Shown: in pieces, positions 1 to 43,985 of the stretch
How the letters are laid out: the number at the start of each line of letters is the position of its first letter
How positions within the stretch are numbered: the stretch's first letter is position 1
Notes under the pieces: model-generated
What the model saw: only the letters and a program-made list of their open reading frames with translations
The model's database searches: none
Told to the model about the DNA's origin: nothing
From: Nanobdellota archaeon
GTDB lineage: Archaea > Nanobdellota > Nanobdellia > Parvarchaeales > Parvarchaeaceae
Assembly (NCBI GenBank): GCA_021851145.1
Contig: JAJZJK010000003.1
Coordinates: 1-43,985 of the forward strand
Direction: 5' to 3'
Length of the DNA: 43,985 nucleotides
Translations under genes and position numbers: made by a program

Positions 1-31
1 AGCAGTGACCTCCAGCAGGATCAACTGGAAT
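1..31 (-). rRNA. rrs: 16S rRNA, 5' end (partial, runs off the window)
   Basis: Reverse complement ATTCCAGTTGATCCTGCTGGAGGTCACTGCT matches the archaeal 16S start ATTCCGGTTGATCCTGCCGGAGGYCACTGCT. Confidence 0.93.
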
Positions 32-185
32 TGGTGCATTAACATCATCATGCATAAATATGAAATTCACGCACTCACTATTCTTCATCTGCTTTTTAAA
101 GCATCGAATATTATCTGCATATGAAAATATGCAATCACAGCACTGCAATGCAGCACTCCTGTGTATCCGGGATATACAGATAATT
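32..185 (-). other. rRNA 5' external transcribed spacer (structured leader)
   Basis: Directly upstream of the 16S; inverted repeats at 90-103, 116-133 and 159-179; upstream boundary approximate. Confidence 0.65.
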
Positions 186-205
186 ACTTTATTTATACAT
201 TCTAA

Positions 206-219
206 TTTAAATACTTTTT
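206..219 (-). promoter_or_regulatory. Putative BRE/TATA promoter of the 16S rRNA gene
   Basis: Minus strand AAAAAG-TATTTAAA about 25 nt upstream of the structured leader. Confidence 0.5.
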
Positions 220-297
220 GCGCCTTAAAACCGCTAGAACAGCGTGATATCAAATTTTTTGATAAAAATTATTTACAATTATGTTTATAAATAAAAT

Positions 298-1272
298 CTA
301 TTTTTTCTTGCTTTCAAAGAAGTATGAAAACAAGCTAAGCATAGAAGTAGCAGTTACAGATAAAAGAAGCAAACTAAATGCAAATGAAATGCCATAAGAT
401 GAATATGTGCCTGCAGCACCAAATCCAAATAGATAATTAAAACCGTAAGATAATGAACCTGAAATCTGCGTTAAGGGTAACCCTAAAATTGCATCCAAAA
501 ACATTGCAAATACAAACAATGCAGACAAGCTCCCTAAAATAAGCAGAGCATTTCTGTGCATTTTCTTGTTACCGTAAATAAGATATGTTAATATTATAGT
601 TAGAATAAAGAAAACTATGAGAATATCATAATGCAACATACCCGAGATTCTTAATAAACTGTCATAAGCTAAAAGATAAATTGCTGCTACTAAACTTAAA
701 ATAACCGATCCAAGTAGGGTATAGTTTGCCGCCTTTGCAAACTTTTTCTTCATCGAAAGCTCTAATCCAAATAGTATAACTATTACGGCTAGGAATATGC
801 TACCAACATAATCAAAGTAATTTATAGGCTTTGGAGTACTAACAACTGGAGGAGTTACACTTGGAGGTGTACTACTTGTTGAATTTACAACATTAACAGT
901 TAATTGCACTGGAGAAACGGAAGGATCGTCACCTGTTGCAGAAATGTTGAATTTATAAGTTCCAACAGGAGTTCCTTTAGCTACGCTTATAGTAAGTGTT
1001 CCGCTGTATGTTGGATCTTGATTTAAGGTACTAGGAGTAAAGGTTATATAACTGTTAGAAGGACTCTCTGCTAGCGAAGTCCCCCAATAGCTTCCATTAA
1101 ACAATGAAATTGTAAAGCCTATATTTATAGAACTGCTCTGCGAGATATTTACTGAATATTGTGTCAATGTAACTTTTGAATAACCATAGCCTACAGCATG
1201 AACGGCATTCAATGCGAACACTAAAAGAAAAATAAAAGCAATTGAAGTGAGTATTATTTGCTTAGCTTGCAT
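298..1272 (-). CDS. Membrane protein with signal peptide, extracellular Ser/Thr-rich beta (Ig-like) domain, Pro/Thr linker and about 5 TM helices
   Basis: Sequence composition and hydrophobic segments of the 324-aa ORF. Confidence 0.7.
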   Translation of the reverse strand: MQAKQIILTSIAFIFLLVFALNAVHAVGYGYSKVTLTQYSVNISQSSSINIGFTISLFNGSYWGTSLAESPSNSYITFTPSTLNQDPTYSGTLTISVAKGTPVGTYKFNISATGDDPSVSPVQLTVNVVNSTSSTPPSVTPPVVSTPKPINYFDYVGSIFLAVIVILFGLELSMKKKFAKAANYTLLGSVILSLVAAIYLLAYDSLLRISGMLHYDILIVFFILTIILTYLIYGNKKMHRNALLILGSLSALFVFAMFLDAILGLPLTQISGSLSYGFNYLFGFGAAGTYSSYGISFAFSLLLLSVTATSMLSLFSYFFESKKK

Positions 1273-1293
1273 AATAACCCTTAGGATAGCATC

Positions 1294-1716
1294 TTATTTA
1301 AGCATTTCTATAGACTTTGATATCTTTTCTTTAAAACCCTCTTCTTCTACTTCATCTTTGTACTTTGTTCTTGGCCACATAAAACCACGCAAAGGTTTAC
1401 CTTTTTCTCTAGGGATTATATGAACATGAAAATGTGGCACGCTTTGACTTACAACATTGTTATTTATAAGCAGGATTCCATCACAATTTGTTCCTTTCTT
1501 TACGCCCTCTGCTATTAATTTAGATTCAACTGCCAGTTCCTCTAAATAATCCTCCGGAAAATCAAATAATGTTTCGATATGCTCTTTTGGTATCAAAAGT
1601 GTATGCCCTTTGAATATAGGGCTTTTGTCTAAAAAAGCAATAAAACGATCGTTTTCAAAAACTATGCTTGCTTTAATTTCATTTTTGATTATTTTACAGA
1701 ATACGCATTCTTCCAC
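1294..1716 (-). CDS. hit: HIT family nucleotide hydrolase
   Basis: N-terminal CVFC, GHTLLIPK and QSVPHFHVHIIPR histidine triad. Confidence 0.95.
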   Translation of the reverse strand: MEECVFCKIIKNEIKASIVFENDRFIAFLDKSPIFKGHTLLIPKEHIETLFDFPEDYLEELAVESKLIAEGVKKGTNCDGILLINNNVVSQSVPHFHVHIIPREKGKPLRGFMWPRTKYKDEVEEEGFKEKISKSIEMLK

Positions 1717-1752
1717 TCATTATTTAGAAACTAAAAATATAAAAGAGTTTCA

Positions 1753-2391
1753 TTAATTATACTGTGCAATATCTAATATTGCAGTATTCATGCTTTCTTT
1801 TATTTCTTTCAAAGCCTTTGAATCCCTTGATTCCACGTACGGTAATAAATCTAAATCTAAAGGAGTGTTCTCCAGCCTTCTTTTATAGTTTTCATGCAGG
1901 TGCTTCCCAACTTCCTTATCATAATCCTGCCAGCTTACTCCCAAAAGCTTTATAAAATCCTTTTCAATTGAAGTTGCTAATTTATGTGAATATGCATATG
2001 AATAACCAAAATCAACAAGCCATTTTTCTGTAACTTCATGGTGCTTAGCTATGCTTTCCACAGTATCTATAATCTTATTGCCAACTGCCACTAATCTTGG
2101 AAAATTCTTATCCAAGAAGATTCTTTTCCCATCTACAGAGTACCCTCCTGTGTATTTTATGGAATAATCTGTATTTATTATCAGATCTTCTACACTTCTA
2201 TTTTCTATAACTTTTCCAATGTTTTTTTTCTTGAAGTACGCAATATCGTTATCTACCTGCACTATAAAATTTATCTTTAGTTTTTTATTCAACGAAATTT
2301 TTACCATTGAAGGAGAGATATAATTTATAGCTAGTGCTATAATCTGCCCATTTTCACTCTTTTTTTGAGATAAAATCCTATACTTCATCAT
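1753..2391 (-). CDS. Hypothetical protein with HExxE...H putative metal-binding motif
   Basis: GGYSVDGKRIFLD and HHEVTEKWL...AYSHKLA motifs. Confidence 0.6.
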   Translation of the reverse strand: MMKYRILSQKKSENGQIIALAINYISPSMVKISLNKKLKINFIVQVDNDIAYFKKKNIGKVIENRSVEDLIINTDYSIKYTGGYSVDGKRIFLDKNFPRLVAVGNKIIDTVESIAKHHEVTEKWLVDFGYSYAYSHKLATSIEKDFIKLLGVSWQDYDKEVGKHLHENYKRRLENTPLDLDLLPYVESRDSKALKEIKESMNTAILDIAQYN

Positions 2392-2587
2392 AATTTTAAT
2401 AATCCTCTGCGATATTTATACTTTTTTGCGATTAATTTGTAAATTTTACACATCATTTTAATTATTTATAAGTAATCAATATGATATATAAAGTTTGCTA
2501 TTTCCTTAATAAGCTAAAAAAATTCTCTTTAAAGATTTGGGTATAACAACACAAGTTACTTAAATTCTTAGAGATTTAATTAAAGGT

Positions 2588-3805
2588 ATGAATGATCAAA
2601 AATCAGAAATGCTAATGCTTTTTGGATGGGTTTTCGCAATAATGATCATAGCAGTTGTAATGCTGTTTCCTTACAGTAACTACCAATTTACAAGCCTTGG
2701 GATTAGTGACGGTGTAAATTTATATGCATGTAAATATGCAGAACCAGCACCAATGGGATTAGTTGACTACGGGGTCAGCAGTTATGGCAATGTTTACAAC
2801 ATATCTACACATTCTATTCAAAGTAGTATAACTTTAGATAATTTTGTAACAAACTTCAGTAATGATTACAACGCATCGATACAGCTTAATCTGAATGTTA
2901 TGTTAAGATACGAAAATAAGACACAGGCTTATTTTGCTCAGAATGTGATTCTCATGAATACTAAAACAAAGCAAATAAATTTTATAGATAATGTTTGGAA
3001 TGATTCCGGAATAAATGCTAGTTTGAGTACCAACTCAATAATGGGGAATGGGACGGTTTCTCCTTCAAACAAAAATATTACTTACTATTTTTATCAGGCA
3101 GAGAATCAAACCGGGGATAACCTAACACTAAAAAATAATCAAACGGTTTTCCTTAGAACAAATTCTAGTATATCAAGAAATGGAAAACCAGAAATAACAT
3201 TTTATTATAATGACGGCTATGGATGGGAGGAGTATGACAAAGTTGAATTACTTGTAAATGAGAGCATAAAAAACTACTCAATTGTGATAAGCGGTTTCAA
3301 TTATACCCCTAGTTATAATTTCTACGATGCAGGCATAATATTAGGGGGACCAGGTGATGGGTATAACACTACTCTTATAAACGGATCTGCATATCTAACA
3401 CTAAGTTATTGGAATGGCGATAATTTTCAGAATGTGCAGGATGCATATAACTTTGGATGTGATACAGAAGAAGGGATTAACAACGCAATTGTAAATCCGG
3501 ATTTCTATAGCAATGGATTATTATACGCAAATATAAGTAGTGGAAAGAATGCTTACCTCGGAAATTTATGGTCGATAAACTCTTCTGATATAGGTGTGCT
3601 TTACATAAACAGTTCAATAAAAAACATAGTTATTTCATTCAATAAAAATGGTCATACCTTTAACAATAGCTTAGAAAATGGCACGGGAGAATTTACCCTC
3701 GAGTCTGGTACATATCTTATAAAAGTATATAAAAATAAAAGTATAATCTATGATAAAAATTATACCTTAAAACAAGAAAAATTCAGTGTACTTAATATAA
3801 ATTGA
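2588..3805 (+). CDS. Thermopsin-family (peptidase A5) secreted acid protease
   Basis: PAPMGLVDYG, SIQLN, AQNV, IDNVWN, YDAGIILGGPGDG, NFGCDTEE; N-terminal TM anchor; many N-x-S/T sequons. Confidence 0.92.
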   Translation: MNDQKSEMLMLFGWVFAIMIIAVVMLFPYSNYQFTSLGISDGVNLYACKYAEPAPMGLVDYGVSSYGNVYNISTHSIQSSITLDNFVTNFSNDYNASIQLNLNVMLRYENKTQAYFAQNVILMNTKTKQINFIDNVWNDSGINASLSTNSIMGNGTVSPSNKNITYYFYQAENQTGDNLTLKNNQTVFLRTNSSISRNGKPEITFYYNDGYGWEEYDKVELLVNESIKNYSIVISGFNYTPSYNFYDAGIILGGPGDGYNTTLINGSAYLTLSYWNGDNFQNVQDAYNFGCDTEEGINNAIVNPDFYSNGLLYANISSGKNAYLGNLWSINSSDIGVLYINSSIKNIVISFNKNGHTFNNSLENGTGEFTLESGTYLIKVYKNKSIIYDKNYTLKQEKFSVLNIN

Positions 3806-3835
3806 TAGCCTTAGATTTAAATAAATTTTATAACA

Positions 3836-5518
3836 TTATGGTGAACTTACTTTATCTGCCCCCTTAGCTACAGAATGCTTTGTAAAGGCAGAAAGTATGG
3901 CAGCAATTATTAGTATAATTATACCTATATACAATGCTGTTTTTAAACCCTGCATAAATGGCGAAGCAATCAATTTAGGAATAAAGCTACTGGAATTCAT
4001 TATTTTTAATGATGAACTTGAAATAAGAGAGGTCAGTGAAGCTGGAGCTTGGGATAGAAATGTTGATACGGGATTTATACCTAGAAAAGCGGAGAATAAG
4101 AAAGACGAAGCAGGAATTGCTGCAAACTGTGATGACAAAGCAGAAGGCACATTCAAAGTAGTTAACTGTGTTGTAATTATAGACGGCAGAGCATATGAAA
4201 AAACTGTTATCGCGATAGTAAAGAATATAGCCATGCTTATCATCTGGCCGATATTTGCGAAAGTGGTTCTTATCCCATTGCCAACACCCCTGTCCTTCCA
4301 AGGTAGAGCATCCATTGCCCTTTTTGTGTTAGGTGCAGCAAACATGCCATTACCTGCACCTATTACAAATAAAACAATCGCAAATGGAATGTATGAGAAA
4401 TTTGCTGAAAAAGTAGTAAGTAAAAATAAACCTACAGCGGTTATTAAAAGTCCAACTGTACTAAATACTCTCGCACCAAACCTATCAGTTAAGATACCAC
4501 TTATCGGCCCTAAAGCTATAAAACCAACCATCAAGGGTATCATATATATACCGGCCCAGAAAGGCGTTTGAGCAATTGTAAAATTATGTAATGGCAAATA
4601 AACTCCTTGTAACCATATTATCACTAAGAACATTACTGCTCCTCTAGCAAGAGCACTTAAAAACAAAGCAAGAGAACTAAAAAGAAATTGTATATTCCGG
4701 AATAATGACAACTTAAACAACGGGTTCTTAATCTTCCTTTCTATTGGTATAAATATGACTATTAAGAAGATACCTGCAATTAAACTTGCTATTACCCAAG
4801 GATTGGCCCAACCTAATGGGTTTGTTTTATAAGGAGTGAGAGCGTATGTAAAACCTAAAGCAACGAGTATTAAACCTGAAGATAAAGCAAGGTTGCCCTT
4901 CCAATCCAAACCTTTCTTTTTGCCACCGGTTTTTTCCTCTTTAAGCTTGTAATAGGACCAAAAAGCACCAAGAACTGCAAAGGGTATATTAACTATAAAT
5001 ATTAAATGGAAATCAAATGGAGCAAGTAAACCTCCTGCTACCAACCCAATAAATGATCCTGCAAGAAAAGCTACTTGGTTGGTTCCTAATGCTTTTCCTC
5101 TTTCATTGTCCGGAAATGCATCTGTAAGAAGGGCAGTGCTATTAACCATTATAAACCCGCCACCGACTCCTTGGATAAGCCTGAATATTATTATAAATAG
5201 AACACCATTTGTGCCAGAGTTATAAGGGGTAAAAGAAAGCGCTATAGAAGCTACTGCAAATATAGCGAAGCCTATTGTGTAGAATCTTTTTCTCCCATAA
5301 TCATCAGATAACCTTCCGAAGGTTACAAGAAGAGAAGCGGTTACTACCATGTAGCCTAAAAGGACCCAGAGTAAAAGAGTAAAATTACCAGGTGCTAATG
5401 GGTTAACATTTAAACCTCTGAATATAGACGGAAGCGATATAAGAATTATGGTGGCATTTATCGAAGCCATCAGTCCTCCCATTGTTGTATTTGCTAGAAC
5501 TGTCCATTTATATTGCAT
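3836..5518 (-). CDS. MFS transporter, DHA2 (EmrB/QacA-like)
   Basis: GRLSDDYGRK motif A, RLIQGVGGG motif B, about 14 TM segments. Confidence 0.92.
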   Translation of the reverse strand: MQYKWTVLANTTMGGLMASINATIILISLPSIFRGLNVNPLAPGNFTLLLWVLLGYMVVTASLLVTFGRLSDDYGRKRFYTIGFAIFAVASIALSFTPYNSGTNGVLFIIIFRLIQGVGGGFIMVNSTALLTDAFPDNERGKALGTNQVAFLAGSFIGLVAGGLLAPFDFHLIFIVNIPFAVLGAFWSYYKLKEEKTGGKKKGLDWKGNLALSSGLILVALGFTYALTPYKTNPLGWANPWVIASLIAGIFLIVIFIPIERKIKNPLFKLSLFRNIQFLFSSLALFLSALARGAVMFLVIIWLQGVYLPLHNFTIAQTPFWAGIYMIPLMVGFIALGPISGILTDRFGARVFSTVGLLITAVGLFLLTTFSANFSYIPFAIVLFVIGAGNGMFAAPNTKRAMDALPWKDRGVGNGIRTTFANIGQMISMAIFFTIAITVFSYALPSIITTQLTTLNVPSALSSQFAAIPASSFLFSAFLGINPVSTFLSQAPASLTSLISSSSLKIMNSSSFIPKLIASPFMQGLKTALYIGIIILIIAAILSAFTKHSVAKGADKVSSP

Positions 5519-5542
5519 CCGATATTTTGATTTTATTGATAT

Positions 5543-6673
5543 TTAAATATTTGCAAGCCTGTAAAGTTTTTCTATCTTATAGACAGACCTTTTCTTGTTT
5601 TTATCTTCAATTTTTGATTTAATTACCATATTTTTCATAGTCTCAATTACTTCTTCTGCTACTTTTTTATTGACAGAATAAGGTATGCTGTCTTTCCCTC
5701 CTATCGTAAAAGCATACTTAAATGGATCATATGGGTAATTAACAGGATCTATAAAAGATGGCGGTTCATTATATATTAAATCTGCGATTAAAGACATTGC
5801 TCTTGTAGTAGAAGCAGTTAAACCTCCTAAAAGCGCGCTTGAAAGGCTAGGAAAAGTCTCATTTTGTATCTTATTCAGGTTTCTTTTAAGCTTTTCTATA
5901 CTTATTGGACGGTAATAATCTATCTTTTTTATCCTATCAAAACCAGATATTGCCGCGGTCCTTTCAATTAGTTCAAGTGTGGAATTGCCATTTAAAGTAT
6001 TCAAGGCCTTAGTGTAATCCTGGAGTATCTTATCTTTATCAGTATTAACCTCTTCAAGAATTGTCTTCCGTGTTTCATCTATATTTTTGTCTAAAAGATT
6101 TATTGCTTTGCCAGTCGTACCGATTATGGCAGAATTTGAATCACATTCGAAATTTTCTGTATCAAGCAGATGGTAACGTCTTGCATATTTTGTAAATGGA
6201 TTCATACCCTGCTGAACAACGAGCCACCTGCCGCTTTTAGATATAAGGATATAATGGATATACAGATTATAACCATCTTGCAAAAGAACTGAATCAGTTT
6301 TTGCCGATAATAAGCTATACTTGTAGATTTTACTGGGAGTTATATCAAAAGTACTAATATGTTGCAGTTCATCTTTTACAGACAAAGAAGCCTTTCCTTT
6401 ACCTCCAAAAATGGCTATCCCATCTTTTGGTTTTATAATCTGTTTTAAGATGGAAAGTAGAACTGTGGTCGAACCACTCGAATCCCAATCCATTCCAATT
6501 GCATTGTTTAAGGCTTGAAACCACATGGGATTTGAAAGTCTATCTAATAGTTTATCTTCACCGTATTCATAAAGCATTGTATGTATTATTGCATCGCACA
6601 TTTCCTTCATTGTTTTTAGCAAATAATCTGGAACATGCCCATAATGCAACGGTAAATCTGCAATTCCTGCCAT
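5543..6673 (-). CDS. DUF763 family protein
   Basis: GIADLPLHYGHVP, GMDWDSSGSTT, VQQGMN, ARRYH, GGKD; start moved to the ATG at 6673. Confidence 0.9.
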   Translation of the reverse strand: MAGIADLPLHYGHVPDYLLKTMKEMCDAIIHTMLYEYGEDKLLDRLSNPMWFQALNNAIGMDWDSSGSTTVLLSILKQIIKPKDGIAIFGGKGKASLSVKDELQHISTFDITPSKIYKYSLLSAKTDSVLLQDGYNLYIHYILISKSGRWLVVQQGMNPFTKYARRYHLLDTENFECDSNSAIIGTTGKAINLLDKNIDETRKTILEEVNTDKDKILQDYTKALNTLNGNSTLELIERTAAISGFDRIKKIDYYRPISIEKLKRNLNKIQNETFPSLSSALLGGLTASTTRAMSLIADLIYNEPPSFIDPVNYPYDPFKYAFTIGGKDSIPYSVNKKVAEEVIETMKNMVIKSKIEDKNKKRSVYKIEKLYRLANI

Positions 6674-6766
6674 AGGGATATTAAGTTGATGATTATTTAT
6701 ACAATTACTCAATTAATTCATAACTGTAAATAAAATGCTTTTATCAGCATGTTGGTATAAAATAAT

Positions 6767-7270
6767 ATGAAAGCTATCAGCGGCAATAAAATCTTCAATA
6801 GCCTTTTAAAAAAGAACAAATTATTTTTAGTGATTCCTTTTGTAATTTTATTTGCATATGCTTACTTATTCCTGCATGACCAGGTGGGAATAGCTACTTT
6901 TTCAGTCTTTTATCCGTTGTTTGATATTATCTTTGCAGTTTTACTAAGTGTAATGATAACTTTTATTATAACAATAAATTACTATATTATAAAAGCCAAA
7001 AAAGATGCAAACAAGAAGAATACGGCATGGGCGATTTTCTTTAGTCTTTTGTCTACTCCTTTTTGCTGCAATGTGTTGATTCCTCTGTTTATAGCATTTA
7101 TATTTGGTTCTGCAGCACTTTCGCCAGTATACGACACCGCACAGACGGTATTAGTAGATTATGATCCTCTGATAATTATATTTTCTATAGTTGTAATTTA
7201 CATTTTCTACAGAAGATCTTTAAATGCATTTATGAACTGCAAAATAAAACTCACTGTTAACAAAAAATAA
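6767..7270 (+). CDS. Four-TM membrane protein with a vicinal Cys-Cys pair
   Basis: Hydrophobic segments; STPFCCNVLIP. Confidence 0.65.
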   Translation: MKAISGNKIFNSLLKKNKLFLVIPFVILFAYAYLFLHDQVGIATFSVFYPLFDIIFAVLLSVMITFIITINYYIIKAKKDANKKNTAWAIFFSLLSTPFCCNVLIPLFIAFIFGSAALSPVYDTAQTVLVDYDPLIIIFSIVVIYIFYRRSLNAFMNCKIKLTVNKK

Positions 7271-7285
7271 TATTTAGTTATCAAA

Positions 7286-8278
7286 CTACTTTAACTTGTG
7301 ATGTTTTAGACGGGTTTTTACGGTTGTTTTTAGTTCCTTTTTCTGTGGAAGAAAAACCTCTGCAAGCATGCACCTTATGCTTCCACCGCCACATTCCTCT
7401 ATAGTGCTAACATCTATGTTTATTATGTCACAGTACCTTTCTATTGCAAATTTCTGCTCATCTGATAAAGAATAAAATGCTTTCTTTGAGATTATCAGCT
7501 TCTTATTTCCATGCATGTCTAGTACTTCCAATGCATTACCAGCAAAATTCATCATCTGATTATCACTTAAAGCAATTATCTCCTTACCGGATCCTTTGAT
7601 TGAGGTTATAACTGCTTCTTTTTCATTTTCATCTTTTATAGAATCAAGACAGATCATGGCAAATTTTTCACCCAATGCCATCATAACGTTTGTGTGATAA
7701 ATGGGAAAACCGGTGCTGTCATAAGCGTGGAATTTAATCGGAGTATAACCTAACTCTTTGCAAAACTTATTTACTACATCTTGATTAGTGCGTTCAGATA
7801 GACATGAATATGCTATTTTGTTTAGCCTATCTAGAACAAGGCTACCAGTCCCTTCAAGAAATTTATTTTTATCTTCGTAAAAAGTAAAGTCGACTACTCT
7901 AGAACAATAAAATCCATAGATTGTAGAAAGATCTTGTATTATATCTGGCCTTCTTTCTTTTCTCCTATTCATTGCAAGCATAGGGTATACTACAGCAGTA
8001 CCATCTGAATGAAAAGACACCCAATTATTAGGAAACACTGAATCAGGAGTATCAACACCAATTAAATCATCAAAAATGAATACATTTATATCGTTCAATC
8101 TAAGTGTTTCTACAGCATTATTAAATTCATTTAGGGCATTCAAATTAACTGAAGAATTAACCTTTTTCTGGAATTTGTTCGTATTTGCGGTTTGTTCATT
8201 GAAGCCAAAGTTGTGTGGCCTCACCATCATTATATTGCTAGTCAATGCTTTTTCTTCCATGCTGATCCAAGCAGACAA
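7286..8278 (-). CDS. ctlX: Amidinotransferase superfamily protein (CtlX / arginine deiminase-related)
   Basis: MMVRP.FGFN.QTA.TN.FQ, TPDSVFPNNW, FLEGTGS, IYHTNVMM, GGGSIRCMLAE; true start may be a few codons downstream. Confidence 0.88.
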   Translation of the reverse strand: MSAWISMEEKALTSNIMMVRPHNFGFNEQTANTNKFQKKVNSSVNLNALNEFNNAVETLRLNDINVFIFDDLIGVDTPDSVFPNNWVSFHSDGTAVVYPMLAMNRRKERRPDIIQDLSTIYGFYCSRVVDFTFYEDKNKFLEGTGSLVLDRLNKIAYSCLSERTNQDVVNKFCKELGYTPIKFHAYDSTGFPIYHTNVMMALGEKFAMICLDSIKDENEKEAVITSIKGSGKEIIALSDNQMMNFAGNALEVLDMHGNKKLIISKKAFYSLSDEQKFAIERYCDIINIDVSTIEECGGGSIRCMLAEVFLPQKKELKTTVKTRLKHHKLK

Positions 8279-8393
8279 TCTAGCAACTGCTAAAAACTTA
8301 TTAAAGAATAGAACTTATATTTAAATCTTTATTCGCCCTTGCAGCTTATTTTATAAGACTGTCTTATTTTTGTAGATAAAGATTTTAAAGCCT

Positions 8394-8505
8394 TGGGGTT
8401 GCCAGGATTTGAACCTGGGTCAAGCGGTTTCTTCTTAATCATCCTTAACGTCATGTTTCCAGACAAGCTGGAGCCGCCTATTCTGCCTGGTTAGACTACA
8501 ACCCC
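8394..8505 (-). tRNA. trnW: tRNA-Trp(CCA) with 39-nt intron at 37/38
   Basis: GGGGTTG/CAACCCC acceptor stem, GGCGG-CTCCAG|intron|A-CCGCT anticodon arm, CCAGG-TTCAAAT-CCTGG T arm; CCA end not encoded. Confidence 0.95.
8429..8467 (-). other. tRNA-Trp intron (relaxed BHB; candidate minimal box C/D guide RNA)
   Basis: CTTGTCTGGAAACATGACGTTAAGGATGATTAAGAAGAA; bulges AG|C and AA|A around a CTCC/GAAG helix with one mismatch. Confidence 0.85.
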
Positions 8506-9036
8506 TTAGGTGAATATTTTATACTTATCCTTATTCTCAAGTTCTTCTTCTATCCTATTTTCTATGCTTTTAGCTATGCCCGAAGTAAAGCCGACTCTCT
8601 CATCAAAATCGCTATATGATTTAAATTCGCCTTTGCTACGTTCTTCCATTATTTTTTGAACCATTTTTTTACCTGCGCCAGGTATAAGCGCCAATGAATG
8701 CAATCTTACATTTATTGGCCCTAATCTGTTTATTATGTTTATGTAATTTGTTTCGTTTTCCAATACAATATCATGTATTTTATCCGCAAGCATTTGTAAG
8801 CCATTTCCGTTTAATTTGTCAGGAGTAATCCTCTGTATAATATGGTGTACCTCTTCCCTTTTATTTTCTCCAATGTAAACTTTCATTCCAGGGTCCACTT
8901 TCACGTCTTTTTTGAGTGCTACCAACAAGAGGCCTAATGAATCAGTAAGCACTATAGCAGTAGCCTTTCTATCTTTTGAGTCTTGCAGCCCAAAAGGAAG
9001 GTATTCTAAAACATAAGCATATTCATCTTTTCCCAT
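8506..9036 (-). CDS. DUF655 family putative RNA-binding protein
   Basis: DEYAYVLEYLP, RLHSLALIPGAGKK HhH motif; conserved rpl21e-rpo4-DUF655 order. Confidence 0.92.
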   Translation of the reverse strand: MGKDEYAYVLEYLPFGLQDSKDRKATAIVLTDSLGLLLVALKKDVKVDPGMKVYIGENKREEVHHIIQRITPDKLNGNGLQMLADKIHDIVLENETNYINIINRLGPINVRLHSLALIPGAGKKMVQKIMEERSKGEFKSYSDFDERVGFTSGIAKSIENRIEEELENKDKYKIFT

Positions 9037-9058
9037 AGTATAAGGAGTAATTTAAACG

Positions 9059-9388
9059 TTATAAATGCTTTTTCAGCACTGCTAGAACGGCCTTTAAATC
9101 CTCTTCTTTTACGTTTAACTTTAATGGAGATATAACTGCCCTTATCTGATCAGAAGAAGTCGGTGATACGTCGATAATCATCCTTATATAATCGTCTCTT
9201 ATGTTAAGGTTAAGTCCGGATATCTCTTCGAATACGCTGTCAAAGTTGTCTATTTTTATGTTCTTTTGAACGTGGTCTATAAGCTTTTTACCCATTTCTG
9301 AACCCTTATCTACAAAATCCAAGTATTTCTCCTTAACTTCTGTTTCGCTCAAAAACTTTTCATCTATTATTTCGTATTCCATTTTCAA
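9059..9388 (-). CDS. rpo4: RNA polymerase subunit Rpo4 (RpoF)
   Basis: IIDEKFLS..EVK and IIDVSP...QIRAV pattern; synteny. Confidence 0.85.
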   Translation of the reverse strand: MKMEYEIIDEKFLSETEVKEKYLDFVDKGSEMGKKLIDHVQKNIKIDNFDSVFEEISGLNLNIRDDYIRMIIDVSPTSSDQIRAVISPLKLNVKEEDLKAVLAVLKKHL

Positions 9389-9678
9389 AGCCTCTTCATA
9401 TGAACTGGTAAAAGATCTATTCTTTTAAGACTTTTACCCTGTTGTTTTACTTCTACCGTATAGGCTTTACCTTTCTTTTCTATTATTTTACCAACTGAAC
9501 CGAAAAAACTCCTTTGGGGCAAATTCCTTTGAATCCTTGAATCAGGATCTACTATTATTTTATCCCCTACCTCAAAGGACTGCAATGCCTTCTTTATGTT
9601 TACTTTTCCTCTTTCTTTTATATCTAGCTTCAATCTCTTCCTTGAACGCTTGTGCAAACCATTTCCCGTTATTGACAT
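9385..9678 (-). CDS. rpl21e: 50S ribosomal protein L21e
   Basis: RSRKRL..RERGK, FEVGDKI, FFGSVGKI, PVHMK. Confidence 0.95.
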   Translation of the reverse strand: MSITGNGLHKRSRKRLKLDIKERGKVNIKKALQSFEVGDKIIVDPDSRIQRNLPQRSFFGSVGKIIEKKGKAYTVEVKQQGKSLKRIDLLPVHMKRL

Positions 9679-9727
9679 AATTCTATTTTATAAAGCCCCT
9701 TAGTATTTATACTTTTTTAATCGCATA

Positions 9728-9810
9728 TGCAGAGGGAGGGATTTGAACCCTCGAAGGCCTAAGCCATAAGGTCCTTAGCCTTACACGTTTGACCGCTTCG
9801 CTACCTCTGC
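9728..9810 (-). tRNA. trnL: tRNA-Leu with anticodon AAG (A34)
   Basis: GCAGAGG/CCTCTGC acceptor stem, TAAGG-CT AAG GA-CCTTA anticodon arm, long variable arm GGC-TTAG-GCC, A73. Confidence 0.93.
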
Positions 9811-9906
9811 ATCATAGTTTAAAAAGGGCTTATAATAAAACGCTTACTATTCATAATCTATTTATACTATAAAAATTGATTTATACACTTAAAACGATTT
9901 AAAACT

Positions 9907-11067
9907 ATGGTATTTAACATAATAATAGAGATTCTAATAGTATTAGCGAGTTCAATAATTATTGGAGAGCTATTTGAACAGCTTAAATTTCCTTCTGTTG
10001 TTGGTTACCTTATTGCAGGATTAATTATAGGGCCTTTTGTCTTTAATTTCATCCAGAATAACTTGGAATTGCAGGCTTTGTCATCAATTTCTCTTTTCTT
10101 TATAATATTTTTATTGGGAATCGAAATGAAAACAGAGTTGGTTATAAAATACCTTAAACCCTCGCTAAAAATGTCTGTTACTAGTTTTATTTTGCCTTTG
10201 CTTTTGTCTGTTTTACTTTCCGTTGTTTTACTGCACTTTGGATTGAGGCAAGACTTTATAGTTTCTTTGGCAATAGCAGTGCCATCTATATCAATAGTAT
10301 CTGTTCTTGTTATGAGATATAGACTCGCAAGAGACCCAAAAGGGGTAACAATAATAGGGTCAGTAGTAATAACGGATGTAATCGCATTTTTACTTTTGGG
10401 GATAACCTACAAAAGCGCATTAAATGCAATATTACTGGTTGTATACTTCGTAATTTTCCTTATGGTGTTTTTAAATGTGGATAAAATTCTGAATAGGGGG
10501 AGCGAAAAATTAAGAAAGCAACTAACAAAATCTAAAAAACTATTAAAAAGTGAACATTTTGGTTATGCAATGATAATAATCATAGGGCTATTAACTGGCG
10601 GTATATCCCAGTTAATAGGCGTAAACTATATAATAGGAGTTTTCTTTGCAGGATTAATCATACATGAAGGGTTGATAGGCAAGACCTTATTCAGAAAGGT
10701 TAGCAAAACAATAAAAAGGATGAATGATGGATTTTTTATACCTATTTTCTTTGGGATAGCAGGGATTGATGTCTCTTCATTTCATTCTCTTGAAATTTAT
10801 ATGCCTGCAATAATTACAATATCTGTCTTGGTTATTGTCTTCTCAATATTACTAAATTTCTTTTATTCCAAGAAGGCAATGAATGCAAAGACAAATAAAT
10901 GGAGAATAAAAATAAGTGCAATAATAAATGGAAGAGGCGCAGTGGGCATAGCAATTGCTACAGTTGCATTCGAGATAGGGGTTATAACTAACTCTGCTTA
11001 CTCTGTAGCAATACTGGCAACTATAATTATATCAATAATCGCAACATCACTTCTTAGAAATACCTAA
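9907..11067 (+). CDS. Cation:proton antiporter (CPA2 / KefB-like)
   Basis: PSVVGYLIAGLIIGP, VITDV, FFIPIFF, GRGAVG; about 12 TM segments. Confidence 0.9.
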   Translation: MVFNIIIEILIVLASSIIIGELFEQLKFPSVVGYLIAGLIIGPFVFNFIQNNLELQALSSISLFFIIFLLGIEMKTELVIKYLKPSLKMSVTSFILPLLLSVLLSVVLLHFGLRQDFIVSLAIAVPSISIVSVLVMRYRLARDPKGVTIIGSVVITDVIAFLLLGITYKSALNAILLVVYFVIFLMVFLNVDKILNRGSEKLRKQLTKSKKLLKSEHFGYAMIIIIGLLTGGISQLIGVNYIIGVFFAGLIIHEGLIGKTLFRKVSKTIKRMNDGFFIPIFFGIAGIDVSSFHSLEIYMPAIITISVLVIVFSILLNFFYSKKAMNAKTNKWRIKISAIINGRGAVGIAIATVAFEIGVITNSAYSVAILATIIISIIATSLLRNT

Positions 11068-11185
11068 AAATAATTATACAACTGAAATTTAAACATAAAA
11101 GCCTTGCTTTTCCTGAATATTGAAGTTTAGAGTCTTTTATAATCCAGTTTTATTTATAAATATATTCAAATAGATAGTATCAAAT

Positions 11186-11458
11186 ATGAGAATATCGGTT
11201 AATAATTTGGTTAATTATTATAAATCAATGATAAAACGTATAGATAATAACGCCATATTAACTTTTTACACGTATAAAAAAGACAGAGGTTTTTCAGTTA
11301 AGAAAGATAATGGCAAGTTACTAATTTCGGAATTTGGCTTTAAAAATCAGAATTTGTGTGTAGAAGAAAAAGATTCGGTAAAAATAATTAAAGGCATAAC
11401 AAAATTAGAGTTTCCAAGAAGTCACGAGATCTTTGTTAGCACCCACAATGAAAATTAA
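11186..11458 (+). CDS. Small hypothetical protein
   Basis: 90-aa ORF with TATA-like box about 25-30 nt upstream; TYKKDR...EFPRS. Confidence 0.6.
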   Translation: MRISVNNLVNYYKSMIKRIDNNAILTFYTYKKDRGFSVKKDNGKLLISEFGFKNQNLCVEEKDSVKIIKGITKLEFPRSHEIFVSTHNEN

Positions 11459-11624
11459 TTATGTATGTGTTAGTATCTTTTTAGAGTGCTTAATTCTCGT
11501 TATTAAACTAAAAGAATTTGTAATACTCACTGATTTAATGTGATATTTTCTCTATTTGAGTCTCTGTTTTAATTATTCAATAAAAGCCATTTTTGAGCAT
11601 ATTAACTTCCTTACTATTATTATT

Positions 11625-11698
11625 TGGGGTGGCTGGGATTTGAACCCAGGTCAACTAACCCCCGAAGCTAGCATCATACCAAGCTAGATCACCACCCC
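11625..11698 (-). tRNA. trnP: tRNA-Pro(CGG)
   Basis: GGGGTGG/CCACCCC acceptor stem; CTAGC-TT CGG GG-GTTAG; CTGGG-TTCAAAT-CCCAG. Confidence 0.95.
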
Positions 11699-11722
11699 TT
11701 TTCAAATAACTAATATACGGTT

Positions 11723-12733
11723 CTAATTAATCTTTTTGTACTGTGGATATGTGCCCAAACTCATTATTACGCTATCTGTTTTAACAGCTATTCCTTTTTT
11801 AAAGATCTTTATTTCCTCTGCTGACAATACAGATCTGCCAAGTGCTATCAATTCACCTTTCAATGTCATTATCCCCACTACTTCATCTTTTTCGAAATTA
11901 GTGAATTTAACTATACCGGGGACAGCAAGAGGTGAACCATGACAGATTGGATCTACTGCCCCATCAGAGATGAAAAGCTTTGGCAAAAAGTCTACCGCTG
12001 ACTCTATGCTGCCTAAACATTTGTTCAATAGTCTATCATCGTTTTCTTTTTCATAAAAATAAACCGCATCCTCTAAATCCTGTAATGTAACTAAATTATC
12101 TTTTTCTGATAATGTTGAAACCTTTGTTCTTCTTAATTCAGTCATGTGCGCACCTATTTTTAACTCTTCCCCCATGTCGTGTATAAGCTTCCTTATGTAT
12201 GTTCCAGATTCTACTCCAACTTTAAAAAGAACATCCTTCCCATTTATTTCTAATATATTAGAATAATAGATTTCTCTCTCCCTATACTGCCGCTTAACAT
12301 GAGACCTGACCGGCGGAAGTTGCATTATTTTTCCTATAAATTTGTTGAACGTATCTCTAAGTAATTGCTCATCAACTTCACTATGCAGATGCATCAGAGC
12401 TATGTATTCCTTTCCTCCAAAAAGAAGCACTGGGAGAACCTTTGTAGCGTTATTTATAGCTAATGGCAAAAGACCAGTTACGTTGGGATTTCTTCAATGT
12501 TCTAAAGTCCCTGAGTAACCCATCTTCTTTGCACCTAATACGGCCATAAGATTCTTGGCTATGTAGGCTGCGGTTTTAGACCTTATACCTGCTGGCTTAT
12601 CCAAAAGTACAAAACCGTAGTTTATCCTCTCCGGTATACTTCTATCCTTTGGAGCTTTACCGTATCTGCTGTCGGTTTCTTCCTCTCTCAAGGAAAAAAT
12701 TTCATGCTTGAAATCCTCCAAAGGCAGTTTCAT
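11723..12733 (-). CDS. cbf5: Cbf5 (TruB family) RNA-guided pseudouridine synthase, intron-containing: join(12733..12502,12489..11723), 332 aa
   Basis: Exon 1: GFVLLDKPAG...GYSGTL; exon 2: PNVTGLLP, KEY, QLPPVRSHVKR, SGTYIRKL.HD.G, HMTELRRT and PUA domain; removing 12 nt restores the catalytic TLDP. Confidence 0.93.
12490..12501 (-). other. 12-nt archaeal BHB/BHL-type mRNA intron in cbf5
   Basis: GGGA-CTTT-AG|AACATT-GAAG-AA|A-TCCC: GGGA/TCCC outer helix, CTTT/GAAG 4-bp central helix, AAA bulge; contains in-frame TGA; splits the Asp codon G|AT. Confidence 0.88.
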
Positions 12734-12838
12734 TCAATTAAATCATATGTTTAAAGATTAAAGCTTTACTTTTTTTCTTTTAGTATTACAAATAACAATA
12801 ACCTCACAAAAATGCATTTGACTCTAAAATTTATTTAA

Positions 12839-13393
12839 TTACTTTTTCCCTTGATCCATTATAAAGTCTGAACATATTTGAATAACGCTGTTTAAGTCCA
12901 TATTTGAAGAATCTATAACTAGATTGAATGGAGTAAAATCCTTATCTATCTCTATTTTATATATTTTTTTGTAGATATTTTTTGTGAGAGTGTCTTTTTG
13001 CCTCATAAACTTTGAAGCTTCACTTAGACTTATTTTGTCGCGCATGCTTACTCTTTTTGCTCTTACATATTCATCTGCCTTTATGTAGATTTTTATGGTC
13101 TCTTTGTCCTTTATCTTCCATGGAGCTACCCAGCTGTCCAAAACCACATCACTTTTCGATTTAAAGTAAGAAAGAATAAAAGAATCAAGTTTTTTATCAT
13201 ACTGGGGATTATTTAATCTGAATTTTACTGCATCTATGCCTTTTTTTGATTCCCAAACCATAAAATCCTTCTTTGGAAGAAGCTTTCTTAATTTTGAACT
13301 GGCAGAAAAATATTCAACTCCAAAATTAAGAGCAAGGCTCGTAGCAACGCTTGATTTACCAGACGCTGTAAGACCTGAAACTATTACTTTCAT
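12839..13393 (-). CDS. cmk: Cytidylate kinase, archaeal type
   Basis: SGLTASGKS P-loop, KIYIKA...RAKRV..RD, LVIDSS; conserved position upstream of cbf5. Confidence 0.88.
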   Translation of the reverse strand: MKVIVSGLTASGKSSVATSLALNFGVEYFSASSKLRKLLPKKDFMVWESKKGIDAVKFRLNNPQYDKKLDSFILSYFKSKSDVVLDSWVAPWKIKDKETIKIYIKADEYVRAKRVSMRDKISLSEASKFMRQKDTLTKNIYKKIYKIEIDKDFTPFNLVIDSSNMDLNSVIQICSDFIMDQGKK

Positions 13394-13395
13394 GA

Positions 13396-16300
13396 TTAAT
13401 TAATAGGTGTATTATTTATAAGTTTACTGTAGTTTCCAAATGCAGCCGGTAAATAACTAAGATTATCACAGTAATTCTGTGCTGAAGGTGAAACTGAACA
13501 TTCTCCAGTAAGCATGTATTTACTTAATGCAGTATAATTTATCTTATAAACATTTACATTTGTAATTACTTGATTTTCTATGCTTAAAAGCGAGTTAACT
13601 GGCAAGTTATCGCTGTATAACAATGTGAATCCAGGAACGCTTTCATTTAGTAAGTAAAGCTTGTCAAATAGTGTATTAAGAGTTTCATTTGGCATATACA
13701 GCAAAGCGGGTTGATTTCCAAACTGTGACATGTTTATTGGAAGTACTTCATAACCACCAGGTGCTTGAGTATAACCTCCAATGTGAAGATTTACTTCATT
13801 TGTGGCATTCAAAAGCATCATTCCACCAGGAATACCACTGTTTGTAACTTCTTTACAGCCTACACTATACACACAATTGTAATCCAATGGTAATGGGGAT
13901 GAAAATTGATCTGTAAGTTCATTATAGATTATACCATAAGGATTACCCATACTTGTAATTGTGCCAGTACTACTTGCATTTAGTGGTATTACTACCTCTA
14001 CAAGAAGGTCATTGTTTGCATTACCTGGCAAGCTGCTTATTGTCGTATTTGAATAAAGCGGTGAAATTTGACCATTCACATCTCCGAATTCCAGCAGGTA
14101 TTTGTAGCTTTCATTTCCTATATTTTGGCTATTTACAGTAACATTGTTTTCTGTCATAGGCGTAAAAGAGGTTGGTTCCAACGCTATAGTTGAGATTGCA
14201 GAGAATTTCTCCACCTCACTACCGCTTATTACCGCGTAGGTAGGCTCATGAATAAAATGCAAGTATGTGGAATAAACGTAAGGGGAGGTTGATTCGAAAA
14301 AGTACTTAGCTATCATAGACTGATAGCCATACGCATTACTTCCATCTGCTACAGCAGTTCTATTTGCTATTGCTTCTTCCCAGTAACCATAATCCCACCA
14401 AGAGATTATTGAGGTGTTAACAGGCGTATTCTGGCTGATCCACTGCATTGTAGGCCCCCATAACAATAAACCGCTTCCACTTGACTGTGCAGTTTGATAA
14501 GACAAAGAGAGACTAGAGTTAAGATCTGCTGCAACGAAAGCAATTGCTATTATTATAATAATTGCTGAAACAATCATCATATTCTTAGGTGAATTCTTAA
14601 AGAATCTATTTGTTAAGTTTATAGACCCCTTAAAGAAATAAACTATTGCAAAAGGTATTATTATCGCAGCACCCAACTCTGTAGGCTCCAATAATCTGCT
14701 TTCAACATTTGAAAGTATAACTGTAGCTACAAAGAAAAATAAAGGAATTATAGCAAGTAAAGATATCAAGTTTACATCCTCCTGTTTATCAAATGCAAAC
14801 TCCAGTATAAGTATGACTGCAAGAGCTACTGCCCCATATTTATAATTATTTGCTGAGGAGTTCATTGTCCATATGACAATAAGCATTATCAATGAGATTA
14901 ACGTGAGAAACAGAACCACACTTAACAATCTTTTTGATTCTATTTCATTTTTATGCAAAAATAGGTAACCTAAAGGTATGAAATCCAGAGCTATGAATAT
15001 AAACAGAAACGAATAAGAAGTAGCATTATAACTAAATGTGCCCCCATTTAGCATTAACAGGAATGGCACACTTAACAAGAAAGGAATATACCAGTGCTTA
15101 AATCGTTTTAGTACAATATAAAGAAGGAAAACTGCACCAGCACAGAACAAAAGGAAATTTATGCCTATAGAACCCACAAGAAAGTTAAAGTCTTGCACCC
15201 TTTGTGTCAAATCTAGAGGAGCATATTCTGCAATAGTTTGGGTTACAGGATTTACAATACCTACTCCCAATGGATGAATAAATTCAGATGAAACGCTTGA
15301 TAAGGCATGCTTTAATGTATTTAAACCAGTAAGTGCAACTACAACAAAAGATATTATTATACTGTATATTGCTATTGAAAAACCATTATTTATGAGAGGT
15401 ATTTTAAGTTTATGTTTGTAACGATCATATATTATTAATTTGAATAGAACTAGAACGTAAGCAAACAACATAGGGTAATAAAGAGCGCTATGTATAACAT
15501 CCGAGAATGTAAAGGTTACGAAGCTAACTTTTATTGGAATCCATATTGCAAACAAGATATAAGCAAATAAGTCTCCCTTTTTAGCATATCCAAGTAAAAT
15601 GATTATTATATAGATAACTGGAATTAAAAGAATTAAGTATTCACTATAACCGCTTGCGGCAGTTGCTAAACCTGTAGCTATCCCTGTTGCTAGCCCGTAA
15701 ATCATTTTACTCCTTGTCCTTTTGGACTTAAGAGACTTCGATAGGAAGAATATTGCTAGTAATATAAACATAAAACCTAGAGAGGTCTTCTGAGTAAAAC
15801 CTGCAGTAGAACGACTTAAGAAGGTAAGAAAGGCAGGCAAGATAAATGCACTTATACTTGCCATCCAGTAATCACCAAACAACTCTAAAACTATAAGGAA
15901 AAGAAGTAAAGCCGAGAATATTGCAAAAACAGCAGGCAAAAACATAAAAGAAGTCATAGGTACTGCGCCTTTTACTATTGGATCTATAAGCCTTGCAGAG
16001 TATGCTCCGAAGAAGGATACCATAAGCTCATCAGTCCTAGAAGGCAAACCTATCGGCAAGTACTCTAAATAATTTACTGCTGGAACGTTCCCAGTCTTAA
16101 GAACATTCTGCATTTGTATATAAAATGTATATGGGTCTAAACCAGAAAGGGAACCCCCCATACCCAAATAATTATTTCCTATTAATGGCGAATTTGACTG
16201 CAAAGGGTTTAACAATGCAGGAACGCTTGCAACATGTACGTACCAGCCAATTGTTACGGCAAGTATAAGAATCAAGTAAAAAAGAACCTTCTTCTTTATA

Positions 16301-16572
16301 AGTATATTATAAGCAGCATTGCCAAAGGTTTTGAAACCCGCTAGATTTAATTCTATTTCAACTTCACTTACTTTTTTCTTAGAAGCTTCTTCCTTTACGT
16401 TCTCCAGCTTTTGGGCCTCTTCTCTTAAACTTTTTAACTTTTCCTCTTCTGTCTTGATGTCTGTCTCTTCTTTTTTTATTTGAATTTCTTCCTTTTTTAT
16501 CTCTTGTTCTACCTTCCTTTCATCCTTGGAAGCTTCTTCTTTTATTCTCTTAAGTTCATCATCTTCGGCCAT
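13396..16572 (-). CDS. aglB: Oligosaccharyltransferase AglB (STT3)
   Basis: SWWDYGYW, GLDPY, TIAEY, RTAVADG; multiple TM segments. Confidence 0.95.
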   Translation of the reverse strand: MAEDDELKRIKEEASKDERKVEQEIKKEEIQIKKEETDIKTEEEKLKSLREEAQKLENVKEEASKKKVSEVEIELNLAGFKTFGNAAYNILIKKKVLFYLILILAVTIGWYVHVASVPALLNPLQSNSPLIGNNYLGMGGSLSGLDPYTFYIQMQNVLKTGNVPAVNYLEYLPIGLPSRTDELMVSFFGAYSARLIDPIVKGAVPMTSFMFLPAVFAIFSALLLFLIVLELFGDYWMASISAFILPAFLTFLSRSTAGFTQKTSLGFMFILLAIFFLSKSLKSKRTRSKMIYGLATGIATGLATAASGYSEYLILLIPVIYIIIILLGYAKKGDLFAYILFAIWIPIKVSFVTFTFSDVIHSALYYPMLFAYVLVLFKLIIYDRYKHKLKIPLINNGFSIAIYSIIISFVVVALTGLNTLKHALSSVSSEFIHPLGVGIVNPVTQTIAEYAPLDLTQRVQDFNFLVGSIGINFLLFCAGAVFLLYIVLKRFKHWYIPFLLSVPFLLMLNGGTFSYNATSYSFLFIFIALDFIPLGYLFLHKNEIESKRLLSVVLFLTLISLIMLIVIWTMNSSANNYKYGAVALAVILILEFAFDKQEDVNLISLLAIIPLFFFVATVILSNVESRLLEPTELGAAIIIPFAIVYFFKGSINLTNRFFKNSPKNMMIVSAIIIIIAIAFVAADLNSSLSLSYQTAQSSGSGLLLWGPTMQWISQNTPVNTSIISWWDYGYWEEAIANRTAVADGSNAYGYQSMIAKYFFESTSPYVYSTYLHFIHEPTYAVISGSEVEKFSAISTIALEPTSFTPMTENNVTVNSQNIGNESYKYLLEFGDVNGQISPLYSNTTISSLPGNANNDLLVEVVIPLNASSTGTITSMGNPYGIIYNELTDQFSSPLPLDYNCVYSVGCKEVTNSGIPGGMMLLNATNEVNLHIGGYTQAPGGYEVLPINMSQFGNQPALLYMPNETLNTLFDKLYLLNESVPGFTLLYSDNLPVNSLLSIENQVITNVNVYKINYTALSKYMLTGECSVSPSAQNYCDNLSYLPAAFGNYSKLINNTPIN

Positions 16573-16619
16573 AATTTAAATATATAGAGAAATTACTGCT
16601 TATTATTAAACCTTTCGAA

Positions 16620-17408
16620 TCAAAAATCCTGTGATTCAATGTCCCAAGAATCATGCTTCCAAAGCAAAAATTCCGGTTTATTCAAGAAAATAAAATGCTC
16701 AGGGTGAGCGATATACTCATCGTATATACTCTTCGAATAGTCCAAAAAAGGTATTTTCTCCGCATCAGTATGCTTAAGTGAAGTCTCCTTATAATTTTTA
16801 TTTACAACTATATTTCCGTTCTTAAGCAAGAAAAGCGCCCCTCCGCCCATTGCCTGAACAGATTTATAATCAGAATTAAAAGTAGAATTAACTAAATTAG
16901 CTTCTACCAATAAATCTTTTCCAACATTGATAGAGAAATGCCCGTAATTTGGAGGCATTATAACCTTATCACCTGCTTTTGCGTGAACAAGCTCTAAATC
17001 AAAACTGCCGTTATCATTTTTTTTCTGGAGCAAGTATACAACCTCCCCACTTATTACTTCATAAAGTTCCGGGTATGCAAGCCCGTTATCAACTAAAGGA
17101 TGATAATGGCCCAATGTCTTTGTGAATTCCCCTCCGAGATCATAATTTTCAATAACCGTTACATCATATCTTATGTTATGCGCAGAAAAAACTGTGGCAT
17201 TCTTTTCTACGCCTGCTGCTCTGTACATCCTATATATTATGTCGTTTTTATTCTTAGCGTTTATGAAATCCTTGTTGAATAGAACATCTTTCATTTCGCT
17301 AACTTTACGCACAGAAAAAGGTATTTCCTTGCCGTCTGCAAAGAGTTTTCTTTCTTTTTCATCGAATTCCAAGTCAACAGCTTTAACATTTAGTTTCATA
17401 TAATACAA
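16620..17408 (-). CDS. pgi: Cupin-type glucose-6-phosphate isomerase
   Basis: RYDVTVI, EFTKTLGHYHP, YPELYEV, PPNYGH. Confidence 0.88.
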   Translation of the reverse strand: MYYMKLNVKAVDLEFDEKERKLFADGKEIPFSVRKVSEMKDVLFNKDFINAKNKNDIIYRMYRAAGVEKNATVFSAHNIRYDVTVIENYDLGGEFTKTLGHYHPLVDNGLAYPELYEVISGEVVYLLQKKNDNGSFDLELVHAKAGDKVIMPPNYGHFSINVGKDLLVEANLVNSTFNSDYKSVQAMGGGALFLLKNGNIVVNKNYKETSLKHTDAEKIPFLDYSKSIYDEYIAHPEHFIFLNKPEFLLWKHDSWDIESQDF

Positions 17409-17422
17409 ATACTACAGTAACT

Positions 17423-18967
17423 TTAATACTTTTTATAGAAAATCTTAACAAATTTGTCAGCTTTAAAGAGTTTTATTATGAATCTTAATTCCTTATTGCT
17501 TATAGTCTTGGTAACATACAGCATTAAGGCATAGAAAGCCAATGAAGCTATCAAAAGCAACGGCAGGTAAGCCAATCTTTTTACAAATATTAATAAAAAG
17601 TATAAAAACAGGCCCATTAATACAACGGAAACTGTGGCTTTTAAAAGCTCCAGATAAGGCAACTTTATTTTAATGTATCTTGAAACCAGTATTAAATTAA
17701 CTGATAAAGTAGATAATGTAACTGCCAAATAAGCAAATGCAGCTCCTACTGCATATAAAATTGGGACTAGTATTAATGTAAGAGCTATTCCAACTACTGC
17801 TCCGGTTATAACCGAATACATTGCATATTTCTGCTTTCCCGTAGCACTTAAAACCTGTGTAACCGGGCCAAATATGCTAGATATAAGAACCGGCACAAGA
17901 AGGATTATAAACGGCGTTTCTGCGCCGATAAAACTTGCTTTATATAAGTAGGAGATTAATTTTGGAGCAGAGATTATAGAGGCCGTAACAAGCGGAAAGG
18001 TAAGCAGGAAGGAATATTTTATAAGGCTGCGCTGAAGCCGGTAAAAGCCTTCAAATTGCTTTCTTTCGAAAAACTTGGTTATAGATGCGAAAAAAGCAGA
18101 ACCGACTGCGGCTGCCGGCAAGCCAAGCATACCTGCCATTATTAACCCCACTCTATAAAAACTTACAGATGATATATTTGGAGCAACTGCCCCCAGGAAT
18201 AGGGCTATTACAGGCCCGTAAGAAAGAGAAATTATCGCCATAACGTATGAGAAATTTCTGTAGCTATAGAAATGACTTAAATCCTGCTTTTCTGGTTTTG
18301 CTGATTTTGGAAAACCCTTCATTGAGCGGTATAACAAGAAAAGACCGACAGTTGCAGTTACCAAATAGACAACATCATAAAATTTAATTGCCCCTATTAA
18401 TCCAAACCCTAGATAAATTACAACAAGCTGGATTATACGAAGAAAATCATACAATACTCCGGTTATGAAACTGTTATTCATCTTCTGGAATCCTATAAAT
18501 GAAGGTTCGGTAAAATTGCTTGAAAGAGAGTAAAATACAAGGCCAAAAGCAAGTATTTTGATAAGGTATCCCACCTCTGCAGAGTGATATATTGAAGCTA
18601 TTACTCCCGAGAGGGAGAATAATACAATTGAAGCAACAAGAGAGGACAAGATTACTATAACAAGATAATGTTTTACTGCCCACATAAGCCGTGAAGCTGA
18701 ATTTTGTGCACGGTATTTAGATATAGCATATTGAACCGCAGAATTTATACCTAATCCTGCCATAGTCGAAGCAAAACCCCAGTAAAGCACAACTACAGTA
18801 TAATAACCATAGTTTGTAGGTCCAAGAAATCTCACAAGAAGGACACTTATAAGAAAAGAAACAAAGAATTTTGATCCAGAACGAAGAAAGCCATAGACAC
18901 TGTTTGAAGCAACTAACCCCTGTTCTTCTTCTATGTTTATTTCATCTTTGTTTATAGGCTGTTCCAT
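17423..18967 (-). CDS. Oligosaccharide flippase (Wzx/MOP family)
   Basis: VRFLGPTNYG, about 14 TM segments, next to aglB. Confidence 0.88.
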   Translation of the reverse strand: MEQPINKDEINIEEEQGLVASNSVYGFLRSGSKFFVSFLISVLLVRFLGPTNYGYYTVVVLYWGFASTMAGLGINSAVQYAISKYRAQNSASRLMWAVKHYLVIVILSSLVASIVLFSLSGVIASIYHSAEVGYLIKILAFGLVFYSLSSNFTEPSFIGFQKMNNSFITGVLYDFLRIIQLVVIYLGFGLIGAIKFYDVVYLVTATVGLFLLYRSMKGFPKSAKPEKQDLSHFYSYRNFSYVMAIISLSYGPVIALFLGAVAPNISSVSFYRVGLIMAGMLGLPAAAVGSAFFASITKFFERKQFEGFYRLQRSLIKYSFLLTFPLVTASIISAPKLISYLYKASFIGAETPFIILLVPVLISSIFGPVTQVLSATGKQKYAMYSVITGAVVGIALTLILVPILYAVGAAFAYLAVTLSTLSVNLILVSRYIKIKLPYLELLKATVSVVLMGLFLYFLLIFVKRLAYLPLLLIASLAFYALMLYVTKTISNKELRFIIKLFKADKFVKIFYKKY

Positions 18968-19050
18968 TAAGATACTTACTAGCTATATACTTGCATTATA
19001 ATCCACTCAATTTATGTATTTAAATAATAATCAAGCAATATTAGTTAAAT

Positions 19051-19404
19051 ATGGTTTTACTTTTGCAAGAAACAGGGTTGAGCGTAATAGTTTCGATTGC
19101 CATTATCCTAGGGTATTTTATAGGGGTATCTACTCAAGAGGAAATAGAAGGTTTGGCAAAAAAGGTCAAAGCGGAAAAAATCTTTTCTTATCCTTTGATA
19201 ATTGCAGAGTTTGCAGTAATATCTTTAGTATTATACCTTTATGGAAGTTATTATTTTATTGTTTCGGCGGTCGTAATGTTATTCAACCTTTCATTTTCTG
19301 CGCTTTATAACGCAGAAAAATCAGATTTGCAGAGAACAGTTGGGTATGTAGTTACTTTCTTAATACCTTCTTTAATAATTGGAACCGCAATAGTGATACT
19401 ATGA
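19051..19404 (+). CDS. Small membrane protein
   Basis: Four hydrophobic segments; overlaps the GTPase start (ATGA). Confidence 0.7.
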   Translation: MVLLLQETGLSVIVSIAIILGYFIGVSTQEEIEGLAKKVKAEKIFSYPLIIAEFAVISLVLYLYGSYYFIVSAVVMLFNLSFSALYNAEKSDLQRTVGYVVTFLIPSLIIGTAIVIL

Positions 19405-20540
19405 AGATTGGAATAATTGGACGAACTAATGTTGGAAAAAGCACGCTCTTTAAGGCTCTTACCCTTGAAGAAGTAGAGATAGAAGACAGGCCATTTACAA
19501 CAATAGAACCTAACAAAGGCGTTGGTTATGTTACTATAGACTGCCCAGAAAAATATTTTAATGTAAAATGCACACCTCACAATGCCCCATGTGCTGATGG
19601 AACTAGGTTTGTACCGATTAATATAATTGACGTTGCCGGTTTAGTTGAAGGTGCTAGTGAAGGTAAAGGCTTAGGAAACAAGTTCCTTAGTGAGATAATG
19701 GAAGCAGATGCTATAATAGAAGTGATAGATATATCTGGCAATACAGATTCAAGTGGTAATAAAACAAAAGATTTTGATCCGGCAATTGATATAGAGATGG
19801 TAGACAATGAAATAAAGAAATGGATAGCGTCCATAATTTTAAGGTCAAGATACGTAGGAAAAGAGGATATAGCGGATATAATATTCAAAAATGTATCCGG
19901 GATAAACATAAAATACTCAACTGTAAAAGAAGTTGTAAAGGAACTGGGGATAAAGGAAATAAACGATGAAACAGCGGTAAAGATGGCATCTTTAATGATG
20001 AAAAAGGATAAGCCATTACTGGTTCTATGCAATAAGATGGATTCTGTTCAAGATTTGGATGAAAGACTCAGAAAACTAAGGGAAAAATTTGATTATGAGT
20101 TTATGGCCTGCTCAGCTGCTGCAGAACTAACAATAAAGGAAGCAGAAAAGAATGGTTTTATTCGCTTTAAAGATGGAAAACTTGAAAGGATAAAAGAATT
20201 GAGCGGTGAGCAGGAAAACGCAATAAAAATAATAGATAATATAATTAAAAAATACGGGAGCACAGGGGTTAGAGAAGCATTAAATCATTTGGTATTCGAA
20301 TTAAAAGGGTATAAGGTGGTATTCCCCGTAGAAGACGAAAAGAGACTTACAGACGGATTTGGAAGGATCCTCCCGGACGCATATCTTGTTGAAAAAGACA
20401 CAAATCCAAAGGGGGTTGCAGCAAAGATACACAGTGATGTAGCTAAAAACTACAAAGGTGCAGTAGACTGCAAGACTGGCCTAAAAGTAAAAAATGACTC
20501 CCCAGTAAAGAATGGCCAAGTACTTAAAATACTGGTATGA
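19401..20540 (+). CDS. ychF: Obg/YchF family translation-associated GTPase/ATPase with TGS domain
   Basis: GRTNVGKST, PFTTIEPN, DVAGLV, GKGLGNKFL, NKMD, KIHSD. Confidence 0.95.
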   Translation: MKIGIIGRTNVGKSTLFKALTLEEVEIEDRPFTTIEPNKGVGYVTIDCPEKYFNVKCTPHNAPCADGTRFVPINIIDVAGLVEGASEGKGLGNKFLSEIMEADAIIEVIDISGNTDSSGNKTKDFDPAIDIEMVDNEIKKWIASIILRSRYVGKEDIADIIFKNVSGINIKYSTVKEVVKELGIKEINDETAVKMASLMMKKDKPLLVLCNKMDSVQDLDERLRKLREKFDYEFMACSAAAELTIKEAEKNGFIRFKDGKLERIKELSGEQENAIKIIDNIIKKYGSTGVREALNHLVFELKGYKVVFPVEDEKRLTDGFGRILPDAYLVEKDTNPKGVAAKIHSDVAKNYKGAVDCKTGLKVKNDSPVKNGQVLKILV

Positions 20541-21331
20541 ACAACACAAAAATATTCCTAAAGGACGAAAAGGTTTTCCAAAAGATAGTAAAAGCATCCA
20601 ATCTTGATAGCGAGGACGTGGTTATAGAGATAGGCAGCGGGGACGGGAGATTAACAAAGAGAATTGCACCTTATGTAAAGAAAGTATACGCTATAGAGCT
20701 AGACACAAATTTATTTGACTCTGCAAGAACTTTCCTTGGAGAAAATAGCAATATAGAGTTTATTAATGGCGATGCCTTAGATTTGGAATTCCCAAATGAC
20801 GCAAACAAGATAATATCAAATTTACCCTATGCAATATCCTCTCCGATAACTGAAAAGATAATATATTTCTTAAATAGCAAAAAGGCCGGATTGGCAGTTT
20901 TAATGTACCAACTAGAATTTGGAGAAAGAATGCTAGCCTTCCCAGGGATAAGAGATTACTCGATGATTTCTGTATTTACACAATATACATGCGAGATAGA
21001 GCTGGTTTCAAGGGTTAGCAAAAACGCATTTAGGCCCAGACCTGCGGTTGAATCAATAATACTTAAAATAAAGCCTAAAAAAATTGATATAGACGAAGGT
21101 TTTCTGGAATTTTCAAGGCTTCTTTTCCAGCACAAAAAGAAAAACCTTTATTCTGCTCTTATGGCCAGCAGAGGAAAACTAAATTTAAAGTCAAAGGATG
21201 ATCTAAGACAGAAACTTTTAAAATTCAAGTACAAAGAAAAACTCAAGCAAAAAGTCTTCTACCTTGAGATAAATGAGCTAGAGGATATATATAATGAAAT
21301 GCTAAAGATAGAGATATGCAAAAAGAAGTAA
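20537..21331 (+). CDS. rsmA: 16S rRNA dimethyladenosine transferase KsgA/Dim1
   Basis: IEIGSGDG, ISNLPYAISSP, MYQLEF, FRPRPAVES. Confidence 0.95.
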   Translation: MNNTKIFLKDEKVFQKIVKASNLDSEDVVIEIGSGDGRLTKRIAPYVKKVYAIELDTNLFDSARTFLGENSNIEFINGDALDLEFPNDANKIISNLPYAISSPITEKIIYFLNSKKAGLAVLMYQLEFGERMLAFPGIRDYSMISVFTQYTCEIELVSRVSKNAFRPRPAVESIILKIKPKKIDIDEGFLEFSRLLFQHKKKNLYSALMASRGKLNLKSKDDLRQKLLKFKYKEKLKQKVFYLEINELEDIYNEMLKIEICKKK

Positions 21332-22140
21332 AGGTTATAAAAAGGGGCAATCCGTCGGTGAAGATATACCGAAAAAAGAAGCCCTGGGAGTTTATACCCT
21401 TCAAATCAAATTTGGGTTACAACCACAATACGCAGAAAAAATTCAAAAATTTCGTATCAAGGTTCTCAGTAAAAGAAGTAGAGGATATAATATTGGCATG
21501 GCTTGCATTAAGTTTTGCTTTCGCTGTAGTTATATATCCGGTTGAAAACTACATTTTTTTCATATATTTCTTGGCTTCTTTTATAGTTTTGGGAGCGGCA
21601 TTTATAATGCATGAGCTAATGCATAAATTTGTTGCTCAAAGCTACGGCTATGAAGCGCAGTTTAGAATGTTCCCGTTCTTTTTAATACTTGCAGTTGTTA
21701 TGGCATTGCTTATAGGCTTTGTATTTGCATTGCCAGGGGCAACTATATTTGAACCTGATCCACATGAGCCGTATACTGATCCAAAAGGTTTCACTGAAAG
21801 GTACGGAAAGATATCGCTGGCAGGCCCATTGATAGATATAGTTTTTGGATTTGTATTCTTGGCATTATTCTTTTTAATTTATGTATTCGTGGGCTCGAAT
21901 GTAACAAATCTGCTGACTACTTTCGGTTATATTGTTACAGGCCTAGGAACATTCATAAGCTTTTATCTTGCCGCATTTAATATGCTGCCACTTGGTTCTG
22001 TTTCATTTATAGGACTTGACGGATACAAAGTCTGGAGATGGAATAAAGCTTATTGGGCTATATTTTTTGTAATACCAGTAGTAATGACAGTATTGATATA
22101 TTTGGGGTATATACCTATTCTTTCAGCGATAGGGCTGTAA
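21316..22140 (+). CDS. M50 family intramembrane zinc metalloprotease
   Basis: HELMH, SLAGP, FNMLP...LDG. Confidence 0.92.
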   Translation: MQKEVKVIKRGNPSVKIYRKKKPWEFIPFKSNLGYNHNTQKKFKNFVSRFSVKEVEDIILAWLALSFAFAVVIYPVENYIFFIYFLASFIVLGAAFIMHELMHKFVAQSYGYEAQFRMFPFFLILAVVMALLIGFVFALPGATIFEPDPHEPYTDPKGFTERYGKISLAGPLIDIVFGFVFLALFFLIYVFVGSNVTNLLTTFGYIVTGLGTFISFYLAAFNMLPLGSVSFIGLDGYKVWRWNKAYWAIFFVIPVVMTVLIYLGYIPILSAIGL

Positions 22141-22182
22141 TCTGCAAGACAATTATTTAAATGAATAAGTTTAATAGTAGTC

Positions 22183-22857
22183 ATGACAGAAAAAAATAAA
22201 ATAATAACAGCTTTTCAAACCGCAGGTTTCATATCTATACTAGCAGCAAAATTTCTAGAAGAGAAAGGAATTGTAAAAGATGTCGGAGGAATTGATATTG
22301 AGGAGCTTGCACAATTCGCAATCGTTAAAAATGGGGATTTGCTTTCACCGATTAGAATTTTAGAGGGCAAAGACTTTACTGTTATAACTTCACAGATACC
22401 TTTGCCATTAAAGGCTATAAATGAACTTTCTGATAAAATAATAGAAATTTACAAAGAAAAGAAGTCAAACCAGATTATAGCATTGGATGGACTAGCGGTT
22501 GATGAAGCGAAGGATAAAAGCGAAGTTTACTTTGCAAGCAATTATAATGAAAAAGAGATAAAAAACTGCAATAAACTACCTGAAGGAGCTATGATGGGCT
22601 TTAATTCATATTTAGCACATAAAACAAGAAAGATAAAAATACCTTTTGTGGTATTAATGGCCGAAACACACGCAGAGATACCAGATGGTATAGCTGCAGC
22701 TGCTCTTATCTCGGTTTTGGGAGAGCTTGTAAATATACAAGTTGATACGTCTGAGCTGGTATCTGAATACAAAAAGACACTTGGCCAGATAAACAATATT
22801 CTAAAGAGAGTAAGTCAAGCGCCTAAAAAAGAAGAAGAACAAAACATGTACGTTTAA
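22183..22857 (+). CDS. PAC2 family proteasome assembly chaperone
   Basis: AFQTAGFISILAA, IIALDG, PDGIAAAALI..L, VDTSEL. Confidence 0.85.
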   Translation: MTEKNKIITAFQTAGFISILAAKFLEEKGIVKDVGGIDIEELAQFAIVKNGDLLSPIRILEGKDFTVITSQIPLPLKAINELSDKIIEIYKEKKSNQIIALDGLAVDEAKDKSEVYFASNYNEKEIKNCNKLPEGAMMGFNSYLAHKTRKIKIPFVVLMAETHAEIPDGIAAAALISVLGELVNIQVDTSELVSEYKKTLGQINNILKRVSQAPKKEEEQNMYV

Positions 22858-23258
22858 TTTTGGTTATATTCCTTAGCTTTTTCTTCTAAGAACCTTGAAA
22901 CATTGTTATCCATAAATGAAGTTGAATATGAGGTTATGTCGGTTATGGGTACCCATTTATAACTTTGAAAAAATGATAGTACTTCAGGCTCTTTATTCAA
23001 ATGTTCCATTACATAAAGAAAATAAAGTAGCTTAGGGTTTTCACTAGGGTAATACTTGAATACCTTCCCAGTAAGGTTAAATTCTATACCAAATTTCTGC
23101 ATAAGAGATATTATTTCTCTTCGTGGACTTTTGTCCTCATCTAATTCCAAAAAAGGAAATACCCAAGTTGCCCTTGGCATATACCTATCCTGGGCCTTAA
23201 GTTTTACCATTAAAACCTTGTTTCCCTTTATCACTAATGCTGACACCCTTTTTGCCAT
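22854..23258 (-). CDS. NUDIX-fold protein with degenerate Nudix box
   Basis: VSALVIKGNKVLMV, WVFP, YKWVP; the REUXEE box is eroded. Confidence 0.65.
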   Translation of the reverse strand: MAKRVSALVIKGNKVLMVKLKAQDRYMPRATWVFPFLELDEDKSPRREIISLMQKFGIEFNLTGKVFKYYPSENPKLLYFLYVMEHLNKEPEVLSFFQSYKWVPITDITSYSTSFMDNNVSRFLEEKAKEYNQN

Positions 23259-23329
23259 AAGATATTAACATTTTTGCATTTTAAACGCTTTTTTATATCA
23301 AGGTAGACATAAAATATTGTTAAAAAGAT

Positions 23330-23620
23330 ATGGACAAAGGGTATTATGCAGTGTTGATTGTAATTTTAGTATTGATAATAATAGCAGCATTATTCTATAC
23401 TAACCCATACGAAAATCACCGGCAGATTGCAATAGGGATATGCGAGCTTGAATGTCACCACATAACAACTAATTCGACAATAACAAGCAATACATGCATA
23501 AACGAAAACGCAAGCTTTGGTTACTCTTGTGCTGCAGTCAGTTCAGCTTCTCCAGCAGTATGTTCAAATACCAATGAAATAAATTTAAATTATGACTGCG
23601 TTTTACAGAGCGTAAAATAG
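23330..23620 (+). CDS. Small membrane-anchored or secreted Cys-rich protein
   Basis: N-terminal TM segment, six Cys, N-glycosylation sequons. Confidence 0.65.
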   Translation: MDKGYYAVLIVILVLIIIAALFYTNPYENHRQIAIGICELECHHITTNSTITSNTCINENASFGYSCAAVSSASPAVCSNTNEINLNYDCVLQSVK

Positions 23621-23622
23621 TT

Positions 23623-24270
23623 CTACTTAACCAATTGCTTTAGCTCGTTAAGCTTCTTATTAAGAAAATCTATCCTGCTCTGCTTATCTTCTAGTATCTT
23701 CCCGGGCTCCATGTGGGTAAGCACTCCGCCATCATTTTTACACCTGAAATCATTTTGCAGGGCTTCATTTACATCATACCTTCTGTTACAGATGTCACAA
23801 ACGTAAAAGTCCTCTGCTTTATTCAATTCCATTGCTTTCTTGGTTTGTTTTATCTCATCCTCATACATTCCTTGTATTATAAAAACCAGCTTGCTCGGAT
23901 TTGCACTCCAAAAATAAGTGTACCAAGCTTTATTGTTCTTCCTGACTTTCCTGTAAGAAACAAGATTTTTGTTATAGAGTTTATACAAGAATTTTCTTAT
24001 TGCATTGGCCTTTTCGAATTTAAGTTTTTTTGCAAGGAGATTTTCTTCCATCTCTCCCTTTGCAATCAGAAATTCGAATACTTCAAGTCCTTTCTCACCC
24101 GCAAGATCTATTACGTATTTCCTTGCCTCCTCTAGCCTCAAAAGCTTCTTTGTGTCTATTACTATCTTTTTTTCTTTTTTTACAGCTATTTTTTTTGTCT
24201 TTTTAGGTTTGGACTTAGAAACTTTCTTTTTGATATTTTTTACAGAATTTTTCCCTTTTTTCATTGCCAT
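23623..24270 (-). CDS. tfe: Transcription factor E (TFE alpha)
   Basis: Winged helix IRKFLYKLY...WYTYFW, zinc ribbon CDIC...FRC; Lys-rich N-terminal extension. Confidence 0.93.
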   Translation of the reverse strand: MAMKKGKNSVKNIKKKVSKSKPKKTKKIAVKKEKKIVIDTKKLLRLEEARKYVIDLAGEKGLEVFEFLIAKGEMEENLLAKKLKFEKANAIRKFLYKLYNKNLVSYRKVRKNNKAWYTYFWSANPSKLVFIIQGMYEDEIKQTKKAMELNKAEDFYVCDICNRRYDVNEALQNDFRCKNDGGVLTHMEPGKILEDKQSRIDFLNKKLNELKQLVK

Positions 24271-24321
24271 TTATTATATATCGTAAACTGAGGATTTAAC
24301 CTTTTCTATTTTATTGCTACT

Positions 24322-25575
24322 TTACTTCAAAGCTGCAAATATTATTGAGCCTATTGGGCTTAAAAGGACCAAAAGCAGTATAAATAAGAAAGCAACAGTG
24401 TTAAGAATTGCTAAGGCCTTCTTTTCATTTTTAACTACATACCCCAAAGCATCAAAGAATATCTTCCCGCCGTCTACCAAATAGGACAAAGGAAGGATGT
24501 TTACTATTGCAAGGCTAAAGGAGATTACCCACAGCCAAAGGAAAAGCCCGTCTATCCAATAAAGGGACTGGGAAGGAAAGGAGTTATTCGGAAAAGCTGT
24601 AACTGATATTGGCTCAATTATGAAGGCTGGCGGCTTTGCTAAGGAGAAAAACCCTCCTACCCCTATATAGCTGTGGTAAGTGTTGTTTATAGATGAATTA
24701 TACGTGGTTTTCATAGAATAAACTTTTCCATTGGTTAAAGTAAAATTTACATACTGCCCAGGTTTCACATTAAGATCCGAAAGCGCTTCCTGTTCTGAAT
24801 AAAATTTATGTCCATTTATCTCGGAAACTGTTGAGTTTACAGGCAAAGAAACAATGCTTGCAGGGCTGCTGTTAACTACGGTTGATACGTCCAGATAGTA
24901 AGGAGAGTAAGATATCATATTTGCAGAAACTATGAAATGTGAAAGAGCAAGATATGCACCTAAGAATATAAAACCCAAAACAACGTTTGTAAAAGCGCCG
25001 GCCGAGAATATTCTCAAACGATCTATCCTTTTTGCCTTTATTATTTTCTTTTCATCGGGCTCTACAAATGCAAGGGGCAGTACTCCAAATAAGAACCCAA
25101 AACCTGTAGATTTTATTTTTATGCCCTTTGACAGAGCAACAACCCCGTGAGAAGCTTCATGCAGTGCTGCAAGCAGGATTATAGCAATCAGTATATAAAG
25201 TATAGGGACGCCGATTAGAACCGGTATACCTCCTACAGAAATAGAAACGGGAAATAGAGGTGCTACTGCTGGAAATGTAGTCGTAGGACTAGTTATCATT
25301 AGATAAAGATAAGGAATAAATAAGTAAAGAACAAAAGCTATACCTGCTAAAGCAACAAATACCCCTATTGTAGAATAAACATTGATAATCCTTTTGAATC
25401 TGGCCATTTTTTTCATTAGTTTAAGCCCAATTTTTGTTTTGTAAAGAAATACTACCTTACCTTCTACATCAAATCTCTTTCTTTCTACTACTACAAATAA
25501 ACCAAAAGCTAAAAGTATCAGTATTGTTAAAAGCAAATTATCTCCGTTGGCTAAAAGTACACTTAAAACTGACAT
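24322..25575 (-). CDS. Site-2 protease (M50) with PDZ-like domain
   Basis: HEASH, AFVEPD, SAGAFTN, SPA, NILP..VDGG. Confidence 0.93.
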   Translation of the reverse strand: MSVLSVLLANGDNLLLTILILLAFGLFVVVERKRFDVEGKVVFLYKTKIGLKLMKKMARFKRIINVYSTIGVFVALAGIAFVLYLFIPYLYLMITSPTTTFPAVAPLFPVSISVGGIPVLIGVPILYILIAIILLAALHEASHGVVALSKGIKIKSTGFGFLFGVLPLAFVEPDEKKIIKAKRIDRLRIFSAGAFTNVVLGFIFLGAYLALSHFIVSANMISYSPYYLDVSTVVNSSPASIVSLPVNSTVSEINGHKFYSEQEALSDLNVKPGQYVNFTLTNGKVYSMKTTYNSSINNTYHSYIGVGGFFSLAKPPAFIIEPISVTAFPNNSFPSQSLYWIDGLFLWLWVISFSLAIVNILPLSYLVDGGKIFFDALGYVVKNEKKALAILNTVAFLFILLLVLLSPIGSIIFAALK

Positions 25576-25583
25576 TATAATAC

Positions 25584-25772
25584 TTACACCTTTAACTTTC
25601 TTAACTCTTTGTGTTTAGGCCTTAATGCTGAAGAACCGCAGTTTCTACACCTTACTTCATTCCTTCTAAGAACTTTCTGGCTTGAAACACGTATCTTTGC
25701 ATTACAATTTCTGCATACGTATACGTTATAAAACAACCTGTTATCAGCAACTGGATTTGATCTCTCTGCCAT
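25584..25772 (-). CDS. rpl40e: 50S ribosomal protein L40e
   Basis: CRNCNA...CRNCGSSALRPK. Confidence 0.88.
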   Translation of the reverse strand: MAERSNPVADNRLFYNVYVCRNCNAKIRVSSQKVLRRNEVRCRNCGSSALRPKHKELRKLKV

Positions 25773-25835
25773 AATCTTATAGCTTTCTATTTCCTTATAT
25801 ATAAAGTTTTATTTAACCTAAAATTAATATAATTT

Positions 25836-26333
25836 ATGAAAATTGATGTAATAAGAAAGAACTCCACAGAAATACTTGAAAAACTTAAAAAGCTTGGATT
25901 CGACAGTGTCCTTTTATTAGAAGAACAAAAAATAAAAGATATTACAAAGGATAAAGAGATGGAAGGCAATGCTTATTCTGGAAAAGATTATGATTTTGTT
26001 ATTAGAAAGGGAAAAGCTAGATTTATCTATGACTTGGAAGTAAATGGATTTTTTTTGAATAAGGGACTATGCAGCAAGCTAAAGGAAAACAGGATTACAG
26101 TAATCTTTAGCTTTTCATCCCTTGAAAAAAGCGATAACCTGTTTAAAGTTTACAAGAACTTGTTAATAAACGGAAAGTTATGCAATGATTATGGTATAAA
26201 CTGCTTGTATTCGTCAGGATCGGAAAAACCAAGTGATATAAAGTCATTCTTCCAGCTTTGTGCATTTGCAGAAGAGTTTGGTTATAACTATAAGAATATG
26301 GTCAATAGCATGGAGTCAATTAAAAAATTATAG
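25836..26333 (+). CDS. rnp3: RNase P protein subunit Rpp30 (shortened)
   Basis: LN..LC...KENRITVIFSFS.L, LC..YG...LYSSGS..PSDIKS...L.AF. Confidence 0.72.
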   Translation: MKIDVIRKNSTEILEKLKKLGFDSVLLLEEQKIKDITKDKEMEGNAYSGKDYDFVIRKGKARFIYDLEVNGFFLNKGLCSKLKENRITVIFSFSSLEKSDNLFKVYKNLLINGKLCNDYGINCLYSSGSEKPSDIKSFFQLCAFAEEFGYNYKNMVNSMESIKKL

Positions 26334-26335
26334 AT

Positions 26336-26836
26336 ATGTCATCTTTTCCAGCAGAAGACTATATAATTATTTTTGTAATTGTTTTGATAGTCGCAAGGAG
26401 GTTATATTCGGGGGTCAACGGCACGAAATTTAGCTTATTCAGGGTATTTAGGCTGCCTGTACTTTACATAGCTTTAACGGTTATACTTATTTTAACATCT
26501 GCAGTAACTAAATTTTTTTATTATATGCTGTCTGTTTCAATTGCATTATTTTTTATATTATTTGTAGTTGGTTTAATTTACAGCAAAGATATGGAATTTT
26601 TTGAGAAAGAAGAAAAACTTTACTATAAAAGGAAACCTTATATAATGATAATCTGGATGGTAACTTTTTTAGCCCGTATTATTCTGGAAATAGCAGCGAG
26701 TAACTTAATATACGCAATATACACTGTAAATGTTCTTATGGCTCTATCAACAGGATTAATAACTGGAGAGGCTATAAACACTTACAAATCACATAAAAAT
26801 TACATTGAGGGGATAAAAAAATCTAAGGTAAAGTAA
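26336..26836 (+). CDS. Membrane protein (CcdC/DUF1453-like)
   Basis: Five TM segments; FF.....YYKR..YI..IW...FLARI pattern. Confidence 0.6.
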   Translation: MSSFPAEDYIIIFVIVLIVARRLYSGVNGTKFSLFRVFRLPVLYIALTVILILTSAVTKFFYYMLSVSIALFFILFVVGLIYSKDMEFFEKEEKLYYKRKPYIMIIWMVTFLARIILEIAASNLIYAIYTVNVLMALSTGLITGEAINTYKSHKNYIEGIKKSKVK

Positions 26837-26862
26837 TAATAAGCGGAATTTGCCTCTAAAGA

Positions 26863-27566
26863 TTAACGCCCGATTGCAGCAATAAGAACGACTATCGCTA
26901 TGATATAAACGAGATCTGCAATCACAACAACGAAAGGTATCGTAATATTCATCTTTTCGTGCAGCGATAAAGCAATCGATAGATACAAAAACAAGCCTAC
27001 CATCAAAGAAATGCCGGCAATCAAACCTACGTTCAATATGCTTTTTTTCGGCTTCCCGACTATGAATTTAGGGCCCAAAGCCTTTGAAAGGACGTTTATT
27101 AAGGAATTTGTGTCATCTGCTTTGTTGTTTACAAAGAAAACATATTTATTGCCGTCGTTCAGATTTATTCTTATGTTTTTGTTATTCAAAATCGTCTTCT
27201 TTGGATATAACACTGCGTTTTTTACGTCCGATACATAAATTGAGCCGGAGTTATATTTTCCAATGCGCTGCCCCGGTTTTTGGTGCTCTTGAATGTATTT
27301 ATCTACAGAAGATAAAATCGTTGTTTTTAAGTTTATCACTTAATATTTTAGCCGTTCTCTCCGCCTGTTTGCTTTCTACTTTATAATACTCCATCCCCTA
27401 TCTAAGCGGTCTCCATGGCAAACTCTTTAGTGGTCTCGCCCTGCGAAGCCGGATCCAAAAATATTATTCTCTTATCTGTTACAATGAGATTAACGTATGG
27501 CAATGCACCGAAATGACCATCTATTTCTCCTACCGGAATGATTCCTATAAAACGTTCGTTTGTCAT
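26863..27566 (-). pseudogene. Fragmented PH-like domain membrane protein (27566..27402 fragment, short middle frame, 27339..26863 fragment)
   Basis: MTNERF...NLIVTDKRIIFLD ends at TAG 27404-27402; coding-like sequence continues in shifted frames into SIYVSDVKNAVL...IRINLNDGNKYVF and two C-terminal TM helices. Confidence 0.55.
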
Positions 27567-27772
27567 GCATTTTTTGTTTATGAATATTATAATTAAATCA
27601 CCTTTATCATTAATACCTTATACGAAGGAACGTGTCCACTTCTTTGGATTAATAACTCATAGCATCCTTAATGCAGTGTGCTACATCTCTAGTGTATGTA
27701 GTTCCAATAGTTAAATTAATAGCTACTATTAAGTTGTTAAAGTATTTAAACTGTAACGTTCATAGGTATTAC

Positions 27773-28396
27773 ATGAAAAAACGGATAACCTTGGATTCAG
27801 TCATCGGCATTGCAAAAGAGAATCTGGCCGGCAAGATACAGGTAGGATTCACTGGGTTGATAAAGACGGGGAAAAAGGCCACTTATTTAAGATCCGAAGA
27901 AATGCTAAAGGAATTGACTGAAAACAGCGGAAAATACGTTCTTGATTCCTCAATAGATAGTTACAGCAGGAATGACCTGTTCTTTAAGCCAATAAGCTTT
28001 TTGGAGAGGGGGCAATTTGACAAGCTTAGCAAGATGTATGACATTCTGCCAGAAGCAATCCCAACACCAATAACTAAAGTAAGAAACGGCGATGGAAAAG
28101 AGATAGGATACATAATGAGGAAAATAGAAGGTAATACCATGGCAGATTATCTAGCAGGATTAAACGCTGACATAAGATATCGGGAGAATGATAGGATACT
28201 CAAAGAATTGAACGGCTACGTTGGGAAACTTTCCGCCAACGGAATAGGACACGGGGATATACACGAAAGAAACGTCATTATCTACAATGGCAAACCTTTC
28301 CTAGTGGATCCTTTTGCAATAAACGACTGTGACAGCTGGTATATGAAAAGAGATGCAAATAACTTGAAAAAACTGAAGTCCACCTTATATGACTGA
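27773..28396 (+). CDS. Protein kinase-like fold protein (RIO/Bud32/Kdo-like)
   Basis: IPTP, GYIMRKIEG, HGDIHERNVII, LVDP; start moved to the ATG at 27773, which has TTTAAA about 25 nt upstream. Confidence 0.8.
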   Translation: MKKRITLDSVIGIAKENLAGKIQVGFTGLIKTGKKATYLRSEEMLKELTENSGKYVLDSSIDSYSRNDLFFKPISFLERGQFDKLSKMYDILPEAIPTPITKVRNGDGKEIGYIMRKIEGNTMADYLAGLNADIRYRENDRILKELNGYVGKLSANGIGHGDIHERNVIIYNGKPFLVDPFAINDCDSWYMKRDANNLKKLKSTLYD

Positions 28397-28497
28397 TATG
28401 TCTATTCGACATTACTTTGGAATCGTATTACGATATTTATGATATTTTTGGAAGGTGGGAAATTAAGAAGGAGATATCCTATACCCCTAATTATAAA

Positions 28498-28570
28498 TGG
28501 GCCCGAAGGGATTCGAACCCTTGGTCTTCTGCACGTCAAGCAGACGTCATAACCGCTGGACCACGGGCCC
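28498..28570 (-). tRNA. trnV: tRNA-Val(GAC)
   Basis: GGGCCCG/CGGGCCC acceptor stem; TCTGC-TT GAC GT-GCAGA; AAGGG-TTCGAAT-CCCTT. Confidence 0.96.
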
Positions 28571-28655
28571 ATAATTAATAACAACTGCATATAAAATATA
28601 AAAGCTTATTTAAAACAATAAAAAAGCTTTTATTCCTAAATTATAATATTGTCAT

Positions 28656-29948
28656 ATGAATTACGATTTAAACTATGTAAGAGATCACAAAGACGAGCTC
28701 ATATTATCAATTAAAAAAAGGTTCTTAAATCCGCCTATTGAAAACCCTGTAGAAAGATTAATTGAATTGAATGAGACTATAAAAAAGAGCAGAAGTGAGG
28801 TTGATGAGCTTAGGCACAAAAGAAATACAATAAGCAAAGAATTTGCAGAAAACAAAGATGATACTCAAAAGAAAGAAAGCGAAAGAAAAACTGTTAGGGA
28901 GATAATGCAACAGATAAAAGAAAAAGAGGAAGAAATAGCAAAATATGAGGATGAAGCTAAAAATCTATTTTTATGGCTACCAAATGTTATTAGTCCAGAT
29001 GCGCCGGAAGGAAAAGATGATAATGATAATGTTGAAATAAGAAATTACGGAAAAATAGAAAAGAGAGATTTTATTACAAAAAGCCATATAGATTTGGGCC
29101 AAGAAAGGAAATTTCTGGATATGGAGAATGCTGCTAAGATTACCGGCAGCAGATTTGTTTTTATAAAAGGTAAGCTGGTACAATTAGAACTTGCTTTAGA
29201 GCTGTATTCTATAGAAAAGATATCCTCAAAAGGGTACTTGCCAGTTATGCCACCTTTTATGATAAAACGTGATATTTACGGCGGGATAGCGCATATGGCC
29301 ACCTTTGAGGATGCCCTGTACAAAGTAACTGGTGTAGAAGAAGAAGGAGAAGAAGAACGCTTTCTTATATCTACAACTGAACACCCTATGATAGCACAAT
29401 ATTCTAATTCGAATATACCTGAAGAAGAACTACCTATAAAATTAGTAGGTATAAGCCCGGCCTTTAGAAAAGAAGCTGGAGCACATGGAAAAGATACAAA
29501 AGGGATTTTTAGGCTACACCAATTTGACCAGACAGAACAGATAGTACTTTGTAAACCTGAGGATTCACAAAAATTTCACGAAGAGATGCTCGCTAACATA
29601 GAAGAGATTTGGAAAGAATTGGGGATACCTTACAGAGTAGTGAGTTGCTCAACCGGTGATATGGGGGTTAGGGACATAAAACAGTATGATATTGAAGCTT
29701 ACCTTTATTCACAAGAAAAATACAGAGAAGTTGGATCATTTGACAATACAACAGACTGGATATCTAGAAGATTAAACATAAAATATGTAGATAAAAAAGG
29801 AAACAAGGATTATGTTTATACTTTAGATGGAACTGGTTTGCCAATGCAAAGAACCATGATAGCTATAATGGATACTTATCAACAAAAAGATGGGACAATA
29901 ATAGTTCCTGAGGTGCTTAGAAAATATACAGGTTTTAACGAGATTTAG
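28656..29948 (+). CDS. serS: Seryl-tRNA synthetase
   Basis: N-terminal coiled coil, GSRF, TTEHP, FRKEAGAHGKDTKGIFRLHQF, YREVGS. Confidence 0.97.
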   Translation: MNYDLNYVRDHKDELILSIKKRFLNPPIENPVERLIELNETIKKSRSEVDELRHKRNTISKEFAENKDDTQKKESERKTVREIMQQIKEKEEEIAKYEDEAKNLFLWLPNVISPDAPEGKDDNDNVEIRNYGKIEKRDFITKSHIDLGQERKFLDMENAAKITGSRFVFIKGKLVQLELALELYSIEKISSKGYLPVMPPFMIKRDIYGGIAHMATFEDALYKVTGVEEEGEEERFLISTTEHPMIAQYSNSNIPEEELPIKLVGISPAFRKEAGAHGKDTKGIFRLHQFDQTEQIVLCKPEDSQKFHEEMLANIEEIWKELGIPYRVVSCSTGDMGVRDIKQYDIEAYLYSQEKYREVGSFDNTTDWISRRLNIKYVDKKGNKDYVYTLDGTGLPMQRTMIAIMDTYQQKDGTIIVPEVLRKYTGFNEI

Positions 29949-30018
29949 TAATACTATAGTAATACTCAACTTTGTTTTATAAAAGAAAAAATGCGCTTAT
30001 TATTAAGGGGGTAATAAT

Positions 30019-32196
30019 ATGGGAAGTCAAATGCTTGAGGAAATAATAAAAAAAGATAATAATTCTTATTCTAAATTAAGGCTTCTTACTATGTCAGAGT
30101 TAGAACTTGCAACAAAACTAAGTGACAAACAGGTACTAGATAATTTAGGGCAGATGATAAAAGATTATGAAGGTAAAATTGACGGTATAGTCATAAATGG
30201 GGGCCTGGCATATATACCTGACAAATATAGCAGATTAAGAGGGGAGAGATTAGATTTAGTAGAGGACATGCTAAAAGAGAAATATGGAGAAGAAGCTTAT
30301 AATGAAATAAAACGTGGAAAAAATGACTCTAATTCTGTTGATGATTTAACTGAAGCCGCAATACTTGCAAGAATACAGATGAAAAGCATTGCTTATGAAG
30401 CTAAGAAAAAAGGAGTACCTATTTATTATATTTATGGGGTTACAGACTACAAAAACGTAAAAATGATCATAGAAGCATTGGAAAGGCTTAGCAGAAGAAA
30501 TAACAGAGAAGAAGAGAGAGTTAGAGAAACGAAAAAGAATAAAAAACAAAACAAACTTGAAGATAAAGTGCCAGATGAGATAGAAAGAATAATGTCTATT
30601 ATCCCTGATAGCTATAAATTTAAGGCCTCTAAATGGAAAACGTCAGATAAACAAGGTATAAAAGATAAAGCTAATGACATCTACTTGCACCTTATAAATA
30701 TGATGCTAAATCCTGGTAAAAACCAAGATAACATAAAAGTATACAAAAAATTTGAAAATTTCATTGGAGACAAAGAGAGTAATGAACCTGATGCAGAAAT
30801 AACAATAAATGGTGTTAAGGTAAAAGTATTCCACGCTATTAATGCTCTTACTGCTGGATTAAACGAAGGAAAACCTAGCGACAGAACAATAAACATGATA
30901 GTAGATTATACAAATTTAGATGCTCAGTATGGAAGACTTGCGGATATTTATATAACTGGAAGAGGATCCGCAACGGAATTTACAGCGTTAGATTACCAAA
31001 GCAGGAAAGAGCCTGTATTGATATTTAACCAAGGTCCTTTAATGGATATAGACAGACAATTTAAACTAAGAGCAAGCCTTAATAAGACGGATGTATCCAA
31101 AAGGTTATCGCAATTTGAAGATAGCGGGGTCTCTTTCTTATCGGTTTACAATGATAATACTGTTGAGATAGAACATTTAGATGTAAGTGGCATAAAAAAC
31201 AAGATAAATCCTTCCAAACTAAATAAAGAAAAACAGAATGGATCGCTTTATGAAGTGGTTCAAGCATCGGATTGGCATGTTGGAAACGCCGCCTCAGATT
31301 ATGAAGCAATGGAAGAAGTACCTAAAATAATTAGCAAAAGTGATGTTCCTAAAGAGAAAAGAGTACTTTTCGTGGGTGGAGACATGGTTGATGGCGGAAA
31401 TGATAAAGCACAAAGGACAAAGATGTCACTACCCAGAGCACCAAGTCCAGAAGAATTTGTAGGAAAACTTGAGGATATTTTAAAGGATGACAACAAAGAA
31501 AATACAAAAACCAAGTTTATCTCTGAATTGCACAAAGTAGTCTATGGAAATTCAGATATAGACTTAGGCCAGCAGGAAAAAAGACTCGATAATTACCTAA
31601 AACCACTGGCACCACTATTTGACAAAGCATATGTAGTAGGTGGAAACCATTTTGAAAGGGCAACTGGTAATGGGAGCGAAGGCAGAATGATTGGGCCTAA
31701 ACTTGAAAATGGTGGTACAAACGAAGTAGTTTATGTAGATGATTACTTATTGAGGGGAGAAACGCCTTACCTCGGAGATTATGGTTTATTGATGATGCAT
31801 AGCGCAGGTTATAGAGGCGGGGTAGATGCAAGAACCTCTCTAATGAACACTATAAAAAACACTGGATCGGATCTTATAGACTTGGGGATGGCTGGAGATT
31901 GCCATGAACCTGGAATAAAATTTGCCTTAAAGAAAAAGAATGGTGAATGGAGGACTATGGCTACAATTACAACTCCCGCGCTTGAAGGTGAAACTTACTT
32001 TGAAAAATATATAATCCATAAACCAAATTATACCAAAGGCATAAGTGAAATTTATATACCTACAGATAGCACAATAGGAACATCGTATTTAAAGTACAAA
32101 CTAATTCCGCTACAAACAATAAGAGATGAAATATATGCATCAGGAGGGTCAAGGTACTACAAAGCATTGGATAAGATATTAAACAAACTTGATTAA
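30019..32196 (+). CDS. Large calcineurin-like metallophosphoesterase (intact C-terminal domain, degenerate N-terminal copy)
   Basis: C-terminal SDWHVG, GGDMVDG, GGNHFE, MHSAG, GDCH; upstream AGGGGG ribosome-binding-like site. Confidence 0.72.
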   Translation: MGSQMLEEIIKKDNNSYSKLRLLTMSELELATKLSDKQVLDNLGQMIKDYEGKIDGIVINGGLAYIPDKYSRLRGERLDLVEDMLKEKYGEEAYNEIKRGKNDSNSVDDLTEAAILARIQMKSIAYEAKKKGVPIYYIYGVTDYKNVKMIIEALERLSRRNNREEERVRETKKNKKQNKLEDKVPDEIERIMSIIPDSYKFKASKWKTSDKQGIKDKANDIYLHLINMMLNPGKNQDNIKVYKKFENFIGDKESNEPDAEITINGVKVKVFHAINALTAGLNEGKPSDRTINMIVDYTNLDAQYGRLADIYITGRGSATEFTALDYQSRKEPVLIFNQGPLMDIDRQFKLRASLNKTDVSKRLSQFEDSGVSFLSVYNDNTVEIEHLDVSGIKNKINPSKLNKEKQNGSLYEVVQASDWHVGNAASDYEAMEEVPKIISKSDVPKEKRVLFVGGDMVDGGNDKAQRTKMSLPRAPSPEEFVGKLEDILKDDNKENTKTKFISELHKVVYGNSDIDLGQQEKRLDNYLKPLAPLFDKAYVVGGNHFERATGNGSEGRMIGPKLENGGTNEVVYVDDYLLRGETPYLGDYGLLMMHSAGYRGGVDARTSLMNTIKNTGSDLIDLGMAGDCHEPGIKFALKKKNGEWRTMATITTPALEGETYFEKYIIHKPNYTKGISEIYIPTDSTIGTSYLKYKLIPLQTIRDEIYASGGSRYYKALDKILNKLD

Positions 32197-32221
32197 AAGC
32201 TAATACATAAATATTATTAGG

Positions 32222-33298
32222 ATGGCTTTAGGTATATTCATGGATGAAAATAAAAAAGCAGAAAGCATCAATAGCGTTAGAAAATTTGTTTCGGAAAACA
32301 ATGATTTTACAGTTTTTTACCACTTTGATACTGATGGGATAGTAAGTGCTGCATTGCTTACGGCTGCACTTAAAAAGATAAATAAGGGAGTTTATTACTA
32401 CAGACCAACAAATTATGAAGACTACGAAAAAATGGATATGCAAGAGTACAGCAAGAACATAATAATATGCGATATGCAGATAAGGGAAGCGCAGTTACCG
32501 CTATTCAAAGACAAAAACCTATGTATAATTGATCATCACCAAATAATAGAAGCAGATATGTCTGCATATGCAAACCCTAAGATTTGGGGTGATAACACAT
32601 ATACCCCTTGTTCTTTACTTGTATACAGAATATTTAAGCAAGAAGTGGAAGAATTGGATTGGGAATCTGCAATAGGTTTAGTTGGAGATTCTGGCGGAAA
32701 AGAGAATTCAGAATTTGTAAAAGAAACTGCCGAAAAATATGGAATAAAAATCGGAACAGATGAATTCATGTATGATAATGATTTTGGTAAGGCTGCGGGG
32801 ATGATAGGTGCTATGACTACAGTGTATAATAGAGAAGGCGCCGATGAGGCATTGGGTATACTAATGAATAGCGCTTCTATTTCAGACGTAATAAATAACC
32901 AAAAACTTGTTTTCGCGGATAAAAAAGTAAGATTTGAACTTGAAAAACTAAAAGAAGACTTTAAAGAAAAAGCGGAAAAAGTCGGAAAGGTCTATTTTTA
33001 TGAATTAGACCAAAAAAAGAAGAGATACTCTTCTACATTAGTTACAGAATTAAGCTTTGATAAAGAGTATTATGGGAATGTTCTTGTGTTTATGACTAAG
33101 ATAAATGCAAGAACTATGAGACTAAACCTAAGAGCAAATGGGGTTGAGATAAAACTTCCAGTCATGCTGAACAATATCTTCAAAAAAGTTAAGGGAGAAG
33201 GCGGAGGGCATGATAAGGCATCCGGTGGTTCTATAAACTACAAAGACAAAGACAAATTCAAACAGCTTTTCCTTGAAGAAGCTAAAGACTTAAATTAA
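32222..33298 (+). CDS. DHH/DHHA1 family phosphoesterase (RecJ/NrnA-like)
   Basis: HFDTDG, ICD, IIDHH, GLVGD, GGGHDKASG. Confidence 0.92.
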   Translation: MALGIFMDENKKAESINSVRKFVSENNDFTVFYHFDTDGIVSAALLTAALKKINKGVYYYRPTNYEDYEKMDMQEYSKNIIICDMQIREAQLPLFKDKNLCIIDHHQIIEADMSAYANPKIWGDNTYTPCSLLVYRIFKQEVEELDWESAIGLVGDSGGKENSEFVKETAEKYGIKIGTDEFMYDNDFGKAAGMIGAMTTVYNREGADEALGILMNSASISDVINNQKLVFADKKVRFELEKLKEDFKEKAEKVGKVYFYELDQKKKRYSSTLVTELSFDKEYYGNVLVFMTKINARTMRLNLRANGVEIKLPVMLNNIFKKVKGEGGGHDKASGGSINYKDKDKFKQLFLEEAKDLN

Positions 33299-33568
33299 CT
33301 AGAAATCCGGTGCCCTGCTTACTTCAGATATACTTAGACTTGCCTCTTTAAATGAAGAAAATGCTTCTTCAATCTTAGAAGTTCCCTCGTCCTCGTCTGC
33401 TACTAAAGTGATCATTATTACAGTTAAACCAAATGCAAGAGGCTGCACTTCGGATTTGTATACTGAGCCGTATTTAGATAAGAATGATTTTAACTCACCA
33501 ACAACTTTGTCTATATCAGACGAAGTATCCTTTGGGAGTGCCTTTATTTTTATTACTACTTTTCCCAT
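33299..33568 (-). CDS. ef1b: Translation elongation factor 1-beta
   Basis: MGKVVIKIKALP, QPLAFGL; start moved to the ATG at 33568. Confidence 0.93.
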   Translation of the reverse strand: MGKVVIKIKALPKDTSSDIDKVVGELKSFLSKYGSVYKSEVQPLAFGLTVIMITLVADEDEGTSKIEEAFSSFKEASLSISEVSRAPDF

Positions 33569-33569
33569 A

Positions 33570-33755
33570 TTAAGGCCCCACAAAACCACATACTTTACAG
33601 GTGTAATTAACGCCTCTTCCCCTGCATTTTCCGCATCTGGATATTTTTGTATTGCAATTTGGGCAATTAAAGACTACTGAATCATCTATTATTGAGATAT
33701 CCCTATCACAGGATATACAAAAATTCTTTTCTGACTCAATTAACTCCTCTGCCAT
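33570..33755 (-). CDS. Zn-ribbon protein (DUF1610 / HVO_2753 family)
   Basis: CISC, FNCPNC, RCGKCR, YTC..CGFVGP; conserved position upstream of EF-1beta. Confidence 0.92.
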   Translation of the reverse strand: MAEELIESEKNFCISCDRDISIIDDSVVFNCPNCNTKISRCGKCRGRGVNYTCKVCGFVGP

Positions 33756-33807
33756 TTGTTAGTTTATTATTAGATTCATATTTATATGTTTCTGTTATAG
33801 ATAATAT

Positions 33808-34167
33808 ATGGAAAAAGACATAAAACAGGTAATAATCTTGAGAAAGAATATAGGCATGGGAACAGGCAAACTTGTTGCACAAGGGTCTCATGCAAGCCTT
33901 ATGAGTTTTATACACACCGAAAAGATTTATCCGGAGATTGCTAAGAAATGGTTGGCACAGGGAGAAACCAAAATAGTGCTAAAAGTGAATAAAATAGAGG
34001 AATTTGAAGATTTGAAAAACAAACTAAAAAGGAGTGATATACCATTCCAGGTCGTAAAAGATGCTGGACAGACACAAGTTCCACCTGGTACTGAAACTGC
34101 AATAGGGATAGGCCCTTATTATACGGACGAAATAAATAAGATAACCTCTAAACTTAAACTTTTATGA
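33808..34167 (+). CDS. pth2: Peptidyl-tRNA hydrolase Pth2
   Basis: KQVII.R, MGTGKLVAQGSHA, KIVLK, DAGQTQV.PGT.TAIGIGP. Confidence 0.96.
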   Translation: MEKDIKQVIILRKNIGMGTGKLVAQGSHASLMSFIHTEKIYPEIAKKWLAQGETKIVLKVNKIEEFEDLKNKLKRSDIPFQVVKDAGQTQVPPGTETAIGIGPYYTDEINKITSKLKLL

Positions 34168-34481
34168 CAAATATACTGTACATAATGATAAATTCTGTAA
34201 TACAGACTAACCCTTACTTAGGTTACCTATTTTTTGGGTTGATTATAGCAGGAGTTGGGATAACTTACTTTTATAGAAAAGAGGTAGGATTTCTGATAAC
34301 TATAATAATCTCTTCAATTTTAGGCTATATTGGAATTTTTTCTTCATTAATATTTATTTTAACTGCCGCTTGTATCCTACTTCTTGTGCTTTCTTTACTT
34401 GGAGGAGGTTCTATAACCCGACCAATAAAAAATCTAGAAAGTTGGATGTATCTAAAATTTGTCTTAAAGAAACAAAAGTAA
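34164..34481 (+). CDS. Small membrane protein
   Basis: Hydrophobic 105-aa ORF coupled to pth2 by ATGA overlap. Confidence 0.6.
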   Translation: MTNILYIMINSVIQTNPYLGYLFFGLIIAGVGITYFYRKEVGFLITIIISSILGYIGIFSSLIFILTAACILLLVLSLLGGGSITRPIKNLESWMYLKFVLKKQK

Positions 34482-34552
34482 TGCATCGGCCGGGATTCGA
34501 ACCCGGGTCTCCACCGTGGCAGGGTAGTGTCTTACCACTGGACTACCGATGC
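34482..34552 (-). tRNA. trnG: tRNA-Gly(GCC)
   Basis: GCATCGG/CCGATGC acceptor stem; CTACC-CT GCC AC-GGTGG; CCGGG-TTCGAAT-CCCGG. Confidence 0.96.
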
Positions 34553-34590
34553 TTAATATTACTTATTAATAGGCCTCTTTTATATATCTT

Positions 34591-35028
34591 ATGTATTTCG
34601 ATGCCGAATTCAATAAAGAGAGTAACCAGTGGAAAAAATTCGAAAATGATGCTGCGGATATATTTGAGAAATTTGATTACACTGTTGAAAGGGATGTAAG
34701 ATTTAAAACAAGTAGAAGATTTCAGATTGATTTTATAGCTTATGACAAACAACGCAGATTTTTTGTAGATTGTAAAAACCATGCATATATCCCTCCTGAA
34801 AAAGAACGAGAATTCATAAAGAAACAGCTGGATAGGGCCTATAACTTTATTGGCAAACAGGATAAAGACCCTAAAAAGGAGATAATACTTCTTGTTACAA
34901 AGAATAAAACAAATTCTTTATTGTTGCATAAAATTGGTAAAGGGAAGGTGCTTGCAGTTGATTTTTCTTCATTACCTGTTCTTTTAAAGGATATAGACTT
35001 GTATGAAGATGAATTATTCTTTTTTTGA
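34591..35028 (+). CDS. PD-(D/E)xK restriction endonuclease-like protein (Mrr-like)
   Basis: WKKFE...IFE...Y.V, QIDFIA, FVDCK. Confidence 0.78.
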   Translation: MYFDAEFNKESNQWKKFENDAADIFEKFDYTVERDVRFKTSRRFQIDFIAYDKQRRFFVDCKNHAYIPPEKEREFIKKQLDRAYNFIGKQDKDPKKEIILLVTKNKTNSLLLHKIGKGKVLAVDFSSLPVLLKDIDLYEDELFFF

Positions 35029-35775
35029 TTACTCTAATCTATTTGCCAGAATAAATGACATTATAGCATCAGAATTAAGTTCATAATCTACTTTTAAGGG
35101 ATAATTGTTAGAAAATGACATTTTTATAGGTTTTTCTGAGTCTACAACATACAAAAATTTTGTAAGGTAATCTATAGAATATTTTGACCTAGTAGTAGAC
35201 TCTGATTTCAAGTCGAAGATTTCTTTGTTCTCATTTATTGATAACTCCTGTGAAAATTCCTTCTCATCGCTCTTTGAACTTATTATAAATCTCGGCCTGT
35301 CAACAGTAAAGTATATAGAATCATCTACAAGAGAGGCTGCTTTTACTGAATCTTTTATTAGCGAACCCAAAACAGTAACTTCTGATACAAACTTAAGTTG
35401 GGGTATCTTCTGCGCAGTATAATTCTCATCTATTAACGGAATTGAAAAATGCTGCTTATTCCTTCCATTTATATCTAATATAAGTTTGTTCTTAGAATCT
35501 GACAACTTCAGCTTGTCTTCTTTCTTAGCTAGTTTTAATATACCATTTAAATCATCAAGAGAAACAGATATTTTTACAGGCTTTTCTATGTTAAAACTGG
35601 AAAAAATTGATTTTTTTGCTTCAAAAAGGACCATTGCTATGTTCGCAGGATCCATTGCTTTAATTGCAAACCCCTCTTCATTAAAATCTATAGAAACATC
35701 GGACATCAAGCTACCTATTGCGTCCATCATTTTCTTAAAAACTTCTACATCCTTAAATTCAGCTTCCATTACCAT
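35029..35775 (-). CDS. pcn: DNA polymerase sliding clamp PCNA
   Basis: AMDPANIAMV, SKYSIDYL, YPLKVDY, FILANR. Confidence 0.96.
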   Translation of the reverse strand: MVMEAEFKDVEVFKKMMDAIGSLMSDVSIDFNEEGFAIKAMDPANIAMVLFEAKKSIFSSFNIEKPVKISVSLDDLNGILKLAKKEDKLKLSDSKNKLILDINGRNKQHFSIPLIDENYTAQKIPQLKFVSEVTVLGSLIKDSVKAASLVDDSIYFTVDRPRFIISSKSDEKEFSQELSINENKEIFDLKSESTTRSKYSIDYLTKFLYVVDSEKPIKMSFSNNYPLKVDYELNSDAIMSFILANRLE

Positions 35776-36097
35776 CTAATAGATTATTTCTTATTATTAA
35801 ATACTTTTTATAATTGTTATAATCATTTATATTTATCTCTTCCACTTTATCAACTCTTACTTCAAACGAAGAATCAGCTGCTATAGTTCTTCCAGTAATA
35901 ATAACAGGTTTAGATATTTCAAGTTTAACATTCTCTTGGTAATTTGGGAGACAAGTAAGTGTTAAACCTCCGTCTTCAACATCAAACACACCCGTTTTAT
36001 CATCAACTGAAGTTATTTTACCGGGAAACCTTACCCTTAGATTATCTTCTTTTATTTCCTTAATTTCTGTATCTTTTATTACCTGATTTTCCATCAA
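35759..36097 (-). CDS. Single OB-fold protein (RPA small-subunit-like)
   Basis: VRFPGKITSVD...FDVEDG...VIITGR; overlaps the pcn start. Confidence 0.7.
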   Translation of the reverse strand: MMENQVIKDTEIKEIKEDNLRVRFPGKITSVDDKTGVFDVEDGGLTLTCLPNYQENVKLEISKPVIITGRTIAADSSFEVRVDKVEEININDYNNYKKYLIIRNNLLDGNGS

Positions 36098-36561
36098 TTT
36101 GTAGCGTTTACTACTGTAACATTTATATGTATAATTTTGTAATTTACGCAGTTAAGATAACTTGCAGATAAATTTGCATCAACTACATAACTTCCTAATT
36201 TTGAAGGAGAGTATACTCCAAACTCTGTATCTCCCGTTTCACTTGCATTAATTTCTGTCGAATTTGCAACTTCAACATAAAATGGGGCATTTTTAGGAGG
36301 AGTTACAACTAGGGCTATATTTTCGGTTACATTCCCAGTATTATTAAAACCTATCCTAAGGAATGTATTTGTGTTTTCTGGCGCCGTTAGATTTGAATTA
36401 GTATTATAAACGAAACTTAAATTTACAGAATTACAATTTATTGTCTGCACAACTGGAGCTTTGTAAGCCGGAGAGATTTTACCAGCTACTATAAAACCTA
36501 TCAAAAATATTATTAACAAAGCAAGCAATAAATAGTTCCTAAGTCCTTTCATATTTATCAT
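36094..36561 (-). CDS. Secreted or membrane-anchored Ig-like glycoprotein
   Basis: Signal peptide, NNTGNV, many sequons. Confidence 0.65.
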   Translation of the reverse strand: MINMKGLRNYLLLALLIIFLIGFIVAGKISPAYKAPVVQTINCNSVNLSFVYNTNSNLTAPENTNTFLRIGFNNTGNVTENIALVVTPPKNAPFYVEVANSTEINASETGDTEFGVYSPSKLGSYVVDANLSASYLNCVNYKIIHINVTVVNATN

Positions 36562-36596
36562 TTAATTTAGTATTTATTGTTAATAAGTGTTTCGAT

Positions 36597-37187
36597 ATGG
36601 TAAATATAAAAGAATTCAATGGAGTTTACCCCCCTGCAGAGGATAGCTTTCTACTTTTAAATGCTGTAAAATATGCCCATGGCAGTGTACTCGATATGTG
36701 TGCAGGCAGCGGTATAATAGGCCTAAATGCCGCCAAAGTAGCAAAAGAGGTAACTTTAGTAGACATAAATCCAAAGGCAATAAAGGCAATAAAATACAAC
36801 GCAAGAAAAAACGGTATAAAGAATATTAAATGCATAAAATCTAACCTATTCTCTTTTCTTGATAAACAAAAATTTGACGTTATATATTCAAACCCGCCTT
36901 ACCTCCCTAAAAAAACAGAAAAAGGGTGGGCAGATTACGCATTATCCGGCGGAATAGAAGGCAGTGAAACTACTTTAAGGATAATAAATTCCATTAAAGA
37001 ACACTTAAAACCAGGTGGAACTGCATTTATCATACTTTCTACGGTTTATGATATAGATAAAGTATATAAGGAGATAAAGCGTTTAAAACTTAGCTTTGAG
37101 AGGTTGTATTCAGTTAATTTTTTCTTCGAAGAGCTTATCCTTATTAAAATATATGACAAGAGCAGGAATAGCAGTAAATCAAGGTAA
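36597..37187 (+). CDS. prmC: HemK2/Mtq2-type N5-glutamine methyltransferase
   Basis: VYPPAEDSFLL, LDMCAGSG, VDINP, NPPY, GG..G. Confidence 0.9.
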   Translation: MVNIKEFNGVYPPAEDSFLLLNAVKYAHGSVLDMCAGSGIIGLNAAKVAKEVTLVDINPKAIKAIKYNARKNGIKNIKCIKSNLFSFLDKQKFDVIYSNPPYLPKKTEKGWADYALSGGIEGSETTLRIINSIKEHLKPGGTAFIILSTVYDIDKVYKEIKRLKLSFERLYSVNFFFEELILIKIYDKSRNSSKSR

Positions 37188-37479
37188 GATTATAGTAGCA
37201 GTAATTATAAATAACTCTGTACAAGTCCACAGGGTAAAAAGCTTAAGTGAAGTAAAAGACATACTCAATACCTCCAAGCCAACTATTGTAGGTGTAGACA
37301 AGAGTGCAGCAGACTTATTTGAAGATTTATCATTTTCATTTAATACTACAAAAATAGACGGAGAAAATTGTGATAACAAACAGATTCAGTCACTTACCAT
37401 GCTGAGTATAACTAAAGACTCAGATAAATGCGCGATAAATGCAGCCTACTATTCAGAAGAAGCAGAAAATTCCAATTAA
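37153..37479 (+). CDS. Hypothetical protein, possible RNase H-like fold
   Basis: AGIAV...IIVAVI and KPTIVGVD; start moved to the ATG at 37153. Confidence 0.5.
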   Translation: MTRAGIAVNQGKIIVAVIINNSVQVHRVKSLSEVKDILNTSKPTIVGVDKSAADLFEDLSFSFNTTKIDGENCDNKQIQSLTMLSITKDSDKCAINAAYYSEEAENSN

Positions 37480-37880
37480 ATTTTATTTTCCTGACCGCTA
37501 AGAACTTCTCCTTTTTCTACTTTTACAAAATCAGGCACAACTAAAAGATAATCCTCATCTACTCCGATTATCTGTGCTTCTGCAGCATCTGCACTTTTCT
37601 TTAATTTTGAAATTGTGCGTTTCAATTCATCTACCCCGCCTTTTTCTCTTATTTCTTTTACTTTTATAAATGATAAAGTGTACCCGGAACGAATGTCATT
37701 TAGTATGGAACTTGCGTCTTCAAATTTGTTGATATTATAGTACTTTACAAATATTTTAGCCATAGGCTTATCACCCTGCTCAACTTCCAACTCAACGTAG
37801 TCACCACTTTGACTTGAAGAATCAACATTCACATTCTTCTTGAATATATTCAAGAAATTATCAAACGAAAGATCTACCAT
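37476..37880 (-). CDS. sepF: Cell division protein SepF
   Basis: DYVEL, ILNDIRSG, ELKRTISKLK, YLLVVP; GAGGTG Shine-Dalgarno upstream. Confidence 0.88.
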   Translation of the reverse strand: MVDLSFDNFLNIFKKNVNVDSSSQSGDYVELEVEQGDKPMAKIFVKYYNINKFEDASSILNDIRSGYTLSFIKVKEIREKGGVDELKRTISKLKKSADAAEAQIIGVDEDYLLVVPDFVKVEKGEVLSGQENKI

Positions 37881-37980
37881 GTTTACACCTCACAACTTAA
37901 TTTTAATCCTATAAGAAGATAAGCAAATTTTAGTATTTAAGTTTATCATTATTGATGTTAATGCAATTTTGCAATAAATA

Positions 37981-38063
37981 TGCAGAGGGAGGGATTTGAA
38001 CCCTCGAAGGCCTAAGCCATAAGGTCCTAAGCCTTACACGTTTGACCGCTTCGTTACCTCTGC
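37981..38063 (-). tRNA. trnL: tRNA-Leu(UAG)
   Basis: TAAGG-CT TAG GA-CCTTA; 81 of 83 nt identical to 9728..9810. Confidence 0.95.
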
Positions 38064-38074
38064 AATAACTATTT

Positions 38075-38509
38075 TTAAACTCTTTTTATGTCAACAACAT
38101 CCCCAAATGACAGTTTATCGCTATCAATTGTAGAGCGGGAATCTGAAACATAATCAAGCTCATATAAAGAGATTTTAAGGGTATTTTCTATTTTTGAGGT
38201 TATATCATTATCCGGCAATATTTCTCCAGTAAGTATTTTTTTTAAGTCTTTTGGAGAGCATTTCATGTATTCTGCAGCCTTATCAATTGAAAGCTGTTTT
38301 TCCTCCAATGCCTTCTTTATAACATCCAGATAATCATATTTTAGCTGCCTTTCACTTTTAATTCTTTTTAGTGGTTCATTGTTTATAGGCGCATAAAATT
38401 CAATAACCTTACCGTACTTTGAACAGTTCTTACATAAGTTCATTACAGCACCTTCTACTTCAGTCTTTAAAAGATTCTCTTCAAACGCGCCACATATTTC
38501 GCAATTCAT
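38075..38509 (-). CDS. mbf1: Archaeal multiprotein bridging factor aMBF1
   Basis: CEICG...VEGA.M.LC..C.KYG zinc ribbon, HTH, SFGDVV. Confidence 0.9.
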   Translation of the reverse strand: MNCEICGAFEENLLKTEVEGAVMNLCKNCSKYGKVIEFYAPINNEPLKRIKSERQLKYDYLDVIKKALEEKQLSIDKAAEYMKCSPKDLKKILTGEILPDNDITSKIENTLKISLYELDYVSDSRSTIDSDKLSFGDVVDIKRV

Positions 38510-40164
38510 TGTATAAAACCATCAAGATATATCTCAGCAAGAGAGATAGGCAATTCTATGCTAAATAAATTTAATACCCTCGGATGAACCTCTCCTGCAA
38601 TCCCTATCTCTTTGCCATCTGCAATAACTGTGTACCCTCTGCCGTCTATAAAGGTCTTTGAGTAATTTTCATCGGCATATCTTGTAGAGACATTTTTAAC
38701 CATAAATGAATCAGATAGCAATTTCTTTAGTATTGACAAAGTTTCGGTTATATTTGCATCTTTCTCGCAAGAGACTATTGAAAGCTTTAACACATTTTTG
38801 AATTTTACATCCGATTTTCCTAACTTAGGAACTTCAGATAAAGAGAAGATTTTCTGCGGAAATTTTTTGTGTAGATTATTTGAGATGAGCCTAAAAAGCT
38901 CAGGAAATATATATTTGCTTGCCATAGTTACATCGCCACTCTTAAGAGGGAACAGACTAACATAATCCTCCCCTTTTATATAGGTATTTTGAAATTGGTA
39001 TTTCTCATTTGTTAGTAGGTTTATATCTATCTCTTGATAACCAAAACCCACTAAAATCTCTCTTAAATTCTGTAAGGTATAATGATTTTGCAGTAACTGC
39101 CCTTCAGTATAAATATTAGGTTTTGTTTCAGGTATATCATTTATTCCAAAAGACCTCATTATATCATCCACAATATCAACTTGATGCATTATATCCTGCC
39201 TATAAAATGGCGGTTCAACTAAAATATCCTTTCCTACGAATTTAACGTTATAATCCAATTCTGAAAGCATTTTTGCTGCTAGATTTTTGCTTATTGCTAC
39301 CCCTAATAAAGACTTTATAGAATTCTCATTCAAATAAAATCTGTGGGTGGAAGTTGAAAGGCTAGTTGAAATTAATTTATTTTTATATCTAATTTTTATT
39401 ATTGACACTTTACCCAAGAATTGAAAGTTATATATAAGTATTTTAGTAACAGAATTTACAGTTTCTTTGTCAGTACCGGTTATATCTACGAATAATTCTT
39501 TAGTGTTTTTATTAATAGAGTATTTGTCTGCATTTATTATAGGAGGCATAGCAATTATATCATTTTGGTTATCCAACCAAACTATTGGATTAGTAGTGAT
39601 TAAATTCTTGTATTCATTCGCTTGTTTCACTTCTTTAATGATTGCGTCATAATTTTTTTGCGAGGAGTAACCCAATGGTACAAAATTAACTTTTTTCTTT
39701 GAAACTTCACAGTATTTAATAGGAAATGATATTTTTTTATAGTCAAAAAGTCCAATAGCCGAGTTTTTTCTATTTCTACCAATATTTTTATCTAGCCTTT
39801 CCTGAATGGCTAAAACTTCGTTTAAGTTATCTCCTATTTCACTATCAAGCACTATATGCAAGGCGTTTACGAATTTTCTTTCTGTTTGCTCTACTGAGAC
39901 ATCTAAATTTTCATTCCCTATAGAAACGTGCCTATTCATCTTTATCCCAAGCTGGCTGGCAAAGATATTGGCAAGAGAATACTTTGAGACTATATCTGTC
40001 CTATCCGGAGTAAGCTCAAAATTAAGTACGTTCTCTCCTTCATCCAAGTCTAATCCAAACTTAAGTGCTATATCTTCATAATTGGTTATCTTAAGTTTTT
40101 TATTAAGAACTTTGTTCATCTCATCCAAACTATAATTAAGCATTACCATACTAAAACTCTCCAA
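38506..40164 (-). CDS. pheT: Phenylalanyl-tRNA synthetase beta subunit
   Basis: PDRTD, MPPIINA, FVDITG, PFYRQDIMH.VDIVDD, GEVHP.VL. Confidence 0.96.
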   Translation of the reverse strand: MESFSMVMLNYSLDEMNKVLNKKLKITNYEDIALKFGLDLDEGENVLNFELTPDRTDIVSKYSLANIFASQLGIKMNRHVSIGNENLDVSVEQTERKFVNALHIVLDSEIGDNLNEVLAIQERLDKNIGRNRKNSAIGLFDYKKISFPIKYCEVSKKKVNFVPLGYSSQKNYDAIIKEVKQANEYKNLITTNPIVWLDNQNDIIAMPPIINADKYSINKNTKELFVDITGTDKETVNSVTKILIYNFQFLGKVSIIKIRYKNKLISTSLSTSTHRFYLNENSIKSLLGVAISKNLAAKMLSELDYNVKFVGKDILVEPPFYRQDIMHQVDIVDDIMRSFGINDIPETKPNIYTEGQLLQNHYTLQNLREILVGFGYQEIDINLLTNEKYQFQNTYIKGEDYVSLFPLKSGDVTMASKYIFPELFRLISNNLHKKFPQKIFSLSEVPKLGKSDVKFKNVLKLSIVSCEKDANITETLSILKKLLSDSFMVKNVSTRYADENYSKTFIDGRGYTVIADGKEIGIAGEVHPRVLNLFSIELPISLAEIYLDGFIQ

Positions 40165-41677
40165 AAACCTTTACAGATTCTAATTCTCTTAGCAAGTCAA
40201 TATCTGTATAAGCGCCATATAAATCCCGTATATCTGCCATACCTAATTTAAGATTCAGCATTCTTTCCATTCCGAAGCCCCATGCTATTATATTCTTGTT
40301 TATTCCAAATGGCCTTAATGTTTCAGGCCTAAATACTCCAGAATTTCCTACTTCAATCCATCTTTTTAGTTTTGGACTAAATGCTTGTATTTCTAAACTT
40401 GGCTCAGTATAGGGGTTGTATGTCGGTTTAAGCCTTATCTTCTCTATTCCTATCTTTTTGTAAAATTGTTTTATATAACCAATTAAATCAGACACTGTTA
40501 AGTTATCTCCGTAAACTACTCCTTCTATTTGGTATAATTCTAAAAGGTGGGTATTGTCCATTGTTTCGTTCCTAAACCCTTTGTCTACTGAGAAGAACTT
40601 TGCAGGTTTATTTTTATTTTTTGATATAAATTCATAGATATACCTAAAAGTTGTTGCAGTTGTATGCCCCCGCATTATAAGTGAAGTGCTTTTTGAAGTA
40701 TCGAATTTTCTTCTATATCCTATGGACTCATCATATTTAGATGAAAAAAACCCATTCTCATAAACTTTCTTTACATTTTTAAGAAGTCCATCTGGTACAT
40801 TTCCTTCTAAACCATTCAAATATACAGTATCCTGTATTTCTCTGTCTGGATGATCTTGTCTAAACATCATTACATCAAAATTCCAAAAAGTCGACTCTAC
40901 AAAATTACTATGCATCTCTGAGAACCCCATAGAAACCATTGCATCTTTTATAAGTGAAATAAATTTGGTCTTAATATTTGTTTTTCCAGATAAGGAACCA
41001 AGTATTTCTGGATTCTCACTATATTCTCGAAAGCTTAACCCCTGCCAATTTTTTATGTTATTTGTAGAAAGTTTGTCAATGAATTCCTTACTAAATTCTG
41101 GATTTTTAAGAATTTTTATACCTTCTTTAGTTATAGAGAATTTTTCTTTTATCTCGTTAATTTGCTCAATTATACCTCTTTTTATAAAATCTTGAACGGA
41201 ATTAAAATCAATATTTTTGCCATTTTCTATTGATATCAAAATTTTATTTCTCTCTTCTATCTGTGAAGACTTGTCCAAATTTGCAGTAATTTTACCTCCA
41301 TCAACATTTATTGCAAGTAACCGCTTTAAAACGCCAATAGCTGCATTAAGTTCATCTTTATCCATTGGGACGCTAGAAAAAAGTTGCTTATACTCAAAAG
41401 TTTTATTTATTCTAGCAAAATCAAAAACCCTGTATTCTGGCAGCCCCTCTTTCAGGTATTTCTGCCCCAGCGGTGTAAGTCTAAACACTGTTTCGGTTAT
41501 ACTTTCAATGTTTACAAGACCAAGGGATAAAAGCTTTCTAGCAGAATTTATAACAGCTGCCCTTTCAAGGCCACATTTCAGTTCTACCTCATTTGAAAAC
41601 ATCTCTCCGTTTTCAAGAGCAGAAAGTAAAATTTTATCTGTCTTACTAAGCATTCTTATGATATTCTTTTCTTCCAT
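40151..41677 (-). CDS. pheS: Phenylalanyl-tRNA synthetase alpha subunit
   Basis: FWNFD, QDHP.RE.QDT, RGHTT, FRNE, PYTEPS, EVGNSGVFRPE, WGFGMER. Confidence 0.97.
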   Translation of the reverse strand: MEEKNIIRMLSKTDKILLSALENGEMFSNEVELKCGLERAAVINSARKLLSLGLVNIESITETVFRLTPLGQKYLKEGLPEYRVFDFARINKTFEYKQLFSSVPMDKDELNAAIGVLKRLLAINVDGGKITANLDKSSQIEERNKILISIENGKNIDFNSVQDFIKRGIIEQINEIKEKFSITKEGIKILKNPEFSKEFIDKLSTNNIKNWQGLSFREYSENPEILGSLSGKTNIKTKFISLIKDAMVSMGFSEMHSNFVESTFWNFDVMMFRQDHPDREIQDTVYLNGLEGNVPDGLLKNVKKVYENGFFSSKYDESIGYRRKFDTSKSTSLIMRGHTTATTFRYIYEFISKNKNKPAKFFSVDKGFRNETMDNTHLLELYQIEGVVYGDNLTVSDLIGYIKQFYKKIGIEKIRLKPTYNPYTEPSLEIQAFSPKLKRWIEVGNSGVFRPETLRPFGINKNIIAWGFGMERMLNLKLGMADIRDLYGAYTDIDLLRELESVKVFGEF

Positions 41678-41703
41678 CTTAAGATAAAAGTAATCTACAT
41701 AAA

Positions 41704-43089
41704 TTAAAAGGTTTTAATCTCTCCTTTTTCTACCAGCTTTTTAGCGATATAAGGCCCTGATGAATAAAGACCTGAAAATTTCGATTCAATTTTAGTGCCA
41801 TATAATGCTTCTCCCACTGGAAATGCTATTGAGAAGGAAGGATTAAAACTATAACCAAAAGATTCCTTTATAAATTTTGGAAGTTTTAATTTGTCCAACT
41901 CAGATAAAAAATCCTCACTAGAATCAAATTTCATTGAAAGCGTTGAAACTGCAGACTCAAGACGGTTTACTGAAAGGAATAGATCATATCCTTCTAATGG
42001 AAAATCCTCCTGTACGGATTCTAAGGCCTTCTCCGCATAATAACTTGCCATCTGTTCGCTAGTTGCACCTGCTCCATGGGATATTTCATGGAAAAGAGCA
42101 AATAAATATTCTGGGACAGCATTAAACCTGTCTGTATTTAGGAAAACTGGGCTGTATGATTTCTTTTTTATAAATTTTCCGATAAGAGAGTTATAAACTA
42201 AAGTGAACCCCCCTACTCCTCTTGGGGAATGATGTAAAACTAGGTTAGGAGCTATACTTTTTTTAAGTACTTTGGAGATATAAGGCAGCATTAATTTCTC
42301 ATATTCTCGTAAACCCTCCTCAGAATTCATTGCACCTTTGTAAGCTTTTGTGGACGACAACATATAAATTGCATTCAAATTCGTAAGAGAAGGCGTTATC
42401 CTAGACTGGAAAAACGCTTCATTGTATTTTTTAAAGGTATCCTTAAAATCTTTCGAGTAGTTTCTTATATCTTTTTCTATTTCTTCGAGCTCTAACTTTT
42501 TATGATTAAACACTGCTGAAGTACCGCCAATAATAAAAGCTGTTCCTAGCATAGATATCAAACTAGTTATAATTGGAACTTCCAACAGCATATAACCATT
42601 ATACATAAGCTGTCCTTGTAAAACGTTCATAAATGAAAGTTTCAATGTTGAAGAGTAATAAGCCGTCTCACCAAAAAGGGATAAAAGCTCTGCTAATTCA
42701 CCCCCTACCGCGCCTATAGACATTGTTGAAAGCAGGTGGCTGTTTGTTTTTTCAATCATGTAATCATAAGCTTTTGCAACTAACTTGGCAGGGGACATAA
42801 GTATGTTGTAAAAAACTTTTTTTGCAAGATGTGCGACTTTTTTGGGTTTAAATCCTGTATACCCCTCCCAGTAATCTAAAATACTTCGTAAATACCTCTC
42901 TAAACCTTCTTTGCCGTATGAATTTGTTATAAAATCTTTGTTAAGTTTCTTGACTGCTCTTACTGTGGTTTTTTCTGCACTGTCTTTTAATAAATCATCT
43001 ATTGACTCTTTATTGCTTCCTTCTAGGCTTGACAGGATAGAATAGAGCTTTGAAGCACTTTCTACTGAGTCCATCTTATTTGATGACAA
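41704..43089 (-). CDS. Hypothetical membrane protein with HExxH zinc-peptidase-like motif
   Basis: Hydrophobic segments in the N-terminal half; LFHEISHGAGATSEQMA. Confidence 0.6.
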   Translation of the reverse strand: MSSNKMDSVESASKLYSILSSLEGSNKESIDDLLKDSAEKTTVRAVKKLNKDFITNSYGKEGLERYLRSILDYWEGYTGFKPKKVAHLAKKVFYNILMSPAKLVAKAYDYMIEKTNSHLLSTMSIGAVGGELAELLSLFGETAYYSSTLKLSFMNVLQGQLMYNGYMLLEVPIITSLISMLGTAFIIGGTSAVFNHKKLELEEIEKDIRNYSKDFKDTFKKYNEAFFQSRITPSLTNLNAIYMLSSTKAYKGAMNSEEGLREYEKLMLPYISKVLKKSIAPNLVLHHSPRGVGGFTLVYNSLIGKFIKKKSYSPVFLNTDRFNAVPEYLFALFHEISHGAGATSEQMASYYAEKALESVQEDFPLEGYDLFLSVNRLESAVSTLSMKFDSSEDFLSELDKLKLPKFIKESFGYSFNPSFSIAFPVGEALYGTKIESKFSGLYSSGPYIAKKLVEKGEIKTF

Positions 43090-43126
43090 TAATTAGTATA
43101 AATATATTAAAAATTTCCATAACCTA

Positions 43127-43636
43127 ATGATAATAGCGATATCTGGCACACCTGGCACTGGAAAGCACACTATTGCAAAAATACTTGCAAAAGAGATGAA
43201 GTATAAAGTATTGGACTTAAACCCTGTTCTTAATTCTGGCAAAAAAGAAAAAGAGGTAACACTTAAAGAGGTAAATTTAGCTTTTCAAAGAAATAAAACT
43301 GATAATCTAATTGTTGTTTCGCACTTAGCTCATTTTATAAAATCTAATAAAATAAATTTTGTGATAGTGCTTAGAACTAACCCTTTAGTACTAGTAAAAA
43401 GGCTGAAAAAAAGAGGATATAAGAAATCAAAGATATATGATAATGCTATCTTTGAGGCTATGGATGGAACGTACGCAGAAGCTTCAAAAATGAAAAAAGA
43501 AGTATTTCAGATTAATAATACAAAAAACTTAGAAATGACTATCAAAAAGGCAAAGTCAATAATAAACGGAAAGGGGAAAGGAGATATTGTTGATTTTTCT
43601 GATACAATTCTTAAAATAGAAAAAATGTTTAAATAA
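43127..43636 (+). CDS. Adenylate kinase, AK6/Fap7 family
   Basis: ISGTPGTGK, VVSHLAH, VLRTNP..L..RL..RGY...KI.DN. Confidence 0.9.
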   Translation: MIIAISGTPGTGKHTIAKILAKEMKYKVLDLNPVLNSGKKEKEVTLKEVNLAFQRNKTDNLIVVSHLAHFIKSNKINFVIVLRTNPLVLVKRLKKRGYKKSKIYDNAIFEAMDGTYAEASKMKKEVFQINNTKNLEMTIKKAKSIINGKGKGDIVDFSDTILKIEKMFK

Positions 43637-43656
43637 AAGTAATTTTTATAATAAAG

Positions 43657-43985
43657 ATGGAGATAAAAGAAATAAAAGCGCTTAAGATATTGAATGCAAA
43701 TTCTAATTTTACTGTCGAGGTTATAATAAATTCGGAAAATGGCCAATTTAGAGGATCTTCTCCTGCTGGTGAGAGTAACAGCAAGTATGAAGTAAGTCAA
43801 TTTAGCAATGGCATAGACCAGGAGATAAGTAGTTTTAATACCTACCTAAAAAACTTAATTGGAAAAGCTATAAACAGCTTAGAAGACATTTTTAATATAG
43901 AAAAAGAAATTCCTAAAGAGTTTATAGGCGGGCCTTCACTTTCACTTTCTTACGCACTTATATACGCTTTAAGTTCAGATTTAAA
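43657..43985 (+). CDS. eno: Enolase-like protein, N-terminal part (runs off the window)
   Basis: MEIKEIKALKILNANSNFTVEV...SSPAGESNSKYEV resembles the enolase N-terminus; frame open to the window end; absent from the ORF track. Confidence 0.7.
   Translation, partial: MEIKEIKALKILNANSNFTVEVIINSENGQFRGSSPAGESNSKYEVSQFSNGIDQEISSFNTYLKNLIGKAINSLEDIFNIEKEIPKEFIGGPSLSLSYALIYALSSDL

Follow-up and report, generated by a model that had tools for sequence, protein, structure and literature searches.

Does an archaeon carry a functional tRNA with adenosine at the wobble position, and how would such a tRNA read the codons of its box? The accessible parts of two recent accounts state that archaea lack A34 tRNAs (PMC11066159, PMC8879553). 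The window analyzed here, a stretch of 43,985 nucleotides forming positions 1 to 43,985 of contig JAJZJK010000003.1 from a Nanobdellota archaeon of the Parvarchaeaceae, contains a gene for tRNA-Leu with the anticodon AAG (Table 1).

ARAGORN identified five tRNA genes in the window, including tRNA-Leu(aag) at 9727..9811 (-) and tRNA-Leu(tag) at 37980..38064 (-). With the Rfam model RF00005 (gathering score 29), Leu(AAG) scored 58.3 bits and Leu(UAG) 60.7 bits. The variable region of Leu(AAG) is 13 nt long and stem-forming, and an A follows the acceptor stem at the 3' end; a long variable arm and discriminator A73 are identity elements of tRNA-Leu. The anticodon loop is C-U-A-A-G-G-A. A preliminary description of the window had stated that the gene differs from its Leu(UAG) counterpart only at positions 34 and 10, and our direct comparison agrees. 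Both genes are 83 nt long, with G in the AAG copy (window position 9801) and A in the UAG copy at linear position 10, and A and U, respectively, at linear position 35 (position 34 in tRNA numbering). Elsewhere in the window, the ORFs at 13396-16572 (-) (1058 aa) and 30019-32196 (+) (725 aa) matched no Pfam family at E ≤ 1e-5.

Table 1. Features around the tRNA-Leu(AAG) gene and its near-identical isoacceptor (window coordinates)
Feature	Position	Strand	Remarks
tRNA-Leu(AAG)	9728..9810	-	Class II, long variable arm, discriminator A73, CCA not encoded
Anticodon A34-A35-G36 of tRNA-Leu(AAG)	9774..9776	-	A34 corresponds to window base 9776, a T on the plus strand
tRNA-Leu(UAG), near-identical isoacceptor	37981..38063	-	ARAGORN, Rfam, and direct comparison
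tRNA-Trp(CCA), intron of ~39-43 nt after the anticodon	8394..8505	-	Rfam; neighbor of Leu(AAG) kept in the genus
tRNA-Pro(CGG)	11625..11698	-	ARAGORN and Rfam; conserved neighbor on the other side of Leu(AAG)
Ribosomal protein L21e gene	9385..9678	-	Directly downstream of Leu(AAG), same strand; Pfam PF01157, 65.8 bits
Putative A/T-rich TATA-like box	9830..9839	-	~20-29 nt upstream of the tRNA 5' end; inferred from reading the sequence

We examined whether A34 is genuine in public sequencing data and in related genomes. Four public DNA runs, all of mine-drainage or tailings metagenomes, contained contigs over the gene. Two of these runs have identical depths and contigs throughout despite being filed under separate studies and years; they probably represent a single data set deposited twice, and the four runs therefore count as three. 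None of the runs listed for window positions 8300-11800 was an RNA run. The preliminary description had singled out base 9776 as the one to verify in reads. The contigs of the DNA runs agree with the window, with no variant at base 9776 reaching the listing threshold of 10%, and a 65-nt run contig (9746-9810, depth 467) is identical to the window across the anticodon. The identical 83-nt gene is present in 10 other genomes of the genus, and the remaining genomes listed carry it at 95-99% identity. Related genomes had also been proposed as a check, and ARAGORN called Leu(aag) in 30 of 30 genus loci (29 other genomes and the window's own). At these loci, each ~3 kb long, the Trp gene adjoins Leu(AAG) in 19 of 30 and Pro(CGG) was seen in 9 of 30, the latter count being limited because the loci hold only ~1.5 kb on each side. 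Beyond the genus, a Leu-type AAG pattern was found in 38 of 39 other genomes of the Parvarchaeum family, the exception being G035 (90% complete). Among 16 Leu(AAG) orthologues from nine families, compensatory changes were found in 18 of 25 predicted pairs, and U33-A34-A35-G36-G37 was invariant. Conservation, the agreement of the run contigs, covariation, and the invariant anticodon together indicate a functional tRNA under selection. A34 is encoded in the genome itself, and the tRNA-Leu that carries it is functional and inherited vertically; we regard it as very nearly certain that this A34 tRNA is real, conserved, and functional. The reading of A34 as a sequencing or assembly error, or of the gene as a decaying pseudogene, has in its favor nothing but the scarcity of A34 in surveys of archaeal tRNAs and is already refuted by the conservation across genomes, with the independent run contigs, the covariation, the invariant anticodon, and the failure to find a Leu(GAG) substitute also against it.

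The gene was then placed in the decoding set of its genome, an assembly of 587,757 bases in 50 contigs (63% complete) in which ARAGORN found 42 tRNA genes. The Leu tRNAs were AAG, UAG, CAG, UAA, and CAA, and the Pro tRNAs were AGG, UGG, and CGG; neither Leu(GAG) nor Pro(GGG) was found by ARAGORN in this 63% complete genome. G34 tRNAs were present for Val, Gly, Ser, Arg, and Ile. The possibility of a normal Leu(GAG) elsewhere, raised in the preliminary description, found no support in the family either, since a pattern search of the 39 other genomes gave no true Leu(GAG). The G34 pattern matched two genomes, and inspection of the DNA identified both matches as false: the one in G018:C20 is a tRNA-Met intron, and the one in G015:C11 is an intron-bearing tRNA-Gly.

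A second A34 tRNA, tRNA-Pro(AGG), is encoded on contig C8 of the same genome (28822-28896), 32 nt downstream of tRNA-Arg(GCG), and the Pro(AGG) pattern was found in 26 of 40 family genomes, with the window's own included. In G026, a further copy was read as an intron-bearing Pro(AGG), although the ARAGORN label differs. In a sister genus, a tRNA-Ala(AGC) carrying the identity pair G3:U70 was observed at L075:9-81 (G036:C9), in one genome only and at a contig end. A34 was found only in four-fold boxes, namely, Leu CUN and Pro CCN in the window's own genome and Ala GCN in G036; the pattern search detected no other class-I A34 tRNA in the 40 family genomes. These results indicate that Leu(AAG) replaces the usual archaeal Leu(GAG) in the Parvarchaeum (ARMAN-4/5) group and its family, and that Pro(AGG) likewise replaces Pro(GGG) in this lineage. 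The genome also contained duplicate tRNAs: Gln UUG was present three times (C3, C9, and C10), Ser UGA twice (C42 and C43), and an identical intron-bearing Ser CGA on both C32 and C48. Such duplicates on short contigs may mean that the bin mixes strains or contains redundant contigs.

The preliminary description had explained the near identity of the two genes by duplication of Leu(UAG) with a shift of the anticodon, and this explanation was not supported. Leu(AAG) and Leu(UAG) each lie at their own locus, conserved across the genus, and the 100 nt flanking them on either side show 29-33% identity, no more than chance would give in this A+T-rich DNA. In sister genera, Leu isoacceptors are nearly identical within a genome, yet unlike their orthologues. 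The differences between AAG and UAG within a genome compared with those between orthologues numbered 2 versus 12 in G034, 5 versus 19 in G036, and 3 versus 5-8 in G004, counts that include up to two end positions trimmed differently by ARAGORN. The CAG copies of G034 and G036 are as close to AAG as UAG is, and so is the CAA copy of G036. The acceptor, D, variable, and T arms of the Leu isoacceptors of G034 and G036 (L065-L071) are common within each genome and differ from those of other genera. Judged from these sequences, the AAG and UAG copies are alike through concerted evolution of dispersed Leu isoacceptor genes and not through recency. Because copies are homogenized within genomes, the two-base difference is uninformative on age, and for the same reason a tree of Leu tRNAs is uninformative on origin. 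That position 34 is kept distinct despite homogenization is a sign of selection on A34.

A recent duplication of tRNA-Leu(UAG), with a shift of U34 to A34 in the new copy, is accordingly a very improbable source of the AAG gene. The two copies in this genome do differ at only two positions, and AAG and UAG have a common anticodon stem in genera g1, g2, and g3, with a differing CAG copy in g1 and g2. Against recency, however, many species of the genus have the two genes at two distinct loci, AAG is widespread in the family and was seen in at least 20 class families, the flanks are unrelated, and the equal closeness of CAG and CAA to AAG described above points to homogenization. With genes of 83 nt, an ancient origin from UAG and one from GAG are indistinguishable. 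A mutation of G34 to A34 in place was examined by synteny in family f17. In this family, Leu(AAG) adjoins Arg(CCU) in three of eight loci (L091, L045, and L047, from G079, G361, and G349, respectively), and five genomes with Leu(GAG) have no Arg(CCU) neighbor within ~400 nt. In two f17 genomes with Leu(GAG), G112 and G255 (L093 and L098), Arg(CCU) adjoins Leu(CAA) instead.

The preliminary description had pointed out that archaea lack the TadA/ADAT system and had proposed a search for deaminases. The search bore out this statement for the lineage: no TadA/ADAT-type deaminase was found in the window's own genome or in 39 family genomes. The sole CDA-fold gene of the own genome (L031:1489-1968, 159 aa, G000:C21) scored 133.6 bits with the ComEB model and 27.9 bits with the TadA model, whose cut-off is 150, and its PDB match was 2hvv (E = 1.7e-31); on these matches, the gene is assigned to dCMP deaminase. 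With the TadA model NF008113, nothing was found at E ≤ 1e-5 in the 39 family genomes. In G018 (100% complete) and G004 (98% complete), which are the most complete of these genomes, no match to PF00383, PF14437, or PF02137 was detected at E ≤ 1, and PF00962 gave only a chance-level match of 11.7 bits. The distribution of the ComEB-like dCMP deaminase is patchy in the genus, with no match in G018 and G004 and a gene present in G011, G026, G030, and the own genome. G026 alone has a second CDA-fold gene, a cytidine deaminase by its motifs.

TadA-like proteins do occur in the class. The TadA model matched in 72 of 401 class genomes, none above the cut-off (150), and ~55 of the 401 had a match of ≥50 bits. 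The two best, proteins of 141-150 aa scoring 94-99 bits on NF008113, are encoded at L033:1477-1929 (-) in G085 and at L034:53-478 (-) in G069; both genomes belong to other families and carry Leu(AAG). The best PDB match of both proteins is the TadA structure 1wwr; the G085 protein (98.7 bits, 2.6e-30 to 1wwr) looks like a true TadA relative. Wobble inosine may exist in some archaea of the class with TadA-like genes. These genes are not enriched with Leu(AAG), however, which by hand count accompanies 16-17 of the 55 genomes with matches of ≥50 bits, compared with 128-135 of all 401. Archaea also make m1I57, the enzyme for which is, to our knowledge, still unidentified.

Codon use was compared as the C/(U+C) share of each four-fold box. 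Over 501 long ORFs from the window's own genome, Leu CUN had the lowest share, 0.12 (4124 CUU, 560 CUC). The share was 0.17 for Pro and 0.165 for Val, which has a G34 tRNA, and ranged from 0.24 to 0.43 in the other four-fold boxes. When the CUC share was set against five reference boxes, the median logit difference was -0.38 in 20 AAG genomes versus 0.0 in 20 GAG genomes (Mann-Whitney p = 0.04, uncorrected for relatedness and based on 20 kb per genome with crude ORF calls). The genomes with AAG nevertheless retain CUC, at 1-14 per 1000 codons. This weak shift toward U-ending codons fits unmodified adenosine slightly better than inosine. Elp3 was present in all five genus genomes searched, and U34 of Leu(UAG) may thus be modified and restricted to A- and G-ending codons, in which case the reading of CUC would fall on A34 alone. 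According to Table 1 of PMC11066159, AAG and AGG anticodons without modification can read codons ending in C in Escherichia coli; for AGG, this reading is almost as good as that of codons ending in U.

The absence of a detectable TadA-like gene in 39 genomes, together with the lack of all four deaminase families in G018 and G004, favors an A34 that stays unmodified and reads both CUU and CUC, a reading to which we give a probability of roughly 0.6. Unmodified A34 would read CUU through a Watson-Crick pair and the rarer CUC through an A-C wobble pair, and CUA and CUG would be left to tRNA-Leu(UAG) and tRNA-Leu(CAG). Misreading by A34 would do no harm, since in the four-fold boxes CUN and CCN the amino acid is the same whatever the third base. 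Concerted evolution would keep the AAG and UAG copies nearly identical, with selection holding position 34 apart. Several points count against an unmodified A34: CUC remains in use and would be read better by inosine than by adenosine, a modified U34 in Leu(UAG) would put the entire burden of CUC on A34, the codon-use signal is weak, with Val close to Pro, the TadA-like proteins of G085 and G069 are both found in Leu(AAG) genomes, and negative profile searches do not prove the absence of a deaminase.

Alternatively, A34 could be converted to inosine by an enzyme not recognizable as a homologue of TadA or ADAT2, and IAG and IGG would then decode codons ending in U, C, or A, in the manner of eukaryotes. 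G34 isoacceptors are replaced here, not supplemented, a pattern seen wherever I34 is used according to the accessible sections of PMC8879553, and Fujishima et al. saw in it a resemblance to decoding in eukaryotes (PMC3239211). The continued use of CUC and CCC and the TadA-like proteins of some class members, such as that of G085, are also in line with inosine. However, TadA-like genes were found in none of the 39 family genomes and do not track Leu(AAG) across the class, the nearly and fully complete genomes G004 and G018 have no CDA-fold, ADAR-type, or adenosine-deaminase-type match, and the weak shift to U-ending codons is what unmodified adenosine would favor. We therefore consider inosine rather unlikely and retain unmodified A34 as the preferred reading.

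To see how far A34 extends, 401 genomes of the class were searched with patterns. Broader first patterns gave false matches to tRNA-Cys, to tRNA-Trp and tRNA-Met introns, and to tRNA-Gly and tRNA-Ile; their tallies are thus upper bounds, and the pattern was narrowed. A Leu-type AAG anticodon arm was found in at least 128 of the 401 sampled genomes, from at least 20 of at least 92 families, as counted by hand from 150 of 157 matches, with 22 of those listed judged not to be of Leu type. All patterns require a GGTTCRANTCC T-loop and the absence of an intron, so that some genes are missed, and roughly one-half of the 401 genomes have no match to either the A or the G pattern. Among the matches listed, the largest family counts were ~53 of 77 genomes in f17, 9 of 11 in f30, and ~7 of 14 in f21. 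ARAGORN confirmed Leu(AAG) on the DNA of 49 genomes, including all eight f17 loci, which have the loop UUAAGGC; examples of class loci with Leu(AAG) are L045-L052, L054-L056, L058, L059, and L061. A Leu-type GAG was found in ~55 other genomes among the 150 matches listed for the G pattern. Leu(AAG) and Leu(GAG) are essentially exclusive among the matches listed, the only genome in both sets being G380, for which the AAG match is ambiguous.

Searches of the literature on DPANN, Woesearchaeota, and Parvarchaeota for an account of A34 tRNAs across the class found only the 2011 ARMAN paper described below, and the class-wide spread of Leu(AAG) is, as far as these searches show, not in print. A bolder generalization, which we put forward tentatively and think improbable as a whole, would regard A34 tRNAs, rather than as a peculiarity of two ARMAN genomes, as a mode of decoding common to a large radiation of archaea with small genomes. 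About one-third of the 401 genomes have Leu(AAG), mostly without a TadA-like gene, and Pro(AGG) and at least once Ala(AGC) occur as well; either unmodified A34 would then routinely read U- and C-ending codons, or an undescribed kind of A34 deaminase would exist. If true, the former branch would contradict the textbook view of A34 as selected against, and the latter would be the more novel of the two. With Leu(AAG) and Pro(AGG) fixed and no deaminase detectable, the lineage forms a natural test between an unmodified wobble adenosine sustaining a whole proteome and an unknown archaeal wobble deaminase. The class-wide spread, if confirmed by proper tRNA annotation, would change the view that archaea use G34 only.

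For the ARMAN-4/5 lineage itself, the Leu(AAG) oddity was already published in 2011. Fujishima et al. (NAR 39:9695) reported Leu(AAG) and Pro(AGG) in place of the G34 forms in ARMAN-4 and ARMAN-5; the words "deaminase," "inosine," "Tad," and "ADAT" never occur in the main text (PMC3239211). The Leu(AAG) gene of the ARMAN-4 genome is 100% identical to the window gene over 83 nt, and that of ARMAN-5 is 99% identical. Both genomes resemble the window genome in having Pro(AGG) alongside and in lacking the G34 forms, but the window genome is distinct from ARMAN-4, the PheRS beta chains being 80% identical. The 2011 report has been overlooked and has had no mechanistic follow-up, and reviews and surveys up to 2026, in their accessible parts, still state that archaea are without A34 tRNAs and without an A-to-I wobble system.

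Leu(AAG) has one other archaeal occurrence in print, in Ferroplasma acidarmanus fer1, which the preliminary description had named as a rare exception. This statement is correct: in the accessible part of a survey of 167 genomes, Leu(AAG) is listed only for this species (PMC6000648). F. acidarmanus belongs to a different phylum from the window archaeon. Like the window lineage, it comes from acid mine drainage.

Known systems outside the archaea fall on either side of the question. In Lactobacillales (Oenococcus, Leuconostoc, Lactobacillus, and Streptococcus), a bacterial Leu(AAG) replaces Leu(GAG) genus-wide, as it does here, according to the accessible portions of a preprint (10.64898/2026.05.15.725136) and of PMC13249217. 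Those bacteria carry TadA, and at least some are described there as converting A34 to I34, whereas no TadA-like gene was found in the Parvarchaeum family. Thr(AGU) of Mycoplasma and Pro(AGG) of engineered Salmonella and E. coli proL G34A, in the parts of the reports available, are family-box A34 tRNAs that read U- and C-ending codons with no deamination. The window lineage would resemble these latter cases if A34 is unmodified, a state that we infer here; it differs from them in that the trait is natural, is fixed in archaea, and involves both Leu and Pro, with Ala added in one genome.

Follow-up and report, generated by a model that had tools for sequence, protein, structure and literature searches.

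The cbf5 gene in the window (the whole 43,985-nt stretch of DNA analyzed here) raises the question of how an archaeon could obtain an active pseudouridine synthase from a gene whose catalytic Asp codon is interrupted by 12 nt that hold a stop. The host, a tiny acid-mine archaeon of the Parvarchaeum group (DPANN), is represented by a fragmented assembly (G000; 50 contigs, 63% complete). The frame that opens with the ATG at 12733 meets the TGA listed in Table 1, as the initial annotation had claimed for the unspliced message, and the same frame then stays open to the TAG that ends the gene. The minus-strand sequence from 12511 to 12485 reads GGGACTTTAGAACATTGAAGAAATCCC. Exon 1 extends from the ATG (12733-12731) to G12502, with which the catalytic Asp codon begins, and exon 2 opens with the AT of that codon, followed by P-N-V-T-G. 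When the 12 nt are excised, G and AT are joined to GAT, the sequence G-T-L-D-P-N-V-T-G is restored, and the exons add up to 999 nt (232 + 767). Because an A is repeated, the boundary of the insert can be drawn at 12490-12501 or equally at 12489-12500.

Table 1. Features of the interrupted cbf5 locus (window coordinates).
Feature	Position	Strand	Remarks
cbf5 gene	11723-12733	minus	interrupted inside the catalytic Asp codon
cbf5 exon 1, 232 nt	12502-12733	minus	ORF and translation; Cbf5 profile 3-67
Putative 12-nt intron, AACATTGAAGAA	12490-12501	minus	holds in-frame stop TGA 12496-12494
cbf5 exon 2, 767 nt including TAG 11725-11723	11723-12489	minus	Cbf5 profile 69-318, 293 bits
Candidate splicing motif	12485-12511	minus	both helices fully paired in all 22 distinct rows

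Comparison with the Cbf5 model NF003280 places the interruption precisely. The 79-aa part matches positions 3-67 and the 253-aa part matches positions 69-318, so that exactly the position of the catalytic Asp is missing; the full-length match to the equivalog model spans positions 6-320, includes one TGA, and scores 320.5 bits where 238 is the cut-off. The catalytic Asp of the G-x-x-G-T-L-D-P motif is present only once the 12 nt are removed, and GTLDP is read directly in congeners that lack the insert. The sequence and the NF003280 match thus bear out the proposal of two same-frame ORFs that would yield a 999-nt coding sequence with the TruB/Cbf5 Asp motif restored.

In the predicted fold, GGGA (12511-12508) pairs with UCCC (12488-12485) in an outer helix, and CUUU (12507-12504) pairs with GAAG (12495-12492) in a central 4-bp helix. 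The 3' bulge, AA↓A (12491-12489; the arrow marks the predicted cut), lies between GAAG and UCCC, with the cut position after its second base. The 5' site, AG↓A (12503-12501), sits in a bulge whose sole closing pair, A12500-U12496, encloses a loop of 3 nt. The minimum-energy fold contains GGGA/UCCC, CUUU(A)/(U)GAAG, and the AAA bulge, with z = -3.42 for a 61-nt stretch (0 of 200 shuffles fold as well) and z = -2.06 for a 33-nt stretch (9 of 200). The helices and bulges are as initially proposed, and the cuts that the EndA rule places in them coincide with the splice sites that restore the protein. A strict hBHBh' motif has a 3-nt 5' bulge and an inner helix h'; here one A-U pair at most is possible. 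The motif is a relaxed bulge-helix-bulge (BHB) that resembles a bulge-helix-loop, with a canonical 3' half (helix, 3-nt bulge, 4-bp helix). A search of Rfam returned two weak matches only, to SNORD82 (E 0.52) and RT-11 (E 1.8), both far below gathering scores, and no curated Rfam family covers the motif.

Within the genus, a 12-nt insert occupies the same codon in 24 of 33 species genomes, a recurrence beyond coincidence. Variation at the site is confined to the loop bases 12497-12499 of the insert, one compensatory pair (U-A to C-G, given for one species and for three distinct rows), and one C/U position at which pairing is kept as G-C or G-U (G-C to G-U in five rows). The G-T-L codons read GGG ACT/ACC TTA in all 24 carriers and vary at synonymous positions in the seven insert-less congeners compared. 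The flanking helix-forming bases are frozen, synonymous codon positions included, in a gene that elsewhere comes close to saturation at its synonymous sites (median pS 0.69 and 0.76). Both exons are under purifying selection, with a median dN/dS over 23 insert-bearing congeners of 0.13 for exon 1 and a median of 0.06 for exon 2. After the stop and ahead of the next potential start codon, the residues N-P-N-V-T-G-L are kept while their codons change synonymously, which shows this stretch to be translated in frame.

The same site is occupied well beyond the genus. Other genera of the class carry inserts of 13-34 nt at this codon that fold as canonical bulge-helix-bulge motifs, the sister genera having an inner helix h' of 3-9 bp, and the relatives' lengths include 13, 14, 16, 19, 22, 23, and 29 nt, which are not multiples of three. 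The insert had been described as extremely short; at 12 nt this holds, although it is not the shortest, since inserts of 11 nt are found at the same site in two other lineages. In a species-wide scan with a pattern that left the pairing of the central helix free, and for which the matches listed comprise GGG-ACN-YTA versions only, those matches place the same cbf5 intron in Bathyarchaeia, Asgard archaea, Woesearchaeota, and Aenigmatarchaeota as well as in the known Sulfolobales and Desulfurococcales. The central helix occurs in at least 11 paired versions across lineages, including CUUU/GAAG, CUUU/AAAG, CCUU/AAGG, CCUU/GAGG, CUCU/AGAG, CUCU/GGAG, CACU/AGUG, and CCCU/GGGG; among the matches listed, all four pairs form in 73 of 80 loci and three of four in the other seven. 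The relatives' cbf5 genes hold covarying inserts at this site, a check that the initial annotation had proposed, and, as judged by position and predicted fold, the same intron is widespread in Archaea and not peculiar to the Parvarchaeum lineage.

The host encodes machinery that could process such a motif. Its single EndA, encoded on the minus strand at L002:1477-2007 of G000, is a 177-aa ORF of the α4 type with N and C domains (PF02778, 49.3 bits; PF01974, 95.8 bits), and its alignment with the enzyme of M. jannaschii (1a79) spans residues 10-176; RtcB is also present (501 bits). Each of the 33 genus genomes has one EndA locus, split over two contigs in G021. A second endonuclease subunit could be absent from the host assembly through its incompleteness. 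In the same genome, ARAGORN reports a tRNA-Thr(UGU) gene with a predicted 11-nt intron of the same helix-less build. This form was not found in 32 congeners, in which the 5' half alone matches, and its confinement to the host genome makes it a weak precedent. A genome-wide scan for coding-frame inserts with two 4-bp helices that fuse open frames tested 20,575 candidate motifs; the fusions listed number well over a hundred, cbf5 among them. Many of these are assumed to be joins of neighboring genes, and with so loose a filter no further introns can be named.

DPANN genomes are reduced and known for split genes, and the insert might accordingly be a lesion in a split or decaying gene that gives two polypeptides (79 aa and about 223-248 aa) or none, without the catalytic Asp. 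The two ORFs of a congener are in fact public as a "hypothetical protein" (79 aa) and a "PUA domain containing protein" (223 aa), just as the initial annotation had foreseen that annotation would miscall the intron as a split gene. A lesion, however, would not be expected to persist in 24 species with frozen flanks and strong purifying selection on both parts, nor to be followed by a stretch, up to the next start codon, whose residues are translated in frame. The codon halves G..AT are invariant, yet the catalytic Asp lies in neither piece. Each of the 33 genus genomes has one cbf5 and none has a second, so the intact copy that would have betrayed decay of this one is not found there; we regard a split gene as very unlikely. 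Translational recoding, in which the ribosome reads TGA as a residue or bypasses the insert and the RNA stays uncut, would suit an insert that is in frame, has a length divisible by three, and in 23 of 24 species holds just one TGA, and a local hairpin could in principle stimulate it. Read-through, however, would put five residues in place of the Asp. At the second of them H, D, N, Y, and A all occur without constraint, and such free variation beside frozen synonymous sites is the pattern of an RNA structure rather than of coding. The insert of congener G042 holds two stops, TAA TGA, so that reading TGA as a residue cannot rescue its frame. TGA is an ordinary stop genome-wide: of 358 long frames, 82 terminate in it, and the open stretch that follows has a median length of 6.5 codons (8-9 codons for TAA and TAG). 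The relatives' same-site inserts include lengths not divisible by three. Recoding is highly improbable on this evidence. Bypassing between GAA codons was also considered from a reading of the sequence and was rejected, as it lands in the wrong frame.

A further possibility is that the RNA loses the 12 nt through another nuclease, or through EndA with some unknown factor, since a loop-less α4 enzyme might refuse a motif that has no inner helix. The cited statements that α4 enzymes need a strict motif (PMC5829648, PMC3239211) favor this, as does the lack of a large insert in the host EndA relative to 1a79. Against it, the cuts that would restore the protein fall precisely where the EndA rule puts them, the motif is canonical in its 3' half, full bulge-helix-bulge versions stand at the same site in sister genera, and no other candidate enzyme was identified; we give this account only a slim chance. 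The fragmented state of the assembly, and nothing else, could suggest an assembly or sequencing artefact. The same insert recurs in 24 separately assembled species genomes. Among 21 public sequencing runs, none of them listed as RNA, 20 contain at least part of the window, and the 12 nt are held in the contigs of four DNA runs (a pair of them apparently a single data set submitted two times); these contigs carry no indel or joint at the insert, and the sole variant inside it is at 12499. An artefact has a practically negligible probability.

The 12 nt are very probably a miniature, EndA-dependent BHB-type intron in the cbf5 pre-mRNA. This reading draws together how the site is built, how it is conserved and covaries, selection on both exons, the presence of EndA and RtcB, and the identity of the site with that of the crenarchaeal intron. 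In the transcript, exon GGGA and UCCC would form the outer helix, and exon CUUU would pair with intron GAAG to give the 4-bp central helix, which would be the geometry of the anticodon arm in a pre-tRNA whose intron lies at 37/38. The single α4-type EndA would cut at both sites, at the 3' site between the second and third bases of the AAA bulge and at the 5' site after AG, in the symmetric position on the opposite strand. RtcB would then join the exons, and ligation would recreate the GAT of the catalytic aspartate and thereby an active Cbf5 of 332 aa, whereas unspliced mRNA would terminate at UGA after 79 codons. From the comparative data we infer that cleavage and ligation occur and that EndA is the enzyme; on the same data, the insert appears to be neither an error nor a decaying gene. 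The intron reading has points against it: there is no real inner helix, a single A-U pair at most closes the loop that holds the 5' site, and the sole EndA is α4-type with no large insert relative to 1a79. Cleavage of relaxed motifs is described as shown only for (αβ)2 and ε2 enzymes with a specific loop, and the EndA of Parvarchaeum ARMAN-4 is listed without the L3 loop (Kaneta 2018, PMC5829648); α4 enzymes are stated there and by Fujishima (2011, PMC3239211) to need the strict motif.

Archaeal protein-coding introns are nearly unknown, and by comparative evidence the present find extends one such known intron to new lineages, DPANN included. The lineage had been put forward as one for which no earlier description was known, and our literature searches gave no report of a cbf5 intron outside Crenarchaeota. 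A broader reading, which we hold only tentatively and consider somewhat less than an even prospect, is that the Asp-codon intron of cbf5 is pan-archaeal, either by early inheritance with many losses or by repeated gain, and that its 12-nt Parvarchaeum form is cut by a plain α4 EndA. In the case of repeated gain, the site would be one at which the exon sequence GGGAC.YUAG/AUCC. by itself resembles the anticodon arm of a tRNA; for Parvarchaeum, the intron would have been whittled down to 12 nt and would have lost its inner helix. Were this true, the substrate range of α4 enzymes would be wider than believed, and Cbf5 synthesis would be coupled to tRNA splicing capacity across Archaea. Twelve nucleotides without an inner helix come close to the smallest imaginable substrate of a splicing endonuclease, and the pairing of so minimal a motif with an enzyme type held to be strict makes the locus a clear-cut case, provided by nature, in which to test the rules for substrates. 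If spliced as proposed, the message would tie production of an rRNA/tRNA pseudouridine synthase to the tRNA-splicing machinery. Gene callers split cbf5 and lose the catalytic residue, which affects completeness and metabolic calls in many uncultivated archaea.

Several known systems invite comparison. Inteins and the split genes of reduced archaea likewise interrupt essential genes. Inteins are excised from the protein, and in cbf5, where five genomes from this class have one, they occupy a different site (profile position about 170). The 12-nt insert itself encodes a stop and is ruled out as an intein. The HVO_1309 mRNA of Haloferax volcanii contains a BHB intron (Schwarz 2020, PMC7714728) and is, as proposed for cbf5 here, an mRNA substrate of the tRNA splicing endonuclease; as described, however, that intron lies in the 5' UTR, an untranslated leader, interrupts no codon, and belongs to another gene and phylum. 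The same article refers to the crenarchaeal cbf5 intron as the only other reported mRNA BHB intron. Pre-tRNA introns at 37/38, which include relaxed HBh', hBH, and bulge-helix-loop forms (as given in PMC5829648 and PMC3239211), share the anticodon-arm geometry with its 4-bp stem and CUUUAG↓A loop, the 4-bp exon-intron helix, and the 3-nt 3' bulge. At 12 nt the insert is near the lower end of the 11-175 nt quoted for tRNA introns in PMC2738675, and the same enzymes would act on both. Unlike pre-tRNA introns, the cbf5 insert lies within a protein-coding frame, with no mature tRNA body to aid recognition. The closest counterpart is the cbf5 intron of Sulfolobales and Desulfurococcales, which is described as lying between letters 1 and 2 of the catalytic Asp codon and as experimentally spliced (Yokobori 2009, PMC2738675), in agreement with the initial annotation. 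The crenarchaeal intron measures 16-44 bp, against 12 nt and no inner helix in Parvarchaeum, and meets an (αβ)2 enzyme in place of the single α4-type EndA of this DPANN host; its splicing is experimental, whereas that of the Parvarchaeum insert is proposed from comparative sequence evidence. Gene, codon, and phase are the same in both, and, as far as the crenarchaeal case is described, so are a BHB-type motif built partly from exon bases, the need for removal to give an active enzyme, and a patchy presence with loss in a subclade.

The cbf5 gene of the window has an open frame with a single interruption, a TGA at 12496-12494. Upstream of it, 79 aa match positions 3-67 of the Cbf5 model NF003280, and downstream 253 aa match positions 69-318. 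The minus-strand junction reads GGG ACT TTA G^AACATTGAAGAA^AT CCC AAC GTA ACT GGT, with the insert ends marked by ^. Deleting 12490-12501 leaves a GAT codon for the catalytic Asp and the motif G-T-L-D-P-N-V-T-G; because of a repeated A, a boundary at 12489-12500 is equally good. The 12-nt insert is real. As the initial annotation had it, its removal gives a 999-nt coding sequence (exons of 232 and 767 nt), and the interval 12485-12511 is precisely the 27 nt spanning GGGA through UCCC. When this region is folded with ViennaRNA, GGGA/UCCC and CUUU(A)/(U)GAAG are paired and AAA forms a bulge. The 61-nt stretch around the insert has z = -3.42, with 0 of 200 shuffles folding equally well, and the bare 33-nt stretch has z = -2.06 (9 of 200 shuffles). 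Taken as a bulge-helix-bulge (BHB) splicing motif, the fold is laid out like a pre-tRNA anticodon arm whose intron lies at 37/38, but its inner helix h' is reduced to at most one A-U pair enclosing three bases.

Features of cbf5, its splicing motif (^ marks the cut) and other loci discussed in the text
Feature	Position	Strand	Sequence or basis
cbf5 gene	ATG at 12733 to TAG at 11725-11723	(-)	ORF and translation
Outer helix h		(-)	GGGA/UCCC
Central 4-bp helix H		(-)	CUUU/GAAG
3' bulge		(-)	AA^A
5' site		(-)	AG^A
Remainder of intron		(-)	A-CAU-U
tRNA-Trp(CCA)	8394-8505	(-)	ARAGORN
tRNA-Thr(UGU), L263	G000:C17:6285-6367	(-)	ARAGORN
cbf5 with intein, L294	G216:C17:17700-20900, ORF 314-2944	(-)
cbf5 in two frames, L040/L092/L112	G031:C60:2147-3101

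An in-frame stop is found at the insert site in 24 of the 33 species genomes of the genus and is absent in 9. The junctions were read in all 24 stop-bearing genomes, and in every case 12 nt are inserted at the identical codon. We aligned these carriers with two Aenigmatarchaeota sequences that contain a 12-nt insert. Every alignment cell of h and H is paired (100%), and the helices and both cut sites are invariant apart from two exceptions: at column 18/31 both sides change, from U-A to C-G, in the carrier G043 and the two Aenigmatarchaeota rows, and UCCC ends in C or U, either of which pairs with G. The three bases of the loop are free to vary (CAT, GAT, AAT, TAT, GAC, GCT, GCC, TAA, CAA). 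The G-T-L codons are GGG ACT/ACC TTA in 24/24 carriers; seven insert-less congeners use GGT/GGC, ACG/ACC/ACT/ACA and CTT/TTA/CTG/CTC. In the rest of cbf5, compared among 23 carriers (G044, with its gene cut by a contig end, was omitted), synonymous sites are near saturation (median pS 0.69 for exon 1, 0.76 for exon 2), and median dN/dS is 0.13 and 0.06, respectively. The residues from the stop to the next possible start are kept via synonymous changes, which indicates that this stretch is translated in the cbf5 frame.

These data bear on the other ways in which an interrupted frame could arise. An assembly or sequencing error is rejected because 24 genomes share the insert and contigs from DNA runs cover the site cleanly. 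Contigs from four public DNA runs, two of which resemble one data set filed twice, span the site with no indel or joint, and the insert varies among them solely at loop base 12499; the initial annotation had raised the prospect of DNA lacking the 12 nt, and these contigs all retain it. It had also considered a second, intact cbf5 beside a decaying copy, and exactly one cbf5 is present in each of the 33 genus genomes, the window's own (G000, 588 kb, 50 contigs, 63% complete) included. Gene decay is rejected on this single copy, the frozen motif and the low dN/dS in both exons. Translational recoding of the TGA is ruled out by a congener, G042, whose insert contains TAA TGA, by TGA usage in the window's genome and by relatives whose inserts at the same site include lengths not divisible by three. 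In that genome TGA terminates 82 of 358 open frames of at least 200 codons, and the median in-frame stretch past the stop is 6.5 codons for TGA, 8 for TAA and 9 for TAG. The comparative evidence strongly supports the insert as a functional mini-intron, the reading proposed in the initial annotation.

Among 401 genomes of the class searched for cbf5, with two follow-ups on 55 selected genomes, many other genera have the gene interrupted at profile position 69-71. All junctions read have the form G^insert^AT at the same codon, with inserts of 13 nt (G114, G189), 14 nt (G368), 15 nt (G184, genus g19), 16 nt (G102, G116, G197 and G235, sister genus g18), 18 nt (G202), 19 nt (G323, G096, G395), 22 nt (G198, G335, G305), 23 nt (G353), 29 nt (G144) and 34 nt (G232). 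A clear inner helix of 3-9 bp is present in the longer inserts, which are thus canonical hBHBh' motifs. The covarying inserts that the initial annotation suggested seeking in relatives do exist, with H as CUUU/AAAG, CCUU/AAGG, CCUU/GAGG, CUCU/AGAG, CUCU/GGAG or CACU/AGUG. A pattern census, which misses G144, places the intron context in 45 of the 401 genomes (24/33 in the genus, 4/5 in g18, 1/2 in g19, plus 16 in 15 genera), and the reversed control pattern has 0 matches. Because relatives carry longer canonical versions, the 12-nt form appears to be the shortened end of an ordinary BHB intron family. Other cbf5 genes of the survey differ in other respects. At L294, an intein containing a LAGLIDADG domain interrupts the TruB, DKCLD and PUA domains of cbf5, whose open frame spans 876 aa; in G154, G378, G208 and G371 (open frames of 820-841 aa) the Cbf5 profile is likewise split at about position 170. 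The G031 cbf5 is broken elsewhere than at the Asp codon, at profile position 92, where one frame overlaps the next; this frameshift may be genuine or a product of assembly.

We computed a Cbf5 tree with the insert positions masked; its 36 rows comprise 25 sequences of the genus and 11 of other genera in the class, and it lacks G041-G048 and two loci, L009 and L012, that failed the motif filter. All 7 insert-less species in the tree group in one clade (99/93), and the 18 carriers make up the remainder of the genus. The best tree requires two insert changes, and a single change may also be compatible with the data. Either way, the insert would have been long retained and, in one subclade, cleanly lost or absent, the same pattern that Yokobori et al. 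(2009, PMC2738675) describe for the Desulfurococcales cbf5 intron.

The window's genome encodes the RNA ligase RtcB and a single splicing endonuclease, EndA, a 177-aa ORF with N-terminal and catalytic domains. Its residues 10-176 align with 5-170 of the M. jannaschii alpha4 enzyme 1a79 (E 1.4e-30) with no large insert. All 33 genus genomes have one EndA locus, with an open frame of 172-214 aa (split across two contigs in G021 and truncated at a contig end in G042). ARMAN-4 and -5 have single 177-aa alpha4 enzymes and about 15% disrupted tRNA genes (Fujishima 2011, PMC3239211); the terms cbf5 and mRNA are absent from the main text of that paper. According to Kaneta 2018 (PMC5829648), relaxed-motif cleavage has been shown solely for (alpha-beta)2 and epsilon2 enzymes that possess a specific loop, and the ARMAN-4 enzyme is without the L3 loop of DPANN enzymes. 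The sole real tension for the splicing reading is that of a motif without an inner helix versus the "strict" enzyme type of the host.

ARAGORN predicts 39 tRNAs in the same genome, 8 with introns. The predicted tRNA-Thr(UGU) at L263 has an 11-nt intron, aaaaacaagaa, that is built like the cbf5 insert, without an inner helix and with an AA^A bulge: one bulge base and a 4-nt loop, CAAG/CUUG with the anticodon loop, then AA. This 11-nt form was sought in 32 congeners and not found. The caagaa ending recurs in the predicted 38-nt intron of a second tRNA-Thr(UGU), on contig C1. The predicted tRNA-Trp(CCA) lies 4 kb from cbf5, and its 39-nt intron at 37/38 would be a further substrate of the same endonuclease.

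We also scanned species-representative genomes with a pattern that fixes GGGAC.YTAG, ATCC and some downstream Cbf5 codons and leaves H free. At least 119 stretches matched, from which at least 80 loci (L144-L223) were derived. Among the matches listed, 80/80 loci have Cbf5 context (G/S-x-x-G-T-L upstream, P-x-V-T-G-x-L-P downstream), H has 4/4 pairs in 73 and 3/4 in 7, and the inserts are 11-40 nt long. By deposited record or MAG title as filed, these 80 listed loci belong to Bathyarchaeota/Bathyarchaeia (49), Woesearchaeota (7), the known hosts Sulfolobales/Desulfurococcales/Acidilobales (6), other Thermoproteota (2), Nanoarchaeota (3), Parvarchaeota (2), Aenigmatarchaeota (2), the Asgard lineages Jordarchaeia (2), Heimdallarchaeota (1) and Borrarchaeum (1), a Methanosarcinales MAG (1), a Nitrososphaerota MAG (1), unnamed archaea (2) and a "Terriglobia bacterium" MAG (1). 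The last (L191) has an archaeal-type cbf5 with a 20-nt insert closely like that of a Bathyarchaeia record (L161) and is probably a misbinned archaeal contig. Some 12-nt loci titled Woesearchaeota or Nanoarchaeota have Parvarchaeum-type sequence, and a Candidatus Parvarchaeum acidophilus ARMAN-5 scaffold (L170) has the identical 12-nt insert. Such named records put the window's genus in the Parvarchaeum (ARMAN-4/-5) group, in keeping with the mine drainage and tailings from which the DNA runs containing this stretch were taken. The Aenigmatarchaeota loci L193 and L221 have a 12-nt insert, AAAATTGAGGAA, of nearly the Parvarchaeum design in a clearly distinct Cbf5 (GHAGTL...PxVTGVLPVA), which may reflect either transfer or convergent evolution towards a minimal form. 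Two inserts at the same codon, AGAGGGGGGAG in L168 and GGGCTGGGGAA in L200, are 11 nt, 1 nt below the window's. The presence of one intron over many archaeal phyla is a larger lead than the single locus.

The initial annotation had expected annotation pipelines to miscall such a gene as split, and in the congener locus L074 the two cbf5 ORFs are indeed public as a separate "hypothetical protein" (79 aa) and "PUA domain containing protein" (223 aa). No published report of a cbf5 intron outside Crenarchaeota was found among the titles, abstracts and passages surveyed, in a search that left subscription journals and supplements mostly beyond reach, and the term cbf5 is absent from two recent preprints, one covering Nanobdellota genomes and the other tRNA introns of Asgard archaea. 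As described by Yokobori et al. (2009, PMC2738675), the crenarchaeal intron lies between letters 1 and 2 of the catalytic Asp codon, measures 16-44 bp and is confined to Desulfurococcales and Sulfolobales, with secondary losses; N. equitans cbf5 is intron-less. Schwarz 2020 (PMC7714728) gives crenarchaeal cbf5 as the only other BHB intron reported in archaeal mRNA. The 12-nt insert falls within this known kind, the cbf5 BHB intron, and its novelty relative to the known examples lies in its host lineage, its length and its lack of an inner helix.
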